In this document: in pieces, positions 1 to 61,900 of the stretch
Layout: each line of letters begins with the position of its first letter
Position numbering within the stretch: the stretch's first letter is position 1
Notes under the pieces: model-generated
The model's input: the letters and a program-made list of their open reading frames with translations, nothing else
Told to the model about the DNA's origin: nothing
Databases searched by the model: none
Position numbers and translations under genes: made by a program
Assembly: GCA_934281515.1 (NCBI GenBank)
Contig: CAKQXG010000001.1
Location: 1-61,900 of the forward strand
Direction of reading: 5' to 3'
From: an uncultured Clostridia bacterium
GTDB taxonomy: Bacteria; Bacillota; Clostridia; Christensenellales; CAG-314
Length of the DNA stretch: 61,900 nt

Positions 1-890
1 AGCAAAATGTGTCCCGTATCCTCACCATAAGAGTCCATGCCCTGCATTTGGCGAAGTAGCTCCGAGCGCACCTGCCTTGCATATTGCGAGTGCGTCGTTG
101 CAGGGCAGATAGAATCAAACTCGTCGAAGTAAATTACACTGCACGGAAAACTGCGCGCTTCCTTAAACAATGTTGCAATCAGCTTTTCGGAGTTGCCGAA
201 TCCCTGTGTAAGCAGGTCTGACGGTCCCACCGCGCAAAACTTCGCACCGATTTCTCTGGCAGTCGCCGCGGCAATCATCGTTTTGCCCGTGCCCGGAGGA
301 CCGTACATCAATATGCCGCCGCCGCCCTTTTTCACATAACCTTTGTACAAATCGGGGTTAGTAAGCGGTAACAGCACTTTGTTTTTGACGGTAGTTTTAA
401 CATCGGCAAGTCCCGCCACGTCGTCAAAGGATATTGTAGGCAATTCGTCCCACTTAAACACGAAACTGTTAGGCGTTTTCGGTCCTGCCGCAGTTCCATC
501 CGTTCCGTCGGGTGCAGAGCGCCCCGCCTTTTCCTTGCTGATACCCTTGCCCGCTTTTGTACCGCTTTGTGCCGTCGAAGGTTTGTTAGCGGCACCTGTT
601 GTCGGCTTTTGTGGTACACTCGGCATCGGTAACGCGTTACCGGTCAGCATACGGTACACGGCAGGAAAGTCTGCCGCAGACGTCAACTGGCGCGTAGCTT
701 CCAACACCAGACGAGCCTTTTCGCCGCTGCGTATGCGGTCGGGCACAGACAACTTGCCGATGTCGACAAGTTGTTGCGCCACGTCCAACAACAGACTGCG
801 CACTTGTTTGAAGTCGCCGCCGTTTTCAATCAGGGTCATTGCTCTGTCGAAATCGGCATTGCACTTGTTTTTAAGGTCGATTACGTTCAT
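1..890 (-). CDS. AAA+ ATPase of the classical clade (Vps4/spastin/katanin-like) with an N-terminal helical MIT-like domain; C-terminus cut by the window edge
   Basis: Own minus-strand translation from the ATG at 888-890 gives MNVIDLKNKCNADFDRAMTLIENGGDFKQVRSLLLDVAQQLVDIGK... This is followed by a P/T/A/G-rich linker of about 55 aa (PSVPQKPTTGAANKPSTAQSGTKAGKG...). The AAA module then shows ISFDDVAGLADVK, Walker A ILMYGPPGTGKT, Walker B SVIYFDEFD and QYARQVRSELLRQMQG. It is absent from the ORF track because it runs off the window. The ATG lies 1 nt after the stop of the upstream gene. Confidence 0.85.
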   Translation of the reverse strand, partial: MNVIDLKNKCNADFDRAMTLIENGGDFKQVRSLLLDVAQQLVDIGKLSVPDRIRSGEKARLVLEATRQLTSAADFPAVYRMLTGNALPMPSVPQKPTTGAANKPSTAQSGTKAGKGISKEKAGRSAPDGTDGTAAGPKTPNSFVFKWDELPTISFDDVAGLADVKTTVKNKVLLPLTNPDLYKGYVKKGGGGILMYGPPGTGKTMIAAATAREIGAKFCAVGPSDLLTQGFGNSEKLIATLFKEARSFPCSVIYFDEFDSICPATTHSQYARQVRSELLRQMQGMDSYGEDTGHIL

Positions 891-891
891 T

Positions 892-1476
892 TTATATTAT
901 CCTGTTACGTTCAGCTTTAATCTCCGCCGAAATATCGATGTCGCTTGCAGAGGGCAGCGATACGCCTGTAATTCTTGCGCGAGCGGCGTCCACCATCGGG
1001 CGAACGGCGTCGATTTCCGCCTGACTTCTTGCACGATTGGCAGGGTTGGACGTACGCAACGTATTGGACATTGCCTTTTGCGAGATTTGCAAACCACGCA
1101 TATATTTGGCAATTTTGACGTTGGCGCGTTGAATCTTGCGGATGTCGGGCATCTGGCTTTTCCCGTCAGCCATGCGGTCAAGCGCGTTGACTGCGGTAGC
1201 AAGGTTGATAGCAATTGCGTTAGACACGTTGATAATGTCAAAGTTCGCCTTGGCTTGCATAAGTCCGCTGATTACGTCGTTAAGTTGGATAAGCGCGCTG
1301 ATTGCCACATCGTATGTAGCGGTGTCGCCGTTATCCTCTGCCTCGGCGGCAATGGTAGCGTACTCTTCGCGCTTCTTTTTAAGTTCGTTTATCTGGTCGG
1401 CAAAAACCTGCATTTGTTCGTCGCGCTCCATTTGCGCCTGTATTTCCCTTTCTGCCTTGGACTTGAAGAATCCCAT
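892..1476 (-). CDS. 194-aa all-helical coiled-coil protein, ESCRT-III/Snf7/PspA-like (tentative)
   Basis: ORF track. N-terminus MGFFKSKAEREIQ resembles the MxxFGK-type ESCRT-III/PspA N-termini. It has long heptad-like helices (YDVAISALIQLNDVISGLMQAKANFDIINVSNAI; MPDIRKIQRANVKIAKYMRGLQISQKAMSNTL). Its length is about 200 aa. It is translationally coupled to the AAA ATPase. Confidence 0.5.
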   Translation of the reverse strand: MGFFKSKAEREIQAQMERDEQMQVFADQINELKKKREEYATIAAEAEDNGDTATYDVAISALIQLNDVISGLMQAKANFDIINVSNAIAINLATAVNALDRMADGKSQMPDIRKIQRANVKIAKYMRGLQISQKAMSNTLRTSNPANRARSQAEIDAVRPMVDAARARITGVSLPSASDIDISAEIKAERNRII

Positions 1477-1501
1477 TGTTTATTCCTCCGATATCTGGTT
1501 G

Positions 1502-2566
1502 TTATTTTTTATTGTTGGTTTTGGTTGCGGCAGGGTCTGCAACGTCGTCGGGAGTGTCAAGCGTGCGCTTGGTCGGCGGCGTAAGCGAAGCAATGTCGGC
1601 ATTGGTCTGGTTGCGTTCGCGTATTTTACGCATAAGCTCTTCCTTGTAAGCAAGCGCGTCTTGCGACACGGTTGTGCTTGTTCCCTGTTGCCCGAACACC
1701 TTCTGATCCATTGCGCCAACGCCCAATGCAATTTTTTCGATGTCTTTTTGCATCACTTTCAATATTGCAATTGCCTTGTCGGGTTCGGTTACGACGTTTT
1801 TAAGTTTGTCGATGTTAAGCAATGCTTTTGCCTTGCCGATCTCCGCAGGCGAGAAGAATGAGCTTTGCAATATCTCCGCAGCGTTGGCGTAAATCATATC
1901 CAACACGTTGAAGCAAGCCGAGTAGTTTTCGCGGCGCACGTTGAGATTGCCGATGATACTCTTTGCGGCGGATATTTTGCGGTACAACTCGTTGATCTGG
2001 CGTTCGTTGTCCTCTTTTACCATCATGTTTTCCAACTCGGCAAGATCGCGTTCCTTGGATTGAATATCCCTTTCAAGGCGGTTGTTTTGCCCTTCGAGAG
2101 CCGTTTTTATCGTATCAAGCTCGGCAAGGCGGTCAAACAAACGCTTTTGCGCGGCAGTTTTGCGTGCGGCTTGCTCGTTTTCTTCAAAACTGTCAAGCAA
2201 AGCCGTCGCGTCGGGATCGTTGCAGATTTCCGACAGCGTGTCGATGCAAAATTGCAAAGTGTCGGCGTTTTCTTCCAGACGACCCGAGTAAATTTGTCCG
2301 AGCGACTTTTTAAGCGCAACAACCGCTTCTGACGTACTTGCGCCGATTTTGCGCAAATCTTCGTCGCCCGTAAACAACAAACCTTCAACATCGCTGTAAG
2401 ACTTTTTGAGCATTTCCAACACCTTGTCGACGGTTTCCTTGTCGAGTTGCTTGTTATACTTGCCCTTTTCTATAAAAAACACAAGGGCATTAAGTTGTTT
2501 TTTCAGTTCTTCGCACTTTGCGTTGTTAGCCGTTGCGGACGGCACATATTTTTTTGCAAAACACAT
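1502..2566 (-). CDS. 354-aa coiled-coil protein of unknown function; its C-terminal half is possibly a second ESCRT-III/PspA-like helical hairpin
   Basis: ORF track. SD AAAGGAGAG sits 8 nt before the ATG at 2566. It has an extended heptad region (QNNRLERDIQSKERDLAELENMMVKEDNERQINELYRKISAAKSIIGNLNVRRENY...). The tail is T/P/D-rich (TPPTKRTLDTPDDVADPAATKTNNKK). Confidence 0.6.
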   Translation of the reverse strand: MCFAKKYVPSATANNAKCEELKKQLNALVFFIEKGKYNKQLDKETVDKVLEMLKKSYSDVEGLLFTGDEDLRKIGASTSEAVVALKKSLGQIYSGRLEENADTLQFCIDTLSEICNDPDATALLDSFEENEQAARKTAAQKRLFDRLAELDTIKTALEGQNNRLERDIQSKERDLAELENMMVKEDNERQINELYRKISAAKSIIGNLNVRRENYSACFNVLDMIYANAAEILQSSFFSPAEIGKAKALLNIDKLKNVVTEPDKAIAILKVMQKDIEKIALGVGAMDQKVFGQQGTSTTVSQDALAYKEELMRKIRERNQTNADIASLTPPTKRTLDTPDDVADPAATKTNNKK

Positions 2567-2605
2567 AGTTTTTACTCTCCTTTGTCGGCGTAATGGCGTT
2601 GTAAT

Positions 2606-4051
2606 TTACATCGTGTACAAACCGCGTTGTTTGAAAAACTCCAACGCGCTTGTCAGGTAGTCTTTGCGAGAGATGTTGTCGCGTTCGAATTGTTGTTCCA
2701 ACAGTTTGTTGTTTTCGTCGGATTTGTGACGAATACGATTGAGCGTTGTCCATATGTCGGAGGCGTGCTTGGCATCTTCCACCGACAAACCTGCCTTGAC
2801 AAAGCGCACAACGGGGAACATCTCCACCAGGCAAGGTTTGCCGTCGGCAGTCGTGCTGTACACGCGCGGTTGCAATACGCTTATCGAACCGTCCTTGTTG
2901 CGACGTTTAAGCAAGTTTCTGCCTTCGAACATTGTCGTTTCGGCGATGGCAAGATACTCGTCGTAATCGATAAGAAACTTTTGATCCTTGTGTTGCAAGC
3001 CAAACTTGTGTATAAGGTTGTCCTCGACATTGCTGTACAGCATTGCCGCAGGCGGAATAAGGTCGTCGTCGGTTTTGGCGTGAGCAATCAAAAACTCCGC
3101 CGTAACGTCAAGTGTGCGCAAGTGATCGGCTTTTGCCGCGTCTTGCAGGGGCAACGTTTCCTGTATGCGCTCGTCGATTTCCGACACGATGTTGCGACCG
3201 AACTCTTGCAATTGCGCCGTGAGTTGCGCTATCACCGCCGCAACGAGGTCGTTTTTAAGATTGCCGTTTTCCTCGGCAAAGCGACGATACATTTCTTCGC
3301 TGAAACGGATAATTTTACTACTGCCGTCGTTACCGCCGCCACTGTTGCCGTCATCGTCCTTGCGACCGGGGATTACGCCGCCGTTGTTGATGCGGTCACG
3401 TATGCGCTCAAGGTCCTCCTGATTGATGTGCATGCCGGCAACCACCACATTGTCAAGGCGTATGCCCATAGACGACAACGCCGAGTCCAACTTGAGTTGC
3501 GACTGGATTTCGGCACGGATTTCCGCCATGCGAGCAACCATTTCAAACACAGATACGTTGCTGTCGGCAAACTGTTTGGCAATGACAGGTGCGGCGTCAC
3601 CCTGAATGACGGACAATACGCGTTCATGCACGTCATCAAGCGTAACGTCCTCTCCGTATGGGAAGGCGTTGACCAACTTGACGTAGTCGCAAACAGTCGG
3701 CGTGTAGGTGCCGTTTGCGCCCACGCGGTAAGCTTCGTTAAGACGAGCGTTGTTTACATTGATGTTGCCTACGCCCCACTTGTCGGGAGCCAATGCCTTG
3801 GTGCGCACATATGCAACCTGCACAGTTTGTCCCGCGGCTTGTTTACCGACAAGAGCTAACAACTCCTGCCCGAGACCGCTTTCGCGACGCAACAGCGGCT
3901 TGCCGTTGATAAACACCACCGCCGTATACTGCGGCGGAACCTCCAACGTGGTACCGCGGTCGAGCACAAATTTGCCCGAGTAGGTAATGAGATTTCTCTC
4001 CGACGGATTATCCAGACGGATAAACGTCTTTTTGGGTCCAAACAAACTCAT
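2606..4051 (-). CDS. SPFH/band-7 family protein of the YdjI (COG4260) type with an extra C-terminal domain of about 235 aa of unknown function
   Basis: ORF track. N-terminal aa 1-220 follow the YdjI-like pattern: MSLFG..., LEVPPQYTAVVFINGK, KWGVGNINV, RVGANGTYTPTVCDYVKL, SMGIRLDNVVVAGMHINQEDLERI. A G/D/N/S linker covers aa 222-246. A separate domain runs to aa 481. Confidence 0.7.
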   Translation of the reverse strand: MSLFGPKKTFIRLDNPSERNLITYSGKFVLDRGTTLEVPPQYTAVVFINGKPLLRRESGLGQELLALVGKQAAGQTVQVAYVRTKALAPDKWGVGNINVNNARLNEAYRVGANGTYTPTVCDYVKLVNAFPYGEDVTLDDVHERVLSVIQGDAAPVIAKQFADSNVSVFEMVARMAEIRAEIQSQLKLDSALSSMGIRLDNVVVAGMHINQEDLERIRDRINNGGVIPGRKDDDGNSGGGNDGSSKIIRFSEEMYRRFAEENGNLKNDLVAAVIAQLTAQLQEFGRNIVSEIDERIQETLPLQDAAKADHLRTLDVTAEFLIAHAKTDDDLIPPAAMLYSNVEDNLIHKFGLQHKDQKFLIDYDEYLAIAETTMFEGRNLLKRRNKDGSISVLQPRVYSTTADGKPCLVEMFPVVRFVKAGLSVEDAKHASDIWTTLNRIRHKSDENNKLLEQQFERDNISRKDYLTSALEFFKQRGLYTM

Positions 4052-4413
4052 TTCAAGTCCTCCTCCGAACTACCGTCAATTATTTGACACAGGCGCGTAA
4101 GAGTGGCGTCGTCTATGTCTTCTTTAGCCAGTGTGCGGATAAGCTTCTTGCGCTTGTCCGCCATTTCCGTCAGGTCAATCTTGACGGTGGAAGCCGAAGC
4201 TTCGATTGCGGTATGCAATTCCTTTTGCTCCTCCGCAGAGAGACCGTACTGCCTGACGATCTCCGATTCCAACGTGGAAGGAATGTTGCGTTTGCCGTTT
4301 TCCATTGCAGACAGATACGCCGCACTAAGGGACAATTTCTCCGCCATTGCGCGCAAACTGTCACCGCTGTTTATTCTCATAATTCTCATCACTTTACCGA
4401 ATTCGGTCAGCAT
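4048..4413 (-). CDS. XRE-family helix-turn-helix transcriptional regulator
   Basis: ORF track. The HTH is MRIMRINSGDSLRAMAEKLSLSAAYLSAMENGKRNIP. SD GGAGG precedes the ATG. The stop overlaps the SPFH start (ATGA at 4048-4051). Confidence 0.8.
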   Translation of the reverse strand: MLTEFGKVMRIMRINSGDSLRAMAEKLSLSAAYLSAMENGKRNIPSTLESEIVRQYGLSAEEQKELHTAIEASASTVKIDLTEMADKRKKLIRTLAKEDIDDATLTRLCQIIDGSSEEDLK

Positions 4414-4444
4414 GACAAATAACCTCCGTATTTGTTATGGTTAT

Positions 4445-4472
4445 ATTTTATCACATTACAGGAAAATGTCAA
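4445..4472 (-). promoter_or_regulatory. sigma-70-type promoter for the XRE-SPFH-...-AAA operon
   Basis: On the minus strand: TTGACA (4467-4472), a 16-nt spacer, then TAAAAT (4445-4450). It lies about 30 nt upstream of the XRE ATG. Confidence 0.55.
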
Positions 4473-4810
4473 CACGATTTGTGAACATTTTTTAAATTTT
4501 TTTAAAATTTTTTACAAATTTTGCCGGACAAACAGTTAAATGTGCGTTTTGAGAGAAAAACTAACATAATTATCCGATGCGACGAGTCGACCGCGAATAC
4601 CGAGCAACCCGACAGTCAATTGAAGTATCGATAATTTTATTGAATTGAGTGAAAAATGCCCGACTACGGCAACTTCGTCAGATAACATATTTGCGCGATA
4701 CAAAAATGCGGTTGCGAACGCCGTGATTAAACGTCGAGTTTCTGCTTGAAAATTCGATCAACTTGTGTTACAATATAGTCAAGAAAAGCAATCCGATATT
4801 GAGGTGTGCC

Positions 4811-5356
4811 ATGCGTATATTCATTGCATTGAAACTACCCGACAAAACCGTCGAAAATCTTGCCCGTTCTGCCACCGACCTGAAACACTTTGACTGTGGC
4901 GGTAGTTTTGTGCCGTCGACCAATTACCACGTGACGTTGCACTTTTTGGGCGAGGTTGCCCCGAGCGACCTTATTTACGTACAAAAAGCGATGGACGAAG
5001 TTGCCAAATTACCTGCACCGACATTGGCAGTACATCAGATATGTACCCTGCGCGCGAGCGACATTGTTTGCGCCAAATTTCGCCCATGCAAGGAGTTGAC
5101 AACTCTGCATGAAACGTTGGGTGCCAAACTCGAAGAACAGCGCTTTACCGTGGAGCACCGCGCTTACCGTCCGCATGTGACAATGGTACGCAAATACAAG
5201 TTTACGTTGCCGTTCAGCGAAGTGAACAAGAGCGTAAAAGTGTACAATATGCCTTTTGTTGCCGACCAACTTGTACTGTACGCCAGCGATTTGCGCCGCG
5301 AAGGTGCCGTCTACACACCGCTGTACACGGTACAATTGCAAACAAACAACGATTAA
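4811..5356 (+). CDS. thpR: RNA 2',3'-cyclic phosphodiesterase (2H phosphoesterase, LigT/ThpR)
   Basis: Two HxT motifs are present (HVTLHFLGE and HVTMVRK). SD GAGGTG precedes the ATG at 4811. The ORF-track start at 4763 is judged too far upstream. Confidence 0.8.
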   Translation: MRIFIALKLPDKTVENLARSATDLKHFDCGGSFVPSTNYHVTLHFLGEVAPSDLIYVQKAMDEVAKLPAPTLAVHQICTLRASDIVCAKFRPCKELTTLHETLGAKLEEQRFTVEHRAYRPHVTMVRKYKFTLPFSEVNKSVKVYNMPFVADQLVLYASDLRREGAVYTPLYTVQLQTNND

Positions 5357-5474
5357 CTTATGCCCCTGTACATAAAATCCAAATACGTATGCAAAATTTT
5401 GTGACAGGCGAGCCGAATTCAAATATGCAAACATTACCCTTGCTAAACGAAAGACGACAAAGAAAGACATGTTA

Positions 5475-5529
5475 CAGTCTTACTTTGCCGTCTTTATTGT
5501 CCTCGCTTTCGAGATCTTTTATTGGCAAG
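5475..5529 (-). repeat. Copy 4 (terminal, 5'-block only) of the toxin-cassette junction repeat
   Basis: cagtcttactttgccgtctttattgtcctcgctttcgagatctttt matches the blocks at 6368-6424, 7297-7352 and 8087-8130. Confidence 0.85.
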
Positions 5530-5539
5530 AATATTTAAT

Positions 5540-6031
5540 TTATTCTTTTATTACAGTAAAAGTGCTCCCATTCAAGCCTTCTATTACTATCTTGCGATCA
5601 CTTGATTTTTGAAATTTAAGTAGTCGTCCTAAAAAATCCACCACTGAGTCGGAATCTCCGCCAACTTCTACTTCTTCATTTATAGCCGAAAAACCAACGT
5701 CGAACTTTTTATCCTTAAAATGCCTTCCGTAAAGATACGTTTCCATAGCGTTGTTTAATACTTCGTAATCTCTCCTACCGTAGTAAAAACACAGCAATTG
5801 ATCCGACTCGTCTGAGAAATTAAACTCAACAAGGCAAAAGTTTTCACTTTCCCAATTGAGAACATACCTTTTCAAATTGAACATAACGATGCCGACAAAT
5901 GCCTTTATTTCATCTTCATTGCATCTCATTTCAGCGTGCCGACCACTGCCGCCAAGTACTATACTACTGTATTTTTCATCAAAATACTTGTTCTCAATTT
6001 CTTGCCAAAACTTTTCGTCTATTTCTTGCAT
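5540..6031 (-). CDS. putative immunity protein (163 aa) for the upstream orphan toxin module
   Basis: ORF track. It has its own SD (GGAGAAAATAAG before the ATG). It lies directly downstream of the toxin C-terminal module, is AT-rich, and shows no recognisable motif. Confidence 0.5.
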   Translation of the reverse strand: MQEIDEKFWQEIENKYFDEKYSSIVLGGSGRHAEMRCNEDEIKAFVGIVMFNLKRYVLNWESENFCLVEFNFSDESDQLLCFYYGRRDYEVLNNAMETYLYGRHFKDKKFDVGFSAINEEVEVGGDSDSVVDFLGRLLKFQKSSDRKIVIEGLNGSTFTVIKE

Positions 6032-6096
6032 CTTATTTTCTCCATAAAATATGTATTATTCATATTCGATCTTCATTTTGTTCCAAACGGCTGTTC

Positions 6097-6366
6097 CTAT
6101 ATTTGCAAATTAATGTAAAAGCCATTACTGATAAGATGAGGGTCGGTCAAATCAATATCAAATCCCCCGTACACATCCATGGTAAATTCTTTTGCATCAT
6201 CAAATGATTCAAAACGTAATTCATACTCATATTTGCACTTATTATGCACCAATACTTTGTCGCCAGACACATAATACGTGTGGAAGTCTTCAACTTCGAA
6301 GTTGTAGGTTATTTGCGGAACACAAAGCTTGTTGATACGAATTTCATCCCAACAGCAAAACCTATT
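6097..6366 (-). pseudogene. orphan polymorphic-toxin module: Hint C-terminal segment plus a short C-terminal domain, with no start codon
   Basis: Own translation: ...WDEIRINKLCVPQITYNFEVEDFHTYYVSGDKVLVHNKCKYEYELRFESFDDAKEFTMDVYGGFDIDLTDPHLISNGFYINLQI*. The open frame is bounded upstream by TGA at 6367-6369. Confidence 0.6.
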
Positions 6367-6424
6367 TCAGTCTTACTTTGCCGTCTTTATTGTCCTCGCT
6401 TTCGGGATCTTTTCTTGGCAAAAA
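6242..6424 (-). repeat. Copy 3 of the toxin-cassette junction repeat (about 183 bp)
   Basis: Near-identical to 7171-7352. It encodes the Hint C-terminus ending VLVHN. Confidence 0.9.
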
Positions 6425-6437
6425 CATTTTTCTTTTT

Positions 6438-6893
6438 CTATTTCCTTACAAGATATGCTTTGTTAAATTCCAGTGTTCCTTGATTGTATCTTCTTAAAAA
6501 ATTTTTCAACGATATAGTGCCTTCAATACTATTATCTTTCGAATTGCCCGTGCGCGTTAACCAATAAATAGTCTTTATTGGTGAACTGTTTATAAAAGTA
6601 CACAATAACCTTTCCATTTCGCAGACTGATATTCTTTCGCTCAAAATTTTATACCGATTTCGCACTACAGCCAAATCAAATATTCCATTTTCATAGTCAT
6701 ATTCTCCATCTTCTGTTACAGGAAAAAGATCATAATCAACACTTGCGAAAGAACTAATAACACTCCAACTTTCTCCGTAATAATAGGATATAGATTTTTT
6801 TCTTTCACATTTGATAAATGAAATAGGTACATCAATAGCCGTATCGGATTTTTGTTTTAACACACCAATATGCCAATCCGCAATAATACTCAC
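6438..6893 (-). CDS. putative immunity protein (151 aa)
   Basis: ORF track. GTG start with SD GGGAGG. It begins 7 nt after the toxin-module stop (TAG at 6900-6902). Confidence 0.5.
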   Translation of the reverse strand: MSIIADWHIGVLKQKSDTAIDVPISFIKCERKKSISYYYGESWSVISSFASVDYDLFPVTEDGEYDYENGIFDLAVVRNRYKILSERISVCEMERLLCTFINSSPIKTIYWLTRTGNSKDNSIEGTISLKNFLRRYNQGTLEFNKAYLVRK

Positions 6894-6899
6894 TTTTAT

Positions 6900-7295
6900 C
6901 TATCCTCCCAAACCTAACGATTGAATTACATCTACTATATTTAGACCAGTAATTTGAAACCCTTTTGAAAAGGACGAGCCCTTAGCCCCCTGATAAGCAA
7001 TATCACCAATAGAATTCAATAATATATCTGGATTGCTGCCAACATTATAGTTTGGCTTCACTTGAGCTATAATTTTCCTCTTAACTTTTCCATGAAAATC
7101 CTCGACTGTTATTCCATATTTATCAGCGATTTTTTCTGGCGAATATAATTTATAATCTTTTTTGCATATATTATGCACCAGCACCATTTCGTCGGTGACA
7201 TAGTATGTGTGGAAGTCTTCAACTTCGAAGTTGTAGGTTATTTGCGGAACACGAAGCTTGTGAATACAGATTTCGTTCCAACAACAAAACCTGTT
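6900..7295 (-). pseudogene. orphan polymorphic-toxin module: Hint C-terminal segment plus a C-terminal domain of about 90 aa of unknown type
   Basis: Own translation: WNEICIHKLRVPQITYNFEVEDFHTYYVTDEMVLVHNICKKDYKLYSPEKIADKYGITVEDFHGKVKRKII...SLGLGG*. The open frame is bounded upstream by TGA at 7296-7298. The only internal Met is at 7187 (the ORF-track ORF). Confidence 0.6.
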
Positions 7296-7352
7296 TCAGT
7301 CTTACTTTACCGGCCTTATTATCCTCGCTTTCGGGATCTTTTCTTGGCAAAA
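7171..7352 (-). repeat. Copy 2 of the toxin-cassette junction repeat
   Basis: Aligns base-for-base with 6242-6424 with few substitutions. Confidence 0.9.
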
Positions 7353-7367
7353 TAACGAATATTTATT

Positions 7368-7673
7368 TTAAAACACACGCCAAAACGCAAAAACACTCAT
7401 AGAAACTTCTGCTATGGCAAATTTTTTACCAGAGTTTGTCTCCCTCACGTGTAAAAGTTGCAATTGATTATACCTCAAGTCGTATCCATAGCAAAATTCA
7501 TTTCGACTTTTAGAAAATGAAGTGTTTTCTCCATCTATGAAAAATGAATCATTGTGACTTTCACCTAAAAAAACGGTATTGTACGCAACAAAGATTTCAT
7601 CAAAATCATTCATAAGTCCAAGACCCGTTTCCATCAAAACTTTTGCTCTTTTTCTTTCCAAGTCGTTTTGCAT
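7368..7673 (-). CDS. putative immunity protein (101 aa)
   Basis: ORF track. SD GGGAGAG. It starts 10 nt after the stop of the TNT-like module. Confidence 0.5.
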   Translation of the reverse strand: MQNDLERKRAKVLMETGLGLMNDFDEIFVAYNTVFLGESHNDSFFIDGENTSFSKSRNEFCYGYDLRYNQLQLLHVRETNSGKKFAIAEVSMSVFAFWRVF

Positions 7674-7683
7674 TTAACTCTCC

Positions 7684-7995
7684 CTAGAATATTAAATAGC
7701 CTAGTATCTTCAACTCATTTATTGAGTTCGGTAACATGTATTGCAAGCCACCGCCAACGCCATTCCATGGTACCCATGGAGCCACTATTGATTTAACAAC
7801 ATTGGGAATCGGCTTTATAACTATTATTTCAGTATATACGCCGCTATTCCACGGAGGCAAAGATAGTTCCACCATACTTGCCCCGGCATTTGTAATATAA
7901 TTACTATTTACGCCTATTTCACCATATCATCCATATGTCCCCGATTGCAAAGTTATAGTTTCTTCTGTTCCAACTACAGCACCATTATTGAGAGG
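7684..7995 (-). pseudogene. TNT-like (NAD+ glycohydrolase, DUF4237-type) toxin C-terminal domain, interrupted by an in-frame TGA
   Basis: Own translation: PLNNGAVVGTEETITLQSGTYG*YGEIGVNSNYITNAGASMVELSLPPWNSGVY...IVAPWVPWNGVGGGLQYMLPNSINELKILGYLIF*. The APW..GGGxQY.LP....L...GYL tail matches my recollection of the TNT-domain C-terminus. The TGA is at 7927-7929. Confidence 0.5.
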
Positions 7996-8002
7996 GTACA
8001 AA

Positions 8003-8130
8003 TTCAAAGTTGTACGTTATCTGCGAAACAAGAAGCTTCTGTATACAGATTTCGTTCCAACAGCAAGACTTATTTCAGTCTTACTTTGCCAGCTTTACTG
8101 TCCTCGCTTTCGGGATCTTTTCTTGGCAAA
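8003..8130 (-). repeat. Copy 1 (degraded) of the toxin-cassette junction repeat
   Basis: It has the same 5' block. The Hint part has decayed (ITYNFEFVPSQ*). Confidence 0.8.
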
Positions 8131-8175
8131 GTACTCAAAATTCAATTAGTCTATTAAGTTATTATAGTAATATTT

Positions 8176-8430
8176 TTATTCAACGATATGTTCTTTCTTC
8201 TGTTTATCATACATTACACATAATACTTTGCTTATGACATCATCTGCTTTTTTACCAGTCGAATCAATATCCCCCGTTTTTCTATCATAACCGATTAAAC
8301 TTCCAAGTAAAATAGTTAACTTCCACAATTCATCAACCGACATCAGTAGAACATCTTGCTCGGTCAACACTTTACTTGTGTAAACCTGATTTATCAACTG
8401 TAAGTCCATTTGGCTAAATTTTGCTTTCAT
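8176..8430 (-). CDS. putative immunity protein (84 aa from the Met preceded by GGAGG)
   Basis: ORF track lists 8176-8463. SD GGAGGAAAAG lies directly before the ATG at 8428-8430. That ATG overlaps the stop of the upstream toxin fragment (ATGA). Confidence 0.5.
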   Translation of the reverse strand: MKAKFSQMDLQLINQVYTSKVLTEQDVLLMSVDELWKLTILLGSLIGYDRKTGDIDSTGKKADDVISKVLCVMYDKQKKEHIVE

Positions 8431-8648
8431 CTTTTCCTCCAATACATTGAGCCTTTGGACCAAGTTGTGACAATCTGTCCTTGGGAACTTAAAACGACAA
8501 CTGATTTTTTTTCGGTAAACTTAAAAGTATCATATATAACACTTTCCGAATTCTTAAATGCATCGAGTATTCCTTGGGGTGAGCCCCCAGTATAAGGTTG
8601 CCATAGGCAACAATATTCTTCATGGATTTCTTTCTTTTTAATTTTATT
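8427..8648 (-). pseudogene. orphan toxin C-terminal fragment, possibly a DUF4258-like RNase-type domain, with no start codon
   Basis: The frame is not in the ORF track. Own translation: NKIKKKEIHEEYCCLWQPYTGGSPQGILDAFKNSESVIYDTFKFTEKKSVVVLSSQGQIVTTWSKGSMYWRKR*. The family call is a weak pattern match. Confidence 0.35.
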
Positions 8649-9048
8649 TCAAAAGTATTATTACATAAGACATGCGTTTTGTCAATAGCAAAATTTGTAA
8701 AACAAAAATGAAACACTGAAGTACGCCGTGTTTTACTATCAATTTATCAATCTACAATGAGCAAATATTTGATCAACGGAAAAAATTCGACTTTTTTCGA
8801 CAATGGGCAATTTTTTGCAATTACGAATAGTACTTGTTTGGTGCATTTTGCACCAGTTTTAATTGCATAAATATTTCAAAATATCGTTTTTTGACATTAT
8901 TTGTTAATATTTGTTGATCTTTTTTCAAATATGTATTGCATTTTTTAATGCATTGTGATACAATAGGTGTCAATTACCGCCCGGCTGAAAAAAAGCTGAA
9001 ACTTTAGCCAAAATATTAAGACGGCAAAATATCAAAGAAGGTGGAAAA

Positions 9049-9537
9049 ATGGATACTATTCAAACTACCACCGATCACGTATCGGTAGACTGCGCCACTG
9101 TCAGACGTAGAGTAAAAGGGCTGTTGTTGAAACTTAACTTCCGTAGCAAGCTTGTAGGTACACTTTACCTGGAAGAAGCTTTGCTTATCAAACTGCTTTG
9201 TCCCAAACAATACGTCAAAGTGATGGAACTGTATGCGGCTATTGCCAAGTACCACGGGACAAAACCAAGCAACGTAGAGCGCGCAATTCGCAACACTATT
9301 GCCGACTGCCACAACAACAAATCATTGCAGAAAATCAACGAAGAACTAGGTTGCAACATCTACGACCCGCATTATCCACCGACGAACAGCGACTTTATTA
9401 CAGAAGTCGCAATAAGAATACAATACTTAAACCAAGAAACTGCAGCACACGAAGCCGACTTCGCAGCACATGCCCAACAATTTGCACAATCATCTCACGG
9501 CACACACATCCGCGAAGCCATACATAGTCAATGGTAA
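9049..9537 (+). CDS. stand-alone Spo0A C-terminal (DNA-binding) domain protein
   Basis: KPSNVERAIRNTIADCH and PTNSDFITEVAIRI match the Spo0A_C signature (ERAIRHAI...PTNSEFI). There is no receiver domain. SD is AAGGTGG. Confidence 0.7.
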   Translation: MDTIQTTTDHVSVDCATVRRRVKGLLLKLNFRSKLVGTLYLEEALLIKLLCPKQYVKVMELYAAIAKYHGTKPSNVERAIRNTIADCHNNKSLQKINEELGCNIYDPHYPPTNSDFITEVAIRIQYLNQETAAHEADFAAHAQQFAQSSHGTHIREAIHSQW

Positions 9538-9626
9538 ACAAAACAACTACCCAATCAAACAAAACGGGACTTGACAGATTTGTCAAGTTCTGTTTGCATT
9601 TGCACCCGTATACAAGGGTGCGACGT

Positions 9627-9647
9627 TGGCGGAAGCGAAAGGATTTG
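9627..9647 (-). repeat. duplicate of the 3' end of tRNA-Ser (att-like direct repeat)
   Basis: tggcggaagcgaaaggatttg matches 10621-10641 tggcggaagcgaagggattcg at 19 of 21 positions, including a 13-nt exact run. The remaining sequence does not fold as a tRNA. Confidence 0.7.
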
Positions 9648-9917
9648 TCCGTCCGTGCCTTTCGACGGTATGCGGAGAGCATCGGAGCGCTACGTCATTT
9701 CGGTGTCGGCACGCTGTAGCAAAAGGCGGTGTCGGCGCCAAAGGAGCATAAGAAAAAGGCTTGATTGCTTTCGTCAAACCTTTTCTTGTGCGCCCCGAGC
9801 CAAGCCGTCATTGGCAAGTAACTGTAGTTTTGATAGAAATCGTTTAAGGAGGCAATTCTCGATTTGAGGGGTGTATTTTTTTTATAACTCCACTGCCACT
9901 CCGCGTTAGACTGAAAG

Positions 9918-10535
9918 TTATCGATCTAACATCAGAATACCTGCGCAATCGGATATTCGCGTAAAAGAAAGACCCGGCAAATCTTTTCTCAGTTCTTCAG
10001 CAACAAAATAGATTTCATCGTCATCCCATGCGTCCCCCGCAAGCAGTCTGCACTGTTCCAAATCCTTTCGTGTTTCAAAGGCAACATCGCCGATTATAAT
10101 TTTCCCGTTTTCTTTTAGATGGTCGCGCAATTCAGTAAGAAATACGCTCTTTTGTGCATCTGTCAAGTGATGCAGGGAGTATGTTGCCACAATATAATCA
10201 TAGCGTCGGTTTCGCAGCGGATTGACCAACCCCTTTGAAAAATCCCCCTGATATAAATGCGCATCCGGCATTTTTTCAGATGCCAGCGCAATCATTCTTG
10301 CCGAGAAGTCCTGCCCATAAATGGAGCAGCCATGTTCGTACAGTTTTGTTGTTAATGTGCCTGTTCCAAATCCTATATCCAATACAACGGCATTTGCGGT
10401 TTCCATAATCGTCCGAAAAATAAGCCCAAGCACTTTCTTATAGCCGGCAAATGGATATGTGTTTTCCTCATCAGAAATGCCGACGGCTTTGTCATATTCA
10501 TCCGCCCAAAGGTCAAACTCCTTGTTGTTTAGCAT
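9918..10535 (-). CDS. class I SAM-dependent methyltransferase
   Basis: Motif I is VLDIGFGTGTLT. The start is set at the Met preceded by GGAGG; the ORF-track start is 15 nt upstream. Confidence 0.8.
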   Translation of the reverse strand: MLNNKEFDLWADEYDKAVGISDEENTYPFAGYKKVLGLIFRTIMETANAVVLDIGFGTGTLTTKLYEHGCSIYGQDFSARMIALASEKMPDAHLYQGDFSKGLVNPLRNRRYDYIVATYSLHHLTDAQKSVFLTELRDHLKENGKIIIGDVAFETRKDLEQCRLLAGDAWDDDEIYFVAEELRKDLPGLSFTRISDCAGILMLDR

Positions 10536-10580
10536 ACTTGCCTCCATCAAATCACGATTTATCTAACCCATTATAGCATA

Positions 10581-10616
10581 AAAATTCACCGTAATTCTAT
10601 CAAAATTACGGTGAAC
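10581..10616 (-). terminator. rho-independent terminator downstream of tRNA-Ser
   Basis: Minus strand: TTCACCGTAATT-loop-ATTACGGTGAA followed by TTTTTAT. Confidence 0.7.
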
Positions 10617-10620
10617 TTCT

Positions 10621-10712
10621 TGGCGGAAGCGAAGGGATTCGAACCCTTGTACCGCTTGAGGCGGTAACCGCATTTCGAGTGCGGGCCGTTATGACCACTT
10701 CGATACGCTTCC
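10621..10712 (-). tRNA. tRNA-Ser (anticodon CGA), class II with a long variable arm and encoded CCA
   Basis: Hand-folded. Acceptor GGAAGCG/CGCTTCC. Anticodon stem CCGCA/TGCGG with loop CU-CGA-AA. Variable arm ACCGC/GCGGT. T arm AAGGG-TTCGAAT-CCCTT. Discriminator G then CCA. Confidence 0.9.
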
Positions 10713-10926
10713 ATAATTATTTGTACAAACAGTGCCGTTTTCTCAAACATTGCGTAGCGGCACTCCGCTAGCCCCAATCGGCAACACGACTCTTTTGTCC
10801 TACCTTCCGATATCCGCACATTTCGAGGGCATATCGAAAAGATTGGTTGCGACGTCACCGTCACCGCTAGCACTATTTACTTATTTATGTTACACCACTT
10901 TACGGCAAAAGTCAACCGTTTTACAG

Positions 10927-10956
10927 CAAAAACGCGCCCGCAAAAGCGAGCGCGCC
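10927..10956 (-). terminator. rho-independent terminator
   Basis: Minus strand: GCGCGCTCGC-TTTT-GCGGGCGCGT followed by TTTTGC. Confidence 0.65.
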
Positions 10957-11316
10957 GTTTCCCACGGATAGTCGATAACTGACACTTTTTCATAGTTTAG
11001 TTTAAGAAGTAAGTCATCAAAAGCCGTGTGGGAACTATCTAACGAGGATAGCGGTCAACTGCAATATCTCTTTAGAAGTAAGTCGAATCCAAGCCTCGTC
11101 AAATCATATTAAGTTGCGCTTTCGGTGCTTAAATGTACCATTTTGGTATGCATACACCACTTTACTGCGCATTCAACAAAAACCGTTGTTTACTGTTTTT
11201 TGGGGGTACAGTCCTCGGCAAGCCGCTTCGAACGTTGCAAAACTCGTCCGACAAGGCGACAAACAACCGCCGCATAAACCAAACCGTCACGCCGCAAATT
11301 CGGCGTCGCATTGCAG

Positions 11317-13449
11317 TTACATCCAATTGACGGCAAAGTTCTCCGCATCGGTCGGGTCGACATTACCGCCGACGTCGACAACGTAGTCGGCATCTGCACG
11401 ATTGTCGGTAAGTTCCAGATGGGACAAATGCATCTCCATCCAGTCGGCAACGCTTATGCGCCGCTGCAACACTTTGCGCAAAGCAACAATCATGCCGTAG
11501 TCATTCGAGGCAATCAATTCGTTGCCCACCGAAACGATGTTCGTGTCCATCCAAACAAGTTTGCGAGTTTCGAGGTCAAGCACAAACGCCACGTTTTTGT
11601 TAGAGCGTTGCGCAAGGTCAAACTTGAATTTGACAAACTGAGGATTGAACACTTTGCCCTCCTTGGCACGGTCGGGCATAAACATCACTCCGCTGAAACA
11701 CTCGGGAATGTCGGCAAAATGTTGCCCCGTATAGCAGTAATTGCACACAAGAGCGTATCTGCCGAACTTTCTTGCCTTGGCAATATTGAGGTCGACAAAC
11801 TCCGACGCTCCGTTCGGCGCAGTTGTAAGGTCGCCCGAATGGTAACTGTCAAACATCTGTCCGCCACTCATGTTGTGCCAACTGAGGCTGATTGCACTTT
11901 GCAAGTCGTCGGATACCAATTCCACCGACAAATCGATGTCCACGCGCTCGTCGGCTTTGTTGCGCCAATGGGTAAACAAACGCACGAAATCGGTTGACTC
12001 GCTGCCGTCATCCACGGACAACATAGTGCCGTAGTTTAGTGTGTGTATTTGCCCGCTCGAAGTGCGTGCCGACGTCGGTACGGTGTAGTTTGCCATATCA
12101 TCGGCAATAAACACCTTGCCGTGTTGAGGATACTCCGCAAAGCGACGTTTAAGCTCCTCTTTGACAAGTTCCACCACTTTGTCGCAAATAAATTGGGGCA
12201 TTTCGGGGCGGTTTTCGTCCACTTCCACCGCAATAGTACGGCCGTGGTAAAAAACAAAATCTCTGTACGGCGTAAGGTCGGTGCGGTTGAGGTAGTAGTT
12301 CCACAGCGCATACAATGCATTTATGGACACTCCGTCGATAATATTCAAAAAACCACGCAACACAGCTACCTTGTTTGTAAAGGTGCGCAGCATAAAGTCC
12401 AACCTACGCACATACTCCGTCGGACGGGTACGCAACAACTGCAAATAGCTTGGTTCGTCCACAAGCAGCATTTCCAGGCGCGACTCGAACGACTGCGGCA
12501 AAGTGCCTTGGCGCAACATGCAAATAAACTCGAATGCCGTCGGATACTGCTTGCGAAAATCGTACGGGTGCAGCAATTCCGCTGCGACCTTCCACGAAAA
12601 CTCGTGTCTGCGGAAGTCCTCGCCTGCATTGTCGTTGTGACACAGTTCGTCAAGTTTGCGCAACAACGCACGTCTTGAAGAACGAGGCAAGCTGGCAAAA
12701 TACACGGGCTGCACAAGATCGGTTGCGCCGCTCGTCACCGCCGAGTACACACGCAGCACGTCCGTTACCGTCTTGCAAAAACACAGGTGTTCGTAGGTAA
12801 TCTTGGGCGGCTCGTTGTTGTACCAGTCGAAAAACGACAACACATACAGCGCCATATTTTGTTTGAAGGGTATTTCCTGCGGATGAATGCGTTCGTCGTA
12901 GTGTTGCCACAACTGTCGATACAAATCCAATTTACCGTCGGGAATAGGCAAATTTTGCGCCAGCGCATCGCTTGCCATCGCCACCAGAATGTCATCGGCT
13001 TGTTGTTCAGTCACAATAGACAACACGGTCTTGTTGCGATTGTCAACCTGCTTGGCCGCACGCTCGGGAATGTCGGGATTGTCAAAGCCGTAGTCGTCTT
13101 TGTCGACAGTCAGATAATGCAACACGGCACGCAAAAAATACTCGTCGGGCGTGATGCCTGCCATATCGGGGAAGTTGGGATAAAAGAGTCTGTGCTCCAC
13201 GTCGGCACCCTTGGCTTTGCACAAAACAATGTAGTTTTCGTTGTAAAAGGCAGTCAACGCAACCGCATCCAACTTGGCAAGCAGCCTGACCGATTCTCCG
13301 TCCAAGGTGTACCCCAGCGAACCAAAACTGTTTAACACTGCGGCTATTTGTTCGGCTGAAACAAGCTCGTCGGTCGCACCGCCGCTTATGTTTTGTTCCA
13401 ATACAAGCTTATCTTTTGACAGCAGTGCCAACTTAAAAATTCTTTGCAT
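11317..13449 (-). CDS. large hypothetical protein (710 aa) with a TerD-like C-terminal domain (tentative)
   Basis: ORF track. The start is moved to the Met preceded by AAGGAGG (13449). The C-terminus (ERVDIDLSVELVSDDLQ...SWHNM...YHSGDLTTAPNGASEFVDLNI) resembles the TerD fold signature (DLDLS...F.N...HSGDN.TG...E.I.VDL). The N-terminal 450 aa or so are unrecognised. Confidence 0.45.
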   Translation of the reverse strand: MQRIFKLALLSKDKLVLEQNISGGATDELVSAEQIAAVLNSFGSLGYTLDGESVRLLAKLDAVALTAFYNENYIVLCKAKGADVEHRLFYPNFPDMAGITPDEYFLRAVLHYLTVDKDDYGFDNPDIPERAAKQVDNRNKTVLSIVTEQQADDILVAMASDALAQNLPIPDGKLDLYRQLWQHYDERIHPQEIPFKQNMALYVLSFFDWYNNEPPKITYEHLCFCKTVTDVLRVYSAVTSGATDLVQPVYFASLPRSSRRALLRKLDELCHNDNAGEDFRRHEFSWKVAAELLHPYDFRKQYPTAFEFICMLRQGTLPQSFESRLEMLLVDEPSYLQLLRTRPTEYVRRLDFMLRTFTNKVAVLRGFLNIIDGVSINALYALWNYYLNRTDLTPYRDFVFYHGRTIAVEVDENRPEMPQFICDKVVELVKEELKRRFAEYPQHGKVFIADDMANYTVPTSARTSSGQIHTLNYGTMLSVDDGSESTDFVRLFTHWRNKADERVDIDLSVELVSDDLQSAISLSWHNMSGGQMFDSYHSGDLTTAPNGASEFVDLNIAKARKFGRYALVCNYCYTGQHFADIPECFSGVMFMPDRAKEGKVFNPQFVKFKFDLAQRSNKNVAFVLDLETRKLVWMDTNIVSVGNELIASNDYGMIVALRKVLQRRISVADWMEMHLSHLELTDNRADADYVVDVGGNVDPTDAENFAVNWM

Positions 13450-13709
13450 TGCGTACACCTCCTTTTCAATATGTTTGTATTGTACCATATATGCAATCAT
13501 TCGTCAAGTGATTTTACAAATTTTGTAAACAACATTTTGTCAAGACCTGTCGAATGGTGACGACAACAAAAAAAAACAGGCGACAGACGAGAAATATACC
13601 GTCAAAAAGCTGCTGACTTTTTGTGCATATCTACGTCGATATCGACTGTATTTATATTATAATGTTACCTGCAGAGAGAAATCGTGACACGCAGTGCAGC
13701 AAGAGCAAT

Positions 13710-16040
13710 TTACAACTTTATCGTTGCGCTGCCATATGGACTTGTTGCCGTAAGTGTTGCTACGTCGTCGACAAGGCGTACAATTGCCATTGCCCGACCG
13801 AAGTACACGTCGGTTTCGTCTGACAAATAGCCATCCTTGTTGAATGGGCATGCGTGTCCCAGTGCAAGCAGCTCTCCGCCCTGCACGGAAACGCGAATTT
13901 TACCACGTCTGAGCGGCGTGACATTGCCGTTGTCGTCCACGTAGTCAAGGTGGACAAAAGCGAGTCCGGCGTTGTCGGCACGTTGTTCCGTCCATGCGTG
14001 CAATTTGCATCCGTTACCGCTTTGCAGCACACTTTCGCTTATTGAATTGCCGTTAGCGTCGTATTGCACAACTTTAAGCGTACCTTGCACGTACTTCGTT
14101 TTAAATCTTGTAATTCCGTCTTTTGAAGTGCGTTTGCGCCCGACAAGTTTGTCATTCAGCCACAATTCCACCTGTGCGGCGGTGCTGTACACTTCCACTT
14201 TTGCAGGCATACCTTCACATCCTTGCCAGTTCCATGAAGCAACAGCATTTGAGCATTTCCACGCCGACGGCGAATGTTTTGCGTTGGTTTTGTGAACCGG
14301 CACAACAGCCATACGAGGCGCGCCGTCGACAAACACCGTCCGCGTAAGCAAGGCTTCGCCCGTGTCGTTTCCTAACAAATCGAGTCGTCCGCTACCTGCA
14401 GAAACCCAACCGACCTCGTGCATAAAGGTCTCGGCATAGTCGTCGTGTTCCCACGAACCGATGCCGACTTCACCCAGATAGTCCATACCTGCCCAGACAA
14501 AATCGCCTACCAACCGCACGTTAGCTTCGGCAAGTTGCTTGTAGCGCACAATGTCACTACAAAACGTCTCGGTGCCGAGAATCATTCTGTTTGGATATTT
14601 CTTTAAATCGTGTTTGTAACGAAGTATGCCGTAGTTGTACCCGGCAATGTCGCTTGCGGCAAATACCTTACGCGTTTTTACATCGCAACCGTGCAAGCGA
14701 GCAACGTTTTTCATAACGCTGCTACCGACAAGTCCTGCAATGTGGTTGAAAAAATCGCTGCCTACTTTGCGCGAGGCGTTTTCAGCCTTTTTGTCGGAGT
14801 ACACGCCCATGCCCAACGAGAACATAAGGTTAAAAGTAATGTTGATACCTACCGTTACGGGGCGAGTGCCGTCCTCTCTATCGACAACAGCCTTCATATC
14901 GGAGAAGAACCGCACGCCATCATCGTTACTCGACTCCCCCACTTCGTTGCCGAGCGAATACATAACCACACACGGGTGATTGTAATCTTTTGCCACCAAT
15001 GCGGAGATGTCGCTGTCGAAGTTGGCGCGAGCTTTGTCGGCGTAGTCGTACTTGTTTTTGTGAACGAACCACATGTCGACATACTCGTCCAACACCAACA
15101 TGCCTAGTTTGTCACAAGCATCGAGCAAACTTTTGGCAGCAGGATTGTGCGCGGAACGAATGGCATTGTAACCGCAGTTTTTAAGCAAGCGCACCTTACG
15201 TTCTTCCGCTTCGGGCAGGCTGACAGCACCCAACATTCCGTTGTCGGCATGTATGCACGCGCCGTTGAGAATTGTGCGAGTCCCATTGATAAGAAACCCC
15301 TTGTCAATGGACAACTCCACCTGACGTATACCGAAGTTTACGCTTTGTTCGTCATTGAAACAGCGCACGTTTGCTACGTACAGATTGGGGCTTTCAACCG
15401 ACCACAATTTGCACTGTGGCAAGGTAAACTTTGATTCAAACATCCCGTTGTCGGCTTGCACGTTTTCCGTTGCCAATACATTGTCACCGTCTTTAATCTG
15501 CACACTTACTGCGCCACTATGCGACACTTTTCCTTGTACAACTATTGTTTTTGTCACATAATCGATTGTAGTAACATGCACACTGTCAAGCAGTATGTGC
15601 TTGTCGTCAGCAAGATACAACCACACGGGACGAATAATACCGGTACCGCTGTACCAACGGCAGTTGGGTTGGTCGCTGTCGGTAACCGCCACCGTCAGCA
15701 CGTTGTCTCCGTCCGTGACATAGGGCGCAATGTCAACATAGAAATTGCCCCAGCCGTAGTCGTGACGAGCAATCTCCTGTCCGTTGAGCGTTACTACGGC
15801 GTCCTTGTATACGGCCTCAAACTCCAACACGGCAAAAGGTTTGTCCTCCAACGTCGACTTGTCGAAATGCTTTTCGTACACATAGTCGTAGCAGACAATC
15901 CAACCGTTGTTTACGCCTGCCGCGGCATCGGCACTCTTTGGCTCGTAACGCATTGCGTCGTGAGGAATACTCACCGCCACGGCGTTGTTTTCGTCGGTTC
16001 TACGCACCGTCCAATTGTTTGTAAATAGTACCTTTTTCAT
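13710..16040 (-). CDS. glycoside hydrolase family 2 (beta-galactosidase/beta-glucuronidase family)
   Basis: It has the GH2 layout and motifs (NAIRSAHNPAAKSLLDACDKLGMLVLDE; SLGNEVGES). SD is GGAGAA. Confidence 0.75.
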   Translation of the reverse strand: MKKVLFTNNWTVRRTDENNAVAVSIPHDAMRYEPKSADAAAGVNNGWIVCYDYVYEKHFDKSTLEDKPFAVLEFEAVYKDAVVTLNGQEIARHDYGWGNFYVDIAPYVTDGDNVLTVAVTDSDQPNCRWYSGTGIIRPVWLYLADDKHILLDSVHVTTIDYVTKTIVVQGKVSHSGAVSVQIKDGDNVLATENVQADNGMFESKFTLPQCKLWSVESPNLYVANVRCFNDEQSVNFGIRQVELSIDKGFLINGTRTILNGACIHADNGMLGAVSLPEAEERKVRLLKNCGYNAIRSAHNPAAKSLLDACDKLGMLVLDEYVDMWFVHKNKYDYADKARANFDSDISALVAKDYNHPCVVMYSLGNEVGESSNDDGVRFFSDMKAVVDREDGTRPVTVGINITFNLMFSLGMGVYSDKKAENASRKVGSDFFNHIAGLVGSSVMKNVARLHGCDVKTRKVFAASDIAGYNYGILRYKHDLKKYPNRMILGTETFCSDIVRYKQLAEANVRLVGDFVWAGMDYLGEVGIGSWEHDDYAETFMHEVGWVSAGSGRLDLLGNDTGEALLTRTVFVDGAPRMAVVPVHKTNAKHSPSAWKCSNAVASWNWQGCEGMPAKVEVYSTAAQVELWLNDKLVGRKRTSKDGITRFKTKYVQGTLKVVQYDANGNSISESVLQSGNGCKLHAWTEQRADNAGLAFVHLDYVDDNGNVTPLRRGKIRVSVQGGELLALGHACPFNKDGYLSDETDVYFGRAMAIVRLVDDVATLTATSPYGSATIKL

Positions 16041-16162
16041 ATAATTCTCCGCAACACGGCAAATAATGCCGCAGTTGCAACAACTTTTTGAGCAAACATA
16101 TCCCCACCGAAATGCGATGCAATCGCCTTACGGCAAATCGGCAATGATATGTCATTGGTCTT

Positions 16163-16203
16163 AAAACCGACGCAAGACTCCACCGCAAAAGCGGAGAGTC
16201 TTG
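16163..16203 (-). terminator. rho-independent terminator after the GH3 / membrane-protein pair
   Basis: Minus strand: CAAGACTCTCCGC-TTTT-GCGGTGGAGTCTTG followed by CGTCGGTTTTAA. Confidence 0.6.
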
Positions 16204-16294
16204 TGCCGTCTTTGAATGGCAATACAATACCATGACTACATGATTGTCAGTTTAAGTACCGTATTGTTGTCGGAATTGCTCCGACCACTATGCT

Positions 16295-16711
16295 TTATTG
16301 ATCCTTTTGTCTCTTGACAAAGCAACTTACTACAGACGCTACAATTGCCACAAGCAACACGACAACCATAGCGATGTTAAGTCCGGCAAGCTCCCACTTG
16401 CCCCACATGACGATATTTCCTTCGATGTGGTCGGCAATGTTACCGTAGCCGCCAAGTATTGTCAGACACATTGCAACCGCAAACAGTATCGGAGGCAACG
16501 TTGCAATAATATCGCCGAAGGTGCCGTCGTAGAAAAACAGTACGATTTCCAACGCGATACCCAGCAGCAATGTTACAACAACCCAGGTATTTTTTTCGCC
16601 GCCCTGTCCGTTGTAAACGGCAAATATAATCAGTCCTACAAGAGCCACGACCGCCGCTGCAAGCGCAAGGTAAAAACCGACGGTTTTTTGTGCAAATTTT
16701 TCTTTAATCAT
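16295..16711 (-). CDS. small 4-TM membrane protein, partner of the GH3 enzyme; distant paralog of 56550-57104
   Basis: ORF track. It has four hydrophobic segments. SD is GGAGG. It shares the ...K..GFY..LA.AV... N-terminal pattern with the second copy. Confidence 0.7.
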   Translation of the reverse strand: MIKEKFAQKTVGFYLALAAAVVALVGLIIFAVYNGQGGEKNTWVVVTLLLGIALEIVLFFYDGTFGDIIATLPPILFAVAMCLTILGGYGNIADHIEGNIVMWGKWELAGLNIAMVVVLLVAIVASVVSCFVKRQKDQ

Positions 16712-16729
16712 TGCGTTGACCTCCTTGTA

Positions 16730-19700
16730 TCAGTGTTTTTTGCTTTTTTGAACAATACCGACAACCATCAACGCGGCAGCCGCCACCGTCAATACGGTAA
16801 AGGTAATCTGAAGCGCGGTAATCGTAGTTTGCCACCAAGGTGTAATTTGCACCACTTTGTCTCCGCTTGCAAAGCCGTTGACAAGGTTACTGCGACTGAT
16901 CTGATACAGCCACACGTGAGCCGATTCCACCATCTTTTGCACAAGGTAACCGTCGTTGGTATCCTGTGCGATCTTCAGTGCAGACGCGCCGTGCCCCGTT
17001 ACGGAGTCCAGACACCATTGCGTTGTGCCTGCGGCAAAACCTTCTGCGGAATGGAACTTGAGCCCAGTGCCTTCCGATTCAATCTTTCTCATCGGTGCGG
17101 CGTCGGTGTCGATACTGCCTTCTTTCCAACCCCATTCGTTACGCAACACCTGCGTGTTGAGCGCATAGCTGTAGCTTGTCCAGGTGAGACCTACGCGTGC
17201 AAACGACTGCATCAGGCCACCTTCTTTTGCCACGCGGATTGCGCCTTCAAACGCGCGCAGGTTGGTCTCGCGGAATGCCTGTTCGGTGGTCATCACGGCA
17301 ACGCCTTCGCGGTAGAATTCCTGGTCATTGTTGCAGAAGTGTTTGCTGCCTGCGTGCGTTCCGCAAGCTTCCATCGCCAACGCTTCGGGAATACTTACAA
17401 GATACGTCATATAGCTGTCTTCCGAGCAGTACTCGAAACTACGTCCGCCAAACGGAGTACGATGCAAGTCTCCGCCGATGTTGTAATTGATCATCAGTTT
17501 CGACCACAGCGCTTCTTCGCCCATGCAGTGTCCGCGCCCAGTGTACATATCAACGTTGAAAGTGCCCGTAAGGATGGGTTTACCGCAGTAACGGATAGTT
17601 GCAAACTTCACAACTGTATCTTTGTCGTTTTCGTCCTTTGGGTAAATTGTGCCGCTTTCCTTGTAAATGCTTATCGTGCCGCCTACGGAGTCGTCGCCGT
17701 CGCCCACCTTAAAGCTAGGAGTCAAAGAACCGACTGCGGGGCAAGTGAAGCTTTCGACAGTTGCCGCGGGCAAGTCTTCGATGTTGATCTGGTAAATAAA
17801 GTCGTACCACAAACCGCTTTCAAACGGAACTTCCCTCATTGTGGCAATAGTCAACCCGGAGTCCTTGCCAAACTTTGCCGCTTCTTCCGCGTAAGTCGTT
17901 GCGTCGGCAGGCTTGGTGTAGGTTTTGTTGCCGAGTTTTGCAATCATATCGTCGGTCGCGGCAACTACGGTTTTATCCGTGGGATAGGTGCCGTCCCAAT
18001 CGTTACGAGAGATATACTTGGCAGAGTTTTTAATCCAGTAGTTAAGGTCGATGTCATCGAACTGGTTGGTGACTACAACGTTGTTTTCACCCTTGCGGTA
18101 GCTGGCCGCGTCGAGAGACCCGATCGTAAGCACTTTTTTTGCGTTGGCAGCTTTGCCGTCGGCATCCATACCGTCTGCCTTGGTGTAGCCTTGTGCCGCA
18201 AGAATGTTGTTAAGCGCGTCGTGGGCGTCATCGCCGATACCGAAGTAGTAGTCGCCTTGACTCAAAATCCAGCCCTTTGCACCGATATAGTCGTAGCTTG
18301 CAAGCAAGTATCTGTCGACTGTAATCGTAACTTCGTCGCTTGCGCCTGCTGCAAGTTCCTTAGTCTTGGCAAAGCCGACAAGTTGAACGGCGGATTTTTC
18401 CACTTTATTGGCGACTTCATAGTCTCCGTACGGCGTTTGTACATAAAGTTGAACCACCGATTTGCCTGCCTTGTTGCCTGTGTTTTTGACGCTGACCTTG
18501 ATTGTATACAAGTCCTTGCCTGCGTCGTAGGTTACGCTACCGAGCTTTTGCTCAAACGTTGTATAGCTTAGTCCGTAGCCGAATGTGTAGTCGACTTCGT
18601 TGGCGTAACTCCACTTGGAGTTGTCGCGCGAGCCTTTGGTGCTGTCTGCGCCGCGACCGCCGATGACGGAGTCTGCGTAACGGGTTTCGTAGTATTTGTA
18701 GCCGATATAGATACCTTCGACCTGTGTGCTGATGTAGTCGGCGCGTTGGTTAACCTTGACATCGGAAGTCTGGTCGTACCCTGTCTTGTTGCGAATGTAC
18801 TCCACGTTGGAGAACATCGGGGTCTCCGTACCGCTGTTTGTGTTGGCAGGTGCGGAAAGAGAATTTTTGGCATAGGTGTCGACAATGTGACCGCTGGGGT
18901 TCACTTTACCGCTCAGAATCTCCGCAACACCCACAAAACCTTGGTGACCGGGCGTACCGATGTACAGAATTGCGTCGCAAAGGGGAGCGATCTCGTAGGT
19001 TTCCATCTGGTTGGGAGCGTTGAGCAGTACGATAACCTTGCCGAAGCCCTGATCCTTGACGAAGTTCAACAGATCCTTTTCGCTTTGGTGCAGCGCAAGA
19101 GAGCTTATAGTCTTGTGACTGACAGAGTCTTCCTCCTGCATCCACATGTCGCCGCCTTCCTTGCCGATACGTGAGAACACCACAATTGCAGTGTCTTTGT
19201 AGTCGGTTGACAACGTTCCTTTCAACTCGTTGTATTTTTCGATAGGAAGTTCGTTGTTGCCGGTTTGCGCAACGGTTTTGACCCCTGCATTCTGTATGCC
19301 TTCCCACAAAGCGGCGTTCACCGTAAATCCTTCGTCTTCCAACGCTTGCTTGAGATCTACGCCCACAAACTTGCCGTTGATGTACTGATTACCTCTGTTG
19401 GGGTCGCTGTTGACCTTTGTGCCTGCCGACGCGCCCTGGTAAAACGGATTAACCGCGCCGTTGCCGAACACAGACACCTTGCCTTTGGAAAGAGGCAACG
19501 CATTGTTGTCGTTTTTAAGCAATGCCGCGCCTTCGCGCATTTCGTTGCGGTTTTGTTCAAGCGTCATCTCGACAAGCTTTTCAAGATTCTTTGCAGTAAA
19601 GGTTTGGTCGCCCACGCTTGTCTTGTAGTACATGGTGTCCTGCGTAGACGAGCCTTCCGCCTTGATAATTTTGGTTGTTTCTATGTTCAATGCACTGTTG

Positions 19701-19807
19701 AGTAGTTGTGCATTGTCGGTAGCAATCTGACCGCCGATAAAAACAACAACCATCAGGATTGCGAATATTGCCGTCAATCCCGACCAGAGTCTTGTTTTTT
19801 GGAACAT
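16730..19807 (-). CDS. glycoside hydrolase family 3, domain-permuted, with N-terminal and C-terminal TM anchors
   Basis: An N-terminal TM segment is followed by GH3 alpha/beta-sandwich region motifs (AIVVFSRIGKEGGD; LNAPNQME; GTPGHQGFVGVAEILSGKVNPSGH). An Fn3-like domain follows (VSVKNTGNKAGKSVVQLYV). The barrel-type region lies near the C-terminus (GDLHRTPFGGRSFEYCSEDSY). The final segment is hydrophobic. Confidence 0.75.
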   Translation of the reverse strand: MFQKTRLWSGLTAIFAILMVVVFIGGQIATDNAQLLNSALNIETTKIIKAEGSSTQDTMYYKTSVGDQTFTAKNLEKLVEMTLEQNRNEMREGAALLKNDNNALPLSKGKVSVFGNGAVNPFYQGASAGTKVNSDPNRGNQYINGKFVGVDLKQALEDEGFTVNAALWEGIQNAGVKTVAQTGNNELPIEKYNELKGTLSTDYKDTAIVVFSRIGKEGGDMWMQEEDSVSHKTISSLALHQSEKDLLNFVKDQGFGKVIVLLNAPNQMETYEIAPLCDAILYIGTPGHQGFVGVAEILSGKVNPSGHIVDTYAKNSLSAPANTNSGTETPMFSNVEYIRNKTGYDQTSDVKVNQRADYISTQVEGIYIGYKYYETRYADSVIGGRGADSTKGSRDNSKWSYANEVDYTFGYGLSYTTFEQKLGSVTYDAGKDLYTIKVSVKNTGNKAGKSVVQLYVQTPYGDYEVANKVEKSAVQLVGFAKTKELAAGASDEVTITVDRYLLASYDYIGAKGWILSQGDYYFGIGDDAHDALNNILAAQGYTKADGMDADGKAANAKKVLTIGSLDAASYRKGENNVVVTNQFDDIDLNYWIKNSAKYISRNDWDGTYPTDKTVVAATDDMIAKLGNKTYTKPADATTYAEEAAKFGKDSGLTIATMREVPFESGLWYDFIYQINIEDLPAATVESFTCPAVGSLTPSFKVGDGDDSVGGTISIYKESGTIYPKDENDKDTVVKFATIRYCGKPILTGTFNVDMYTGRGHCMGEEALWSKLMINYNIGGDLHRTPFGGRSFEYCSEDSYMTYLVSIPEALAMEACGTHAGSKHFCNNDQEFYREGVAVMTTEQAFRETNLRAFEGAIRVAKEGGLMQSFARVGLTWTSYSYALNTQVLRNEWGWKEGSIDTDAAPMRKIESEGTGLKFHSAEGFAAGTTQWCLDSVTGHGASALKIAQDTNDGYLVQKMVESAHVWLYQISRSNLVNGFASGDKVVQITPWWQTTITALQITFTVLTVAAAALMVVGIVQKSKKH

Positions 19808-19916
19808 TGTATCCTCCTTAAAAGTTTTTATTCTGCCGACATTTCATCCCGTCGGCATCAGCAAGAAAACTTTACCACAGAAAAAACTTTTGTGAAGATT
19901 TTTGCACAAATGGTCG

Positions 19917-21242
19917 TCAATTATTCGTGAACGGCTCGGGAATGACGATATTAAGGAAAAACATTCCGTCCTTGACGCCCAGGTTCATTACGCCGTTGTA
20001 CTTGTCCACGATGTAACGCATACTTTTGGTGCCGAAACCGTGGTAACAGAGATCGTTTTTGGTTGTGACGGGCAAACCGTCGACAAATTTCAACTCGTCG
20101 TCGCAATAGTTTTCCATATATATGTACAGCATGCCCGACTTGGCGGTGACATTGAGATTGATTATGCGTTTGGCTTTGTCGGCTTGATGGCGTACGGCTT
20201 CGATAGCATTTTCAAAGGCGTTGCCGAACAGCGAATAGATGTCTGCGGAAGAAATGAAACCCAACTTTTCGCCGTCCACCATGTAGGCGATTTTAATTTG
20301 GTGCTTTTCGCAGGTCAGCGAGTTGCTTGTCAGTACCGTATCGAGCGCGGCATTACCCGTCTTGGCAATGGATTCGTAAATCATCACCGACTGCTTGATG
20401 TCGTCAAAGCTTTGACGGCGTTGTTCCTCGGTCATCTCGCTCCAATTATTGATCTGGTGCTTGATGTCGTGACACTTGATGTTGACAAGCTCGATATTTT
20501 TGCGCAACAATTCGTACTGTTTTTGCGACATTACAATCAGCTGTTGCAAGCGGTCGTTTTGGTTTTGCAATTGCAGTCGCTCGTACATACCGAACAACAT
20601 AAACAACGCCGTAATCGCGTAACAAATAAACACCACGCGCCAGGCATAGAAGTCGGGCGAAAGGTAGTCTTGTTTGTCGTACTGCACCACATACACGACT
20701 ACCACCGACAGGGCGGCAAGCAATATGATTGGTATACGGTCGACGGCAAACGATGACGAACTCTTCCATTTGCGCGCACAATAGATGTAACACGCCACAT
20801 GCACAAGCGCATAGGCAACCGCCTGAACAAGACAAGATGCAATGTTTGTCATGTCCAGCGGCAAGCCGAATGCCACACAAATCAAAGAACCGACATTGTA
20901 TGACAGATTTTGCACCACCGATGCCGATACTACGCAGAACAACACTTCCCACGCGTTGCATTTGAAACACACGGGTACGATAAACACCGACGCGACAAGT
21001 ATCGACAGCATGGTAAGCCGCGGAACGTACACTTCAAAGAAACGGGATACGCTTAACGCAAGTGCAACATACACCACAACGCACACGACAAAGCGCAACG
21101 GAAACATCGAACGGCGCTCCAACCGAAAAATAAACAAAAAGTAGGAAATAAGTACCAGGAACGCATGCAACAATCTGTGAGCAAAGTCGCTTGCGAAAAA
21201 CTCGCTTACGGTACTAAATGCAGAAACCGACATGTTTATCAT
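19917..21242 (-). CDS. sensor histidine kinase of the AgrC/LytS-like (HPK10) type
   Basis: A multi-TM N-terminal half is followed by HDIKHQI (H-box-like) and a GHKL ATPase C-terminus (NAFENAIEA...GFGTKS). Confidence 0.75.
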   Translation of the reverse strand: MINMSVSAFSTVSEFFASDFAHRLLHAFLVLISYFLFIFRLERRSMFPLRFVVCVVVYVALALSVSRFFEVYVPRLTMLSILVASVFIVPVCFKCNAWEVLFCVVSASVVQNLSYNVGSLICVAFGLPLDMTNIASCLVQAVAYALVHVACYIYCARKWKSSSSFAVDRIPIILLAALSVVVVYVVQYDKQDYLSPDFYAWRVVFICYAITALFMLFGMYERLQLQNQNDRLQQLIVMSQKQYELLRKNIELVNIKCHDIKHQINNWSEMTEEQRRQSFDDIKQSVMIYESIAKTGNAALDTVLTSNSLTCEKHQIKIAYMVDGEKLGFISSADIYSLFGNAFENAIEAVRHQADKAKRIINLNVTAKSGMLYIYMENYCDDELKFVDGLPVTTKNDLCYHGFGTKSMRYIVDKYNGVMNLGVKDGMFFLNIVIPEPFTNN

Positions 21243-21257
21243 TTGTTCGTCCGTCCT

Positions 21258-21953
21258 TTACCTGTAATACTCGCTCATGGCAATAAGAAAATCTTTTCGC
21301 TTCCGTCGGGAGATTTCCAACTGTTCGCCACCGACAACTATAAAATTATCCCGTACTTCGGCGACATGTTTAAGGTTGACTATCGCGTAGCGCGTGCAAC
21401 GGAAAAAATGATGGTTCTGAAGTTCTTTTTCGCGGTTTTGCAGAGAGTTCAGCTCGGAGTAGTTGCCCTCGGACGTGTGATAAACAAGGTAGTGACCGCG
21501 CACTTCGACAAAGTACAGGTCGTTTAGCGACAGCCGCTTGATACCGTCATCCACTTTGATACTGATACAATACCCTTTTGATTTGACGCGCTCGCAAACC
21601 TTGTCCATTTGTATTGCAAGCGCAGGGTAATCGACGGGTTTGACCATGTAACCCATGGCGTCTACGGCGTACCCTTTGACGGCATACTGCACCATGTTGG
21701 TGACAAATACAAGGCACACGTCCTTGTCAAGTTCGCGCAGGCGCACCGCGCCGTCGTAACCGTTCATCAGCGGCATTTCGATGTCCATCAGCACAAGATC
21801 GTACTTTGGCGCGTAGTCGCTGACAAAATTCATAGCGTCGGAAAAAGGGAAATAAGCAATCTGTTTGTTGCGTTCCTTTGCATATCGGTCAAGATAACTT
21901 TCGAGCAGTTTGACGACGTTCGGTTCGTCTTCGACAATGGCAACGTTTATCAC
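21258..21953 (-). CDS. LytR/AlgR (LytTR) family response regulator
   Basis: The receiver domain shows INVAIVEDEP...DLVLMDIEMP. The LytTR domain shows YFVEVRGHYLVYHT...RCTRYAIVNLKHV. The start is set at GTG 21953, preceded by GGAGG. Confidence 0.85.
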   Translation of the reverse strand: MINVAIVEDEPNVVKLLESYLDRYAKERNKQIAYFPFSDAMNFVSDYAPKYDLVLMDIEMPLMNGYDGAVRLRELDKDVCLVFVTNMVQYAVKGYAVDAMGYMVKPVDYPALAIQMDKVCERVKSKGYCISIKVDDGIKRLSLNDLYFVEVRGHYLVYHTSEGNYSELNSLQNREKELQNHHFFRCTRYAIVNLKHVAEVRDNFIVVGGEQLEISRRKRKDFLIAMSEYYR

Positions 21954-22150
21954 CGGGCACCTCCGAGTGTGTAAGACTTTTATTAAATGTAGCACAAAAA
22001 TCCTCGCATTTCAAGAGTTTTTCGATATTTGTGCAAACAAAATATTTCGGCAAGCTTTACACAGACACACACATTTACCCACAACAATATGCCACAAAAA
22101 ACTAGTTGAGAATACACGCTCTACGCCACGACAAACGTCCGATTGCATGC

Positions 22151-22180
22151 AAAAAGGCAACCACACAGGGTTGCCTTTTG
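22151..22180 (-). terminator. rho-independent terminator
   Basis: AAAAGGCAACC-acacag-GGTTGCCTTTT. It is flanked by A and T runs, so it is potentially bidirectional. Confidence 0.65.
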
Positions 22181-22260
22181 ATGTAAAAATTTGTATACGT
22201 ACTAAAATTTTGCCGACATTCAGCCGTTTGCAAAACCGATTTTAACGACTTTTCAGGCGA

Positions 22261-23028
22261 TTAACCGTTGACTGCTTCGCCGTCGTTTGCAACTACTGCT
22301 TCGGCTTGAGCAACGTTCTCTTTTACCACGATTTCGCCGTTTTCGTCAAACTCAGGATAGTTGCCGTCGGGATAAGCAAGATTCAGATACAAGTTGGCGT
22401 CCGCCGTACCCATGTAAGGGATGACGTAGATAGCCAGGATGCCGCCCGTAAGACCGACAAGAATAATCCAACCGAGAAAACTCAGTTTAAGACCGATGAT
22501 TTTCCAAAAATGACCCTTGGTCACGTTCCACGATTGTTTAAGACAGTCGATTGCAGACAGACTGACATTGTGATTCATTACATAAAACGCCATGGACAGG
22601 CGAACGTTAATCCAGATATTAACGCATATTGCGGCAAGCGCAATTAAGAAAAGTCCGATAGCAGCAAAATCACCCACATGTCCGCCGCAAATACCGACGT
22701 AAATCAGTAGCAAAATGCCGCCTGCCAACACAATCGCCAAGTTTACAAGAACAAGCAACAGAGTTGCGACAAACGCACGCATAAATTGACGGAAACCGCG
22801 GAAAGTGGAATCTACGCCGCGATAGTTGCCACCCATGGCAATGTCGATGTAAAACGCATTGTAGCAGCACATCACGGCACCGACAACGACAATTGCGCCC
22901 AAGCCGAGACCGGCAATACCCTAGCCGACAAGTATCAGGTTGAGCAAAATTGTAGTCAGTATGGCGTAGCCGTACTTGTTTTTCATATCCGCACGAGATT
23001 TTGCGCGGATTTCTTTGTTACTTAACAT
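22261..23028 (-). pseudogene. DUF975-family membrane protein interrupted by a single in-frame TAG
   Basis: ORFs 22921-23166 and 22261-22902 are in the same frame. Own translation reads ...NKYGYAILTTILLNLILVG*GIAGLGLGAIVVVGAVMCCY... with the TAG at 22921-22923. The likely start is MLSNKEIRAK at 23028, after AGGAGGAAG. Confidence 0.7.
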
Positions 23029-23178
23029 TTTTCTTCCTCCTGAATGAGTTGAATACATTGTACCACTTTGTTCAGACAGTGTCAATAGGGATAAACCATT
23101 TAGTGCTCGCAACGTGTTGCAAATTATCGGTACCCTTCGGTACGTCTGCCACCATGTCGGGTTCAAGCACCGTGTTGC

Positions 23179-24264
23179 TTATCCGAACAGAATAAAGTCG
23201 CCGTCTTTGCCGACTTCTATCGTGCCTATACGCTTGTCCAATCCCACCAATCTGGCAGGGTTGATGGTCCACAACTTGATTGCCTTGTGCAACGGAATGT
23301 TACAGAACGTCACGACGTTTGCCAAGCCCTCGTATGCGTCAAGGATACTGCCTGCGCGGTTGTTTGTACCCGTGACAAAAGCGTCGCCGTGTTGTACCGT
23401 AACTTGTTGTTTGCCCAGCGTGTAGTTGCCGTCGGGCATGCCTGCCGCCATCATACTGTCGGTGATACCGATTACCTTATCTGTGCCCTTGGTGTCGACA
23501 AGCAGGCGCAACACATCGCGGTCAACATGCTTGCCGTCGCAGATAACTTCGCTGTAAGCGTTGGTTGCCAATGCCGAACCCATCATGTTGAGATCGAGTC
23601 TGTCCATCTGCGACATGGCATTGCCCCAGTGTGTGAAGCTACGCGCACCTGCTTCCAACGCCGCGCGCACCTGCTTACCGTTTGCCGCGCTGTGACCGAG
23701 ACTGACTACAATGCCGTTCGCCTCCGCTTCGGCGATAAACTCGCATGCATTGGGCAGTTCGGGCGCAACCGTTACCAACTTGATAAACCCTTTTGCCGCG
23801 CGTTGATATGTCAGGAACTTTTCGTAAGACGGTGTTTGCAAACACTCCACGGGCATTGCGCCGTGCTTTGCCGCCGACAGAAACGGTCCTTCCAGGTTGA
23901 TTCCCTTCACTTCGGGGTACTCTTTAGCAAGCTCGCAAATGCGCTCCGCCTGACGACAAATAACTTCGTCGGTGTCGGTCATGATTGTCGGCAACACCGT
24001 GCCCACGCCGTGAGCAATGTAAAACTCCATTATCTTCTTCATGCCGTCAAGATCGGCGGTGTTGAAGTCATAGCCGATGGCGCCGTGAGTGTGTATGTCC
24101 ACAAGAGCAGGCAAGATGTACTTGTTGGTGCAATCCACCACTTCGGTTTGATCGTCGGCAACGATTTCGGGAGCAATCTCGATGATTTTGCCATGGTTTA
24201 CCACTATGTCCGTCCGCACGAGTTTGTCTCCGATAAGTGCGGAACCGTTTCTGTACAATGTCAT
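23179..24264 (-). CDS. nagA: N-acetylglucosamine-6-phosphate deacetylase
   Basis: DIHTHGAIGYDF, an amidohydrolase fold pattern. The start is set at MTLYRNG after GGAGAAAG. Confidence 0.8.
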   Translation of the reverse strand: MTLYRNGSALIGDKLVRTDIVVNHGKIIEIAPEIVADDQTEVVDCTNKYILPALVDIHTHGAIGYDFNTADLDGMKKIMEFYIAHGVGTVLPTIMTDTDEVICRQAERICELAKEYPEVKGINLEGPFLSAAKHGAMPVECLQTPSYEKFLTYQRAAKGFIKLVTVAPELPNACEFIAEAEANGIVVSLGHSAANGKQVRAALEAGARSFTHWGNAMSQMDRLDLNMMGSALATNAYSEVICDGKHVDRDVLRLLVDTKGTDKVIGITDSMMAAGMPDGNYTLGKQQVTVQHGDAFVTGTNNRAGSILDAYEGLANVVTFCNIPLHKAIKLWTINPARLVGLDKRIGTIEVGKDGDFILFG

Positions 24265-24404
24265 AAAAATCTTTCTCCGTATGTATTTTTTTGTGCAAAT
24301 TGCCTTTATTGACGGTGCATGACGGTGCAAAATCAACGTAGCGCAGCCGACAAAAGTAATGATTTGTTGTGTGTTTTGTCATTACGACAAGGCTTTACAC
24401 GACG

Positions 24405-25595
24405 TCAGTTTTCGTCCGACGTGTACTCGCACGACTGCCTGTCGATGGTAGCAACAACAAATACATTGTCGTGCAATTTGCTTACTTCGTCCTGCAGATA
24501 CTGCGCTAACTCGGCGTCGGACATCTTGCAGTCAAATGTGATTGCCACGTCAAAAATCAGATTGGTACGCTGCGGTCCCTTGACCATGCGGAAGTCATGC
24601 ACTCCGTAGCGCGGATCTAATTCGTGTACGATTTGGCGCACTTCCTCCTTGTACTTGTCAAGAACAGGGTCGCCGATGACAATCGGATCCATATGGATCA
24701 CAAGAGTAATATTGGTATGTTCGGCAAAGTCGCGCTCGATACGGTCAATCATCTCGTGACTTTCCATCACGTCTACAGAGGCGTCCACTTCCACATGCAC
24801 GCTGGCGTAGTACTTGTTGGGTCCGTAGTTGTGTACTTCCAGGTCGTGGATACCCTTGACCCCGTCAAAACTGACAATACGTTTGTAAATCTGTTCTATA
24901 AGTTCCTTGTCGGGAGCCTCGCCGAGCAGGCGACTCATCGTCTCGCGCAGTATGCCTACGCCGGCAATGCCGATAAGTACCGCAACAGCCAAGCCGACAA
25001 TACCGTCAAGATACACAAAACCTGTGTATTTGGTGACAATAACCGATACCAAAACACCGGAAGTGGCACATACGTCGGAAATGCTGTCCGTTGCCGTGGC
25101 GGCAAGCAAATCGCTTTTGTACGTGCGTGAAAGGCGTTTGTTAAATACAAACATCCACAACTTGACCAGTATCGAAAAGCCTAGTACTCCAACAGTCCAC
25201 AAGCTGTATTCCGCCGCCTGCGGAGTGACGATTTTGCCTATACTTTCCGAGACAAGTTCGATGGCAAGCACCACCACAATCACGCCGACAATCAATGCCG
25301 AAACATACTCTATGCGTTGGTGACCGTAAGGGTGGTTCTTGTCAGCCTTTTTACCTGCCAGACGAAAGCTGACAAGGGAAATGACGTTGCTACCACAGTC
25401 GGTAAGGTTGTTGAGTCCGTCGGCAAGGGCAGACACTACTCCGAACAACAGTCCGACGGCAATTTTGCTTACCGACAGCAGTATGTTTAACACAATACCG
25501 ACAATGCCGCTAAGCTTGCCTACCTGTTGCCGTACCGCTTCGTTGTCGGTGTCGGCGTAGTTGCGGACAAAAGTTTTAAGTAAAAGATTAGTCAT
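24405..25595 (-). CDS. cation diffusion facilitator (CDF) family metal transporter
   Basis: LNNLTDCGSNVISLVSFRLAGKKADKNHPYGHQRIEY, six TM segments, and a C-terminal cytoplasmic domain. The start at 25595 is inferred. Confidence 0.75.
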   Translation of the reverse strand: MTNLLLKTFVRNYADTDNEAVRQQVGKLSGIVGIVLNILLSVSKIAVGLLFGVVSALADGLNNLTDCGSNVISLVSFRLAGKKADKNHPYGHQRIEYVSALIVGVIVVVLAIELVSESIGKIVTPQAAEYSLWTVGVLGFSILVKLWMFVFNKRLSRTYKSDLLAATATDSISDVCATSGVLVSVIVTKYTGFVYLDGIVGLAVAVLIGIAGVGILRETMSRLLGEAPDKELIEQIYKRIVSFDGVKGIHDLEVHNYGPNKYYASVHVEVDASVDVMESHEMIDRIERDFAEHTNITLVIHMDPIVIGDPVLDKYKEEVRQIVHELDPRYGVHDFRMVKGPQRTNLIFDVAITFDCKMSDAELAQYLQDEVSKLHDNVFVVATIDRQSCEYTSDEN

Positions 25596-25672
25596 CGCTA
25601 TTTTCCAAAATATTCCGTCATCACTTCGTACAGTACGCTCGGTTTGAACCGAGCGCACCACAAAGCAGTTTT

Positions 25673-27133
25673 TTACTTTCCGAAATACGTCTGCATCACT
25701 TCGTACAGCACTCCGGTTTTGTCGTAACCGCCGTGGTTGGCGGCATTGCCCGTGCCTACCTTACTCCAACAATCGAGTATTTGCTCGTAACTATCCTTGG
25801 TGACGTCCGTTTTCAATTGCCCGTCGCCGAGATTCATCTGATCGACATACAATCCCCACGACGTATCCCAGTAGCCTACCGAAGCCGCTTTGTAACTCCA
25901 CACCGTCCAACCGTAGCCGCGACGATCGTACTCGGCAAGCCATTGTGCCCAATGCTCCTTGTTGTCGAAAAAGGTAAATTCACCGATAAACATCGGCACA
26001 TCGTACGAGCTGAAACTGTGCGTAAGGTCCTGAGCAAGGTAAAACATCTCGTAACTGATGATGTTGTTGTTCCAATTGTACATGTGTACCTGGTACATCA
26101 CGTTGTCCCACCCGAACAACGACGGGTCCAGACAACTGCCCAGCATCCAACAAAACTCTACCGACACAATATGGTTATCTACGTCCACCGCACGTACGGC
26201 CTTGTACAACTTGTCCATCACTTCGGCTTGTTTGCGCGTGGTACCGGGAGTGTTGCGGTCGACAGGTTCGTTGATAAGGTCATATGCCGCAATTGTCTGC
26301 GACAGGTCGCGCCGCGTGGTTGCGTAACGTTCGGCAATGGTCGCCCACAGCGTTGCCATCGTGTCCTGGTACTCGGTGTTACTCCAAAAGTCGATACTGC
26401 GCGTACCGCTGTGTTCGTAACCGCTTTGACCGCCCAACACGCCGTGCATGTCCAGTATTGCATACAAATCGTTAGCCTTGCACTGATCCAAAAACCAATC
26501 CAGGCGAGTGTACCAGTCGGACTTCATCGTCCACTTACCGTCGTCGCCCTGTTGCATAAAGTTACCGAAGTACATCGGCAAACGTATCACGTTGAAACCG
26601 ATATTTTTTACATTGACAAAGTCGGCTTCCTGTATGTAATTGTCCTGGTACACCTTGACAAGTTCCGCCGCTTTGTCCGCACCGAAACGCTCCGCAAGAG
26701 TCGCAAGTTCCTCGGAGTAGTAGCTTTCCTTGTAGCCTTCGACAATGCCGTCCTCGTTGACATTGGCATAACCGCCGTCCTTGTCTAGCGTAGGTCCCAC
26801 TCCGTGAGTACACATCCACGCCTCTGTGATAAGCCAATTCCCGAAATTGATACCTTGCAACTTTACCCTGTTGCCTGCATGGTCGTAAATGCCGCGTCCA
26901 TTGGCACGCAACGGTTGTTCGGCAGAAGCAGACTTCCACGTAATGTGGTCGGGAATTTCGTCGTAGTAGTTGGCGGCAAATACTTTGGTTTTTGCAACCA
27001 ACGCGCCAAACACGATTGCAAGCACAAGTATCACAATACCTACGATAGCCAATGTGCGCACCCACCACGGCATTTTGCGCCTGACAGTCGCGCCACCGTT
27101 TGCGACAACGCTTTCGGTAATTTGTTCTGACAT
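25673..27133 (-). CDS. glycoside hydrolase family 5, membrane-anchored
   Basis: GFNVIRLP, and LINEP (acid/base Glu). GEFTFF is the nucleophile Glu context. There is an N-terminal TM segment. SD GGAGGAAAAG precedes the ATG at 27133. Confidence 0.75.
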   Translation of the reverse strand: MSEQITESVVANGGATVRRKMPWWVRTLAIVGIVILVLAIVFGALVAKTKVFAANYYDEIPDHITWKSASAEQPLRANGRGIYDHAGNRVKLQGINFGNWLITEAWMCTHGVGPTLDKDGGYANVNEDGIVEGYKESYYSEELATLAERFGADKAAELVKVYQDNYIQEADFVNVKNIGFNVIRLPMYFGNFMQQGDDGKWTMKSDWYTRLDWFLDQCKANDLYAILDMHGVLGGQSGYEHSGTRSIDFWSNTEYQDTMATLWATIAERYATTRRDLSQTIAAYDLINEPVDRNTPGTTRKQAEVMDKLYKAVRAVDVDNHIVSVEFCWMLGSCLDPSLFGWDNVMYQVHMYNWNNNIISYEMFYLAQDLTHSFSSYDVPMFIGEFTFFDNKEHWAQWLAEYDRRGYGWTVWSYKAASVGYWDTSWGLYVDQMNLGDGQLKTDVTKDSYEQILDCWSKVGTGNAANHGGYDKTGVLYEVMQTYFGK

Positions 27134-27251
27134 TTTCTTTTCCTCCGTCGGGTGTACAATATTGTACAACTTAACCGATATATTGTAACACACCGTGCGA
27201 AAAAATTCAACACGTATACAAAACTTTGTGTTGCGATACAACGATTTTGTA

Positions 27252-27294
27252 CAAAAACAAGCAAACAAGCCCCGCAAAACAAGTTGCAGGGCTT
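27252..27294 (-). terminator. rho-independent terminator after pepF
   Basis: Minus strand: AAGCCCTGCAA-loop-TTGCGGGGCTT followed by GTTTGCTTGTTTTTGT. Confidence 0.6.
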
Positions 27295-27379
27295 TGTAAA
27301 GACAACGAAATTTGTTACATAACGTAAATCTTGTGCAAATTTGCTATAAATTTTACTTTGAGTGCGTCGATACGAGTGA

Positions 27380-29167
27380 CTACTTGGTCAACTCTTCCAA
27401 TTGATTCAAAGTTTCCTCGAAGGACTTTGCCACAATGCGGAAAGGCTCTTCCGTGGTAAGGTCAACGCCGGCAACTTTCAGTTCGGACACGGGATCCATA
27501 CTGCCGCCGAGACCGAGGAATTTGCGATATGCCGCAAGTGCGGGTGCGCCTTCATGCAGAATCTTTTCGGCTATGCACACTGCGGAAATGATGCCCGTAG
27601 CGTACTTGTACACGTAAAACGCGCGATAGAAGTGCGGAATACGCGCCCACTCGTACTTGATCTCTTCGTTGTGGTTGACGGCTTCGCCGTAGTACAGTTT
27701 GTTGAGTTCCAGATACTTGTCGCACAGCGCTGCAGTAGTAAACGGCTCTCCCTTTTCCACCATGTCGTGGGAGATTTGTTCAAACTCGGCAAACATTGTC
27801 TGACGATACATTGTGGTACGCAACATATCAAGGTAGTACTGCAACAAATATTTCTTGACGGCGGGGTCGGTTTCTGTTTTAAGCAGATACTTGAGTAACA
27901 ACACTTCGTTGCAGGTGCTGGCGACCTCGGCGACAAAAATCTTGTAGTCGGATTTTGCCGCAGGTTGAGTCAACTCGCTGTAGTAACTGTGCATGCTGTG
28001 TCCCATCTCGTGAGCAATGGTAAAGATGTCGTGAGTCGTCTTTTGGTAGTTGAGCAACATGTAGGGATGTACGCCCTTTACGCCCATACTGTATGCGCCG
28101 CTCTTCTTGGTGGGAGTTTCGCACACGTCGATCCAACGCTCGGCAAAGGCTTTGCGTACCACCGCAAGATAGTCATCGCCAAGAGGAGCCAATCCTTTAA
28201 GCACCAGTTCGCAAGCCTCTTCGTACTCGCAGGAGATGTCGGCGTCCTCGAAAATGGACACGTACAGATCGTACATGTTGAGCGTTTCCACACCCATCAA
28301 CTTTTTGCGCAGTGCAACGTAGCGATGCAGAGGTGCCAACGCTTCGTGCGTGCATTTGATAAGATTGTCGTACACGGCCTTGTCCACATGTTCGTAAAAC
28401 AAAGCCATTTCCATAGAGGAAGCGAAGTGTCTTGCCTCGGCACGGAACCAGTCGGCTTTAACGCTGCCCTCGTAAATGCCCGTAAGGGTGTTGATTACGT
28501 CGGTGTACCCCTTGTAGTAGTTTTCAAACGCAAGTTTGCGAACTGCTTGGTCCTTGTTTTGCAACAGCATGCTGTACGTGCCGTGACCGAGTTGCACTTC
28601 TTCGCCGTTGACTGTGATCTTGGGGAAGTGAATATCGCCGCTGTCCATGCGGTTGAATATTTCGTGGAATTGTCCCGAGAAACTGCCTACCTTTGCCATC
28701 AACTTTTCTTCAACTGCGGACAGGATGTGTGCTTTGCCTTCCAGCAGGTTGGTAAGAGTCACATCGTAGTCGGCAAAGTCGGGGTCGGCAATGAGAATTT
28801 TTAGTTGCTCGTCGGGCAATGCGGACACTTCCGGCGAGAAAAAGCTCGTAGCTTCGTCATACTTGGTGATAAGTCCGTATATCTTGCCAAAACGACCTTG
28901 GCGCACAGAATCCTGACTGTCCTCGTTGTAAGCCATGTATGCGTAGCAGTACAGTTGTTCCAACTTGAGTTCCAACTCGTCGGACAACTTGAAGAAGGCA
29001 AGCAGTTTGTCACGATCGGCAAGTTTGCCCTTGAAGTCGGCAAGTTGCAGGTACTCGGCGGACAGTTGGGTAAATGCCTCCTCCCACAGTTCGGGCGTGG
29101 CAAAGATATCGCCGAGGTTCCAGGTATATTTTTCGGGAATTTCGTTTCTGTTGTTGTAAGTGGTCAT
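27380..29167 (-). CDS. pepF: oligoendopeptidase F (M3B metallopeptidase)
   Basis: HEMGHSMH zinc motif. Length and N-terminus are typical of PepF. Confidence 0.85.
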   Translation of the reverse strand: MTTYNNRNEIPEKYTWNLGDIFATPELWEEAFTQLSAEYLQLADFKGKLADRDKLLAFFKLSDELELKLEQLYCYAYMAYNEDSQDSVRQGRFGKIYGLITKYDEATSFFSPEVSALPDEQLKILIADPDFADYDVTLTNLLEGKAHILSAVEEKLMAKVGSFSGQFHEIFNRMDSGDIHFPKITVNGEEVQLGHGTYSMLLQNKDQAVRKLAFENYYKGYTDVINTLTGIYEGSVKADWFRAEARHFASSMEMALFYEHVDKAVYDNLIKCTHEALAPLHRYVALRKKLMGVETLNMYDLYVSIFEDADISCEYEEACELVLKGLAPLGDDYLAVVRKAFAERWIDVCETPTKKSGAYSMGVKGVHPYMLLNYQKTTHDIFTIAHEMGHSMHSYYSELTQPAAKSDYKIFVAEVASTCNEVLLLKYLLKTETDPAVKKYLLQYYLDMLRTTMYRQTMFAEFEQISHDMVEKGEPFTTAALCDKYLELNKLYYGEAVNHNEEIKYEWARIPHFYRAFYVYKYATGIISAVCIAEKILHEGAPALAAYRKFLGLGGSMDPVSELKVAGVDLTTEEPFRIVAKSFEETLNQLEELTK

Positions 29168-29418
29168 ACTATCGCTCCTTTTTTGTCCGAAGGGCGCGTC
29201 GCCCCTTGCCAGGCCTTTCGCCGGGCAACTAAAGACAAATATAAGTAAAGTATATTACTTTTGTCCGATTTAGTCAACAGAAATGCGCAAGGCAATGTTG
29301 AAGAGTGTACATAGCGCGAGAAATACAGAACTGCAAGTCAAATGTGTCAATAAAACGAAATATTGTTTGCATTCGGCAAAATTTGCGACAAAACAATTAC
29401 GGATTATTGCAAATACGC

Positions 29419-29457
29419 AAAAAAAACAGACCGAATCCACAAAGGGATTTCGGTCTG
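29419..29457 (-). terminator. rho-independent terminator after sleB-ypeB
   Basis: Minus strand: CAGACCGAAATCCC-loop-GGATTCGGTCTG followed by TTTTTTTT. Confidence 0.75.
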
Positions 29458-29513
29458 TCTGCATATTTATGCAATGCTTATCGATTTATGCGCACGGTAA
29501 AGTTTGGCATTCG

Positions 29514-30848
29514 CTAAATTACCGTAAAGCCTTCGGTGTTTTGTATTACCTTAAAGATATTGATTTCTTCGCCCGTAGTGCTGTCTACATACACGTAATA
29601 TTGACGGCCTGCGCGAGCGCACTCGAATTGCCAACAAGCATATATTTTACCGTTGCGTTCCACAAGGGCACGAGCCGTTGTAGTCACCGTCAAACCGCTG
29701 TCAAGGTTGGCACGAGCGTCACTTTCCGAGACACTGCCAAACGCAACAGGCTTAGTGTCGCGGTTGGTAAGATAGGCTTTCGCCTCCATGCCGACAACAT
29801 TGCCGTTACCGTCCACCGCCACTTTGATGAGTTGCGGATAGACAATCATGTCGTCGATTACGGGAGCGCAATTGACGTAGGTTACATAGTCGGCTGTTTT
29901 ACTGACCCACACGCCCTTGACGTCGTAACCGAGTTTTGCACAAAACTCTTCGGCTGCCGTCACCGCTTTGTCGCGGGCAATATTGCCCGTTTCGCCGTCT
30001 GTGTAGTTGTCATACTCCACGATGTTGCCGTCGGTAGTCGTGGTTACGCGTCCGATATCGGTGTCAAACACGTAAAGAACGTTTTCACCGTTTAAAGTAG
30101 ACACATACGTTGCTTTAGCAAATGTTTTTGTCACTTTTGCAGCACAGTCTTTGACAGACAGCTTACCGTGCGTAGGTATTACCTTGTTTTGCACAGAGTC
30201 GGAAAACGGCCCGTCGTAAATCAACTTTTCGTAAGCAAATGCACGTTCGTCGACATCGGCAAGACTGTCCGACAATGCACCCACACCGTAGTTGCCCGTG
30301 CCGTTTGTCATAAACATACCACTGTCAGATGTGGCGTACGCCTGCAAAAAGTCGTACATATTGGTTGCCACGTTGTCAAGATTGTCGAGGCACTTTTTTT
30401 CTTCGGCAGTCAAGCCCTGCCCGTTGGCAAGTCGTCCGACAAGATACTGAGCATAGTCCTGCGTCTGGTTGACAAACTTGCCGCAAGCCATCAGCTTGTC
30501 ACTTGCTTCGATCGGCAGATTGGCAAACTGTTGGTTGACGGAACTTGCGCACACAACTACGTTTGTAAGCAACTTTGCCTGTGTTGCGGCGTGGTTGGAC
30601 GCCGTCGCCTTACCAAGGTTTGCGTCAAGGTTTTTCATGCCGTCGCACGCAAGATACAGTGACTGACGGTAGGTGTTTTCGCGAGAAATCTTGTACGAAT
30701 TATCGTCGCTTACCGCCGACATATTTATACGATCGATTTTCTGCGCGGACGTGATGCCGACATACGCCGCAACGGCTATCGCAAGGGCGGCAATCACTGC
30801 AAAAAACGCTATCCAAAATGTTTTTATTTGTTGTTTGGTATTTATCAT
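29514..30848 (-). CDS. ypeB: germination protein YpeB (PepSY-domain)
   Basis: It has an N-terminal TM segment. Its position directly downstream of sleB, its length, and its C-terminal PepSY-like repeats all fit YpeB. Confidence 0.7.
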   Translation of the reverse strand: MINTKQQIKTFWIAFFAVIAALAIAVAAYVGITSAQKIDRINMSAVSDDNSYKISRENTYRQSLYLACDGMKNLDANLGKATASNHAATQAKLLTNVVVCASSVNQQFANLPIEASDKLMACGKFVNQTQDYAQYLVGRLANGQGLTAEEKKCLDNLDNVATNMYDFLQAYATSDSGMFMTNGTGNYGVGALSDSLADVDERAFAYEKLIYDGPFSDSVQNKVIPTHGKLSVKDCAAKVTKTFAKATYVSTLNGENVLYVFDTDIGRVTTTTDGNIVEYDNYTDGETGNIARDKAVTAAEEFCAKLGYDVKGVWVSKTADYVTYVNCAPVIDDMIVYPQLIKVAVDGNGNVVGMEAKAYLTNRDTKPVAFGSVSESDARANLDSGLTVTTTARALVERNGKIYACWQFECARAGRQYYVYVDSTTGEEINIFKVIQNTEGFTVI

Positions 30849-30863
30849 TGTCCTTGCCCCCTG

Positions 30864-31562
30864 CTAGATACAAAATATGTGCTTGCCGATTGTAACAATC
30901 TGCTTGCGCGACCAAATCCACTTGCTTGTGGCAGTTGCAGGGTTGAAGTAGTACAGTGCGCCGCCGCTGGGATCCCATCCGTTGAGAGCGTCTTGTGCCG
31001 CGCGAGTACATTCGTCGTTGGTCCCGAGATTGATTTGCCCGTCGGACACGCAAGTAAACGCGCCGTTTTGGTAAATGACTCCGCTTATCGTGTTGGGAAA
31101 ACTGCTGCTTGCCACACGATTGAGTATCACCGCGCCGACAGCCACTTTACCGGTGTAACTTTCTCCGCGAGCCTCGCCGTAAATACAGCAACTGAGCAGG
31201 TACAAATCACTGTTGTTTACATTGTTTGCCGTTGTTGTGCCGCTACTTTGCGTACCGCCCGACAGCGAAATACCCATTGCTTTTGCCGTTGCCGAGCCGA
31301 CAATACCGTCTGCGGTCAAGCCGTTTTTGCGTTGAAAGTACTGCACGGCTTTTTTGGTTTGCGCGCCGAAAATACCGTCCACGCTGCCCGTGTAGTAACC
31401 CCAGCGTTTGAGCTTGGTTTGTATGGTGCGTACAGTCTGTCCGCTACTGCCTTGTTTGACGACCGCGCCGTTTGCGGTAACGCCGAAAGCAACCAACAAT
31501 GCAAATAGGGTAAGCACAGCCAAAGCAAGCGCGACCAATTTGACAGTTTTTGTTGTAGTCAC
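30864..31562 (-). CDS. sleB: spore cortex-lytic enzyme SleB
   Basis: A PG-binding domain (GSSGQTVRTIQTKLKRWGYYTGSVDGIFGAQTKKAVQYFQRKNGLTADGIVG) is followed by the hydrolase_2 motif (GEARGESYTGKVAVGAVILNR). GTG start after GGAGG. Confidence 0.85.
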   Translation of the reverse strand: MTTTKTVKLVALALAVLTLFALLVAFGVTANGAVVKQGSSGQTVRTIQTKLKRWGYYTGSVDGIFGAQTKKAVQYFQRKNGLTADGIVGSATAKAMGISLSGGTQSSGTTTANNVNNSDLYLLSCCIYGEARGESYTGKVAVGAVILNRVASSSFPNTISGVIYQNGAFTCVSDGQINLGTNDECTRAAQDALNGWDPSGGALYYFNPATATSKWIWSRKQIVTIGKHIFCI

Positions 31563-31619
31563 AAAAAATCCTCCTTTTTGTGGCTAGTATGCCGCAACTA
31601 TCAAAAATAATGCGGAGCA

Positions 31620-32156
31620 CTACTTGTGTTCCGCAAAAAATTTGTTTATTATTTCCACCAACAACGACCGATAGGTTATGCCGTTAGTACCGTTGTTTTC
31701 GCCACCGACAAAGCACAACGGCGGATACACGACACACCACCAATTGTTACCTCTGCCACTGCCAAGGTTCAGTATAAGCGCGTCGTATATTCCACTTTGC
31801 AAAGTTAAATTACCGTAAGTGCGACACGGAAAGTTTTCTTGTCTCAACTCGGCATGGCACGTGTAGTCGAAACCTTCGGCATCCAGTACTTTGTTTGCGA
31901 CCTGTTCCAAGTCTCGCAGATGAGCACGAACAACTTTTTCAGCCGCACGTTTGTCGCCTGCGTAAGCAAGGTATGGAGTAAGGTATTCCACGACAGCCGC
32001 CTTGACCTTGTATTTGACTTCCTGCGCCGACTGTTCGTTGCTGTCGGCACGGATATGTATGCGCAAATAGTCGGCGTTTTGTTGCGGTGCGGGAGCAAGA
32101 CAACACAAACACACGACGAACACCAACAAACCGCACACAACCGCAATACGTTTCAT
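31620..32156 (-). CDS. spoIIR: stage II sporulation protein R
   Basis: LRIHIRADSNEQSAQEVKYKV... and NWWCVVYPPLCF. The start is set at MKRIAVV. Confidence 0.8.
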   Translation of the reverse strand: MKRIAVVCGLLVFVVCLCCLAPAPQQNADYLRIHIRADSNEQSAQEVKYKVKAAVVEYLTPYLAYAGDKRAAEKVVRAHLRDLEQVANKVLDAEGFDYTCHAELRQENFPCRTYGNLTLQSGIYDALILNLGSGRGNNWWCVVYPPLCFVGGENNGTNGITYRSLLVEIINKFFAEHK

Positions 32157-32334
32157 ACCACACCGCCTTCGGGCAAGCCTTCCCGCGCTTGCCAATCATT
32201 GAATTACAGTGTAGATTGTGAGCCGAATACAGGTTGTTTAACGACAAAATGCAGTAAAATTTTGCATACGTATGTCGAATTTTAAGAAAAATACCTTCCC
32301 GTATATAGAGAAGGCAAAAAACGAAATATCGATT

Positions 32335-33183
32335 TCAGACAATTTCCACTCCGTGCGGCACGTCTGCAACGACCGTCGAGCGGAAACCTGCACGGCAAAA
32401 AATTTCGCACATTTCCCGCGCTTGTTGTTTGTTGCAGGCAGGCACGAAATAAGCGCTGCCGCTACCGGTCATCACGGGAGACAATTCTCTGCTTTGGGCA
32501 AAAAACAGAAACGGCTCGGCATATTCTGTAAGCCGTGTCACACTTGACTGCAAGCCGTTACTCATCCCGGCACACGCCTCGGTCTGCCTGCCGTTTTGCA
32601 AACAGCGAACAAGTTTATCGTTATCGGAGCTGTCGCCGCCCACATCGTCGAAAATGCGGTAAATGACGGCTGTGTCGCACGACGTATCGAACGTCGTCAA
32701 CATGTACCACATCGGCTTTGCCGCAGAAAAGGGTTCAACGATCTCGCCGCAACCGCCTACGCGAGCATAGCCGCCGCACATCATATACCACACATCGCTA
32801 CCTACGCTTACGGCAATCTGTCGCAACTTGTCGCTGTCTTTCGGAACGTCGTAAAGATTTGCCAATCCGACAAGTACCGCCGCAGCATCGGCAGAAGAAC
32901 CGCCCATGCCTGCGCCAAACGGTATTCCCTTTGAGATGGCAATATCTGCCCCACCCACGTCAAACAATTCAGAAAAACGCACAGCCGCCTTATAAGCGGT
33001 GTTGTCGTATGAAGCAACACAGTCCACACCGTCGACGGTGACAACTTTGTCGGCACGCGGAGACAAAACAACTTCGTCAAACACGTCGACAGAAGTCATT
33101 ACACTGTCAATCAGGTGCATGTTGCCGCGTTTGCCCACCACGTTAAGCGACAGATTCAGTTTTGCATATGCGCGCAGTTTCAT
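32335..33183 (-). CDS. ispE: 4-diphosphocytidyl-2-C-methyl-D-erythritol kinase
   Basis: MKLRAYAKLNLSLNV and the GHMP motif GIPFGAGMGGSSADAAA. Confidence 0.85.
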   Translation of the reverse strand: MKLRAYAKLNLSLNVVGKRGNMHLIDSVMTSVDVFDEVVLSPRADKVVTVDGVDCVASYDNTAYKAAVRFSELFDVGGADIAISKGIPFGAGMGGSSADAAAVLVGLANLYDVPKDSDKLRQIAVSVGSDVWYMMCGGYARVGGCGEIVEPFSAAKPMWYMLTTFDTSCDTAVIYRIFDDVGGDSSDNDKLVRCLQNGRQTEACAGMSNGLQSSVTRLTEYAEPFLFFAQSRELSPVMTGSGSAYFVPACNKQQAREMCEIFCRAGFRSTVVADVPHGVEIV

Positions 33184-33220
33184 ATGGCAATTATACCACA
33201 ACACTGCGCGCATGGCAACA

Positions 33221-34687
33221 CTATATTCTGTTAAATATCACCACTCTAGTATCTTCTTCAAGCGGAGTAGTCAGCGTCGGATTGTTGGCAACAAGATCGG
33301 CTTCGGACATATGCAGGGTTTTGGCAAGGTTCCACAACGTGTCGCCTTTTTTGGCAAGGCACACTTCTATCGCCGCACGCTCACTGTTGTCATACGGTTT
33401 TTCTTCCACCGACGAAATCACGCCAAAGCTGACGTTTTTACCACCTACGATATCCGCCCACAACTGCACGCGCAATCCGTTACCGCGCTCGGCAACCACT
33501 TCGCCAACGGCAACGCTGGCGCCGCAAGTACAGTCGGGACTTATATACGGCACGTCGAACGTCTCGGCAAAAGGCAATTCCTTTGTTTCTCCGCGGAAGC
33601 CGACTTCGCCGTCCGCTTTGTACAGCAATGTTGCCGTCACGTAGCCTTCCACGGTTACGGTTTTGTCGCCGCCCTTGCACGCCGTTACCGTTGCGCCTAC
33701 GTTTACAGCGCCGACAAGTCCGTCGTCTGCAGAAAAACCGAGTTTTCGTTCTTCGTGCGTACTGCCGCAAGGCAACGTCGTCTCTACCGTGGCACGCTCG
33801 GCGATGTAGTCGCACGTGGTCGAATACAGATCGGTAACGATGTCCACGGGTTGTACAACCGTAGCTTCGATTTGCATTTCGGCTTGCATTTCCAGCGAGA
33901 AGGCAGTATTGCCACCTTCGTCGGAGATATCCAGACGCACCTTGGTCGCCTTTATTGTTGCTGCAAAATTAAGTTGTTGCTCGGCATTGATGTCGGGCGC
34001 GTCCAGCTCTCTCGTCCAACCGAACGGAAAGTTGTCAACTACAAGATTGCCTTCCGACATATACGTAAGCCGCCCCACGCCGTTGCCGCTGACGGTCAAC
34101 ACGCCGTCCGACACAGAATAGTCAGTAACTTCCAGGCGACTTTCGGCAAGCAACACCGACGAAATAGTTGCCGACGATGTAAGCTCCCTGTCCACGGTAA
34201 ACGGAATACGCAACACGTTAGCATAGGTCATGGCTTCTACCTTGTCGGTTTTGACAAACACGTCTTCGCCGCCGACCACGTAAGTGGTATTGTCAGACAC
34301 ATACCCGTATGCGCGCACCTCGGACAAAATATTGATTGTCGCGGTATTGGCATTGGTCTCCACGTTGGTGTCGACGGTGATTACTTCAAATACGATTTTG
34401 TCTCCGCTACCAAGTCGCTCGGTAGTGACGGAAGAAGCAAAGTCTGCGCCAAAGTTGGCACTTTGCAGGCTAGTACCGTCCGAATAAAGCAGTTTAACTG
34501 TCGTTTTGCCGTAAAAAGTGATTTCCTTTCCCGAAATGTCGTAACCTGACACGACGTTGTCAACGCCTACCGAAACAACATCCGCAATCTCGTTGCGCAC
34601 CGACACACGCACGCTTTGTGCGGTTTGTGTTTTACCGAGAAACCTTTTTGCCACAAATGTTTTGTTGTCGTAATCGATGTTTGCCAT
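33221..34687 (-). CDS. DUF3794-like repeat protein with a C-terminal LysM domain
   Basis: The C-terminal LysM is GDTLWNLAKTLHMSEADLVANNP. The start at 34687 follows GGAGGTAAAT. The DUF3794 assignment rests on the pattern and the conserved position next to ispE. Confidence 0.55.
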   Translation of the reverse strand: MANIDYDNKTFVAKRFLGKTQTAQSVRVSVRNEIADVVSVGVDNVVSGYDISGKEITFYGKTTVKLLYSDGTSLQSANFGADFASSVTTERLGSGDKIVFEVITVDTNVETNANTATINILSEVRAYGYVSDNTTYVVGGEDVFVKTDKVEAMTYANVLRIPFTVDRELTSSATISSVLLAESRLEVTDYSVSDGVLTVSGNGVGRLTYMSEGNLVVDNFPFGWTRELDAPDINAEQQLNFAATIKATKVRLDISDEGGNTAFSLEMQAEMQIEATVVQPVDIVTDLYSTTCDYIAERATVETTLPCGSTHEERKLGFSADDGLVGAVNVGATVTACKGGDKTVTVEGYVTATLLYKADGEVGFRGETKELPFAETFDVPYISPDCTCGASVAVGEVVAERGNGLRVQLWADIVGGKNVSFGVISSVEEKPYDNSERAAIEVCLAKKGDTLWNLAKTLHMSEADLVANNPTLTTPLEEDTRVVIFNRI

Positions 34688-35113
34688 ATTTACCTCCGCT
34701 GTACGGTTGTTAATCATCATATAATATGTCACACGGTCAGACAATATAACTCCGTCGGCAAGTCCGACCAATATACAGACCGTTATTTATTGCCGATAAT
34801 CCCGATTACAGCCAGGATTATTGGTAGATATAATACGTTCGCTTGCTTTCCGCAATACGATTTTCCGAAAGATACCGTTTTACAAGAATCTTTTTTATTT
34901 GTGAAATTTTTTCAAATTTTTCGTTTGTTCAATGATATTTTAAGGTACAATACGTACAATAAGGGCGTAAAAGGGAACGCGGTATTATCTCCTCCCGCGT
35001 TCGGGTCCATCTCACCCGAACCCTTTACACATTTTTTCTCCTCTTTGATCGTTGGCACGTCGAACCGCACACTCGGCGTGCCGGACGACCAAAAAGCTAC
35101 GGAGGCGATATAA

Positions 35114-36160
35114 TTGAAGAAGTCTTACAAGTTGATAATTTCAGCTGTATGCATGCTGTTGGTAATTGCGCTAGCCGCTGTGTTTGGCGGTTGTTCGCTA
35201 GGTGACTACATTATCTCAGGCAACGGCAATGGCAGCTACGGCGACTACACTCAAGTAAACCTTAATCTGGGCAATTTCAGCAATGACGACGAAGGCGCGT
35301 CCACCGAAAAGGTTGCGGCGGTTGCCATGACGGCAACATACGTTGTCAATTGCCAGATAACATTCAGCTATACAAGCCAATCGATGGGTTGGCCGTACGG
35401 CGGAATCTACTCCAAGACGGAAACTGGCAAGTCGTCGGCAGGCGGCACCGGCTTTGTGATTAGCAAAGATGGTTACATGATAACCAATGCCCACGTAATA
35501 AACGTGGAAGACTGGTCGGACTACAAAAACTTTGAAATTGTCTCGCGCGAAATACGCGTGGCTCGCGAAGGATTCGACGAAAGCTACACCTGTACGATAA
35601 TTGCTTACAACGAGCAACTTGACCTTGCACTGCTCAAGATTGACACCAACGGCAAAGACGTAACGTTCAACAATTACCTGCCTTTTTACCGGTTTGGCGA
35701 AACGGCAACCGATGACACCGACACGTTGCACTACGGCGAAACAGCCATTGCAGTTGGCAATGCCAACGGATACGGCATCAGCGTTACAAAGGGCGTTGTA
35801 TCCTCACCGTTGCGCAAGTTCCAAAACAGCGACGGCACCATTACACAGGCAATACAGACCGACGCCGCAATCAACCCCGGCAATTCCGGCGGACCGTTAC
35901 TTAATGCATTTGCCGCAGTTATCGGCGTAAACAGCTTTAAAATCGTAACGACCAACACCGAAAACATGGGCTACGCCATCCCCGCATATGTCGTGACGGA
36001 CTTTATCGACAGCCTTGTTGACGGCACTTACGACACGGCGAACACCACATCGGCAACACACGGCGAGGCATTCAGCGGCAAAGTCGACGGACTTGTTTAC
36101 TATGTGGCAACTACACGCGCATACACCGCAGACAGTAGCAATATCGTTGCCTGCAACTAG
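35114..36160 (+). CDS. trypsin-like serine protease (S1C/HtrA-like, no obvious PDZ), membrane- or lipid-anchored
   Basis: Catalytic triad contexts are TNAHV, DLALLKI and GNSGGPL. TTG start after GGAGG. N-terminal signal with GGCS. Confidence 0.8.
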   Translation: MKKSYKLIISAVCMLLVIALAAVFGGCSLGDYIISGNGNGSYGDYTQVNLNLGNFSNDDEGASTEKVAAVAMTATYVVNCQITFSYTSQSMGWPYGGIYSKTETGKSSAGGTGFVISKDGYMITNAHVINVEDWSDYKNFEIVSREIRVAREGFDESYTCTIIAYNEQLDLALLKIDTNGKDVTFNNYLPFYRFGETATDDTDTLHYGETAIAVGNANGYGISVTKGVVSSPLRKFQNSDGTITQAIQTDAAINPGNSGGPLLNAFAAVIGVNSFKIVTTNTENMGYAIPAYVVTDFIDSLVDGTYDTANTTSATHGEAFSGKVDGLVYYVATTRAYTADSSNIVACN

Positions 36161-36250
36161 ATTTTGCGACAAGGGACAACAAAGTCGCCCCTCATAAGAC
36201 GAGCGGCATTGCTGAAACTTGCGATACTACACATATTTTTCTCTTCCTCC

Positions 36251-36285
36251 GAAAACGGGGTCAGCCAAAGCTGACCCCGTTTTCT
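36251..36285. terminator. bidirectional rho-independent terminator
   Basis: GAAAACGGGGTCAGC-caaa-GCTGACCCCGTTTTC. Confidence 0.75.
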
Positions 36286-36409
36286 CATGTGTAAGTGTAA
36301 TTTGTTTATATAACGTTACCTGTGTTGTGTAGCGAAAAGACGGCTTACATGCTCTGTTAAAACTCCGAATGTAAGTTTCGTCATCTTTAATCGATTTACA
36401 TTGCAGACA

Positions 36410-37309
36410 TTACAATGCCGCCACTCGCAAATTGACGTTACGTATTTTATCGTTGACGCAATAAGCATATCCCTCGAGAAAATTGTCGGTTCTGTCAGAC
36501 AATCCCATGTCGCGTACGGCTTGTTGCAATACGGCACAGATATTTTCCACCAAAGGCGGCGTTTGTTCAAGCGGCATACGGACAAGACTGTCGGTAAGCG
36601 CAGACAACTCATTCAACACAGGCAGTTGTGACAATCCGCGGTGCGCCCATTTGTAGTAAGGTTTGTATTTACCGCACAGCAAATACGCCGCGCCGATTGC
36701 ACTGTCGACAAATCCCGCCAATGCCTGACTTGCCGCAACGTATTCGCCGCGAGCAAGACAGCGTGGCAAATTGTACTGTCCGCTTTGCGCCGCCGCAAGC
36801 AATGCGCATGCCAGCTTTTTGAGCCGAATGTCGTTCGGACGAGCAAACAATTTGTTGCGAATGTCTGTAAAAAGACCATACGTATCGCAAAAAATGCGAC
36901 CGTTTGTAGCTTCGGCAAGGTACTCGTCGTCGATCGCCATCCACTCGAAGTCAGTTTCGGGCAAGCGATTGCCGATGTAGTAAGCGTAAAACTCGCTCAC
37001 TGTATGTACCCCTTTACCGACAAACATACCGCCGTTGACATCGGTCGTTCCGCCGTGTTCACGTACCAGTTTAGTATATGCGCGCGACATGCGAAATCCG
37101 TACTTGTCGTAGTCCTCGTCGGTAAGCCACAGACAAAAACCTACGCCGAAGTCGTGATCGCGCGACAACTCGTCGTCAAACCCGAAACATTCCGAGCCGT
37201 GCCCCACAAGTCCTGTAGCAACTCTGTCGACACATTCGGCAAATTGCGTTTCAAGCATTTGTTTGCCGTACCGCTCGTAAAACAGTTGAGCCTCATCCAA
37301 CCCCTTCAT
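36410..37309 (-). CDS. DUF4037-type (nucleotidyltransferase-like) protein
   Basis: GHGSECFGFDDELSRDHDFGVGFCLWL is typical of DUF4037. The ATG overlaps the stop of the upstream TPR gene. Confidence 0.6.
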   Translation of the reverse strand: MKGLDEAQLFYERYGKQMLETQFAECVDRVATGLVGHGSECFGFDDELSRDHDFGVGFCLWLTDEDYDKYGFRMSRAYTKLVREHGGTTDVNGGMFVGKGVHTVSEFYAYYIGNRLPETDFEWMAIDDEYLAEATNGRIFCDTYGLFTDIRNKLFARPNDIRLKKLACALLAAAQSGQYNLPRCLARGEYVAASQALAGFVDSAIGAAYLLCGKYKPYYKWAHRGLSQLPVLNELSALTDSLVRMPLEQTPPLVENICAVLQQAVRDMGLSDRTDNFLEGYAYCVNDKIRNVNLRVAAL

Positions 37310-38088
37310 AGGTTACCCCCGTAGATTTCTGCGGCAATTTCCTTCAGGGCTTCGGCTTGCATATCCAATCCGAACTCGGCAAACACGGGGTAGCACTTGG
37401 TCAACGCAAATGCGTAGTTGCCGTCACGCACGATGTTTTCGTCACAGAGTACAGTCCATGCTTCATCCAGCACTTGTAACGATTTTTGCGTATCGTTGTA
37501 CTTTTTTCGATACAATTCCGCAAGCAGACACATGCTGACGGCAATGTCATACAAGTGATTGTCTTCTTTTCTCAACAACTCGACGGCACGCATAAGATTG
37601 CTTTCTGCATTGTCGTACATTCCGCACAGATACTGCGTGCTTGCCAGGTTGTTGACAAATGCCGCGTATTCGTAACTGTCCGTTGCGTTGTTGCGTCTGA
37701 ACGCGTCGTCAACGTGGGCAAACACCGCCATAGCACGATCGAACATACCGTATGCGCCGAGAGTTGTGGCTATATTTACGGCAACGGTCTCGCCCGACAC
37801 AGTACCCTCGACATCAAGTTCGGCAAGTAGTTGCAATGCTTTTTCGCATGCAACAACAGCCTTATCCTTGTCGCCAAGCCGTCTGTAAAAGCCGATTTGC
37901 TCGTTTGTAACAGTCAGCAAACCGCGTTTATCACCCAGCGCGGCGGCCTCCTCTGCCCAGTAATCCAGGCACCGTTCGGCACCCGACATGTCGTTTGTAT
38001 TCAAGAATCCGTCCAGCTTTGTCAAAAATCTGCCTACGTTTATGCGCTCGGCAAGTTCGTTGTCGCAACACTTGCACCCAAATTGCAT
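37306..38088 (-). CDS. TPR-like helical repeat protein, coupled to DUF4037
   Basis: ORF track lists 37306-38169. The start preferred here is the Met preceded by GAGGTG (38088); the alternative start is 38169. It has repeated A/L/Y-rich helical pairs. Confidence 0.5.
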   Translation of the reverse strand: MQFGCKCCDNELAERINVGRFLTKLDGFLNTNDMSGAERCLDYWAEEAAALGDKRGLLTVTNEQIGFYRRLGDKDKAVVACEKALQLLAELDVEGTVSGETVAVNIATTLGAYGMFDRAMAVFAHVDDAFRRNNATDSYEYAAFVNNLASTQYLCGMYDNAESNLMRAVELLRKEDNHLYDIAVSMCLLAELYRKKYNDTQKSLQVLDEAWTVLCDENIVRDGNYAFALTKCYPVFAEFGLDMQAEALKEIAAEIYGGNL

Positions 38089-38193
38089 AATGCACCTCTG
38101 TTGTATACTGTCCGCACACGCCCCCTTTACCAAACGCGTCCGTGCAGACAAACATTCTTCAGATAACATTATACAATCAACCGCCGTATTGTG

Positions 38194-38793
38194 TCAATCG
38201 CCGGACAGATACTTGTGCGCACGCCCTTCCTTGACAACCACGTAACTACGCCCGATAAGAAACGCACCGTCGGGCGCATCCTTGTCCACCGTGGTACCGC
38301 ATGCAACAAAACAATTGTTGCCGATGTGTAACGGAGCGACAAGATTGCTGTTGCACCCGATAAAACAGTTGTTGCCAACCTTTGTGCGATGCTTGGTTTT
38401 GCCGTCGTAGTTGACAAAAATCACGCCGCAACCGACGTTGGTGTCACTGCCCACCTCGGCATCCCCGATGTAAGCCAGATGTGCAGCCTTGACTCTGTCG
38501 GCAAGTCTGCTACGTTTGACTTCGACAAAGTTGCCAACGCGGCAATCGTTCCCGACAACGGCACCGTCACGCAAGTGTGCGTATGGGCCTACAACACAGT
38601 TATCGCCCACCGTACAATCGGTCAGCCGAGAAGCACGCACCTGTGTGTATTGTCCGATGACAGAGTTGCATATGTAGCAAAAACTGCCAACCGTACAGCC
38701 TTTTTTCAGCACGGAGTTGCCCTTGATCACGGCAAACGGCTCGACGGTAACGCCATCCTCCACCACGACCGAAGGGTCGATGATATATTGCAA
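38194..38793 (-). CDS. left-handed beta-helix acetyltransferase homologous to the C-terminal domain of GlmU (stand-alone)
   Basis: Hexapeptide repeats plus KAAHLAYIGDAEVGSDTNVGCGVIFVNYDGKTKHRTKVG, which looks GlmU C-terminal. TTG start after AAGGAGAA. No N-terminal uridyltransferase domain is present. Confidence 0.65.
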   Translation of the reverse strand: MQYIIDPSVVVEDGVTVEPFAVIKGNSVLKKGCTVGSFCYICNSVIGQYTQVRASRLTDCTVGDNCVVGPYAHLRDGAVVGNDCRVGNFVEVKRSRLADRVKAAHLAYIGDAEVGSDTNVGCGVIFVNYDGKTKHRTKVGNNCFIGCNSNLVAPLHIGNNCFVACGTTVDKDAPDGAFLIGRSYVVVKEGRAHKYLSGD

Positions 38794-38900
38794 AAAGTTC
38801 TCCTTGTACTATTTTAGTCGGCAATACAGTGTTTGAATCAACAAACCATCAACGACAAAACGCCTTATGCCGATTGAGTACGTGCGCTGTATTACTACAA

Positions 38901-41156
38901 TTACACCAATTTACACACCAGCACAGTCATGTCGTCTGCCGCTTTGTTATGCACCTGTTTAAGTGCCTTGTTGATAATATCTTCGGCAATGCTTTGCGGA
39001 TTAGTCAGCGTTGTATTGCGGAAGATTTCCGCCAATGCGTTGATATCGTGGAAACAATCGGTCACCCCGTCGGTAAACAACACGGCGTAGTCACCTGAAT
39101 GCATCGCCTTTTTGGTAACGGACGGATGCATTTCGTCCAATACGCCCAGTGGCAAACTGCTACCGGACACAATCTCCACCTTGTCTCCGCACCGCACAAG
39201 TCCGTTAGTCGCACCAAGCTTGATAAAGTCGGCCAACCCATTGTACAGGTCGACAACCATCATGTCCACGGCGCAAAAAACTTCGTTTCCGCAACCAGTA
39301 AGCAACTTGTTGACGCATGTCAGTATTACGTCGCTGTCAAACCCTGCACGATAAAAACTCTCCACAAGGTCGATGGATGCCGACGACATTTCTTCGGCGC
39401 GAACACCGCTACCCATACCGTCGCAAAGCGCGACTATACACTTGCCGTTGTCGGTATTTATTACGCTGTGAGTGTCGCCCGACAGCGCACTGCCCTCCTT
39501 TGTGACAGAAGCAATGCCGTACACCGCCTCAAAACGCGGTTTAGCGCAAAGTATCACCGTATTCCAGTCGGGACTGTCGGTTGCTTCTATTCGTTGCACC
39601 TTCATTGGTTGATTGACAACGGCGGACGTCACTTGTTCCACTACATCGGCGTCGGTATCACGTGCGGAAACGGTGGCAAATACCAATGGCAAGCCATACT
39701 GTTGCATCACCGTTGCTCCGATACACATCACGTTGTGGAACACAAGTCTGTCCACAAGGTCGGCTTCCTTGTCACTGTCGGTCACGGCTTTGGTTTTCGC
39801 CTCACCCGCAAGTTGCAACAGTAAACCCGACACGCCGCCCATTTGTTCGCCCACAAGCGTACGACTGTTGTCGGCTTGCTCCGTTCTGTTGACATACTCG
39901 GCGTAGTTTTTGGCACGTTCGTTGATTTGCGATATAATGCCCGACACACGTTCACACCGCATAGATAACGACGGCGAAACGTCCAGAATAGTACACTTAC
40001 CGCGTTTAACAGCACAAACTGTCATATTTAACAGACTTTGTTCGGTGTCTTGCAGTTGCTCTCGCCAACAAGTCGTACGTAGATTGCATCTACTGCAAAC
40101 TTCTTCCGATACTTGCCTGACCATTGCCTTTTCGGCGTCATCGGCAGACACACGCCCGGACGAAACGGAATAAAACGCATTGCGCATAGACAGGAAAATA
40201 TCCGACAGTCGATACAGGCGCCCAGACAACGCCATGCCCAATTTGTGACTGACGGCCGTGCCAAGATACCTGTCAGAACCGCCGCAAACGGTATCCTTTA
40301 TACGACGATATACACGCCCCGGAATTACAATATATGCCAGCACCGAAGTGGCGGTAGGGATAAACACAATAGTATCGAATCTGCCGTGAAGATTGAAGAA
40401 ATACGACACTACAACATCGGCTGCAACCACCGACAAAGCGCACACATACCTGTTTACACGTATCAGACTTACCGCCGCAAGCGCAACGACAACACAACAC
40501 ACGGCAAATTGCAATTGCCCGATAGCAGCCAGATTGCCTACTGCGGCAACCGAAGCGCACACAAACGCAGTTTCGTCATTAAACGCCGACACACAAAATA
40601 GTACGGCAAAAGGCATAACGAAATATATCGGCTGAAACTGCCACAGCGTAAAGCAAGACAAACAGTAACTTGCCGCCACTCCGTACAGCGCGATACAAAC
40701 TTTTTCGTCGGTAGCGGGTCGATAGTTAAGTCCTTTGACAAACACCGCGCGATACATGTATATGGATACGTATCCGAAGGCAATACCTACAACCACATAC
40801 AACGCTTTGAAACACAAATCGGTGTAACCGACAAAACCATACGCCAAATAAAACGTATTGGCAAGTAACATGTACAACAGCAATGCGCCCTTACCGATTT
40901 TGCGCTTGGCAAGCTTGTGTATATACACAAACGTCATGATGACCGCTGCGCGAACGCCTGCGTGCATAAGACTGTTTGTGCCGTCAACAAGAGACGAGGC
41001 CACATACAGCACGCATGCGACTACAGGATTTGTGGCATATACGGCACCGACAAATGCACCGAAAGACAATGCACCACCCAAGATTTTTGCTCCGCCGAGC
41101 ACCGTTGCGGTATACACCGCGTACAACCACACTGTTTTAGCCGATAGTTTTTTCAT
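38901..41156 (-). CDS. spoIIE: stage II sporulation protein E (PP2C phosphatase with a polytopic membrane domain)
   Basis: An N-terminal half with about 10 TM segments is followed by PP2C motifs (ALCDGMGSG; LFTDGVTD). Confidence 0.85.
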   Translation of the reverse strand: MKKLSAKTVWLYAVYTATVLGGAKILGGALSFGAFVGAVYATNPVVACVLYVASSLVDGTNSLMHAGVRAAVIMTFVYIHKLAKRKIGKGALLLYMLLANTFYLAYGFVGYTDLCFKALYVVVGIAFGYVSIYMYRAVFVKGLNYRPATDEKVCIALYGVAASYCLSCFTLWQFQPIYFVMPFAVLFCVSAFNDETAFVCASVAAVGNLAAIGQLQFAVCCVVVALAAVSLIRVNRYVCALSVVAADVVVSYFFNLHGRFDTIVFIPTATSVLAYIVIPGRVYRRIKDTVCGGSDRYLGTAVSHKLGMALSGRLYRLSDIFLSMRNAFYSVSSGRVSADDAEKAMVRQVSEEVCSRCNLRTTCWREQLQDTEQSLLNMTVCAVKRGKCTILDVSPSLSMRCERVSGIISQINERAKNYAEYVNRTEQADNSRTLVGEQMGGVSGLLLQLAGEAKTKAVTDSDKEADLVDRLVFHNVMCIGATVMQQYGLPLVFATVSARDTDADVVEQVTSAVVNQPMKVQRIEATDSPDWNTVILCAKPRFEAVYGIASVTKEGSALSGDTHSVINTDNGKCIVALCDGMGSGVRAEEMSSASIDLVESFYRAGFDSDVILTCVNKLLTGCGNEVFCAVDMMVVDLYNGLADFIKLGATNGLVRCGDKVEIVSGSSLPLGVLDEMHPSVTKKAMHSGDYAVLFTDGVTDCFHDINALAEIFRNTTLTNPQSIAEDIINKALKQVHNKAADDMTVLVCKLV

Positions 41157-41323
41157 GATGTCCCCCGACAGCGGTTTTTACCTAATAGTACACCACAAAA
41201 GAACTCAAATTTTGACTACGTTTGCCATTATTTGCAACAATTTGTCGAATTTTGGACAAGCGGCAATGCGACGGCAAGCCAACAAATCCAACGGTGCAAC
41301 GAACAGTTGTACTACCTTACAAA

Positions 41324-41827
41324 CTACATCACACGGCACAACAAGCAGGCGCAAATACCGCCGACAAGGTTGCAGAACAACGCAATCGGGACTGCCCAGC
41401 CTGTGTGCTTGACGTTGGTCTCGGCAAAGTAGACCGCAGCCACGTAAAACACCGTTTCGCTGCTACCCATGATTACGCTTGCACATCTACCGACATAACT
41501 GTCTGTGCCGTAGCGAGCGTACACATCCGACAGTATTGCCAAACTCCCGCTACCCGAAAAAGGGCGCAACAACATCAATTCCACGACTTCCGACGGTATG
41601 CCGACCAATGCGAAAGGCGGTGAAGCAAAGCGCACGACATACTGTCCCAAACCGCTTGCGTGCAAAGCATTGGTCATGACAAACATCGCCGCAAGATAAG
41701 GAAACATACTGACTGCAAGCGGAATGGCTTTTTTGGCACCGCACACAAAGCCGTCGTAGACATTTACTTTACGAAACAACCCGACAACCAATGTTGCCAA
41801 CAATATTACCGGTACAATGTAGCTCAT
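41324..41827 (-). CDS. spmB: spore maturation protein B
   Basis: Nucleoside-recognition-type membrane protein directly after spmA. The start is set at MSYIVPVILL, with a weak SD. Confidence 0.65.
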   Translation of the reverse strand: MSYIVPVILLATLVVGLFRKVNVYDGFVCGAKKAIPLAVSMFPYLAAMFVMTNALHASGLGQYVVRFASPPFALVGIPSEVVELMLLRPFSGSGSLAILSDVYARYGTDSYVGRCASVIMGSSETVFYVAAVYFAETNVKHTGWAVPIALFCNLVGGICACLLCRVM

Positions 41828-41840
41828 TTTTAAATACGTA

Positions 41841-42401
41841 TCAACTTTTTTGTGACCGCGGATAAGCAATGCACACCAATGCGACGCCGATTACGGCGGT
41901 CGCAACGGTAGACAGCAACGTGGGCAAAAGTATGTCGGCGGCATTAGCCGAACCCAGCGAAGCACGCAACCCTATGATGGTAGTAGGCACAAGTTGCACA
42001 CTGCTTGCGTTGACGACAAACAACATCGCTCCTGCACGCGACAACGTTTCACCGTGTTCAGTCTCCTTGATAAAAGCTATTGCCGACGGGGTCGCGGCAT
42101 TGCCTACTCCCAGCAGATTGGACGCAGCATTAAGAGAAGCGTACTTGGCGGCGACTTCGGTAACATTGCCGTACAACAATTTGTTGACGGGTTGCAAAAG
42201 CTTTGCCAGTCCCTGCACAAGTTTGCAACGCTCGGCAATTTCAAATATACCCAACCATACGCAGTAAATTGCCGCAAGTTCCAGAGCGTATTTCAATGCG
42301 CTACTTGCGCCACCGATACACAACGTCAATACATCTTGTGGCGCAACAAACAACATACACGCTATTGCCGCTGCAGTTGCCACCGTCCATACAATGTTCA
42401 T
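41841..42401 (-). CDS. spmA: spore maturation protein A
   Basis: MNIVWTVATAAAI..., a Gate-domain membrane protein paired with spmB. Confidence 0.7.
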   Translation of the reverse strand: MNIVWTVATAAAIACMLFVAPQDVLTLCIGGASSALKYALELAAIYCVWLGIFEIAERCKLVQGLAKLLQPVNKLLYGNVTEVAAKYASLNAASNLLGVGNAATPSAIAFIKETEHGETLSRAGAMLFVVNASSVQLVPTTIIGLRASLGSANAADILLPTLLSTVATAVIGVALVCIAYPRSQKS

Positions 42402-42606
42402 ACGCTATTTTATGCCGTGTCCGACGGTATAATACTTACTGAACAAACAATAAAATACCGACAAGTCTATCCGTTCTTCACTAAAACTAACGATAAAATC
42501 AAAGTTGACTTTAAAATCATTTTTATTAGTAGCTACGCTAAACGCACACAAATTAAAACATAATTTTACGTCAGACCCGCTTTATTTTACAAAATGCCGC
42601 AAGCGG

Positions 42607-42635
42607 TTTACAAACAATTATATTTTTGGTATAAT
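42607..42635 (+). promoter_or_regulatory. sigma-70 promoter with extended -10 upstream of metG
   Basis: TTTACA, a 17-nt spacer, then TGG-TATAAT. Confidence 0.6.
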
Positions 42636-42787
42636 TTATTTTACAGTCGTGCGGACATTAGTCGGATATCGGCGGACTTGCGCAAGCGCAACCGACACTG
42701 CGCAACAATACCGCCTGCCGCCACATAAAGCACGAAAAATACTCCTTCGGGTTTCATTTGCCCGCAGGAAAAACCGAGAGGTATATT

Positions 42788-44731
42788 ATGGACAAGAAAA
42801 CCTACTACATCACCACCCCGATTTACTACAGCAGCGGCAACTTCCATATCGGACACTGCTACACAACCGTCAGTTGCGACGCGATTGCACGCTTTAAGCG
42901 AATGGACGGCTACGACGTATTCTACCTGACCGGCACGGACGAACACGGGCAGAAGGTTCAGCAACGCGCCGAAGCCGCAGGCGTTACGCCCAAACAGTTT
43001 GTAGATAAACTGTACAATCAAATCGTCGACTTGTGGAAGATTCTCAACATATCATACGACAAGTTTATCCGCACAACAGATCCCTACCACGAAGAAGTCG
43101 TGCAAAAAATCTACCAAAAGTTGCTTGACAGCGGCGACCTGTACAAAAGCAGTTACGAAGGCTGGTACTGCACGCCCTGCGAGAGTTTTTGGACGGAAAG
43201 CCAACTTGTAGACGGCAAATGCCCTGACTGCGGTCGCGAAGTAAAGTTGTCGCACGAAGAAAGTTACTTCTTCCGTCTGTCCAAGTACCAAGACAAACTG
43301 ATTGAGTTTTATGAGCAAAACCCGGACTTTATCAGCCCGAAGTCTCGCATGAACGAGATGATAAACAACTTTATCAAACCCGGACTAAAAGACCTGTGCG
43401 TGTCGCGCACAACGTTTGACTGGGGCGTAAAATTGCCGTTTGACCAAAAACATGTGGCGTATGTATGGATCGACGCTCTGGCAAACTACATAACTGCGCT
43501 TGGTTACATGCAAGAAGATCACGCAAACTTTGACAAGTTCTGGCCTGCCGATCTGCACATGGTAGGAAAGGAAATAGTCCGCTTCCACACCATCATCTGG
43601 CCGGCAATCCTGATGGCACTCGGTCTGCCACTGCCAAAAAAGGTGTACGGACACGGCTGGTTGCTGATGGGCGACGCCAAAATGGGCAAGTCACTAGGCA
43701 ACGGCGTGGATCCGTTCTTTCTGGTCAACCGCTACGGTACAGACCCGATACGCTACTTCCTGTTGCGAGAAATTCCGTTTGGTAGCGACGGCAATTACTC
43801 CACCGAAGCGCTTATCAACCGCACCAACAGCGACCTCGTCAACGACCTGGGCAACCTAGTATCCCGCACAACGGCAATGGTTACGCAGTACTTCGGCGGC
43901 GTAGTACCCGAACACAGCGAATACACCGAACTGGACAACGAATTGATTGCTCTATGCGAAGGCACTCTTGCCAAAGTGCGCACCGATATGGACAATCTGT
44001 CCGCACCCGACGCGCTTGCAGACATTTTCCGCATCATTCAACGTGCCAACAAGTACATCGACGAAACCATGCCCTGGGCATTGAACAAAAACGGTGACAA
44101 AGCTCGCCTTGCGACCGTAATGTATGTACTGTGCGAGTGCATACGTTTTTCGGCAACAATGCTCAAACCATTTATTCCCGAAACAGTCGACCGCATTTTT
44201 GCCAAACTCGGATTGCCTGCTCCCGATAACTTTGACAACATTGCACAGTTTGGCGGAATTGCAGCAGGCACTACCGTGACCAAAGGAGACAACCTGTTTA
44301 ACCGTATCGACGTTGCGAAGGAACTTGCCGAACTGAAACGCCTTGCCGACGAACAGGCAGCCGCAAACAAGCTGACTGCCGACAAAGCCGAAACCACCGA
44401 CGACAAACCGATGATTACCATTGACGACTTCGCCAAGGTGCAGCTGGTTACGGCAAAAGTGCTGTCTTGCGAAAAAGTAGCGAAAAGCGACAAACTGCTT
44501 TTGTTTAAACTGCAAGTAGGCAACGAAGTACGCCAGGTAGTATCGGGAATTGCGCAACATTACGACCCGTCGTATATGGTGGGCAAAACCGTCGTATTGG
44601 TTGCAAACCTGAAACCTGCCAAAATACGCGGTGTGGAAAGCAACGGCATGATTCTGTGCGCCGCCGACGGCAAAGACGTTGTGTTTGTAACGCCGGAAAA
44701 AGACATGCCCGATGGCTCGGAAGTGAGATAA
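42788..44731 (+). CDS. metG: methionine--tRNA ligase with a C-terminal tRNA-binding domain
   Basis: HIGH motif (NFHIGH), a KMSKS-like motif (KMGKSLGN), and CPDC zinc knuckles. The start is at 42788 after GAGAGG. Confidence 0.9.
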   Translation: MDKKTYYITTPIYYSSGNFHIGHCYTTVSCDAIARFKRMDGYDVFYLTGTDEHGQKVQQRAEAAGVTPKQFVDKLYNQIVDLWKILNISYDKFIRTTDPYHEEVVQKIYQKLLDSGDLYKSSYEGWYCTPCESFWTESQLVDGKCPDCGREVKLSHEESYFFRLSKYQDKLIEFYEQNPDFISPKSRMNEMINNFIKPGLKDLCVSRTTFDWGVKLPFDQKHVAYVWIDALANYITALGYMQEDHANFDKFWPADLHMVGKEIVRFHTIIWPAILMALGLPLPKKVYGHGWLLMGDAKMGKSLGNGVDPFFLVNRYGTDPIRYFLLREIPFGSDGNYSTEALINRTNSDLVNDLGNLVSRTTAMVTQYFGGVVPEHSEYTELDNELIALCEGTLAKVRTDMDNLSAPDALADIFRIIQRANKYIDETMPWALNKNGDKARLATVMYVLCECIRFSATMLKPFIPETVDRIFAKLGLPAPDNFDNIAQFGGIAAGTTVTKGDNLFNRIDVAKELAELKRLADEQAAANKLTADKAETTDDKPMITIDDFAKVQLVTAKVLSCEKVAKSDKLLLFKLQVGNEVRQVVSGIAQHYDPSYMVGKTVVLVANLKPAKIRGVESNGMILCAADGKDVVFVTPEKDMPDGSEVR

Positions 44732-45501
44732 TGATTGACACGCATTTGCACCTGGATGACCCGGCATTTGACGGAATCGTCGACGAAGTAATCGACAAAA
44801 TGACGCTTTGCGGCGTTAAATGTGCCATTAACAACAGTTGTGACCGCAAAACCATGCACAGCGGCGTTGCGCTTGCCGACAAGTATCCGCAAATCTACGC
44901 AACCGTCGGCATGCATCCGCACGACAGCAAAGATTTCGACGACGGTTTTGTTGCCAACATGTACACGCTTGCAGCCAACCCCAAAGTTGTTGCCGTCGGC
45001 GAGATAGGATTAGACTACCACTACGACTTGTCCGACCGCAAGATCCAGCGCGACGTATTTGCTCGGCAAATAGAAATTGCCGACGAATTGCATCTGCCGT
45101 TGACATTGCACATACGCGAAGCCTACGGCGACGCATTGGACATACTTCAAGCACAAAAAAAACACCTCAATTACGGCGTGTTGTGGCACTGCTACGGCGG
45201 AAGTGCCGAGCTTGCACGACAAATGGTACGGCAAGGACACTACTTTGCCTTCGGCGGAGCGATAACATTTAAAAACGCCCACAAAGAAGAAGTGATACAA
45301 GCCGTACCCGTCGACCGCGTAATGACAGAGACGGACAGCCCGTATATGGCGCCCGTTCCCTTGCGTGGCACGACAAATACGCCTGCCAACATTCCGCTGA
45401 TACTTGCCAAACTTGCCGAAGTGTACGGTATGCCCTGCCAACAGCTCGACACCATAATACAAGACAATGTGACAAGATTTTTTACCAAAATAAAACTATG
45501 A
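44731..45501 (+). CDS. TatD-family metal-dependent hydrolase
   Basis: MIDTHLHLDD. The ATG overlaps the metG stop (TAATG). Confidence 0.85.
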   Translation: MIDTHLHLDDPAFDGIVDEVIDKMTLCGVKCAINNSCDRKTMHSGVALADKYPQIYATVGMHPHDSKDFDDGFVANMYTLAANPKVVAVGEIGLDYHYDLSDRKIQRDVFARQIEIADELHLPLTLHIREAYGDALDILQAQKKHLNYGVLWHCYGGSAELARQMVRQGHYFAFGGAITFKNAHKEEVIQAVPVDRVMTETDSPYMAPVPLRGTTNTPANIPLILAKLAEVYGMPCQQLDTIIQDNVTRFFTKIKL

Positions 45502-46091
45502 ACAACTACGTATATTCGATAGGCAACAAACTGTACATCAATCTGACCAATCGTTGCAGTAACAACTGTGACTTTTGCATACGTCGCGACCACGACGGAA
45601 TGAACAATACTCCGCTGTGGCTCGACGAAGATCCCACACCGGAGGACGTGATTGCTCAATTGCCCGAAAACCTTGACGACTACGACAGGGAAGTTGTCTT
45701 TTGCGGCTTCGGCGAGCCGACATACAACCTTGACACGCTGGACGAAGTGGCAAGCTTTTTGCACTGCCTGGACAAGACGACGCGCATTAACACCAACGGG
45801 CAAGCAAACCTGATACACGGAGAGGATGTCAGTGACATCATTGCCACGAGTTGCGACGTGATAAACGTGTCGCTAAACGAGTGCAACGCCGCCAAATACC
45901 AACAACACTGCCACAGCGTTTACGGCGAAAAGGCATACGACGCTTTGCTGGAATTTGCAAAACTGTGCAAACAACGCGGCGCAAAAGTCGTATTCAGTGT
46001 TGTCGACAGCATCGGCGAAGCCGACATAAAGGCTTGCCAAAAACTTGCCGACAGCCTGCACATTCCCCTGCGGGTACGAGTAAAAGAGTGA
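45498..46091 (+). CDS. TatD-associated radical SAM protein
   Basis: CX3CX2C motif (CSNNCDFC). It overlaps the tatD stop by 4 nt. Confidence 0.7.
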   Translation: MNNYVYSIGNKLYINLTNRCSNNCDFCIRRDHDGMNNTPLWLDEDPTPEDVIAQLPENLDDYDREVVFCGFGEPTYNLDTLDEVASFLHCLDKTTRINTNGQANLIHGEDVSDIIATSCDVINVSLNECNAAKYQQHCHSVYGEKAYDALLEFAKLCKQRGAKVVFSVVDSIGEADIKACQKLADSLHIPLRVRVKE

Positions 46092-46092
46092 C

Positions 46093-46749
46093 ATGAACAC
46101 CAACGTAAATTACGACATAGAGTTTGTCAAATTTATTGATAAATTGAGTGATTTGTCACAAAAAAACACCTACGTATTGCCGAAATTGCTACTTCACGCT
46201 TGTTGCGCACCATGCAGTACATACTGTCTGACGCAGGTTTTGCAACATTTCGACGTGACGTTGTACTACGCCAACGACAACATTACCGACGAAACGGAAT
46301 GGCACAAACGTCTTGACGAACTACGCAAACTTGTGGGTATAGTAAACGACGGCAAATTTGTCGTGCATGCCGCCGCCATGCTGAAACTAGTCGTACAACC
46401 GTTTGCACCCGAACGCTTTTTTGAAGCAGCAGCGGGATTGGAAACTCAACCCGAGGGTGGCGCACGCTGCACAAAATGTTTTACGCTGCGGCTGACCGAC
46501 ACTCGCGACTACGCAAGAGATCACGACTATGATTATTTCGGCACCACATTGACCGTTTCTCCCTACAAAAACAGCCGACTGCTGAACGAAATCGGCTTGT
46601 CACTAGCCACCGACAACCTACAATGGTTACCGTCGGACTTCAAAAAGCGTAACGGTTACAACCAAAGCATACAATTGTCCGCACAATACGGTATTTACCG
46701 TCAACACTACTGCGGTTGCGAGTTTTCCAAAATCATTTTTAACACATAA
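46093..46749 (+). CDS. queH: epoxyqueuosine reductase QueH (DUF208)
   Basis: LLLHACCAPCS and YCGCEFS cysteine motifs. Confidence 0.75.
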   Translation: MNTNVNYDIEFVKFIDKLSDLSQKNTYVLPKLLLHACCAPCSTYCLTQVLQHFDVTLYYANDNITDETEWHKRLDELRKLVGIVNDGKFVVHAAAMLKLVVQPFAPERFFEAAAGLETQPEGGARCTKCFTLRLTDTRDYARDHDYDYFGTTLTVSPYKNSRLLNEIGLSLATDNLQWLPSDFKKRNGYNQSIQLSAQYGIYRQHYCGCEFSKIIFNT

Positions 46750-46751
46750 AA

Positions 46752-46779
46752 AAGACGAGCTGTCGAGCTCGTCTTTTTT
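46752..46779 (+). terminator. rho-independent terminator of the metG-tatD-rSAM-queH operon
   Basis: AGACGAGC-loop-GCTCGTCT followed by TTTTTT. Confidence 0.75.
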
Positions 46780-46789
46780 GTTGTAAAAG

Positions 46790-46828
46790 AAAAATGGTCT
46801 CGACAAAACGGTCGAGACCACATTTTTA
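46790..46828 (-). terminator. rho-independent terminator of the convergent Mrr-like gene
   Basis: TGGTCTCGAC-loop-GTCGAGACCA with a T run on the minus strand. Confidence 0.7.
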
Positions 46829-46829
46829 G

Positions 46830-47600
46830 TTATGCCATAAATTCGTTAGCAAGCACATTGCGGTCGACAAGCGACATACAATGCTCGCGCGCATACTCCA
46901 CAGCCGTTGTGTCGAAGTAAATGTTGGTAAGCACCATTGCATTGTTGACGGGATAGTGTTTGCGACCTTGGTCAACTACGGCGATATCGTCGCGTCCGAG
47001 CAAACGTGTGGCAAGCACAACGCCAACGGCGATTGCGGTACCATTCTTTTCTACAACCATGTCTACACAGTAGTTGTCCATGACCGGGGTCAACTTGACG
47101 GAGTATCCCTTGCGACTGAACAAACGCGCAACATACACAACAAACTGCGTTTTGTCCATCTTGGCAATCTGGTCAAATTTTTCGTCAATAGTTTGCTTGT
47201 CGCCCATATTGACAAACTTGTACGCTTCCATTGCAGGCACGTAGACAATCGGTCCGTTGTTGGTTGCAGTCAGTTGTTCGACGTCTCCGACCTGTGTAGC
47301 TTGCACTTCGGTAGTTTTGTCATCGGATTTCTTGTTTGCTTCCGCCTTCAAAGCCTTGTCGATCTTGCTTATCTTTACGGCGCAGACAATTACCGACAAC
47401 AACCCTATAAACAGAAATACGCCGCCGAAAACAAGAATGATTGTTCGTACACTCTCCGCATAGACATAGTCCAGCCTGTCTATCGGTTTAAAGTAGCCGA
47501 AACGCGACCATGCCCACACAACTAACCCGGCAATGCCTGCAAACAGGCACAAAATTGCAAAGAACGATTTAAACCGCAAAGCTGCTTTTTGCTTTTTCAT
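46830..47600 (-). CDS. membrane-anchored protein with a C-terminal Mrr-type restriction endonuclease-like domain
   Basis: Two TM segments are followed by FVVYVARLFSRKGYSVKLTP...DMVVEKNGTAIAVGV... (PD-(D/E)xK Mrr_cat-like pattern). The start is at MKKQKAAL after GGGGGAG. Confidence 0.55.
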   Translation of the reverse strand: MKKQKAALRFKSFFAILCLFAGIAGLVVWAWSRFGYFKPIDRLDYVYAESVRTIILVFGGVFLFIGLLSVIVCAVKISKIDKALKAEANKKSDDKTTEVQATQVGDVEQLTATNNGPIVYVPAMEAYKFVNMGDKQTIDEKFDQIAKMDKTQFVVYVARLFSRKGYSVKLTPVMDNYCVDMVVEKNGTAIAVGVVLATRLLGRDDIAVVDQGRKHYPVNNAMVLTNIYFDTTAVEYAREHCMSLVDRNVLANEFMA

Positions 47601-47868
47601 ACACTCCCCCTTGCATATTGATGTGGCAATTCGACATCCGGGTACTACGCTACCATACCTGCAAACAAACCACATCATTTCGTTTGTCAACAGTATAACA
47701 CAAAATTTTACACTTGTAAACAGCAAATCAACAAAAAATTGCTATTACTTAACTATTGTATTATGATGCGTGTGAATAAATGTCGAAAACATCCCCAAGT
47801 CAACGTCTTCCACACATAAACAATCGGGGCGATGTCGAAACACCGCCCCTTTTTGCGATAATATGTTG

Positions 47869-48888
47869 CTAGCGTTGCACACGGCCGCTTGCGTCGCCGC
47901 CTGCCAAAGTTTGCACTTCCTTGACGGAAACCATGTTGTAGTCGCCTTCGATGCTGTGCTTGAGTGCGCTTGCCGCCACAGCAAACTCGATTGCCTGTTG
48001 CGATTCGTAATTGTTGCTCATAGCGTAAATCAATCCGCCGCCGAAGCTGTCGCCACCACCCACGCGGTCAACGATACGCAATGCGTACTTTTTGCTGAAA
48101 TAGGCTTGACCGCCTGTATACAGCATGCCCGACCAGTTGTTGTCGCTTGCAGAAATGCTCTCGCGAAGAGTGATTGCCACAGCCTTGAAACCGAACTTAT
48201 CGGTCAGTTGCTTGGCAACGGAAACATAGCCTTCGCGATTGAGTTTGCCTGTTGTAATGTCGGTGTCCGTTGCTTCGATACCGAATACGTCCTTGGCATC
48301 TTCTTCGTTGGCAATACACACGTCGACATACTTGCAAATCTCGCTCATAGTTTCGCAGGCTTGTTCCTTGCTCCACAACTTTTTGCGGAAGTTCAGGTCG
48401 CAGGACACAGTAATACCCATACTATGTGCCGCTTTCACCGCTTTAAGTGTAATTTCCGCAACGTTCTTGCTAAGTGCAGGTGTGATACCCGTAAAGTGGA
48501 ACCACGTTGCGCCTTTAAGAATTCTGTTCCAGTTGAAGTCGCCTTTGCCTGCCATTGCAATCGCACTGTAAGCACGGTCGTAGATAACTTTGCTCGGACG
48601 TTGGCTTGCACCCTTTTCGCAGTAGTAGATACCTACACGCTCGCCACCGCGAACGATAAGGCTTGTATCCACGCCGAATTTGCGCAGACTGTTGATGGCT
48701 GCTTGTCCGATTTCGTGTTCGGGCAATTTGCTTACAAATGCCACGGGCACGCCGTAGTTTGCCAAAGACACAGCAACGTTAGCTTCGGCACCGCCGAATG
48801 TTGCTTCCAAGTTGTCCGACTGCACAAAACGCAAGTATCCTTGCGGTGCAAGTCTCAGCATCAATTCACCAAATGTAATTACTTTCAT
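47869..48888 (-). CDS. kdgK: 2-dehydro-3-deoxygluconokinase (PfkB family)
   Basis: MKVITFGELMLRLAP...FGGAEANVAVSL and the C-terminal DRVGGGDSF motif. Confidence 0.8.
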   Translation of the reverse strand: MKVITFGELMLRLAPQGYLRFVQSDNLEATFGGAEANVAVSLANYGVPVAFVSKLPEHEIGQAAINSLRKFGVDTSLIVRGGERVGIYYCEKGASQRPSKVIYDRAYSAIAMAGKGDFNWNRILKGATWFHFTGITPALSKNVAEITLKAVKAAHSMGITVSCDLNFRKKLWSKEQACETMSEICKYVDVCIANEEDAKDVFGIEATDTDITTGKLNREGYVSVAKQLTDKFGFKAVAITLRESISASDNNWSGMLYTGGQAYFSKKYALRIVDRVGGGDSFGGGLIYAMSNNYESQQAIEFAVAASALKHSIEGDYNMVSVKEVQTLAGGDASGRVQR

Positions 48889-48946
48889 AATTGTTTTCCT
48901 TATTATTTTTTTTCGTTCGGGCAATATTATTTATTTCGTTTATAGT

Positions 48947-49366
48947 CTTGTGCCCATCGAACGAAAAACGCCCCGATTAGGCGACCGAACGACCGAAAAT
49001 GCAAGGTTGGTGGGGACGGATACTCGAACAATGCGCCGTTATGCGCACTTGCAATACTACATCAAGTATTGCTTCATCCACCTACCGACGCCTTGTCCGT
49101 CGTCTACGTCCCCACAACTGCAAAGCACATTTGACGCCGTTAGTTGGGATGATTTTTGTCAAATGGGAGTGCAGTTGTACTTGGATAGTACTACAAGCGA
49201 GCATTTGATAAGCTGTTTTTGCGTAAAAGCGCCCAACTAACGTCGTCAAATGCTTACATTTTCGGTCGCTCGGTCGCCAACCCTTCAGTCGGAGCAATGC
49301 AATCAACCTAAATGAAATTTCCCAGCCGCGCCCTCCTTCCGAGGTTTTCTTGTCGATGCACACAAG
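48947..49366 (-). other. structured non-coding element A: conserved core closed by a 14-bp stem and carrying a nested-hairpin insertion of about 300 nt
   Basis: Pairings seen in the sequence: 48947-48960 with 49353-49366 (13 of 14). 48980-49001 with 49257-49278 (21 of 22). 49125-49148 with 49232-49253. 49007-49018 with 49107-49117. Core blocks are shared with 59273-59393. Strand is assigned from the flanking operon only. Confidence 0.5.
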
Positions 49367-49621
49367 CCTTAAATTTTCTTTTCGCCCGAACATCAAACCA
49401 ACTGCTTTTTCTCAAAACAATCCACCCTCACGGGGCGACGTTAGTGTGATTAAGCGGTCAAGAACGTCGTAACACACGAGGTCGCAAAACACTATTAAAC
49501 TCAACCTAAATCTTACTGCAAGGCGAGGTCGGAGCTTGCGTCAGATAGCCACAACAGGCGAAGCGTGTGTTGAGGTAATGTACTACAACGTACATGACGA
49601 AACTACGCTAGCACGTAGTAG

Positions 49622-50203
49622 CTAGATGATGCGAGATACAACCTCGCAAATTTGTTTGCAATTCTCAACCACATTACCCTTCATCATAAAACTACCGCCA
49701 ACGGCGTAGATTTTGTCAAAATACAGAAACTCGGCAAGGTTGTCGAGGTTCACGCCGCCCGTCGGAATAAACCTGACTTGTGGGAACGGTCCCGACAACG
49801 CTTTAAGGGCGGACAAACCGCCGTACACGTTGGCAGGGAAAAACTTGACCACGTCAATGCCCAACTCCAACGCTTGCATGATTTCCGTCGGGGTTACGCA
49901 ACCGGGATAGTAGGGCAACTTGTTGACCTTGCACACGTTGGCAACGTCTACAGATAGCCCCGGCGACACGATAAACTTAGCTCCGGCCTCCACCGCCGCT
50001 TCGGCTTGTTCGCCGTTGATGACCGTGCCTGCGCCGATGTTCATGTCGGGAAACAACTTTACGCCAAGCGCAATCGCTTCGCGTGCGCACGCCGTACGGA
50101 AGGTAATTTCCGCCGTGTCGATACCGCCGTCACGCAACGCTTGCAGCGTAGCCTCGGTATCTTCCAAATTTTTTATTACTACTACGGGTATCACTTTGTC
50201 CAT
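49622..50203 (-). CDS. eda: 2-dehydro-3-deoxyphosphogluconate (KDPG) aldolase
   Basis: MDKVIPVVVIKN...AEITFRT...GAGTV...FIVSPG pattern. The start follows GAGGT. Confidence 0.8.
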   Translation of the reverse strand: MDKVIPVVVIKNLEDTEATLQALRDGGIDTAEITFRTACAREAIALGVKLFPDMNIGAGTVINGEQAEAAVEAGAKFIVSPGLSVDVANVCKVNKLPYYPGCVTPTEIMQALELGIDVVKFFPANVYGGLSALKALSGPFPQVRFIPTGGVNLDNLAEFLYFDKIYAVGGSFMMKGNVVENCKQICEVVSRII

Positions 50204-50304
50204 AATATACCTCAAAAAAATCAAATTGTTGTGCGCTTACAAATGCGCATATCTCCTACCGCGGCATGCACGCCATCGGTTGTCAATACACACGATAGAT
50301 GTTA

Positions 50305-51147
50305 TTACACACCCGAGTATGCACTAAATCCGCCGTCGATAGGCACCACTACGCCCGTAATAAAGGACGCCGCTTCACTGCTGAGCAACAACAACGTTGC
50401 GCCTGTCAATTCGGAGAAGTCGCCGAAACGTCCCATCGGTGTTGCGGCAAGAATCTTTGCCGTGCGTGCCGTTGGAGTGCCGTCCTCGTTGAACAGTAGC
50501 GACTTGTTTTGCGCCGACACAAAGAAACCGGGAGCAATGGCATTGACGCGGATACCCACCTTGGAGAAGTGCACAGCCAACCACTGCGTAAAGTTGCTGA
50601 TTGCTGCCTTGGCACCGCTGTAAGCGGGTATTTTGGTAAGCGGAGTGTAGGCGTTCATGCTGCTGATGTTGAGAATACTGCAACCTTGTTTGCCGATCAT
50701 ATCCTTGGCAAACACCTGCGTAGGCAAAAATGTGCCTGTAAAGTTAAGCCCGAACACAAACTCCACGCCCTTTTGATCAAGGCTGAAGAAGTCGCCCTCT
50801 ACGCTTTGTTCGCCTGCGTATTCGTTGACACATGTTGCGCGCGGATTGTTACCGCCTGCACCGTTTATCAGGATGTCAACCGTACCTAGTTCTTCCGTCA
50901 CGGCATTACGTGCCGCAACGATGCTGTTCTTGTCAAGTACGTTGCACTCGTAGGCACGAGCCACAAGTCCCTTGGCAGTCAGGTTGTCGGCAACCTTTTG
51001 CGCAGCCGCCTTGTTGAGATCCAACAGTGCAACCTTGGCTCCGTTTTGCGCAATCGCATCGGCAAGACCGCCGCAAATTACGCCGCCCGCACCGGTAATA
51101 ACAACCACTTTGTCTTTCAAATCTTTTACTTCAAACGGTATTTTCAT
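50305..51147 (-). CDS. SDR-family oxidoreductase, probably the D-mannonate/fructuronate-type reductase of the hexuronate pathway
   Basis: VVVITGAGGVICG (TGxxxGxG). Its position between uxuA and eda supports the pathway role. Confidence 0.65.
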   Translation of the reverse strand: MKIPFEVKDLKDKVVVITGAGGVICGGLADAIAQNGAKVALLDLNKAAAQKVADNLTAKGLVARAYECNVLDKNSIVAARNAVTEELGTVDILINGAGGNNPRATCVNEYAGEQSVEGDFFSLDQKGVEFVFGLNFTGTFLPTQVFAKDMIGKQGCSILNISSMNAYTPLTKIPAYSGAKAAISNFTQWLAVHFSKVGIRVNAIAPGFFVSAQNKSLLFNEDGTPTARTAKILAATPMGRFGDFSELTGATLLLLSSEAASFITGVVVPIDGGFSAYSGV

Positions 51148-51280
51148 GACTATTTCCTTCTTTCTTCCGTTGTTTTGATTTGCCGCACACGGCGACAATT
51201 TTGCCTTGTTTGTTGTTACAATTTGTAGATGTATTTACGTTGTTTTTTTGTCAGTATGTCGACAAAAACACAATACGTAT

Positions 51281-52318
51281 CTAATTTTTTAAATCCTTGG
51301 TTACTGCCTCGAACACACCCGAAAGATATGCTGCGCCAAGTGCGCGGTCATACAATCCGTAGCCGGGTTTAGCGTCCTCGCCCCAGATATTACGCCCGTG
51401 GTCGGGACGTAGGTAACCGTCAAATCCGCCTTCTACAAGAGCCTTGACAATTGCGTAAATATCGACATTGCCGTCTGCGGTTTGGTGACCATTTTCATAG
51501 AAATCCGTATCGTTGGTAAATTTCAGTTGGCGCAAGTGTGCAAAGTAGATACGGCTTGCATACTTGGCTGCCATCTTGGGCAAATCGTTGAAACGTCCCG
51601 CACCAAGACTACCTGTACAAAAAGTGATACCGTTGTGCGGATTGGGTACCGCAGCAAACAACTTGTCGTAGTCGCCTTCTCGTCCTACGATACGGGGCAA
51701 GCCAAAGATATCCCACGGCGGATCGTCGGGGTGTATTGCCATGTTGATGCCCGTTTCGTCGCATGCAGGCATAATTCCGTTAAGGAAGTACACCAAATTG
51801 TCAAACAATTGCTCGTGAGTCATGCCCTCGTAGTCGGCAAGAAGTCCGTTAAGTTGGTCGGGGGTGTAACTTTCGTCCCAACCGGGCAAACGCAGATTGC
51901 GTTTGTCAAGCTTGTTGAAGTCTGCCTCGCTGTAACTAAGGCTTGTCGCGCCGTTGTCGTGCTTGTAGTACAAGTTGGTGCGAAACCAGTCAAACACGGG
52001 CATAAAGTTGTAGCAAATGCACTTTACGCCGTACTTGCCAAGGTTGCGTATATTTTGCGCGTAGTTGGCAATCAGTTTATCTCGCGTGGGTTTGCCAAGT
52101 TTGATGTCCTCGTGCACCGGCACCGACTCGATAACTTCCATTGCCAGTCCTTGCTCGTCACACAGCTGTTTGAGGCGAGCAATTTTGTCGCAGTCCCACA
52201 CTTCGCCGACAGGCACGTCGTACACGGCGGTAACAACGCCCGTCATTCCGGGAATCTGCTTGATGTAACTAAGCGGTATGCAGTCCTTTTCGCCATACCA
52301 TCTAAAAGTCAATTTCAC
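51281..52318 (-). CDS. uxuA: mannonate dehydratase
   Basis: MKLTFRWYGEKD... N-terminus and the overall length are typical of UxuA. Confidence 0.8.
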   Translation of the reverse strand: MKLTFRWYGEKDCIPLSYIKQIPGMTGVVTAVYDVPVGEVWDCDKIARLKQLCDEQGLAMEVIESVPVHEDIKLGKPTRDKLIANYAQNIRNLGKYGVKCICYNFMPVFDWFRTNLYYKHDNGATSLSYSEADFNKLDKRNLRLPGWDESYTPDQLNGLLADYEGMTHEQLFDNLVYFLNGIMPACDETGINMAIHPDDPPWDIFGLPRIVGREGDYDKLFAAVPNPHNGITFCTGSLGAGRFNDLPKMAAKYASRIYFAHLRQLKFTNDTDFYENGHQTADGNVDIYAIVKALVEGGFDGYLRPDHGRNIWGEDAKPGYGLYDRALGAAYLSGVFEAVTKDLKN

Positions 52319-52404
52319 CGTAATTCTCCAAAATCTGTCATTAGTTTTGCCTTGTTTTGTGTCAGTATTTGCTCGCAGTCGGCATTGCCGAAATTGCGCA
52401 AATA

Positions 52405-53415
52405 TCAGTTGGAAGTATACGCCAGCGAGATATCGAACTTGTCTGCCAACGTTACATCTTCGCCAAGCTTAAAAGGCTTGCATTCGGGGTATTTGCCGGA
52501 TGCAAAATATTTTGCGGTGTTTACGCCTGCGTCATAGCCTGCCACGTTGTAGATACCCTGATGAAAATGCGGATCGTCACGCATGTTCAACGGCACGTTG
52601 CGAAACTTGACCGACACCAGTACGCAATTGTTAGTTGTCTGTCCGCAATAGGCAATCATGTCGTTTGCCAACGTTTGCTTGTTGGCGTTTATTGCATTGT
52701 TTGCGTACTCGCTGTGAGTGATTACAAAACAATTGCTTACGCCGTAGTTGTTGCCAAGGTCGGCAAGTCCGTCCACCATCAGTTGAACTGCGGCAAAGTA
52801 CTCGAAGCCGTCATTGACATATTTGTTAGCGTCCTTTTCGCCCTGACACCATGCCATAAACACACGATTGACCTTGTATTCGTTGGCGGTAAGGTAGTCG
52901 ATTGCGCCAATAAGTCTGCGTTTTGCTTCGTCGAAATAGGCAAAATTCGTATCGGCATAGGGACTGCCTTGAGGTTGCCACTGCATTACCGACGTCGCAC
53001 CTACGCTTGCAGACACGCACACAAGGGGCGTTTTCGTCTGCTCGTAGTAGCCTTCGACAAAGGCAGATATCAAACTGCCCGACTTCTTGCCGTCGCCGTT
53101 CTGTCCCACATCCTGCAACGCTTCATTGTTCTCCGTCGCGCCGAACGGTTCCTGCACGGGGTACAGTTTGGACGGGTCGGACACGGCGCGAAACTCGTAA
53201 CCGCGCCCTTCGCCGACCACGACAGAATCTTGCGCTTCGCCGCGCCCTGCCATGTTGGACTGTCCCATAAAGATACATACGTCAACTTTTTTGTCATCCT
53301 TGTTGTCGGTGTCGGGTGTCACATCGTCGCACCCGACAAGGACAAACAGGCTAAAAGCACAGCAAAAAGCCAATACGTATGCAAAAATTCGCTTCAAAAA
53401 AGTTTGATTCATCAT
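52405..53415 (-). CDS. lipoprotein, sialate O-acetylesterase-like (SGNH/DUF303) carbohydrate esterase
   Basis: Lipobox LVGC. GQSNMAGRG is the block-I Ser motif. Confidence 0.65.
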   Translation of the reverse strand: MMNQTFLKRIFAYVLAFCCAFSLFVLVGCDDVTPDTDNKDDKKVDVCIFMGQSNMAGRGEAQDSVVVGEGRGYEFRAVSDPSKLYPVQEPFGATENNEALQDVGQNGDGKKSGSLISAFVEGYYEQTKTPLVCVSASVGATSVMQWQPQGSPYADTNFAYFDEAKRRLIGAIDYLTANEYKVNRVFMAWCQGEKDANKYVNDGFEYFAAVQLMVDGLADLGNNYGVSNCFVITHSEYANNAINANKQTLANDMIAYCGQTTNNCVLVSVKFRNVPLNMRDDPHFHQGIYNVAGYDAGVNTAKYFASGKYPECKPFKLGEDVTLADKFDISLAYTSN

Positions 53416-53427
53416 TGCACCTCGTTG

Positions 53428-56400
53428 CTAAGCTTTCTTGCGTAGCAGCAGTCTTGATACCACTACAAAAGCAACGCTTGCGGCAAGCAGCACATACCCT
53501 GCAATGGTAGCAACCTTGATTGCCGTCTGCCATGCCGGGGTCACATTGACAACCACCATGTCGCTTGTCATCATGTTCATTGCGCTACTACGTGCGACAA
53601 CATACAGTATACGGTGCGCCGCATCGCGCATCTGCCAGGCAAACTTGCCGTAGCCTTGTCCGTATGCGTTAAAGTCGTTTGTAACTCCGTCGTAGGTTTT
53701 GTTGCTTGCAACAACCGTACCGTCGGGCAGATCGTTGCCGTACATCACGCCTGCGATGGGATTCATGTAGGCGTTTTTCTCCACCTTGGTGTAGAAGTCG
53801 CTGATGACAAATCCGTTCATGCCCAGTTCGCCGCGCAGTACGGTGTTGCAGAAGCCTTGTGCACTGCTCCATCTTGTGCCCATACGGTTGAGACCGGTCA
53901 TTACGCCCATCATCTTCATTTCGTCGCCGAAGCGAATACACAACTCAATCGGCATCAGGTACAGTTCTCTGATTGTCTGTTCGTTTGCCCAGGTTGCTCC
54001 TGCATGACGGTTGGTTTCCTGCTCGTTCAGCAACGCGTGTTTAAGTATCACAAACACACCTTTGCTTTGCGTGCCCTTGACTTCTGCCGCACATGCCATA
54101 CCCGTCAGATAACCGTCTTCGCTGTAATACTCGAAGTTACGTCCGCAGTATGCTCCGCGGTGCAGGTTGACGCCGTAGCCATAAATGCCCGACAGTCCTG
54201 CCCACAAGCTCTCTTCGCCGATTTGTTCGCCAAGGCGCTCGGCAAGTTCGGTGTTGAACGTACTTGCCACAAGTCCGTTGCAGCAGAAGAAGTTGGGATA
54301 TTCTTCTACGCCGCCCTTTACCTTGGCAAAACCTTCAAACGCCGCGCCGCTGTTGTTAAAGCCGTAGTTACTGTTATTGATGTCGTCGCCGGGAACGGGT
54401 CCCACTGCGCCGTTAAACTGAACCGTCTTGGGTGCGCTGATGGACTCGATAGACTCCGTCAGGCGCAAACCGTTACTCAAAAATGCGCACAACTCGTCCC
54501 ACGTGACGTTGTCCATCAGTTCTTCCCACAAGGGGTTGTCGTAGTCAATCAGATTGCCTTCTTCGTCGGCGCGTAGCAGTACCAACATCTTACCGTTGCT
54601 CTCGCCGATGGAGGGATACTCCACATCGTCCTGTTGCGGAACGGGGGTTTTGTGATCCTCTGCAAGTTGTTCGGTAGCGGTAAGGCTGACCGTCTTTGCC
54701 GTGGTGCCTTCCCAATCGATACGGGTCGTATACACCTGCGCACGTTCGTCGTCACTGAAACCTTCGTACAAACGGTAGTCAACGTTGTCAAATTGATTGG
54801 TGATTTTGTCCACGCCGTAGTTGGCGATTTCGCCGTCGTAGCGTGCCTTGAAATTGGCGTTTGCCGCCTTGATTGTGTCGTTGGTGGCGTACTTGGTGTT
54901 GTTAAACTCTATGTGAGTGCTCCACACCGCCGCACTGTTGCCGTCGCCGTCCATACGACTGTTAGTCGCCTTGGTGACGCCCTTTGCGGCAAGAATGTTG
55001 TTTACCGCCCGATGCGCACCGTCGGCAACGGTCAGGTAGTACAGGTCGCTTGCGCTCGACGAGCCTATGACGTAAGTTTTGGCATAGTTGGCATCGTAGC
55101 TTGCAAACATGCGCTCGGACACGGTAAGTGTAAGCACATCGCTCTCGCCGCCCTTCAGAGTCTTTGTCTTGCCGTATGCAACAAGTTCCACTGCCGCCTT
55201 TTCGATGCCGTGTTCCTTGTCGTACTGCGTGTATGGCTTTTGCAGATACACCTGCACTACGTGTTTTGCCGCAACCGTACCTGTGTTCTTTACCGTGACG
55301 GTAAGATTGTAACTGACGGAGTTATCCTTGTTGATAAAGTGTTCCACGTTGTCAAGCGTGGTGTCAAACTGCGTGTAGCTTAGTCCGTAGCCGAACGGAT
55401 AGGCAACCGTGCTGCCGTAGTTAAACTCTCCCACATTGTCGACATTGTTGACATAGTCCTCGTAGCGTGTTTCGGTGTAACGGTAGCCGTTGTAGATACC
55501 TTCCTGATAGGCGACATAAGTGCGGTTGCAGTCGTCGCGCAAACCTTGCAACACGCTGCTGTTTTCGTACTCGTAGTTGCCGTAATTAGTCATTACCGGG
55601 TTGAGATCGTTGTCCGTCCAGTAGGTATCGGACAGTTTGCCCGACGGAGCAATTTCACCCGTCAGTACGCGCCCGATAGCCTTGGTACCCGTGGAACCGA
55701 CCATGCCGCACCACAATACTGCGTCAACGCCGTAGTCGGGATTGTCGGCAAAGTCGCAAGCAACGGGATTTGCCGAGTTGAGCAACACTACGATCTTGCC
55801 TATAGTTCCGTTGCTCTTGAGCTTTTTAAGGTTGGCAAGCACATCACGTTCATTTGCGCCGAGTTTAAGGTAATCGGTGCTTTCGTTGTGCGTAAAGTCT
55901 GCGTTTTCGCCGCCGTTACGAGATACGACAAGTATTGCCGCGTCGCTCTTGACGCTTGCGTCGGATGGCAATGCGCTCCACGGAGCGTCCTTTAACGTAA
56001 ATGTCGCGCTTTGATCACGGTTGCCGATAAGGTAACTATACTTGGTGCCGTTGACGTCCTTTATTTTACCTTGCCAATACTCGGTGTGTTGGATGTACCA
56101 GTTCCACAAGCCCTCGTTCACTTTCAAGCCGCTTGATTCCAATCCGTCCTTCAGATTGACGGCGTTTTTGGCTACGTTTTCCGTAAGGTTACTGCTCGAT
56201 CCGCTGCCTGCATGCACAAAAGTTACACTGTTTGCGCTGTACAAGCTGACGCTTTGACCACTTGAAAGGGGTAAAGCGTTGTTTTCATTTTTAAGCAATA
56301 CCATGCCTTCGGCAACGGTTTCTTCGTTTATCGCTTCGCTTGCGTTGCGCAACTCTACAACGCTGTCGTACTTGGTGTCGTAGTAGTTGACGGGTTCGGC

Positions 56401-56553
56401 GTCGCCCTTTTTGACAATCTTTTGCGTGGACGCGCCCAAAAACGAGTTGATTGCGCTTGCGTTGGCATTGGCGATTGCGCCGCCCACGGTAAGCAAACCC
56501 ACAAGCACGGCAAGTACGTTACAAATGATTTTTGACAAAAGTTTGGTTTTCAT
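53428..56553 (-). CDS. glycoside hydrolase family 3, domain-permuted, N- and C-terminally membrane-anchored (paralog of 16730-19807)
   Basis: It has the same architecture as the first copy. LLKNENNALPLS. An Fn3-like segment reads VTVKNTGTVAAKHVVQVYL. The nucleophile-type motif GFVISDFY lies near the C-terminus. There is a C-terminal TM segment. Confidence 0.75.
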   Translation of the reverse strand: MKTKLLSKIICNVLAVLVGLLTVGGAIANANASAINSFLGASTQKIVKKGDAEPVNYYDTKYDSVVELRNASEAINEETVAEGMVLLKNENNALPLSSGQSVSLYSANSVTFVHAGSGSSSNLTENVAKNAVNLKDGLESSGLKVNEGLWNWYIQHTEYWQGKIKDVNGTKYSYLIGNRDQSATFTLKDAPWSALPSDASVKSDAAILVVSRNGGENADFTHNESTDYLKLGANERDVLANLKKLKSNGTIGKIVVLLNSANPVACDFADNPDYGVDAVLWCGMVGSTGTKAIGRVLTGEIAPSGKLSDTYWTDNDLNPVMTNYGNYEYENSSVLQGLRDDCNRTYVAYQEGIYNGYRYTETRYEDYVNNVDNVGEFNYGSTVAYPFGYGLSYTQFDTTLDNVEHFINKDNSVSYNLTVTVKNTGTVAAKHVVQVYLQKPYTQYDKEHGIEKAAVELVAYGKTKTLKGGESDVLTLTVSERMFASYDANYAKTYVIGSSSASDLYYLTVADGAHRAVNNILAAKGVTKATNSRMDGDGNSAAVWSTHIEFNNTKYATNDTIKAANANFKARYDGEIANYGVDKITNQFDNVDYRLYEGFSDDERAQVYTTRIDWEGTTAKTVSLTATEQLAEDHKTPVPQQDDVEYPSIGESNGKMLVLLRADEEGNLIDYDNPLWEELMDNVTWDELCAFLSNGLRLTESIESISAPKTVQFNGAVGPVPGDDINNSNYGFNNSGAAFEGFAKVKGGVEEYPNFFCCNGLVASTFNTELAERLGEQIGEESLWAGLSGIYGYGVNLHRGAYCGRNFEYYSEDGYLTGMACAAEVKGTQSKGVFVILKHALLNEQETNRHAGATWANEQTIRELYLMPIELCIRFGDEMKMMGVMTGLNRMGTRWSSAQGFCNTVLRGELGMNGFVISDFYTKVEKNAYMNPIAGVMYGNDLPDGTVVASNKTYDGVTNDFNAYGQGYGKFAWQMRDAAHRILYVVARSSAMNMMTSDMVVVNVTPAWQTAIKVATIAGYVLLAASVAFVVVSRLLLRKKA

Positions 56554-57104
56554 TCCGCGCCCTCCTCGCTTGTCTGATCGTCGGCGGCTGCGTCGACGTC
56601 GGCAAAGCTTTGGCTTTGGTCAGCGTTGTCTTCGACTATTTGTGCCGCGACAACATTGTCTTGCTTCAGGTACACCGCCACATTCGCCGCGACGGTTGCC
56701 ACAAGTGACAGCAATATGCACGCCACATAATCCTTGCGCAGCGCGGCAAAACTTGCGGCATTGATACCGCCGTAAAACACGTCGGCAAGGTACATGTAGC
56801 TTGCATTGATAAACAGCAACAGTCCCACAAAATTGCACGCGGCAAGCACCACAGAGGCGTAGGGTGAGCTGTAATGAGACAGCGAAGCCACCACAAATAC
56901 TGCCACGCCGACAATAGCCAACGCCACGGCAAGCGGATCGTAGTACGCCGTACTGCCGTAACTAGCCTTGTACAGCGCGGCTTGAACCACGGTCAGTACT
57001 GCCGAAGCCAACCCCACGTAAAAACCCGCACGCTTGTGCGTAACGGTGTTTTTAACTTCCTGTCCGATGTTGCTCAAAACATCGTTTTTTACTTGAGAAG
57101 CCAT
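56550..57104 (-). CDS. small 4-TM membrane protein with an acidic C-terminal tail, partner of the GH3 enzyme
   Basis: ORF track. Its stop overlaps the GH3 start (ATGA). It has hydrophobic segments and the tail DNADQSQSFADVDAAADDQTSEEGAE. Confidence 0.7.
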   Translation of the reverse strand: MASQVKNDVLSNIGQEVKNTVTHKRAGFYVGLASAVLTVVQAALYKASYGSTAYYDPLAVALAIVGVAVFVVASLSHYSSPYASVVLAACNFVGLLLFINASYMYLADVFYGGINAASFAALRKDYVACILLSLVATVAANVAVYLKQDNVVAAQIVEDNADQSQSFADVDAAADDQTSEEGAE

Positions 57105-57180
57105 AATTTCAGTTACTCCTTGTTTGTATTTTAAGTCGTTTGGACTAAAAATTCATCTTGTTGTACATTCGGTTGCACGT

Positions 57181-59199
57181 CTAGAAACCAAGTGTTTTCA
57201 AAAAGCTTGTTGCATGCGCCACCCACACGCTTGCATCGGCGCATTGCCATGCCGTGCCCAGTCCGTGATTGGTCAAGCCGCCGTCGCTAAACACGTCCGA
57301 CACGTTGTTTACGCCCTTGGCGGTAAGTGCATCGGCAAAGCCATTGGTGTTGATACTGCCGACGGTTTTGTCGCCGTAGTGGCACCACAAGTAACAGGGC
57401 GCAGTGTCGGCGGTTACGTTGGCAACGGAATTGTACTCTGTAAGTATGTCGCTGTTGCCGCCGCCAAATACCGAAGCCGTACCCTTGTGCGACGTATTGC
57501 CTGTCAGGTTGGTTACGGCATAGCACAGCACGCCTGCATTTACCTTGGCAGAAACGCCGTCAACGCTGTCGGCTTTGTAGTTGGGGTTGCCCACTGTAAA
57601 ACCGCCCTTGGTAAGCAATACCGACGCGAGATGTCCGCCTGCCGAGTAGCCTTGCACAGCGATTTTGTCGGGGTTGACGCCCCACTTTGCCGCATTGGCA
57701 CGCACAAGTTTTACCGCACGTGTGCCGTCGGCAAGTATCTGGCGGTAGTCGACAGCACTGTCAACCGCCGTTGTACGGTAGTTTACTACAAATACCGATA
57801 TGCCTGCCGCATTGTAAAGCGGAGCAATTGCACCGGACTCCTTTTGATCGCCGTCGTTGTCCGCACCGCCCTTGTCGGTCGCGTTGCTGAGGTGATTGTA
57901 ACCGCCGCCGGGGAACACCACCACCGCGCCACCCGTAGGATTTGCGGCAATGTAGGGCGTTACAAAGCAGTAGTCGTGGCAATCGTTATCGTCGTCGTAC
58001 GGAACGTTGTCATTGTCGTACAGGTACATTTTGTCCTGTCCGCTCGCCGTCACGACGTTGTTTTCCACAAGGTTGGCAATCACGTTGTCAATCGTTTGTT
58101 GGCTTACGCCTATCTTCAAAAACAAGTCGTTTGCACGTTGTTGCAAGGTGTCGCCGTCGTAGTCGTTCAAACCGAAGTAGGTGTTGTACTTGTTGGACGG
58201 AGACTTGGTGTCGCCGATGTTGCCGAAGTTGCTGAACAGGTAGTCGACAAGCAGGTCGTGAGCGTTCATGCCGCACAGTGCGCCGATAAGGTAACTGACC
58301 ATGCCCGTGCGGTCGGTGCCGATGTTGCAGTGATACACAAGAGGCAGGTTGCTTTTGTCGGCAATCAGTTCCATCAGTTGTTTGAGTTCTTCCTTGCCGT
58401 CGTCAAGCATGTCCGAACCGCCGCTGAAAGGCAACGCCACGTAGTTTACGCCTTCCACTACGCTTGCAAGCTCTGTGCCCTCGGGGTAACCGTTGCGGTT
58501 GTCCAGGCGGAAGTCGACTTCCGCCTTGACTCCGAGTTGTTCGGTTACAACGCTTTTGCCATTGGCTGTAATCTCGGGCATGACTTGGTCGGGTTCGACA
58601 TACTTCACTTCTTTGCCGTTTTCGTCAAGTTTGTAGCTGGCATTCCAACGCGCACTGCGGTACAACACGCCTTGCTTGATACGTTGTCCGCTTGCCGTAA
58701 TCCAACCGCCGACATCGCGGAAGTTGGTAACGCCGTCCACATACAGGTTGCGCGGACCGTTTGCGGCTGTGGCAAACGTACCGATATCCGAAGTCACTCC
58801 GCCGGCAGTAACACGCCAGTAGTAGGTTGTGGCAATCTTCAAGTTGTATACTTGTACTGTTGTTTGTGTCACGTTAAAGGTGCGCTTTGTTGCAAAATCA
58901 TTGGTCTCGGACAACTCGACAGTGTAGTTGTCGCAAGCCTTACTTACCGTCCATTTCAACTCCACGGCGTTGGGGCGAGATAACTCGGTATGCCCGTTGA
59001 CTTCGTCCAACTCTTCGTTGGGAACGTAGTTGCTGCCGAACACCGATGCGAGATACAGAGTTTGCAAGTCGGCGTGGAAATCCACGGGGTCGGAATACGT
59101 GGCAAGGGTGATTGTAACATTGCCGTTACAAGCGAACAAACCGAGCAGGCATGAAAAGCAAAGTACAGAAACAATCAGGATGGAAATTTTTTTGTTCAT
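57181..59199 (-). CDS. lipoprotein fusing a tyrosine-phosphatase-like domain (CX5R) to a C-terminal alpha/beta-hydrolase (esterase) domain
   Basis: Lipobox LFAC. VYHCNIGTDRTG is a Y_phosphatase3-like P-loop. VQGYSAGGH is a GxSxG nucleophile elbow. SD is GGAGA. Confidence 0.65.
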   Translation of the reverse strand: MNKKISILIVSVLCFSCLLGLFACNGNVTITLATYSDPVDFHADLQTLYLASVFGSNYVPNEELDEVNGHTELSRPNAVELKWTVSKACDNYTVELSETNDFATKRTFNVTQTTVQVYNLKIATTYYWRVTAGGVTSDIGTFATAANGPRNLYVDGVTNFRDVGGWITASGQRIKQGVLYRSARWNASYKLDENGKEVKYVEPDQVMPEITANGKSVVTEQLGVKAEVDFRLDNRNGYPEGTELASVVEGVNYVALPFSGGSDMLDDGKEELKQLMELIADKSNLPLVYHCNIGTDRTGMVSYLIGALCGMNAHDLLVDYLFSNFGNIGDTKSPSNKYNTYFGLNDYDGDTLQQRANDLFLKIGVSQQTIDNVIANLVENNVVTASGQDKMYLYDNDNVPYDDDNDCHDYCFVTPYIAANPTGGAVVVFPGGGYNHLSNATDKGGADNDGDQKESGAIAPLYNAAGISVFVVNYRTTAVDSAVDYRQILADGTRAVKLVRANAAKWGVNPDKIAVQGYSAGGHLASVLLTKGGFTVGNPNYKADSVDGVSAKVNAGVLCYAVTNLTGNTSHKGTASVFGGGNSDILTEYNSVANVTADTAPCYLWCHYGDKTVGSINTNGFADALTAKGVNNVSDVFSDGGLTNHGLGTAWQCADASVWVAHATSFLKTLGF

Positions 59200-59272
59200 A
59201 TTGGTCTCCGTTAGGTTATTTTCTGTTAGGTTAAGTTTGTTAGGTTATTTTTGTTAGTTAAGTGTCAGTCGC

Positions 59273-59393
59273 CAAGGTGTCACCAAGCGAAAAACGCACT
59301 GATGGCTCCCTCCGGTCGGAGCAAAGAAGTCGACTAAAACGAAATTTCCCAGCCGTGCCCTCCCTCCGAGGTTTTCTTTTTGGTGACACCTTG
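59273..59393 (-). other. structured non-coding element B: the 121-nt core version of element A
   Basis: A perfect 14-bp stem pairs 59273-59286 with 59380-59393. It encloses blocks conserved with element A: gaaatttcccagccgYgccctccYtccgaggttttct, gtcggagcaa, and cgaaaaacgcNcYgat. Confidence 0.5.
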
Positions 59394-59930
59394 CCAACCG
59401 CCACAAAAATCGTGCGACTAGTTCAACAAAAGGTTCACACGAAAAGCGACAGTAGCTAATAAGGGGTAACTAAGTATCAACAACTTTCTCCAACATTTTA
59501 TTAAACGCCCACCGTGCACACAAAAGCGGTGAGCACTCCACTGCCCCGACCGCCCACCCCAATTTGATATAACGTAGCAGAGCAACGGCAACAAGTTCTT
59601 TACAGTGGCAAAATTTAGTTGCGTACAAGTAGATGTCAGCTTAATCGCTTTCTCATTCGGGGCAACCTGACGTTGACGACTAGTTGTGGCGGCTCACTCT
59701 ACTTGCCCCACCGGCGAGGTGCGGATGGGGGGGGGCAGGAGCGCACAAAGACGGCGCGGCAATGTTCAACGAATTTTGTACGGAAATGGGAACGTTACTT
59801 GCATTTCCGTACAGAATCCGTTGCGGATTCCGTAACAAAATTCGACATACGTATCAAAGTTTTGTTTACAAAAGTGTTTTGCCGCTTCGGTACCGTTACG
59901 CACCGAAGCGACAAAAGAATTTGTTTGTAA

Positions 59931-61900
59931 TTAGGATTTCTTCAAAGAAGAAGGGATTTTTTCTTCAATATCAGTCGGAATTACGCCATCGACAACTCTT
60001 TTCATAACGACAGCAGTATTGCCTTTCGTTTTGAATTGGAACAACGTATCGTTTCCTTTATCCTTTTGGTCAGTACCATATGCAAAACTCAACTGTGTTC
60101 CGTTGTCTACGATTTCGGCAAAGAAACCGGTTTCAACCCGTGCAAATCCCTTTGCACCTGTATTGTAAAATACACTTGTTGTCGACTTGTCTGTGCATAT
60201 CATATTTGCACTTGCCGCAGGATCTGCAAAATTTACTTTGCCGTCCACAATGCTGTATGTTCCCGCATAAACAATGTAGTTATTCGCTTCTTTCCAATTC
60301 TTTGTTGTAAAACGATTTGTCGCAATATACGTTCCGCCTGTAGTTAAATCACCATACAACTCTATAACCGACCAAGTATAATGACATTTGGTGTCGTCTG
60401 ATGAGCTTGTTGATTTTATTGCATACGTAACATACACATAATCCGCAGTAGAAGTCTTTGCAATGTCCCAAGGTTCCACAAAGCTTACAATCAATTCAAC
60501 CTCTTTGCTAAACTCACCGTAAGTTACAACCAGTGTTACATTTGCAGATAGATAAATACCTGCAATCTGCGCATCATTGTCTTTAATTGCAACCGTATAC
60601 TGACTTTGTTCCAACACGACATCGGCTTGACCACCTGTGTACTTGGCAGAAACAACCATACCGGTAAGATTTATCTTTTCGCCAATACGATATGCCTTCT
60701 TGTATTCACCACTTACTTCGATGTCGTAAACTTTTGCTTCCGCAACTTGAGCAACTGTAAGATCACTAACAATTACTTCTTTTTCACCAAAAGTAATCGT
60801 TACACTTTCCGCACCTGCAGCCAACTTGTCAGTAGGATAAGTTGCATGTTCCGTCACATCGTAGCGTGCGCCGTCGTTGTATACGGCAAACACTTTCATT
60901 TCGCCCTTGTCAAAAATATCGCCTTCGGTGTAATTCTTCTTCGGTTCGCCCTCCACTTGAAGTTCCGTAACATAACGCAATGTTTTGGGGATAACGGACA
61001 GCAATTCCCAACTAAGAGTATGGTCTACAACTGTTTCCATTACAACGGCATAATCCCCTTTATCGTTCTCTTTATAATAATTCTTAATGCCAAGCAATGT
61101 ATCGTTTTCTCCTTGGTAAGCAAAGCTCAAACCGGTAACAGTTTCGCCATTCTTAACCAATGTGCCAACAAACGTACCTTCTTTAGCGAATGCAGTAGTT
61201 GTCGGAGTGTCTGTTACATAACCATTTTCGCCAATTGTAAGCGTTACAATGTTGTCTTTGATTTCGTACGTACCGGTGTGCAAGATATTTTTGTTGTTCA
61301 TAAACACACTTGTTGCACGGAATGTATTGTCGGAAAACAGCTCAATTGCCGTCCATGAATATTGATTGGCTGTTCTCTGTACATATACAGCAAACACATA
61401 CTGTGCCGTGGACTTTTCCGCACGCAGCCAAGGGGCTGTCATTGCAACGGAGATGTCGATGTCGGCAGTCATGCCGCCGTAAGATACGGTCACTTTACTT
61501 GCACCGAATGCCAACGCTTGGTCGCCGTTGACGATCTTCGCATCTGCTGTTACATCGCGGTCGCCGTCGGTGTAGGTTGCCGTTACAACAAGACCTGTCT
61601 TGTCAAACAAATCGCCTTCGGTGTATTCTGTCTTAAACTTGCCGCTTGCTGCAATGCTTTCCAATCTGGCGTCGCCGACGGTGATGGTAACTTCTACCGT
61701 TTTCACTTCGTCATCAAGCGTGTAGCGGACGGTAACGCTTGTCATACCCTTGACAAGGGCTTGGTCGCCGTTGTCAATTGTGTAGTCGGTGATGGGTTGT
61801 TTGCTGCCATCGCTGTAAACAGCCTCGACAACAAGGTTTGTTGCGTCAAACTTCTCGCCTGCGGCGTAGTCCTTTTTGTAATCGCCACTCACTTCGGTTC
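59931..61900 (-). CDS. large surface protein with repeated bacterial Ig-like (Big_3-type) domains; N-terminus lies outside the window
   Basis: The repeating unit is Y.EGD.FD..GL.V.A.Y.DG....VT. The frame stays open to the window edge (codons upstream of the listed GTG read ..TE). Confidence 0.7.
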   Translation of the reverse strand, partial: TEVSGDYKKDYAAGEKFDATNLVVEAVYSDGSKQPITDYTIDNGDQALVKGMTSVTVRYTLDDEVKTVEVTITVGDARLESIAASGKFKTEYTEGDLFDKTGLVVTATYTDGDRDVTADAKIVNGDQALAFGASKVTVSYGGMTADIDISVAMTAPWLRAEKSTAQYVFAVYVQRTANQYSWTAIELFSDNTFRATSVFMNNKNILHTGTYEIKDNIVTLTIGENGYVTDTPTTTAFAKEGTFVGTLVKNGETVTGLSFAYQGENDTLLGIKNYYKENDKGDYAVVMETVVDHTLSWELLSVIPKTLRYVTELQVEGEPKKNYTEGDIFDKGEMKVFAVYNDGARYDVTEHATYPTDKLAAGAESVTITFGEKEVIVSDLTVAQVAEAKVYDIEVSGEYKKAYRIGEKINLTGMVVSAKYTGGQADVVLEQSQYTVAIKDNDAQIAGIYLSANVTLVVTYGEFSKEVELIVSFVEPWDIAKTSTADYVYVTYAIKSTSSSDDTKCHYTWSVIELYGDLTTGGTYIATNRFTTKNWKEANNYIVYAGTYSIVDGKVNFADPAASANMICTDKSTTSVFYNTGAKGFARVETGFFAEIVDNGTQLSFAYGTDQKDKGNDTLFQFKTKGNTAVVMKRVVDGVIPTDIEEKIPSSLKKS

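Follow-up and report, generated by a model that had tools for sequence, protein, structure and literature searches.

SPFH proteins are recurrent companions of ESCRT-III-superfamily proteins (PMC10936438), and links of SPFH proteins to PspA in Bacillus subtilis and to ESCRT loci in archaea have been documented (PMC10936438, PMC7619361). We analyzed a 61,900-nt stretch of DNA from an uncultured Clostridia bacterium (the window), at whose start five tightly packed minus-strand genes encode an XRE regulator, a Band_7_1 SPFH protein, a 354-aa helical protein (CC354), a 194-aa protein (E3) and an AAA ATPase. The initial annotation had described a five-gene operon behind one promoter, and this description held for the open reading frames, the overlap, the gaps and the motifs, coordinates included. 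The features are as follows.

4463..4491, no strand: imperfect palindrome AAAATGTCAACA / TGTGAACATTTT, with 12-nt arms that are 83% complementary and 5-nt spacing
4445..4472, minus strand: promoter of the sigma-70 type, TTGACA-16-TAAAAT plus TG extension, heading the operon
4048..4413, minus strand: XRE-family HTH regulator, 121 aa, first operon gene (HTH_31 32.3 bits, HTH_3 27 bits)
2606..4051, minus strand: SPFH/Band_7_1 protein, 481 aa (PF13421 Band_7_1 29.0 bits, cut-off 24, residues 78-212)
2609..3184, minus strand: conserved domain at the C-terminal end of long-form SPFH proteins, about residues 290-481
1502..2566, minus strand: CC354, conserved 354-aa helical/coiled-coil protein, always directly upstream of E3
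892..1476, minus strand: E3, putative 194-aa ESCRT-III-like protein
1456..1476, minus strand: E3 N-terminal motif MGFFKSK, resembling ESCRT-III and PspA N-termini (MGLFGK, MSVFGK, MGIFSRF)
895..942, minus strand: conserved E3 C-terminal amphipathic helix DIDISAEIKAERNRII, predicted helix 182-193
636..890, minus strand: ATPase N-terminal all-helical domain, residues ~1-85
456..635, minus strand: ATPase low-complexity Pro/Ser/Thr/Gly/Lys linker, residues ~86-145
1..455, minus strand: ATPase AAA domain (PF00004 82 bits), truncated by the window edge, which falls after protein residue 296 of 426

The promoter matches 11 of 12 consensus positions; 10 sites in 6 kb resemble promoters, against 5.3 in shuffles, and this one scores best. 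Read from the sequence, the SPFH start overlaps the XRE stop (ATGA, 4048-4051), and the remaining junctions are gaps of 39, 25 and 1 nt; within the operon, terminator-like sites occur no more often than in shuffled sequence. The palindrome overlaps the -35 box and may serve the XRE protein as an operator. That the operon is headed by an XRE regulator is supported by the HTH_31 and HTH_3 matches; PADLOC models for HTH and 'control protein' also match this protein, and in most related loci an XRE HMM match lies upstream of the SPFH gene. The region at 5.5-9 kb is AT-rich, with a GC content of 0.30-0.37 versus 0.45-0.55 in the operon. The ATPase reading frame opens with the ATG at 890 and continues past position 1, which leaves 296 aa inside the window, and the missing C-terminus was recovered from a copy on contig L001 that is 99% identical (292/296) and 426 aa at full length. 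The five genes are the leading part of a longer operon that is conserved. We consider it moderately probable that this operon encodes a membrane-proximal conflict system, of the anti-phage or abortive-infection type, built around an ESCRT-III/Vps4-like pair.

The operon is one of uncultured gut Firmicutes. Its gene order SPFH–CC354–E3 is kept in 33 genomes and also in distant relatives, so the neighborhood is conserved as anticipated; searches of phage, plasmid and viral collections gave no relatives. The SPFH protein had been called YdjI-type. The SPFH/Band_7_1 assignment is above the Pfam threshold, and the label rests on the presumed membership of YdjI in PF13421. No transmembrane or hydrophobic segment was found in the 481 residues. 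The family occurs in a long form (~450-530 aa) and a short form (~217 aa, SPFH domain only), and the C-terminal domain of the long form, with conserved blocks AAMIYSNVEENLI, VEM.P.VRF.KAGL and LN[KR]IRH[KR]S.EN, gave no match to solved structures. CC354 is found in 32 of the 33 genome loci and carries the conserved motifs KKY.PS.KNNN, GTGEEN, NYSAC, EPDKAI.ILK and YKEELMRK. It had been proposed as a possible second ESCRT-III-like subunit, a proposal that the sequence comparisons do not support: CC354 showed no similarity to Snf7, to PspA or to the E3 proteins.

It is possible, though in our judgment unlikely, that the ESCRT likeness is spurious and that we are dealing with a new TIR/protease defense system, driven by an AAA ATPase and without ESCRT-type membrane remodeling. 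E3 and CC354 would then be lineage-specific coiled-coil adaptors, as the matches of CC354 to generic coiled-coil families only would suggest, and the ATPase would be a generic AAA of the classical clade, such as occurs in defense systems like IetAS (AAA plus protease). All ESCRT-III signals are indeed sub-threshold in standard libraries. At E <= 0.001, the E3 family numbers 45 representatives out of 1.84 billion, one being set aside as a repeat-protein false positive, and none of 16 members matched Pfam Snf7 or PspA_IM30. Against a spurious likeness, however, independent methods agree that ESCRT-III is the best match for E3. A single-sequence phmmer search of the PDB with E3 gave four matches, three of them CHMP3, aligned over residues 16-163, and a profile of the diverse family placed CdvB first (E 5.8e-4, aligned on the hairpin), with the second match 24-fold weaker. 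In hhalign comparisons with Pfam-validated Snf7 proteins, E3 gave P 0.0016, and 5.9e-4 with a larger reference in an unchanged register, at a probability of only 16-29%; the latter P value beats every reversed (0.049-0.073), block-shuffled (40 shuffles, minimum 0.0021, median 0.18) and decoy control (other helical families, 0.33-0.43). That two sequence-profile methods place the hairpin in the same register also argues that the likeness is real.

In the AlphaFold and Foldseek comparison that had been proposed for E3, the AF2 model (pLDDT 72; helices 7-49, 52-102, 112-142, 152-170 and 182-193) shows the ESCRT-III helix plan, as expected, and CHMP2A/3, CdvB, CHMP1B and CdvB2 take the top ranks, with every E-value > 0.1 and TM-scores about 0.35. 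E3 is acidic in the hairpin and basic in alpha4-5, whereas canonical ESCRT-III has the opposite arrangement, and this inverted polarity favors a spurious likeness. The N-terminal motif, M[AG]F[FY]K[ST]K in the family, is conserved in close members and absent from the most distant ones. The C-terminal helix follows a variable Pro/Ser/Gly linker, occupies the position of an ESCRT-III MIM and is kept across loci regardless of the AAA type downstream; it is a candidate docking site for the ATPase N-domain. The view of E3 as ESCRT-III-like is thus partly supported: by sequence and model it looks like a remote, charge-inverted ESCRT-III relative, with best matches that are consistent and signals that are each weak.

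The ATPase carries a Walker A motif GPPGTGKT, a Walker B motif IYFDEFD and a pore loop 1 TQGFGNSEK. The Vps4_C terminal helix is a hallmark of the Vps4/katanin/spastin group, and its presence in these ATPases argues against a generic AAA: the full-length L001 orthologue matches AAA (107.7 bits), AAA_lid_3 and Vps4_C (21.9 bits, cut-off 21.3), Vps4_C matches 18 of 23 family members, and ATN.PW and a terminal DL.K...W/Y/F R..NG helix are conserved. For the window-type ATPase, CdvC is the top NCBIfam model (158.5 bits), and katanin p60 is the best single-AAA match in the PDB, with an alignment that reaches the C-terminus. IetA models match as well (47 bits for the window fragment, 151 bits for the paralogous type 2 ATPases), as expected of an IetAS-like system, but the scores against CdvC, CDC48 and PAN exceed them. 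The AAA core scores about equally against these three, and for type 2 the CDC48 model outscores CdvC. The N-domains of the window and type 2 ATPases are similar (hhalign E 2.5e-4). Similarity of the window N-domain to Vps4 MIT was not detected (P 0.28), another point for the spurious reading, and that of the type 2 N-domain is marginal (P 0.0044) and mostly one TPR-like hairpin. The linker differs in length and sequence among orthologues. Pore loop 1 of the window type is G-[FIVL]-G (G-F-G in the window copy), where Vps4 has an aromatic residue, and a pore loop without that residue argues against processive threading. The evidence supports an ATPase with one AAA domain of the classical type, preceded by a helical N-domain and a disordered linker and ending in a Vps4_C-type helix. 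The Vps4-like MIT-linker-AAA layout of the initial annotation therefore survives in all but the MIT assignment, and its Vps4-like core is qualified by near-equal distance from CdvC, PAN and CDC48 and by the absent pore-loop aromatic.

The AAA gene adjoins or is near E3 in 24 of the 33 genome loci; six of the other nine end at a contig or locus edge, and three (L015, L018, L024) have no AAA gene within 8 kb. The E3–AAA pairing persists in relatives at 21-38% identity, and in those at 21-33% the AAA gene still comes after E3. Two loci (L042, L048) carry an AAA module of a different type (AAA_lid_6), L042 keeping an N-domain similar to the usual one, and this exchange for a CbbX/SpoVK-type module again suits the spurious reading.

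An operon of the Psp kind, for envelope stress or membrane repair and with no immune role, is also improbable in our estimate. Here the SPFH protein would recruit the ESCRT-III-like polymer to damaged membrane, the AAA ATPase would recycle it, and the TIR and trypsin genes described below would be variable-region neighbors outside the system. The SPFH links to PspA and archaeal ESCRT loci (PMC10936438, PMC7619361), the N-terminus of E3, and an XRE regulator with a single promoter all suit such an inducible operon. However, no PspA_IM30, PspC or LiaI-type partner was found in the locus, so the parallel drawn earlier with pspA-ydjGHI is limited to the SPFH partner, and the narrow, patchy E3 family is unlike housekeeping stress systems. 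TIR genes are found in 29 of the 33 loci, in several abutting or overlapping the AAA gene (e.g., L017, L027, L033) and in some lying between E3 and the AAA gene, which speaks against chance neighbors, whereas their absence from some loci (L018, L039, L040) and the FtsK/SspH-like gene that separates the ATPase from the first TIR gene in the window's lineage speak for them. The TIR motifs, including W..NEW, and a catalytic-type Glu are conserved. The proteins run Zn-ribbon–TPR–TIR, then one transmembrane helix, then LRR_5/Flg_new repeats, and are often giant proteins that span the membrane and carry their LRR repeats outside the cell. In distant members (L042, L045, L048), TIR is replaced by trypsin-like proteases, whose N-terminus is of the same kind, a Zn-ribbon with TPR/Sel1. 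This exchange has the pattern of effector swapping, typical of conflict systems, rather than of chance proximity. The trypsin-bearing variants also echo the AAA-plus-protease logic of IetAS. Because TIR or trypsin genes are almost always downstream, the locus is probably an immune module and not a plain stress operon, and the anti-phage role that had been left open gains support.

The reading that the genes came together by chance, or are an annotation artifact, and form no functional unit has in its favor only the general caution that open reading frames and promoter matches do not prove expression, and it is effectively refuted by the conserved gene order. The 33 genomes that share this order come from several lineages of Clostridia and Bacilli, their proteins being 30-76% identical, and metagenomic relatives with as little as 21% identity share it too; the gene boundaries, moreover, overlap or nearly abut.

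For the membrane-proximal conflict system, we infer polymerization, ATPase–E3 contact, membrane association and an immune role. The XRE protein would control the single promoter, and the SPFH protein, which lacks a transmembrane segment, may form with CC354 a scaffold beneath the membrane. E3, judging by its fold class, would polymerize on or with this scaffold; the architecture and strict gene adjacency suggest that the ATPase N-domain docks on the E3 C-terminal helix and that the ATPase remodels or disassembles the E3 assembly, as Vps4 does ESCRT-III. Output would come from the genes after the ATPase, beyond the window: Zn-ribbon–TPR–TIR proteins, many with a one-transmembrane anchor, or Zn-ribbon/Sel1–trypsin proteases in other family members. 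The state of scaffold assembly may gate these effectors, or the scaffold may protect the membrane during their action. No PADLOC model matches the SPFH or TIR proteins tested, CC354 and E3 match only unrelated models weakly (E 0.007-0.17), and neither PADLOC nor the literature searched yielded a description that fits the operon. What the operon encodes is probably an immune module that is associated with the membrane and has not been described before.

The operon at the start of the window had been read, from its sequence, as five minus-strand genes packed behind a single promoter and encoding a candidate bacterial ESCRT-III and Vps4-type membrane-remodelling module. Our ORF call and reading of the sequence place all five ORFs, the overlap, the gaps and the promoter exactly where the initial annotation had them.

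Genes of the operon (ORF call)
4048-4413, minus strand, XRE gene
2606-4051, minus strand, SPFH gene (481 aa)
1502-2566, minus strand, CC354 gene (354-aa helical/coiled-coil protein)
892-1476, minus strand, E3 gene (194-aa candidate ESCRT-III-like protein)
start at 890, running past the window edge, minus strand, ATPase ORF (296 aa inside the window)

The junctions, as read from the sequence, are an ATGA overlap followed by gaps of 39, 25 and 1 nt. The TTGACA-16-TAAAAT promoter (4472-4445) matches at 11 of 12 positions, carries a TG extension and is the top sigma-70-type match in the first 6 kb. Its -35 box is overlapped by a palindrome with 12-nt arms (4463-4491), a candidate operator for the XRE protein, which itself gives HTH_31 and HTH_3 matches. 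A second inverted repeat (4411-4439; CATGACAAATA / TATTTGTTATG, 91% complementary) covers the ribosome-binding region of the XRE gene together with its start codon. A divergent gene a short way upstream of the promoter (4763-5356, plus strand) encodes a LigT/2′,5′-RNA-ligase-family phosphoesterase, as annotated by Pfam on the identical gene of L001, a metagenomic contig that carries the same E3 protein. Beyond it, 5500-9000 is AT-rich (GC 0.30-0.37 vs 0.45-0.55 in the operon) with a strongly negative GC skew and holds several small minus-strand ORFs. The C-terminus of the ATPase, whose recovery had been proposed at the outset, was taken from metagenomic contigs carrying an identical 194-aa protein; the L001 copy gives a full length of 426 aa and is 99% identical to the window ATPase over the 296 residues they have in common.

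E3 is matched by nothing in Pfam or NCBIfam and by nothing meaningful in PADLOC, and its family is very small, with 615 clusters at 90% identity and, among 1.84 billion proteins, 45 representatives at 50% identity (E <= 0.001), of which about 12 are full-length. One of the 45, P0164, is a repeat protein and was discounted as a false positive, and no E3 relatives were found in phage, plasmid or IMG/VR collections. Searched against the PDB with phmmer, E3 returns four matches, three of them to CHMP3 over residues 16-163 (E 0.13-0.56). A profile of 16 diverse family sequences places CdvB of S. islandicus at the top of the PDB (E 5.8e-4), with the runner-up 24-fold weaker, and the alignment spans the alpha1-alpha2 hairpin and sets AEAE.NGD over RAQVEGDD at its tip. 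The diverse profile was required because a narrow one (26 sequences, at least 69% identity) lost the CHMP3 signal and returned only noise from the PDB.

To compare the E3 family with Snf7 proteins by hhalign, we used a reference of six eukaryotic ESCRT-III sequences, each confirmed as Snf7 by Pfam (60-198 bits). Against this reference the E3 family gives P 0.0016 over 96 columns, with E3 residues 21-117 lying on CHMP3 residues 26-128 in the same register and the family-invariant Pro110 (MPDIRKI) facing KIPEIQ of CHMP3. With an enlarged reference, which is still shallow in that the Snf7-profile search added vertebrate CHMP3 and CHMP4B only, the comparison gives P 5.9e-4 (probability 29%). The controls are all worse than this, with 0.049-0.073 for reversed sequences, 0.33-0.43 for other helical families, and a minimum of 0.0021 and median of 0.18 for 40 block shuffles. 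Neither Pfam Snf7 nor PspA_IM30 matches any of 16 E3-family members, and comparison of the family with E. coli PspA gives P 0.2, again with no PF04012 match. By these profile comparisons E3 looks nearer to the Snf7/CdvB side of the superfamily than to PspA.

Two features of the family, one at each end of E3, fit ESCRT-III: an N-terminal M[AG]FFK[ST]K motif and, past a variable linker at the other end, an amphipathic helix that is conserved (D[IL][DS][IL]SAEI.AEK[NK][RK]I[IL]). By our reading the terminal helix does not match the MIM1 consensus, and it does not covary with the type of AAA ATPase in the locus, the motif being identical for both of the types described below. Between alpha4 and alpha5, an NPA motif (SNPANK) is kept in nearly all family members. 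The distribution of charge sets E3 apart: across the family, residues 1-105 carry a net charge of -3 to -9 and residues 106-170 a net charge of +4 to +13, vs +7 to +16 and -11 to -15 for six reference ESCRT-III proteins. In E3 the hairpin is acidic and alpha4-5 basic, a polarity opposite to that of canonical ESCRT-III; this inversion and the missing Snf7 and PspA_IM30 matches count against simple membership.

Structure prediction with AF2 on the diverse alignment gives a pLDDT of 72 overall and 80-90 on the hairpin (51 for a first model from a shallow alignment), with predicted helices at 7-49, 52-102, 112-128/131-142 (kinked), 152-170 and 182-193. This predicted order is that of the ESCRT-III plan plus a terminal helix, an agreement in secondary-structure order that does not imply tertiary packing. 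The initial annotation had expected an ESCRT-III hairpin from Foldseek. Against the PDB, one model does rank CHMP2A/3, CdvB, CHMP1B and CdvB2 first, and a second model CdvB, but the figures for both models (E 0.19-0.3, TM-scores 0.3-0.45) are not significant; low scores are expected of a conformationally plastic fold. [quoted passage not shown]

Next to E3 is the ATPase gene. The full-length orthologue has a single AAA domain (PF00004, 107.7 bits) with AAA_lid_3 and the classical motifs GPPGTGKT, IYFDEFD, ATNKPW and RPGRLG, which cover Walker A and B, sensor-1 and the arginine finger. The last 34 residues of the L001 copy (393-426), which lie outside the window, match Vps4_C (PF09336) just over its threshold (21.9 vs 21.3 bits), and 18 of 23 members of the ATPase family match it (best E 9.1e-6). 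The top single-AAA match in the PDB is katanin p60, and the alignment reaches the extreme C-terminus.

Two paralogous types of this ATPase occur. Type 1, to which the window copy belongs, is 406-483 aa long; its helical N-domain of about 85 aa is followed by a low-complexity linker that is long and variable, and its pore loop 1 (x-G-[FIVL]-G-N-S-E-K) no longer has the aromatic residue. In type 2, at 365-389 aa, the N-domain is shorter and the pore loop is of the canonical kind (S-K-Y-M-G-[ED]-S-S-K). The aromatic-hydrophobic-Gly pattern of pore loop 1 (K-W/Y-Φ-G) is absent from the window type, its orthologues having G-[VIL]-G, and the pore loop of the window copy (T-Q-G-F-G-N-S-E-K) is degenerate. 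The two types have in common ATN.PW..D and a terminal DL.K...[WYF]R..NG helix, and they occur together in one locus (L026). Among NCBIfam models, CdvC is at the top for type 1 (158.5 bits, followed by PAN at 148.9 and CDC48 at 147.7) and CDC48 for type 2 (222, with PAN at 218 and CdvC at 184); all of these scores are far under the equivalog cut-offs, which for CdvC is 650.

The N-domain had been read as MIT-like. To examine it, we used a Vps4 MIT profile validated against the PDB. The type 1 N-domain gives P 0.28 with this profile, and this negative result is weak evidence because the profile finds the genuine MIT of archaeal CdvC only at E 0.03. The type 2 N-domain gives P 0.0044, and its own profile matches single TPR-like hairpins among solved structures; the N-domains of the two types resemble each other (E 2.5e-4). 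A weak match of the type 2 N-domain to PDB 2jpu, a suspected archaeal MIT, was dropped after the validated profile did not retrieve 2jpu. By its sequence the ATPase appears to be a classical-clade AAA with a Vps4/katanin-type architecture and C-terminal helix, and not an orthologue of CdvC or Vps4. Of the Vps4-like assignment, the layout with a single AAA domain and the Vps4_C helix holds, and the pore-loop aromatic is missing. The decay of the type 1 pore loop suggests that this type may be a regulator or a weak remodeller, and type 2 looks like a threading enzyme.

The 481-aa protein matches Band_7_1 (PF13421) at 29.0 bits, against a cut-off of 24, over residues 78-212, and we found no hydrophobic segment or TM anchor in it, as its assignment to the YdjI-type SPFH proteins would have it. 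Its relatives come in two forms, a short one of about 217 aa that is the SPFH domain alone and a long one in which a linker, acidic or coiled, leads on to a further conserved domain of about 200 aa at the C-terminus; in the window this domain (2609-3184) has no match in the PDB or Pfam. CC354 has conserved motifs of its own (KKY.PS.KNNN, GTGEEN, NYSAC, EPDKAI.ILK and YKEELMRK) and no relative in the PDB. The initial annotation had allowed for one or two ESCRT-III-like subunits; E3 keeps that place on its weak but consistent signals and CC354 shows no sign of belonging there, being negative in the PDB and in Pfam and giving P 0.19 against the E3 family and P 0.15-0.41 against the Snf7 reference. 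Nor does CC354 look like a PspA-like subunit, 22 family members showing no PF04012 and only generic coiled-coil noise in Pfam. In six loci (L010, L019, L023, L032, L035 and L041) CC354 ends in ...NKNG[IVL][LI] or ...DGIL, which resembles the ...EKN[RK]I[IL] terminus of E3; the window CC354 ends differently (…TNNKK). In the six loci CC354 and E3 may end in a common recognition peptide, one that a TPR or MIT-like domain, for example, might bind.

To see how far the operon is conserved, we scanned 185,579 species genomes, using a less diverse E3 alignment with a conserved stretch, and found 33 loci. The hosts are gut and rumen Clostridia (Christensenellales, Oscillospiraceae, Ca. Borkfalkia) and Bacilli MAGs, with a few MAGs titled Elusimicrobiaceae, Bacteroidaceae or plain 'bacterium'. 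HMM-based mapping gives the gene content of these loci.

Gene content of the 33 loci
XRE, at the head of the locus, in most loci
SPFH, upstream of CC354, in 30 of 33 loci, the remaining three being truncated
CC354, directly upstream of E3, in 32 of 33 loci
AAA, downstream of E3, in 24 of 33 loci; of the nine exceptions, six stop within or ahead of a giant downstream gene
TIR, downstream of E3, in 29 of 33 loci; several abut or overlap the AAA gene or sit between E3 and AAA

The order SPFH-CC354-E3 therefore recurs, as the initial annotation had anticipated for related genomes. An AAA gene within 8 kb is absent in L015, L018 and L024. The cassette is also retained around distant relatives of E3 (21-38% identity).

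Gene order around distant E3 relatives
L045: XRE, SPFH-like, CC-like, E3, AAA, two Trypsin_2 genes
L042 and L048: Zn-ribbon/Sel1–trypsin, 270 aa, 400 aa, E3, AAA (CbbX/SpoVK-type module)
L044: XRE, three genes, E3, type 2 AAA

The AAA copy of L042 keeps a similar N-domain, and L048 additionally carries a RuvB-like ATPase and a TIR gene. Drawing on the cassette kept in these distant relatives, we take the constant core to be, as far as gene content and sequence go, (SPFH-like)–(coiled coil)–E3–(N-domain–AAA), with the effector as the variable part. A constant core with a swappable effector is, in our judgement, characteristic of conflict systems. Two further genes occur in some of the loci. A RuvB-like ATPase with N- and C-terminal extensions recurs within the cassette, beside the E3-associated AAA gene (L039:8633-10252, L040:6158-7789 and L048:10729-13089), that of L039 scoring 324 bits with the RuvB model. 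In L001, just past the window start, a 265-aa FtsK/SpoIIIE-type P-loop protein (L001:6898-7695) separates the ATPase gene from the first of the TIR genes; in PADLOC it matches SspH, in its C-terminal part, at 157 bits, and also mads_8; among the loci compared, BLAST matches it in the window's lineage only.

The effectors lie downstream of the ATPase, outside the window. The TIR proteins begin with a Zn ribbon and a TPR, followed by a TIR_2 domain in which the motifs D.F..K, GY.VF.S and W..NEW and a catalytic-type Glu are conserved. In many of them further TPRs lead to one TM helix at about residue 780-930, past which LRR_5, Flg_new and GLUG repeats fill 700-1300 residues; the remaining ones are either soluble or end in a multi-TM anchor. 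Around distant E3 relatives, trypsin-like proteases replace or join the TIR proteins.

Effector genes downstream of the ATPase or in distant loci, all outside the window
L001:10255-15063, giant TIR protein (1600-2100 aa)
L017:9868-16266, giant TIR protein (1600-2100 aa)
L024:2744-8068, giant TIR protein (1600-2100 aa)
L042:623-1999, trypsin-like protease
L045:4245-5934, trypsin-like protease
L048:5800-6957, trypsin-like protease

The proteins that combine TIR, a TM helix and LRRs have a predicted receptor-like topology, with a cytoplasmic TIR and an extracellular LRR, like a Toll-like receptor with its order reversed. The trypsin-like proteases of L042 and L048 carry Sel1 repeats, that of L042 also an N-terminal Zn-ribbon-like CxxC pair, and this Zn-ribbon/Sel1–trypsin design appears to parallel the Zn-ribbon–TPR–TIR design. 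The possibility, raised at the outset, of an anti-phage module is strengthened by these conserved effectors.

Among catalogued defence systems, PADLOC-DB v2 gives generic AAA (IetA, TRIP13) and HTH matches and no matching system; CC354 and E3 make weak matches (E 0.007-0.17) to unrelated models, and no PADLOC model was found for the SPFH or TIR proteins tested. The locus is like IetAS in having a classical-type AAA ATPase with a protease or other effector, in the matches to IetA models and in its trypsin variants. It is unlike IetAS in that the IetA scores are below those of CdvC, CDC48 and PAN, the Vps4_C helix is present, and SPFH, CC354 and E3 match no IetAS model in PADLOC. The TIR_2 domain with its catalytic-type Glu recalls the NADases of Thoeris-type TIR immunity; unlike in Thoeris, there is no ThsA-like partner and no PADLOC match, and the TIR genes lie outside the window. 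With Toll-like receptors the locus shares, as an architectural analogy, a cytoplasmic TIR, one TM helix and an extracellular LRR, and it differs from them in the reversed order (TIR N-terminal and cytoplasmic, LRR/Flg_new C-terminal and outside) and in the added Zn ribbon and TPRs. No source gives a name to any of the locus proteins, no description of the locus was found in the literature searched, and term searches of two Aravind-lab papers on conflict systems (PMC7159879, PMC8195603) gave nothing relevant to it.

Among the closest parallels is the archaeal Cdv/ESCRT-III–Vps4 system. As there, a protein of about 190 aa, E3, has five to six predicted helices that include a long hairpin; it starts with a hydrophobic/basic motif, and a flexible linker separates off its conserved terminal helix. 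Its gene adjoins that of an ATPase in which a disordered linker joins a small helical N-domain to a single AAA domain, with a Vps4_C-type helix at the C-terminus. CdvB is the top match of the E3 profile and CdvC the top NCBIfam model for the window ATPase, and CC354 precedes E3 as a non-ESCRT coiled-coil partner, like cdvA beside cdvB in cdvABC (PMC11237479). Some archaeal ESCRT loci encode an SPFH protein as well (PMC10936438). The locus differs from the archaeal systems in its bacterial hosts (gut Clostridia, Bacilli), in an E3 unseen by Pfam Snf7 and inverted in charge, and in an ATPase that scores 158 bits vs a CdvC cut-off of 650 and has lost the pore-loop aromatic. It also has no ESCRT-I or ESCRT-II components and no wHTH partners, and instead has TIR/trypsin effectors and an XRE regulator, a wiring that suggests conflict instead of division or sorting. 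Ravi et al. (2024) described Vps4-like cases in bacteria, in which snf7 is displaced by a TPR-6TM protein or PspA is found with a two-AAA-domain protein (PMC11237479). The present locus resembles these in having a bacterial classical-clade AAA gene with Vps4-like features and departs from them in that the ATPase directly follows an ESCRT-III-like gene and has SPFH and TIR partners.

These comparisons favour, somewhat better than evenly in our judgement, a composite explanation in which an E3/ATPase membrane machine gates TIR/trypsin immunity. SPFH and CC354 would form a sub-membrane platform on which E3 polymerises, and the N-domain of the ATPase would bind the terminal helix of E3 and remodel the polymer. 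The assembly state might govern, or be governed by, the TIR/trypsin proteins, whose extracellular repeats could signal what happens at the cell surface; the NADase activity of TIR, or that of the protease, would then stop the infected cell. The initial annotation's interpretation comes through in its SPFH protein, its ESCRT-III-like E3, its Vps4-like layout and the conservation of the operon, and is not borne out for a second ESCRT-III subunit, for MIT or for Vps4 orthology. The fullest form of the idea, a genuine bacterial ESCRT-III and Vps4-type machine, with a charge-inverted E3 polymer turned over by a dedicated meiotic-clade AAA on an SPFH/coiled-coil platform, and whose place in an immune system with TLR-like transmembrane TIR–LRR sensors and effectors would be to remodel membrane or to gate assembly, we put forward only tentatively and regard as somewhat doubtful.

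A defence system whose likeness to ESCRT is spurious would fit the swappable effectors and the lack of any Pfam Snf7 match, whereas the CdvB and CHMP3 signals, the hhalign controls and the helix order speak for E3 as a relative of ESCRT-III; we find such a system unlikely. A pure Psp-like repair operon, suggested by YdjI, which helps localise PspA in B. subtilis (PMC10936438), and by the TM-less Band_7_1 SPFH protein beside an ESCRT-III-superfamily protein in a Firmicute, is similarly improbable, as the pspA-ydjGHI partners that the initial annotation had invoked did not materialise (no PspA_IM30, YdjG or YdjH in the window or L001, with E3 vs E. coli PspA at P 0.2) and the locus, unlike the Psp operon, has a dedicated AAA ATPase, TIR effectors and an extra conserved C-terminal domain on the long SPFH form.

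For the composite explanation, what seems new here is an ESCRT-III/Vps4-type pairing that would be bacterial, charge-inverted and wired to SPFH and TIR proteins, on homology signals that are weak and mutually consistent. A bacterial operon of ESCRT-III-like, Vps4-like and SPFH genes would matter because bacteria, which have PspA/Vipp1, are said to lack a Vps4-like disassemblase (PMC10936438, PMC7619361), such an ATPase appearing to be absent from them (PMC7619361). If the machine is genuine, it would be the first such pair reported in bacteria and the first prokaryotic link of ESCRT-type machinery with TIR immunity, the accepted distribution of ESCRT-III/Vps4 systems would have to be revised, and a compact four-protein system would be at hand in which to study ATP-driven turnover of an ESCRT-III-type polymer. 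The near-obligatory link to TIR or trypsin effectors, some of them with a receptor-like topology, suggests that abundant Firmicutes of the gut use an immune strategy not described so far, and that membrane remodelling has an unexpected tie to TIR signalling. Should the ESCRT homology fail, the locus would still be a candidate for a defence system, one that is widely conserved, missing from the catalogues and able to swap its effectors.

Follow-up and report, generated by a model that had tools for sequence, protein, structure and literature searches.

The window analysed here, 61,900 nt of a contig from an uncultured gut Clostridia bacterium, encodes a 194-aa protein that is very probably a divergent homologue of ESCRT-III of the Snf7/CdvB type. 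Its stop codon is separated by a single nucleotide from the start of a gene for an AAA ATPase, and both genes are part of a minus-strand operon that includes genes for an XRE-family regulator, an SPFH protein and a conserved 354-aa coiled coil (Table 1). The reading that we favour, to which we give a probability of roughly 60%, is that of a divergent bacterial ESCRT-III protein from the Snf7/CdvB/CHMP side and an ATPase built like Vps4 or CdvC, acting together in a membrane-associated conflict or defence system.

The two consecutive ORFs of 194 and 354 aa reported in a preliminary description of this DNA are present as described, both on the minus strand, and a ribosome-binding site (GGAGG) lies 9 nt 5′ of the ATG of the shorter one. 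At the head of the operon, the XRE gene overlaps the start of the SPFH gene by 4 nt. At its other end, the ATPase gene runs into the contig end, and residues 310-426 of the protein are encoded on a second contig (G000:C95:1-351).

Table 1. Genes of the operon and its divergent neighbour, with the evidence behind each assignment
Feature	Position	Strand	Evidence
Classical AAA ATPase, N-terminal 296 of 426 aa, gene cut by contig end	3..890	-	PF00004, Vps4_C, CdvC model
ESCRT-III-like (Snf7/CdvB-type) protein, 194 aa	892..1476	-	CdvB profile matches, shuffle control, CHMP3 alignment, AlphaFold2, BFVD Foldseek, family alignment
Conserved coiled-coil partner, 354 aa	1502..2566	-	Alignment, AlphaFold2 model, negative ESCRT-III searches, adjoins the 194-aa gene in 16/16 loci
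SPFH/Band-7 protein, YdjI type (PF13421), 481 aa, C-terminal half variable	2606..4051	-	Band_7_1
XRE-family HTH regulator, 121 aa, first gene of the operon	4048..4413	-	HTH_31, PADLOC
LigT-like 2H phosphoesterase, divergent orientation	4763..5356	+	LigT_PEase, E 3.1e-15

Probable relationship of the 194-aa protein to ESCRT-III

Sulfolobus CdvB (9s9j) was the top match among 177,635 PDB sequences for two profiles of the 194-aa family (E 5e-4 and 5e-5), the second of which was built without the clade of the query. The two CdvB scores, 23.9 and 26.6 bits, were compared with shuffle maxima of 11.6 and 6.1 bits and were reached by none of 2000 shuffles, which corresponds to a z-score of about 7-8, while reversed sequences scored around 0. 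CdvB and the family align in register across α1-α2/3. A phmmer search with the single sequence aligned residues 16-163 colinearly with residues 17-167 of CHMP3, in a weak match (E 0.14), and the CHMP3 score of the family profile was equalled by 5-6 of the 2000 shuffles. PDB sequence searches with the protein or its family profiles returned no PspA/Vipp1 chain, and the PspA model (PF04012) has no match at the locus. On these sequence comparisons, the protein appears to belong to the Snf7/CdvB/CHMP side of the superfamily and not to the PspA/Vipp1 side.

Curated models do not recognise the family. The Pfam Snf7 model (PF03357) matches neither the 194-aa protein nor the 14 family members, and a search of the genome with this model found nothing, in a six-frame format that likewise brought none of 14 control genomes, including Sulfolobus, above the cut-off. 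Scans of Pfam, NCBIfam and PADLOC assigned no curated family to the 194-aa or the 354-aa protein, and a large homology search with the 194-aa profile recovered close relatives only, with no Pfam-annotated remote match.

The AlphaFold2 model of the 194-aa protein has a moderate mean pLDDT of 66, rising to 73-83 in a hairpin. Its secondary structure fits an α1-α2/3 hairpin followed by a short α4, α5 and a C-terminal helix, with Foldseek E-values above 0.1 throughout. Among the viral models of BFVD, the top Foldseek match is a Snf7 family protein (probability 0.99, TMq 0.53, E >0.1), and a PspA/IM30 phage protein is found at rank 4 (probability 0.35). Among PDB entries, CdvB occupies ranks 3-4, CHMP3 rank 10 and Asgard ESCRT-IIIB rank 16 (every E >0.1), and the helical proteins Shroom and 14-3-3 are also placed high.

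The latter two fold matches would agree with a rival explanation, in which the ESCRT-III likeness is a coiled-coil artefact and the 194-aa protein serves a TIR/AAA conflict system as an unspecialised helical adaptor that plays no part in membrane remodelling. The lack of any Foldseek E-value below 0.1 and of a Pfam match fits this explanation, as does the neutrophil-activating protein, which reaches E ~0.01 with the same profiles among PDB sequences. However, CdvB again comes first when the query clade is left out of the profile, shuffled and reversed sequences fail to reproduce its score, the Snf7 model heads the viral list, and the profile of the 354-aa coiled coil, which serves as an internal control, yields no such signal. 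We therefore consider an artefact very improbable.

Of the features of this protein to which the preliminary description had drawn attention, the following three are borne out. The N-terminal MGFFKSK is present and follows a family consensus, M[GA]F[FY]K[ST]K. The long helices are predicted at residues 7-49 and 52-102, ahead of four short ones (112-128, 131-142, 152-170 and 182-192). The block said to resemble CHMP proteins, MPDIRKIQ...MSNTL, is paired by HMMER with KIPEIQATMRELSKEMMKAGIIEEMLEDTF of CHMP3. The family alignment adds an invariant S-N-P-A motif (N144, P145, A146). Another feature, a tail with MIM1-type spacing, holds in part. The tail is kept family-wide as DI(D/S)xSAEIxAEKNxII and is predicted to form an amphipathic helix behind a low-confidence linker. 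The MIM1 consensus reads (D/E)xxLxxRLxxL(K/R); counting D179 as 0, the tail (D179-I194) fits at positions 3, 7 and 11 (I, I, R) but not at positions 6 and 10 (E, E). The tail also differs between two types of locus, reading SAEIEAEKNxII in type 1 and LADEIAKEKNKII in type 2. Because its co-variation with the type of ATPase N-domain is confounded with phylogeny, it was rejected as evidence of an interaction.

The AAA ATPase and the 354-aa coiled coil

The ATPase has a helical N-domain (about 90 aa), from which a linker of low complexity leads to a single AAA domain (PF00004, E 6.7e-31) and a C-terminal helix like that of Vps4_C. The Vps4_C model scores 20.6 bits on the protein of the window, just below its cut-off of 21.3, and matches 12 of 15 orthologues (best E 1.4e-4). 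Among NCBIfam models CdvC scores best, with 157 bits where the cut-off is 650, closely followed by PAN (149) and CDC48 (147), and the type-2 orthologues score higher with the PAN and CDC48 models than with CdvC. Hence the likeness to Vps4 concerns the domain build and does not establish a place within the Vps4 clade. No MIT domain was found by Pfam, in the full-length ATPase or in N-domains of both types, or by phmmer and profile searches of the PDB. MIT domains are TPR-like, and the type-2 N-domains give weak TPR-like matches only; the N-domains of the two types align weakly with each other over a helical unit of about 60 residues.

In the AlphaFold2 model of the 354-aa protein, an N-terminal helical bundle (residues ~11-125) leads into one 82-residue helix (127-208) and then into low-confidence helices. 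The family alignment contains 51 invariant columns, and a conserved amphipathic helix, DALAYKEELMRK, sits behind a disordered linker. Both the 194-aa and the 354-aa protein thus carry conserved C-terminal amphipathic helices behind flexible linkers. The sequence quoted from this protein in the preliminary description is present and strongly conserved, but its suggestion that the C-terminal half repeats the hairpin pattern was not confirmed by the model with its single long helix, and the proline- and acid-rich tail that it pointed out exists in this sequence and is not kept in homologues. Comparison of the two families by hhalign gave a probability of 0.2%; the 354-aa profile found no ESCRT-III protein in the PDB; the top 50 PDB entries matched by its model in Foldseek, all with E >0.1, include no ESCRT-III or PspA entry; and the scores of its HMM against CdvB and CHMP3 fall inside the shuffle range. 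The sequence and the predicted structure therefore suggest a conserved co-operonic coiled coil that is not detectably ESCRT-III.

These results bear on the earlier proposal of a heteropolymer, in which two different subunits are served by one ATPase. What stands of it is the pairing of an ESCRT-III-like 194-aa protein with an AAA ATPase whose build resembles that of Vps4. A role of the 354-aa protein as a second subunit is not supported, since neither sequence profiles nor profile-profile comparison nor fold searches gave a positive result. In its full form, with both proteins copolymerising and with MIM-like tails that engage the ATPase through an MIT domain, the proposal could draw on the adjacency of the two genes at every locus, on the long helix, further helices, disordered linker and amphipathic segment that make up the C-terminal half of the 354-aa protein, and on the shared helical unit and TPR-like matches of the ATPase N-domains. 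Against it stand the negative searches with the 354-aa protein, its unconserved tail and the missing MIT match, and we regard it as unlikely.

Conserved neighbourhood and distribution

The preliminary description dealt with the gene pair and its ATPase; the pair is embedded in a wider set, whose distribution resembles that of islands for conflict or defence. This set recurs at the 16 related genome loci recovered and comprises the XRE regulator, the SPFH protein of YdjI type, the 354-aa and 194-aa proteins, the AAA ATPase and Zn-ribbon-TPR-TIR proteins. The 354-aa and 194-aa genes are adjacent in all 16, preceded by the SPFH gene where the contig permits and followed by the TIR and AAA genes, of which either may come first. 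The same order is found in three metagenome contigs. AAA and TIR genes accompany the 194-aa gene wherever the contig is long enough, one locus (L012) stopping at the 194-aa gene itself. Even a divergent homologue in another genome (G051) has AAA ATPases on its flanks. A 192-aa neighbour of that homologue was considered as a second ESCRT-III-like paralogue and was not supported (hhalign E 0.15). Divergent members that were looked up were found on 1-kb contigs only.

The other members of the set are less uniform. Residues 78-212 of the 481-aa SPFH protein match PF13421 (Band_7_1) at 29 bits, above the cut-off of 24. Related loci keep its gene upstream of the one for the 354-aa protein, with only an SPFH part of about 220 aa present in type-2 loci. 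The 121-aa regulator matches HTH_31 (E 1.2e-7) and, in PADLOC, HTH_VI and control-protein models; its gene is found at 10 of the 16 loci (46-56% identity) and is elsewhere absent or past the contig end. The LigT gene is a neighbour in close relatives only, being present in L003-L005 and not detected in L009-L024. Searches of the operon proteins against PADLOC-DB v2 matched no catalogued system: hits were limited to generic AAA (IetA, TRIP13) and HTH models, with nothing for the 194-aa, 354-aa or SPFH protein.

The system is carried by 3 of 82 genomes of the family and by none of 400 others of the phylum. Identities of 60-76% across metagenome-assembled genomes assigned to different orders are an argument for horizontal transfer that is weakened because such taxonomic labels may be unreliable. 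Taken with the patchy occurrence, these comparisons suggest a rare operon that has spread horizontally. A phage-borne origin was dropped because searches of phages, plasmids and viral contigs found no match.

Known systems and a possible function

A close parallel is the archaeal Cdv core of, for example, Sulfolobus/Saccharolobus. Its CdvB is the protein that the 194-aa family matches best in sequence, and its CdvC gives the best NCBIfam model for the ATPase. Like the Cdv core, the operon places a small ESCRT-III-type gene beside one for an AAA ATPase that has a single AAA domain and a C-terminal helix like that of Vps4_C. In contrast to the Cdv core, the operon has no CdvA and no wH domain, its ATPase falls far short of the CdvC cut-off and has no MIT match, and it adds the XRE, SPFH, 354-aa and TIR proteins. 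It is also a rare accessory island and not a division machine; the host bacteria presumably use FtsZ for division. The 194-aa protein also resembles CHMP3/Vps24 and other CHMP/Snf7 proteins that act with VPS4: besides the colinear CHMP3 alignment with its KIPEIQ..M.EL.KEM block, its length is comparable, it carries a hydrophobic motif at the N-terminus, and an amphipathic helix stands at the C-terminus behind a flexible linker. The similarity to CHMP3 is weak, however, the Pfam Snf7 model has no match and the tail agrees with the MIM1 consensus only in part.

A third relative in terms of gene content is the ydjFGHI operon of Bacillus subtilis, in which an ESCRT-III-superfamily protein, PspA (YdjF), is also co-encoded with a PF13421-type SPFH protein, YdjI, that recruits PspA to the membrane (cited in PMC10936438, PMC11237479). 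The 194-aa protein could accordingly be read as functionally of the PspA/Vipp1 branch, forming a stress-induced, membrane-stabilising carpet that is recruited by the SPFH protein, with the AAA and TIR genes as unrelated neighbours. This known YdjI-PspA coupling, the PspA/IM30 phage protein among the BFVD matches and the failure to find a canonical PspA in the host genome (85% complete) would agree with such a role. However, the PDB sequence searches lead to CdvB and CHMP3 and not to PspA/Vipp1, PF04012 has no match at the locus, equivalents of YdjG and YdjH were not recognised, and AAA and TIR genes are found in their place, constantly linked to the 194-aa gene and, for the ATPase gene, 1 nt away. 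Hence membership of the PspA/Vipp1 branch seems improbable.

A precedent for the general theme of bacterial Snf7-clade or PspA proteins with linked AAA+ ATPases is the survey of Popp et al. 2024 (PMC11237479), which described sporadic bacterial Snf7-clade proteins, AAA+ associations and Vps4-like ATPases transferred to bacteria. The contexts reported there differ, being ABC transporter or OmpA-PBPB operons, or TPR-6TM proteins that replace Snf7, and none of the papers searched contained the full XRE-SPFH-354-194-AAA-TIR set.

For a Snf7/CdvB-like protein paired with a Vps4-style ATPase, the following mechanism can be proposed. Its hydrophobic motif at the N-terminus and its helical hairpin would allow the 194-aa protein to polymerise on the inner side of the membrane. 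It may be recruited or scaffolded by the 354-aa coiled coil and the SPFH protein of YdjI type, in parallel with the localisation of PspA by YdjI. The AAA ATPase would grip a C-terminal tail and unfold subunits, leading to turnover of the polymer. The module would be controlled by the XRE regulator, and TIR signalling or NAD+ consumption may be linked to the remodelling or repair of membranes. Because of the XRE control and the genomic locking to Zn-ribbon-TPR-TIR proteins, the most likely reading of the whole set is a system for conflict or defence that is associated with the membrane. The invariable TIR linkage and the patchy, island-like distribution also point to such a role.

According to a 2025 review, a Vps4-like ATPase ‘appears absent in bacteria’ (PMC7619361), and a 2024 survey identified ESCRT components in archaea ‘but not in bacteria’ (PMC10936438). 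A bacterial Snf7/CdvB-like protein encoded in tight spacing with a Vps4-style ATPase would therefore mean that ATP-driven ESCRT-III machines reach further than is known so far, and the system would be compact and experimentally tractable. A role in defence would be one in which polymers of the ESCRT-III type had not been seen before. We tentatively raise a more specific proposal, which is rather doubtful: a bacterial immune module that combines TIR proteins with an ESCRT-III/Vps4-type membrane-remodelling machine, which an SPFH scaffold and a coiled-coil adaptor particular to the family would assist. If so, it would represent a genuine bacterial Snf7-Vps4 pair of the kind described as absent by recent reviews, with membrane repair or scission wired to bacterial TIR signalling, and a prokaryotic counterpart of the ESCRT-III activity that counters membrane damage in eukaryotic cell-death immunity. 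Among the TIR proteins, one spans the membrane once and has the topology of a Toll-like receptor, in which external LRR repeats are joined by one TM helix to a cytoplasmic TIR domain.

Organization of the operon

The window forms an end of contig C1 in a 2.05-Mb, 85%-complete MAG, and the nearest named relatives of its proteins come from Candidatus Borkfalkia and further uncultured gut Clostridia. Five closely packed minus-strand genes encode an XRE-type HTH regulator, an SPFH protein, a 354-aa protein, a 194-aa protein and an AAA ATPase. The 354-aa and 194-aa ORFs, which a preliminary description had read as two ESCRT-III-like subunits, are both real genes at the positions proposed for them, and the 194-aa gene carries a GGAGG site 9 nt 5′ of its ATG. 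Contig C95 of this MAG carries the remainder of the ATPase and the genes that follow it.

Features of the operon and of related loci (window coordinates unless a locus is named; L003 is a metagenome contig, L040 a stretch of the congeneric genome G051, L041 and L042 stretches of the window's own genome, G000)
Feature	Position	Strand	Size	Remark
XRE-type HTH regulator	4048-4413	minus		
SPFH protein	2606-4051	minus	481 aa	4-nt overlap with HTH gene
354-aa protein gene	1502-2566	minus	354 aa	
194-aa protein gene	892-1476	minus	194 aa	
AAA ATPase	3-890	minus		cut by contig end
LigT-like 2H phosphoesterase	4763-5356	plus		divergent, beside operon regulator
Repeat, four copies	5461-5549, 6354-6442, 7283-7371, 8062-8150		89 nt	spacing 780-930 nt
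FtsK/HerA-type P-loop protein			265 aa	downstream in three metagenome contigs
Zn-ribbon-TPR-TIR protein			590 aa	downstream in three metagenome contigs
Small membrane protein			205 aa	downstream in three metagenome contigs
Zn-ribbon-TPR-TIR protein with one strong TM helix (791-809), then LRR_5 and Flg_new repeats	L003:15414-20195		1593 aa	also L041:3901-7747 (G000:C95)
Divergent 194-aa family member	L040 (G051:C10:27000-46500), 9524-10108			
Second cluster with AAA ATPase and TIR-type proteins	L042:3910-12950 (G000:C22)			

The 194-aa protein and its coiled-coil partner

No curated model matched the 194-aa protein in Pfam, NCBIfam and PADLOC scans, and its family is small: among 1.84 billion representative proteins, scanned in full, there were only 39 matches, of which about ten are full-length clusters. 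When all PDB chains were searched with the single sequence, only four matches came back, three of which were CHMP3 (E 0.14), aligned end to end (residues 16-163 versus CHMP3 17-167). This alignment places the 'MPDIRKIQ...' block, for which a CHMP resemblance had been proposed, on CHMP3 'KIPEIQATMRELSKEMMKAGIIEEML'. When a profile of 14 family members was used, Sulfolobus CdvB (9s9j) was top-ranked among 177,635 distinct PDB sequences (E 5e-4), in register (profile positions 15-100 versus 27-112), and it was again first (E 5e-5) with a second profile of only eight divergent members (19-33% mutual identity), from which the query's own clade was left out. With the two profiles, the unshuffled CdvB segment reached 23.9 and 26.6 bits, against a mean of about -1.5 (sd 3.4) and a maximum of 11.6 for 2000 composition-matched shuffles and about 0 for the reversed sequence, while the CHMP3 segment score was equalled or beaten by 5-6 of 2000 shuffles. 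PspA/Vipp1 chains were absent from all sequence searches with the protein or its family, and PF04012 gives no match at the locus.

AlphaFold2, run on the family alignment, predicts helices at 7-49, 52-102, 112-128, 131-142, 152-170 and 182-192 (mean pLDDT 66, block values of 73-83 across most of the hairpin formed by the first two), and the modelled helix order fits that of ESCRT-III. Conserved across the family are M[GA]F[FY]K[ST]K at the N-terminus, an N-P-A that never varies (144-146) and, after a low-confidence linker, a C-terminal 'D(I/L)xAEIxAEKNxII' helix. A Foldseek comparison of the model with the PDB was not significant: CdvB (rank 3-4), CHMP3 (10) and Asgard ESCRT-IIIB (16) were interspersed with helical proteins of other kinds. 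Among predicted viral structures, a giant-virus 'Snf7 family protein' came first (prob 0.99, TMq 0.53, rmsd 6.6 A, 169 columns) and a phage PspA/IM30 protein fourth. The CdvB-first profiles, the shuffle control and the predicted helix order support the suggested ESCRT-III likeness, and we consider the 194-aa protein, with a probability of roughly 0.8, a genuine, very divergent member of the ESCRT-III superfamily, nearer its Snf7/CdvB side.

The proposal that the 354-aa protein is a second ESCRT-III subunit did not survive four similarity tests. Its profile matched designed coiled coils only in the PDB and no ESCRT-III; hhalign against the 194-aa family gave a probability of 0.2%; ESCRT-III and PspA entries were missing from the Foldseek top 50 of its model; and its HMM gave CdvB and CHMP3 scores within the range of shuffles, a result that doubles as a negative control on the signal of the 194-aa family. 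About 280 relatives align with strong conservation (51 invariant columns), and the gene adjoins the 194-aa gene in every locus examined. Hence, the 354-aa protein is a conserved, family-specific coiled-coil partner, perhaps acting as an adaptor or nucleator. AlphaFold2 predicts with confidence a helical bundle at the N-terminus (about 11-125, pLDDT about 90), then a single 82-residue helix (127-208), low-confidence helices and, after a disordered linker, a conserved helix at 302-328, 'DALAYKEELMRK'. The Pro/acid tail is limited to the query's close clade. Homologues in four related loci (L010, L012, L015 and L022) share an extreme C-terminal motif, (E/D)(N/D)K(N/T)(N/D)G(I/V)L, which the window copy lacks.

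The AAA ATPase and the conserved neighbourhood

The full 426-aa ATPase sequence was taken from a contig 98% identical. It contains a single classical AAA domain, and its C-terminal helix scores 20.6 bits against Pfam Vps4_C, slightly below the 21.3 threshold; Vps4_C is matched in 12 of 15 orthologues. However, the best NCBIfam model, CdvC (157 bits, cut-off 650), is nearly equalled by PAN (149) and CDC48 (147), and the helical N-domain of roughly 90 residues has no MIT match in Pfam and PDB searches. The ATPase thus appears, from its sequence, 'Vps4-like' in build; membership of the Vps4 clade and a MIT domain are at most putative. In type-2 orthologues, which differ from the window's type 1 in having a shorter N-domain with weak TPR matches, PAN and CDC48 models score above CdvC; between the N-domains of the two types, hhalign gives a weak alignment (E 7e-4, prob 26%). 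The anticipated pairing of an ESCRT-III-like protein with an ATPase holds up, the ATPase start lying 1 nt from the stop codon of the 194-aa gene. The MIM-MIT contact put forward in the preliminary description is a candidate interaction.

On three near-identical metagenome contigs, the operon continues with four further genes. The largest product, of 1593 aa, carries its Zn-ribbon, TPR and TIR domain N-terminally and has a Toll-like-receptor-like topology, and several paralogues combine the same Zn-ribbon-TPR-TIR head with differing C-terminal parts. The gene set recurs in 16 loci from species-representative genomes (194-aa protein 60-76% identity), in the order [HTH], SPFH, 354-aa, 194-aa, then TIR protein and AAA ATPase in either order. 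In the congeneric genome, a divergent family member (hhalign prob 96.5%) lies between two classical AAA ATPases, near a RuvB-like ATPase, a trypsin-like protease and Zn-ribbon proteins, and no TIR gene is found around it in L040, indicating that the AAA link persists while the putative effectors vary. An adjoining 192-aa helical protein is colinear with the 194-aa family in a non-significant alignment (E 0.15). The window's own genome also holds, on contig C22, a second cluster, made up of a 515-aa AAA ATPase at 36% identity and three proteins of the Zn-ribbon-TPR-TIR type with identities of up to 60%, without ESCRT-III-like, 354-aa or SPFH genes.

Distribution, published systems and proposed mechanism

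Of 82 genomes in its family, 3 contain the 194-aa gene; it was not found in any of 400 others sampled across the phylum, and phage, plasmid and viral-contig collections gave no match. Carriers are labelled as several different orders (MAG labels, to be treated with caution). The occurrence is patchy, as for an accessory island that moves horizontally and unlike that of a housekeeping system for division or trafficking.

According to a 2025 review (PMC7619361), a Vps4-like ATPase 'appears absent in bacteria', and a 2024 survey (PMC10936438) finds homologues of ESCRT in archaea 'but not in bacteria'. Popp et al. 2024 did describe Snf7-clade proteins that occur sporadically in bacteria together with AAA+ ATPases, as well as transfers of the Vps4-like type where Snf7 is replaced, in contexts that differ from the present gene set (PMC11237479). 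The set itself was not described in any paper retrieved by full-text searching, and the conflict-system surveys searched mention neither ESCRT nor Vps4.

The analysis shows a probable ESCRT-III-type protein encoded 1 nt from an AAA gene in a conserved SPFH, coiled-coil and TIR neighbourhood. By extension from ESCRT-III/Vps4 knowledge and B. subtilis YdjI-PspA (PMC10936438, PMC11237479), the SPFH and 354-aa proteins would recruit the 194-aa protein for polymerisation at the membrane, and the ATPase would engage a C-terminal tail and recycle subunits. Sensing and/or NAD+-directed effector activity could come from the TIR proteins, among them the transmembrane LRR receptor-like one, and the XRE protein would control expression. 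The putative polymer might act in membrane repair, as an effector or as a sensor.

Conservation of the LigT-like gene is confined to the closest relatives. Enzymes with the 2H phosphoesterase fold can hydrolyse 2′,5′-linked or cyclic nucleotide signals, an activity that may be relevant next to TIR genes. In a 35-39% GC stretch at 5461-8150, each copy of the 89-nt repeat lies just 3′ of a small minus-strand ORF without Pfam match. The repeat has no Rfam match; its minus-strand RNA would form a common outer stem (UUGCC...GGCAA) and an inner hairpin, and the stretch resembles an array of gene cassettes in which the element is of a recombination-site-like or terminator-like kind.

Follow-up and report, generated by a model that had tools for sequence, protein, structure and literature searches.

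A probable remnant of Rhs/PT-HINT toxin loci, kept as a four-gene immunity array in an uncultured Clostridia bacterium

RESULTS AND DISCUSSION

Organization of the array

The window, by which we mean the whole 61 900-nucleotide stretch of DNA analysed, carries four toxin-tip/immunity cassettes on its minus strand between positions 5442 and 8685. We consider that this region is probably (with a likelihood of roughly 70%) an eroded remnant of the Rhs/PT-HINT toxin loci typical of the genus, now kept as an array of four immunity genes. As judged from the sequence, each cassette consists of a toxin fragment beheaded at its 5′ end and an intact downstream gene. The preliminary description had placed four such pairs here and called them orphan polymorphic-toxin tips with cognate immunity genes: all four are present on this strand, the truncations are verified against intact homologues, and the pairings recur. 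Of the two explanations that it offered, an immunity-only arsenal persisting after loss of the toxin is the better fit, because two of the tips are demonstrably dead and all four immunity genes are intact; a reservoir for a toxin encoded elsewhere fits less well. Apart from the structured element discussed below, the array is an ordinary parentless orphan/immunity array, a kind of leftover that is already known. The genes and flanking features are as follows:

9049..9537, plus strand: stand-alone Spo0A_C-domain gene (Pfam, E 1.1e-18), divergent from the array
8657..8685, minus strand: promoter-like site, sigma-70-type (TTGACA-17 nt-TG-AATAAT, 11/12)
8427..8648, minus strand: CT4 remnant; homology with intact Hint-CT4 cassettes begins only at 8582
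8176..8430, minus strand: imm4, intact, 84 aa, candidate immunity gene; start overlaps the CT4 stop (ATGA); Shine–Dalgarno sequence (SD) GGAGGA
7684..8050, minus strand: module 3, a pseudogene; decayed Hint end plus TNT-family NAD+ glycohydrolase tip (tip 7684-7995)
7368..7673, minus strand: imm3, intact, 101 aa, candidate immunity gene for the TNT tip, from its pairing with TNT tips
6900..7295, minus strand: module 2; last ~32 PT-HINT codons (Pfam stub) plus an intact 89-aa CT2 tip with homologues
6438..6893, minus strand: imm2, intact, 151 aa, candidate immunity gene; GTG start, SD GGAGGA
6097..6366, minus strand: module 1; PT-HINT end (Pfam stub) plus a 47-aa tail (CT1)
5540..6031, minus strand: imm1, intact, 163 aa, candidate immunity gene; homologues in immunity-only strings
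4811..5356, plus strand: LigT-like 2'-5' RNA ligase gene, a genus core gene, convergent with the array

A composition scan gives a GC content of 0.32–0.37 for the array and ~0.50 on both sides, in agreement with the drop previously estimated by eye. The immunity genes do have the SD-like sequences ascribed to them (GGAGG, GGGAG or GGAGA), but their spacing to the toxin stops ranges from a 4-nt overlap to 65 nt, rather than from 0 to 66 nt. Likewise, the reported lack of start codons in the toxin modules holds only for the module starts, as three of the modules contain in-frame internal ATG or GTG codons. Two repeat families, of 207 nt (three copies) and 89 nt (four copies), run through the array, and the genome-wide search that had been proposed for the junction repeat found no further copy of either in the rest of the assembly. 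The promoter-like site, the best in the region (top of 18), lies directly 5′ of the truncated first cassette and is a candidate promoter for the entire array; the ~200-nt spacer that holds it has no homologue in relatives. As described, the array abuts the divergent Spo0A_C gene, the upstream region of which (8778-9056) has paralogous copies on contigs C27 and C127. Beyond the LigT-like gene on the other flank, synteny is not kept across the genus.

Toxin remnants and their paired genes

In PT-HINT polymorphic toxins, the Hint domain (PF07591) separates the part used for delivery from the variable tip, which begins after the domain's terminal ...TYNFEVEDFHTYYV...VLVHN; such toxins are said to have been treated by Zhang et al. 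in 2012. Three junctions in the array had been reported to end in ...ITYNFEVEDFHTYYV...VLVHN: two of these are intact, whereas the third has decayed. In modules 1 and 2, PF07591 matches only at positions 105-136 of its 137, scoring 24.4 and 25.3 bits against a cutoff of 27.7; the scores fall short because only a stub of the domain is left, and, therefore, it cannot function. For comparison, the relatives carry full PT-HINT domains (99.5 bits in one example).

The tip of module 2 is intact. It keeps every invariant residue of the CT2 family, which has the signature FH..K...G.NPD...T; no match was found in Pfam, in the PDB or at the level of fold. The module is 81% identical to the C-terminus of a 1752-aa Rhs/PT-HINT toxin on the related metagenomic contig L085 and 88% identical to P0152. 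The product of imm2 is 94% identical to that of the gene following the full-length CT2 toxin in L085, and 98–99% identical to its counterparts in L087 and L088; a search of 5.8 billion proteins gave only one other cluster. For module 1, no homologue of the 47-aa tail was found, and it is probably another remnant; imm1 is 85–86% identical to genes of immunity-only strings on L069, L079 and L088, such that the gene recurs in other contigs but the CT1 pair does not.

Module 3 is visibly damaged. Its Hint end now reads ITYNFEFVPSQ followed by a stop codon, and its tip matches the TNT family (PF14021; E 2.8e-9; 37.7 bits against a gathering cutoff of 27; positions 15-85 of 88). Comparison with contig L058, which is 98% identical to the window and in which both the Hint end and TNT are intact, reveals a deletion of ~69 nt at about 8003 and a CGA to TGA change at 7927-7929; thus, the TNT reading frame is interrupted, and no delivery part is joined to it. 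The accompanying imm3 shares 97% identity with the gene that follows the undamaged TNT tip of L058, and 49–51% with the genes that follow orphan TNT tips in G020, G017 and L083. The CT4 remnant has lost the entire Hint domain together with ~33 residues from the start of its 86-residue tip, ITGYTQHGLERAMGRDG among them; what is left is 72% identical at the amino-acid level to L070 and L072, and 47% identical to an orphan in G020. Correspondingly, imm4 is 86–87% identical to the genes 3′ of CT4 in L070 and L072 and 42% identical to the G020 counterpart, with no match in Pfam or PHROG.

Three tip–gene pairs, therefore, recur elsewhere: CT2–imm2 (L085, L087 and L088), TNT–imm3 (L058, G020, G017 and L083) and CT4–imm4 (L070, L072 and G020). 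Profile searches of the kind previously suggested recovered the PT-HINT stubs and TNT, but matched none of the four immunity proteins to a described Imm family in Pfam or PHROG; their candidate role in immunity is based on conserved pairing and position.

A structured element at the cassette boundaries

The junction repeat consists of two parts. The one at the 3′ end codes for the last ~32 PT-HINT residues and is, as had been supposed, a Hint/pre-toxin junction; the one at the 5′ end belongs to a separate repeat family, a structured non-coding element of ~85 nt comprising a head, a small hairpin (P1), a long terminator hairpin and a U-tract. Four copies are found in the window:

8051..8129, minus strand: element copy 4, truncated (46.1 bits)
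7278..7350, minus strand: element copy 3, truncated like copy 4 (43.6 bits)
6343..6421, minus strand: element copy 2, truncated (54.2 bits); right-hand boundary of the block shared with L087 and L088, homology ending at 6363
5442..5528, minus strand: element copy 1, complete (79.6 bits, E 2.5e-17); long hairpin full, with a TTTCGTTT tail

Copy 1 had been taken for a fifth, partial repeat; it lacks the Hint part only, and it alone in the array carries the non-coding element in full. A 112-nt stretch around it folds at -35 kcal/mol, and copy 1 is a candidate terminator for the array, facing the convergent LigT-like gene, although a simple terminator scan of the region did not call its hairpin. 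The internal copies score 44–54 bits: copy 4, for example, retains the head, the P1 hairpin, the 5′ arm and a weak distal hairpin, but a Hint fragment replaces the basal 3′ arm and the U-tract. By its position, the element marks a cassette boundary besides that marked by the Hint end.

The element was detected solely in this uncultured genus of gut Clostridia and is absent from the viral contigs searched; neither the window nor the complete copies on L022 and L024 gave a match to Rfam covariance models at E <= 1. Its consensus fold is supported by compensatory changes: in an alignment of 58 distinct copies, paired cells amount to 93.7%, compared with ~46% after the partners are slid, and 10 pairs covary. 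The bit scores are bimodal (65–96 for complete copies, 44–60 for fused ones). P1, with the consensus UCCCG-AAAG-CG(A/C)GGA, shares in the compensatory changes, and the presence of G·U pairs makes the structure strand-specific, as expected for an RNA. We regard the leader element as a candidate for a new, lineage-specific and previously undescribed RNA-like element.

Could the element simply be a conserved 3′ UTR or terminator of the upstream unit (a Com-like or immunity gene), with no regulatory role, the orphans having arisen by classical C-terminal displacement? Most copies begin 3–60 nt past an upstream stop codon, the hairpin is of a strong terminator type, and displacement arrays are well documented (PMC5361080, PMC3150448). 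Nevertheless, we find this explanation unlikely. In G012, the element lies between the next SD and a terminator that belongs to the upstream gene; the downstream start follows the element at a short, regular distance, with 20–40 nt to the SD of tail-fibre and holin genes; and, quite apart from the compensatory changes in P1, the head and P1 are 90–100% conserved across species in which the LigT proteins are only 52–76% identical to that of this genome.

Parent toxins in relatives and their absence here

Full-length Hint-containing toxins do exist in relatives, where a Com-like zinc-ribbon gene is followed, after 3–35 nt, by a complete element and then by operons for tail-fibre, holin and Rhs/PT-HINT toxin (~1,600–1,750 aa); all of the full-length operons examined are headed by the element, either directly or through the tail-fibre and holin genes. 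Contig L085 presents the parent type of cassette 2: a zinc-ribbon gene, the element, a holin-like gene, the 1752-aa toxin (Rhs/TM-linker/PT-HINT/CT2) and imm2, and then an element fused to an orphan. The cassette shuffling between strains that had been anticipated is also seen. Positions 7238-6363 of the window are 96.5% identical to L087 and L088, with no homology outside the block, and one boundary lies within the Hint-C coding stretch; in L088, where the cassette order differs, the shared block spans exactly from Hint end to element, and cassette 2 keeps a full Hint domain and is placed after imm1.

The genome itself is a draft assembly of 193 contigs (2.05 Mb, 85% complete). It had been claimed that no parent toxin lies upstream; indeed, no full-length toxin of the family adjoins the array or is present anywhere in this 85%-complete assembly, and neither is a further junction repeat, element or PT-HINT sequence outside the array, an Rhs protein of the relatives' type, a Com-like gene or a tail-fibre or holin partner. 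A parent toxin may be hidden where the assembly is incomplete or in a collapsed repeat, in which case the array might be a silent reservoir, the spare tips of which recombine into a full-length Rhs/PT-HINT toxin through the ~100 nt of Hint-C homology. An intact CT2 would also suit such a reservoir, the Hint-C coding stretch is a demonstrated boundary of homology between strains, and orphan Rhs tips in Salmonella are expressed after recombination (PMC3967940). Yet no fewer than two tips out of four are inactive and a further one measures just 47 aa, neither another element nor the partner genes that accompany the relatives' operons are present in the 2.05 Mb, and the second Rhs orphan array, on contig C9, is likewise parentless; we, consequently, judge a reservoir to be quite improbable.

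A possible route from toxin operon to immunity array

The eroded-remnant reading would be accounted for as follows. Whole toxin operons, each headed by the element, would accumulate in tandem; deletions would then start at the leader's terminator hairpin and enter the toxin gene, removing the delivery part and the U-tract, and so bringing the downstream immunity gene into the transcription unit that lies 5′ of it. Cassettes would be swapped or added through homologous recombination at both conserved arms, the Hint end and the element. Such a history is consistent with the finding that copies lacking the U-tract are fused, through the base of the hairpin, with toxin genes truncated at no fewer than eight depths or junction classes. 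In the window, the outcome would be a single operon that starts at the promoter-like site (8685-8657), passes three element copies without terminating and ends at the complete hairpin (5528-5442), and it would confer immunity against toxins fired by relatives.

The deletion model alone leaves the constant retention of the head and P1 unaccounted for. A further reading, which we offer tentatively, is that the Com-like zinc-ribbon protein has the element as its RNA target. The two would act as a post-transcriptional switch, by antitermination or by translational unmasking, on an operon of phage origin for tail fibre, holin and Rhs toxin in a lineage of gut Clostridia; the very stable terminator hairpin would also serve as the fixed anchor of the toxin-beheading, U-tract-removing deletions, stepwise yielding constitutively co-transcribed immunity arrays. 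With E values of 5e-6 and 2.5e-5, the relatives' zinc-ribbon protein matches phrog_6417 (‘translational regulator’); in Pfam, it finds generic zinc ribbons only, and no Com family up to E 10. The arrangement resembles phage Mu Com–mom (PMC6483171), in that a gene for a ~55-aa CxxC...CxxC zinc ribbon is followed directly 3′ by a short hairpin beside a larger, inhibitory one, and then by the regulated genes. However, the Com recognition motif, CC(N)2-3GAG (PMC6483171), is not conserved in the P1 loop, where GAG varies; the large hairpin does not trap a start codon but is a terminator; the genes under the relatives' system encode tail fibre, holin and Rhs toxin; and this genome has no such regulator.

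Comparison with known arrays

Among the closest parallels are the orphan rhs-CT/rhsI and cdiA-CT/cdiI arrays (PMC3150448; PMC3967940), which are likewise AT-rich and strain-variable, contain 5′-truncated fragments that keep a piece of the pre-toxin region, each followed by its own immunity gene, and exchange by homologous recombination in a conserved stretch. Here, by contrast, neither the upstream side nor the rest of the assembly contains a full-length gene, the PT-HINT end takes the place of the Rhs core as the conserved stretch, and a second conserved arm, the structured element, is fused to the beheaded toxin at the other boundary. Immunity strings that record past toxin types, and whose content is altered by recombination between repeated segments, are also known from Vibrio cholerae (PMC5361080) and the firmicute T7SS (PMC9484751); in our case, a leader/terminator RNA element makes up part of the repeated segment and anchors a graded series of toxin remnants eroded from the 5′ side.

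Acquired interbacterial defence clusters, notably rAID-1 of Bacteroidales, which is defined by a 5′ XerD-like recombinase, similarly consolidate orphan immunity genes without cognate toxins in the gut microbiome, with low GC, co-directional genes and repetitive intergenic sequences (10.1101/471110); the array likewise has low GC, co-directional genes and repetitive intergenic sequences. The present array differs in that it is found in Clostridia, is directed against Rhs/PT-HINT toxins rather than T6SS effectors, still carries toxin fragments and lacks an XerD-like recombinase on its contig. An integron- or rAID-like system, in which the element would be an attC-like hairpin site for cassette insertion by a site-specific recombinase, would fit the structured repeat at every cassette boundary and the recurrence of hairpin-base junctions with many different partners, but it is very doubtful, as no tyrosine or serine recombinase (PF00589, PF00239) was found on the 61.9-kb contig, the partner breakpoints fall at arbitrary depths within toxin genes and have no second site, the element is also located 5′ of ordinary tail-fibre and holin genes and 3′ of the Com-like gene, and its G·U pairs favour an RNA.

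As parentless orphan arrays are familiar, the interest of the locus lies elsewhere. Rhs/PT-HINT toxins are cut at the YD repeats, the core end, the TM linker, the Hint start, the Hint end and within the tip, down to immunity genes only, and the anchoring of all of these stages on one structured element outlines a concrete and testable way in which gut Clostridia could turn a weapon into a shield. The element is, in addition, a candidate for a new type of cis-regulatory RNA, located 5′ of Rhs toxin operons in an uncultured Gram-positive lineage and accompanied by a protein partner that is Com-like, and the CT2 tip and the four immunity proteins represent families without annotation. Finally, the neighbouring holin and tail-fibre genes hint at a phage-derived route of toxin release.

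Organization of the array

The four consecutive toxin-tip/immunity pairs run on the minus strand from 8650 to 5440; in each, an open frame with no start codon at its head precedes a small ORF that has an SD-like motif to itself. The region has a GC content of 0.32–0.37, against ~0.50 on either side, and contains two repeat families, one of 207 nt (three copies) and one of 89 nt (four copies). The cassette array of the preliminary description stands with small corrections, its pairs, repeats and GC dip all being present. Moreover, a search for the junction repeats across the whole source assembly (G000, a draft MAG of 2.05 Mb in 193 contigs, 85% complete, 48.7% GC) found both families confined to the array; the window makes up contig C1 of this assembly in full. 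The principal features are as follows.

8685–8657, minus strand: best promoter-like site in the region (TTGACA-17 nt-TG-AATAAT, 11/12)
8427–8582, minus strand: CT4 tip
7684–8050, minus strand: module 3, decayed Hint end and TNT tip
6900–7295, minus strand: module 2, PT-HINT end and CT2 tip
6097–6366, minus strand: module 1, PT-HINT end and CT1 tip
5528–5442, minus strand: sole complete hairpin, ending the array

In Pfam searches, modules 1 and 2 match PT-HINT over its final 32 positions, albeit below threshold because only a stub of the domain remains, and module 3 matches the TNT NAD+ glycohydrolase domain; the neighbours of the array are a LigT-like gene and a gene for a stand-alone Spo0A_C protein. 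By synteny comparison, the LigT-like gene belongs to the core of the genus; the genes around it vary, the closest species included. Upstream of the Spo0A_C gene, the stretch 8778–9056 has ~70%-identical copies elsewhere in the assembly (C27:2339–2624 and C127:1193–1362), which suggests that receiver-less Spo0A_C paralogues with a common 5' region form a small family in this genome. Also beside the array is a minus-strand tRNA-Ser(cga) at 10621–10712. A second copy of its 3'-terminal 21 nt (19/21 matching) stands ~1 kb off at 9627–9647, and the two enclose a methyltransferase gene as an att-like scar. Bracketing of the array itself by att sites was rejected, as the tRNA 3' end is repeated only at 9627 and not past the array.

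Toxin tips and immunity genes

CT2 is a genuine recurring tip: it occurs in ~25 representative clusters, every time directly behind the VHN-C of a Hint domain, with the invariant signature FH..K...G.NPD...T. The profile searches proposed in the preliminary description were productive in part, recognizing TNT in module 3 and placing neither CT2 nor the immunity proteins in a family. For CT2, there was no match in Pfam (single sequences and alignment members) or in the PDB (by sequence and by profile), and a Foldseek search of the PDB with its AlphaFold model (pLDDT 59–93 for the tip part, as 10-residue block means) gave a best E of ~2 and no fold relative. The TNT tip has decayed: L058, a related locus 98% identical across module 3 and imm3, reveals that the window has lost ~69 nt across the Hint end by deletion and carries TGA in place of CGA at 7927–7929; imm3 is 97% conserved. 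In L070, CT4 lies in frame behind a Hint domain; homology in the window starts only at 8582, so that, of its 86 residues, the initial 33 are missing. Members of the CT4 family (L070 3–563, L025 5146–5613 and window 8427–8582) share the motifs YTQHGLE..R..G...I and, C-terminally, ...VVVL...G.IVTTW; we take the family, as a lead only, to resemble DUF4258/BrnT-like RNase toxins, and the CT4 orphan of the congeneric genome G020 has no Pfam match. CT1, of 47 aa, has no homologue outside its Hint stub. All four immunity genes are intact, and close homologues sit in the same pairings in other loci, except that imm1 recurs there without CT1; their products have no Pfam or PHROG match and fall in no described Imm family.

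A structured element in the junction repeat

The junction repeat is composite. In DNA searches of congeneric genomes, ~45 nt of its 5' half recur at 82–100% identity in one third of the genus, often in several copies per genome; the cassettes themselves show no such recurrence. Alignment of the copies with their flanks delineates an element with the following parts.

Parts of the element, from copies aligned with their flanks
Head, conserved: GCCAAGAAAAG
P1, small hairpin: UCCCG-AAAG-CG-N-GGA
Long hairpin: base AAAGACGGCA/UGCCGUCUUU conserved in sequence, distal part variable
3' end: U-tract

Stretches of 112 nt with a complete copy have predicted folding energies of roughly -26 to -45 kcal/mol, and both helices, with compensatory changes, emerge when 14 complete copies are folded jointly with RNAalifold. 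These 14 also served to build a covariance model, which finds 65 matches among the collected loci. Across 58 distinct sequences, in an alignment fitted to the model and so biased in favour of the structure, 93.7% of cells pair, as against ~46% with partners slid; ten pairs covary, and the observed values were reached in none of 500 shuffles. G·U pairs are frequent in the helices; read from the opposite strand, they would turn into A·C mismatches, so the structure is strand-specific and RNA-like. No Rfam family matches it. Of 47 genomes of the genus, 12 carry the head pattern; none of the ~390 genomes sampled from other genera of the same taxonomic order does so; among 185,579 species genomes, it is found only in gut MAGs labelled Christensenellaceae/Clostridia. 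Metagenomes gave no match to an exact 32-mer of the Hint-C junction.

A coding head was considered and rejected. The copies at first seemed to vary in a codon-like manner in the Hint frame (QEK[I/F/L]PKART[I/V]KTA); however, each of the four window copies has two stop codons separating its head from the Hint stub, the element also stands in non-coding contexts ahead of unrelated genes, and its helices covary. A MITE or transposon end is not favoured, as no terminal inverted repeats were seen and the context is gene-specific. Phage origin was dropped: none of 2.9 million viral contigs carries the element.

The element in intact operons

Elsewhere, the complete element, with hairpin and U-tract, lies 20–40 nt, at times ~100 nt, upstream of one of three features.

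Features downstream of the complete element
SD of a collagen-repeat tail-fibre-like gene (PHROG tail fiber, E 1e-18)
Holin-like gene (phrog_6918, E 1e-7; Pfam Phage_holin_6_1 borderline)
Start of a ~1,500–1,750-aa RHS-repeat toxin

In G012, from the closest species, the gene upstream ends in a terminator of its own, and the element falls between that terminator and the next SD, which argues that it belongs to the downstream genes. Every examined full-length Rhs operon headed by the element has a zinc-ribbon ORF (~55 aa, CxxC...CxxC) that ends 3–35 nt before the element. These ORFs match a PHROG 'translational regulator' (E 5e-6 and 2.5e-5); Pfam returns generic zinc ribbons only, and no Com family. 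All seven strong matches to this ORF in the genus are in element-positive genomes, six of them directly upstream of an element. Phage Mu Com binds a short hairpin beside a larger inhibitory hairpin in its own operon mRNA (PMC6483171), and the layout in the relatives resembles this pair; however, the element does not conserve the recognition motif of Mu, and its large hairpin is a terminator. By analogy, the zinc-ribbon protein may act on the element. The leader element and its Com-like partner are a new, lineage-specific variant, and deserve modest follow-up.

The full-length Rhs toxins of L024, L022, L025 and L085 lack an obvious signal peptide, as judged by eye, and their operons include collagen-repeat tail-fibre-like and holin-like proteins. 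The relatives' operons suggest that this Gram-positive Rhs toxin is released by a phage-derived, holin-dependent route.

Parent toxin and cassette exchange

That the array has no parent was claimed initially and is borne out by the whole assembly (85% complete), in which a full PT-HINT, an Rhs of the kind seen in the relatives, further element copies, a Com-like gene and tail-fibre or holin partners are all absent. The metagenomic contig L085 carries, in order, a zinc-ribbon gene, an element, a holin-like gene, a 1752-aa toxin, imm2 and an element fused to the next orphan. Its Rhs/TM-linker/PT-HINT toxin ends in a CT2 81% identical to that of the window, and its imm2 is 94% identical; judged by sequence, this toxin is the parent of cassette 2.

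Two further loci, L087 and L088, share window 7238–6363 at 96.5% nucleotide identity. The block extends from the TYNFEVED-coding stretch of the Hint end to a point inside the element after imm2. The exchanged unit is thus delimited by the Hint end on one side and by the element on the other. The preliminary description had proposed recombination at the pre-toxin junction; the Hint-end boundary agrees with this, and the element is added as a second arm. Comparison between strains did reveal shuffling: in L088, cassette 2 retains a complete Hint domain and comes after imm1, the reverse of the window order.

A second parentless Rhs orphan array lies on contig C9 of the assembly (~21870–25415, minus strand; loci L029/L030). 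It comprises two Rhs core-end fragments (...YYDPETCRFVNAD...NPVMGVDPEGT) with different tips, each with small ORFs downstream, has a GC content of 0.35–0.46 and no element copy, and lies between efp-like (elongation factor P) and spoIIIAA-like genes (named by eye from translations).

Orphan fusions and proposed expression of the array

With the covariance model, some element copies score 44–60 bits and the others 65–96 bits. The low-scoring copies have kept the head, P1 and 5' arm and lost the basal 3' arm or the U-tract; at the point of loss, they pass directly into a 5'-truncated toxin gene. In a few cases (L073, L084 and G031), the orphan fusion starts instead just behind a hairpin and U-tract that are intact. 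This single anchor is thus shared by eight or more junction classes.

Points of truncation of the orphan toxin genes
YD repeats: L050
Rhs core end: L046/L060; L073/L084; G031
TM linker: L063/L082/L085
G-rich TM stretch: G033
Just before the Hint N-terminal Cys: L064/L069/L072/L080
Hint C-terminus: window, L058

Immunity-gene strings entirely without toxin remnant occur in L069, L079 and L088. We read these graded truncations as a probable 5' erosion series. The simplest mechanism would be a deletion running from the terminator of the leader into the toxin gene, which would strip the delivery part together with the U-tract and bring the immunity gene that follows under the transcription unit that precedes. 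The invariable retention of the head and P1 could reflect selection on an RNA function or a deletion hotspot stimulated by the hairpin. Within the window, the three internal element copies lack a U-tract, and the one complete hairpin, found with the covariance model and not called by a simple terminator scan, closes the array; at the other end, the promoter-like site lies in a ~200-nt spacer that has no homologues. A single immunity operon would be an economical reading of this arrangement. In L088, a related human-gut contig, a gene for a 719-aa TIR_2, LRR and TPR protein (1087–3246) lies just upstream of the immunity-gene string.

Relation to known systems

Orphan toxin/immunity arrays are a well-known class (PMC3150448, PMC3967940), of which the window array is an ordinary member, differing in that it has no parent gene. 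It works like the AID/rAID-1 orphan-immunity islands of other phyla (10.1101/471110), and likewise those of V. cholerae (PMC5361080) and the T7SS immunity strings (PMC9484751). A cluster of the rAID or integron type is ruled out, because there is no recombinase on contig C1, which carries the array.

One sister MAG among the records L037–L057 is named Candidatus Fimimonas gallinarum (NCBI taxid 2840648), and NCBI taxonomy places this genus in the Myxococcota; the Spo0A_C and spoIIIAA-like genes of the window genome, together with the Christensenellaceae/Clostridia labels of the relatives, indicate that this placement is wrong.
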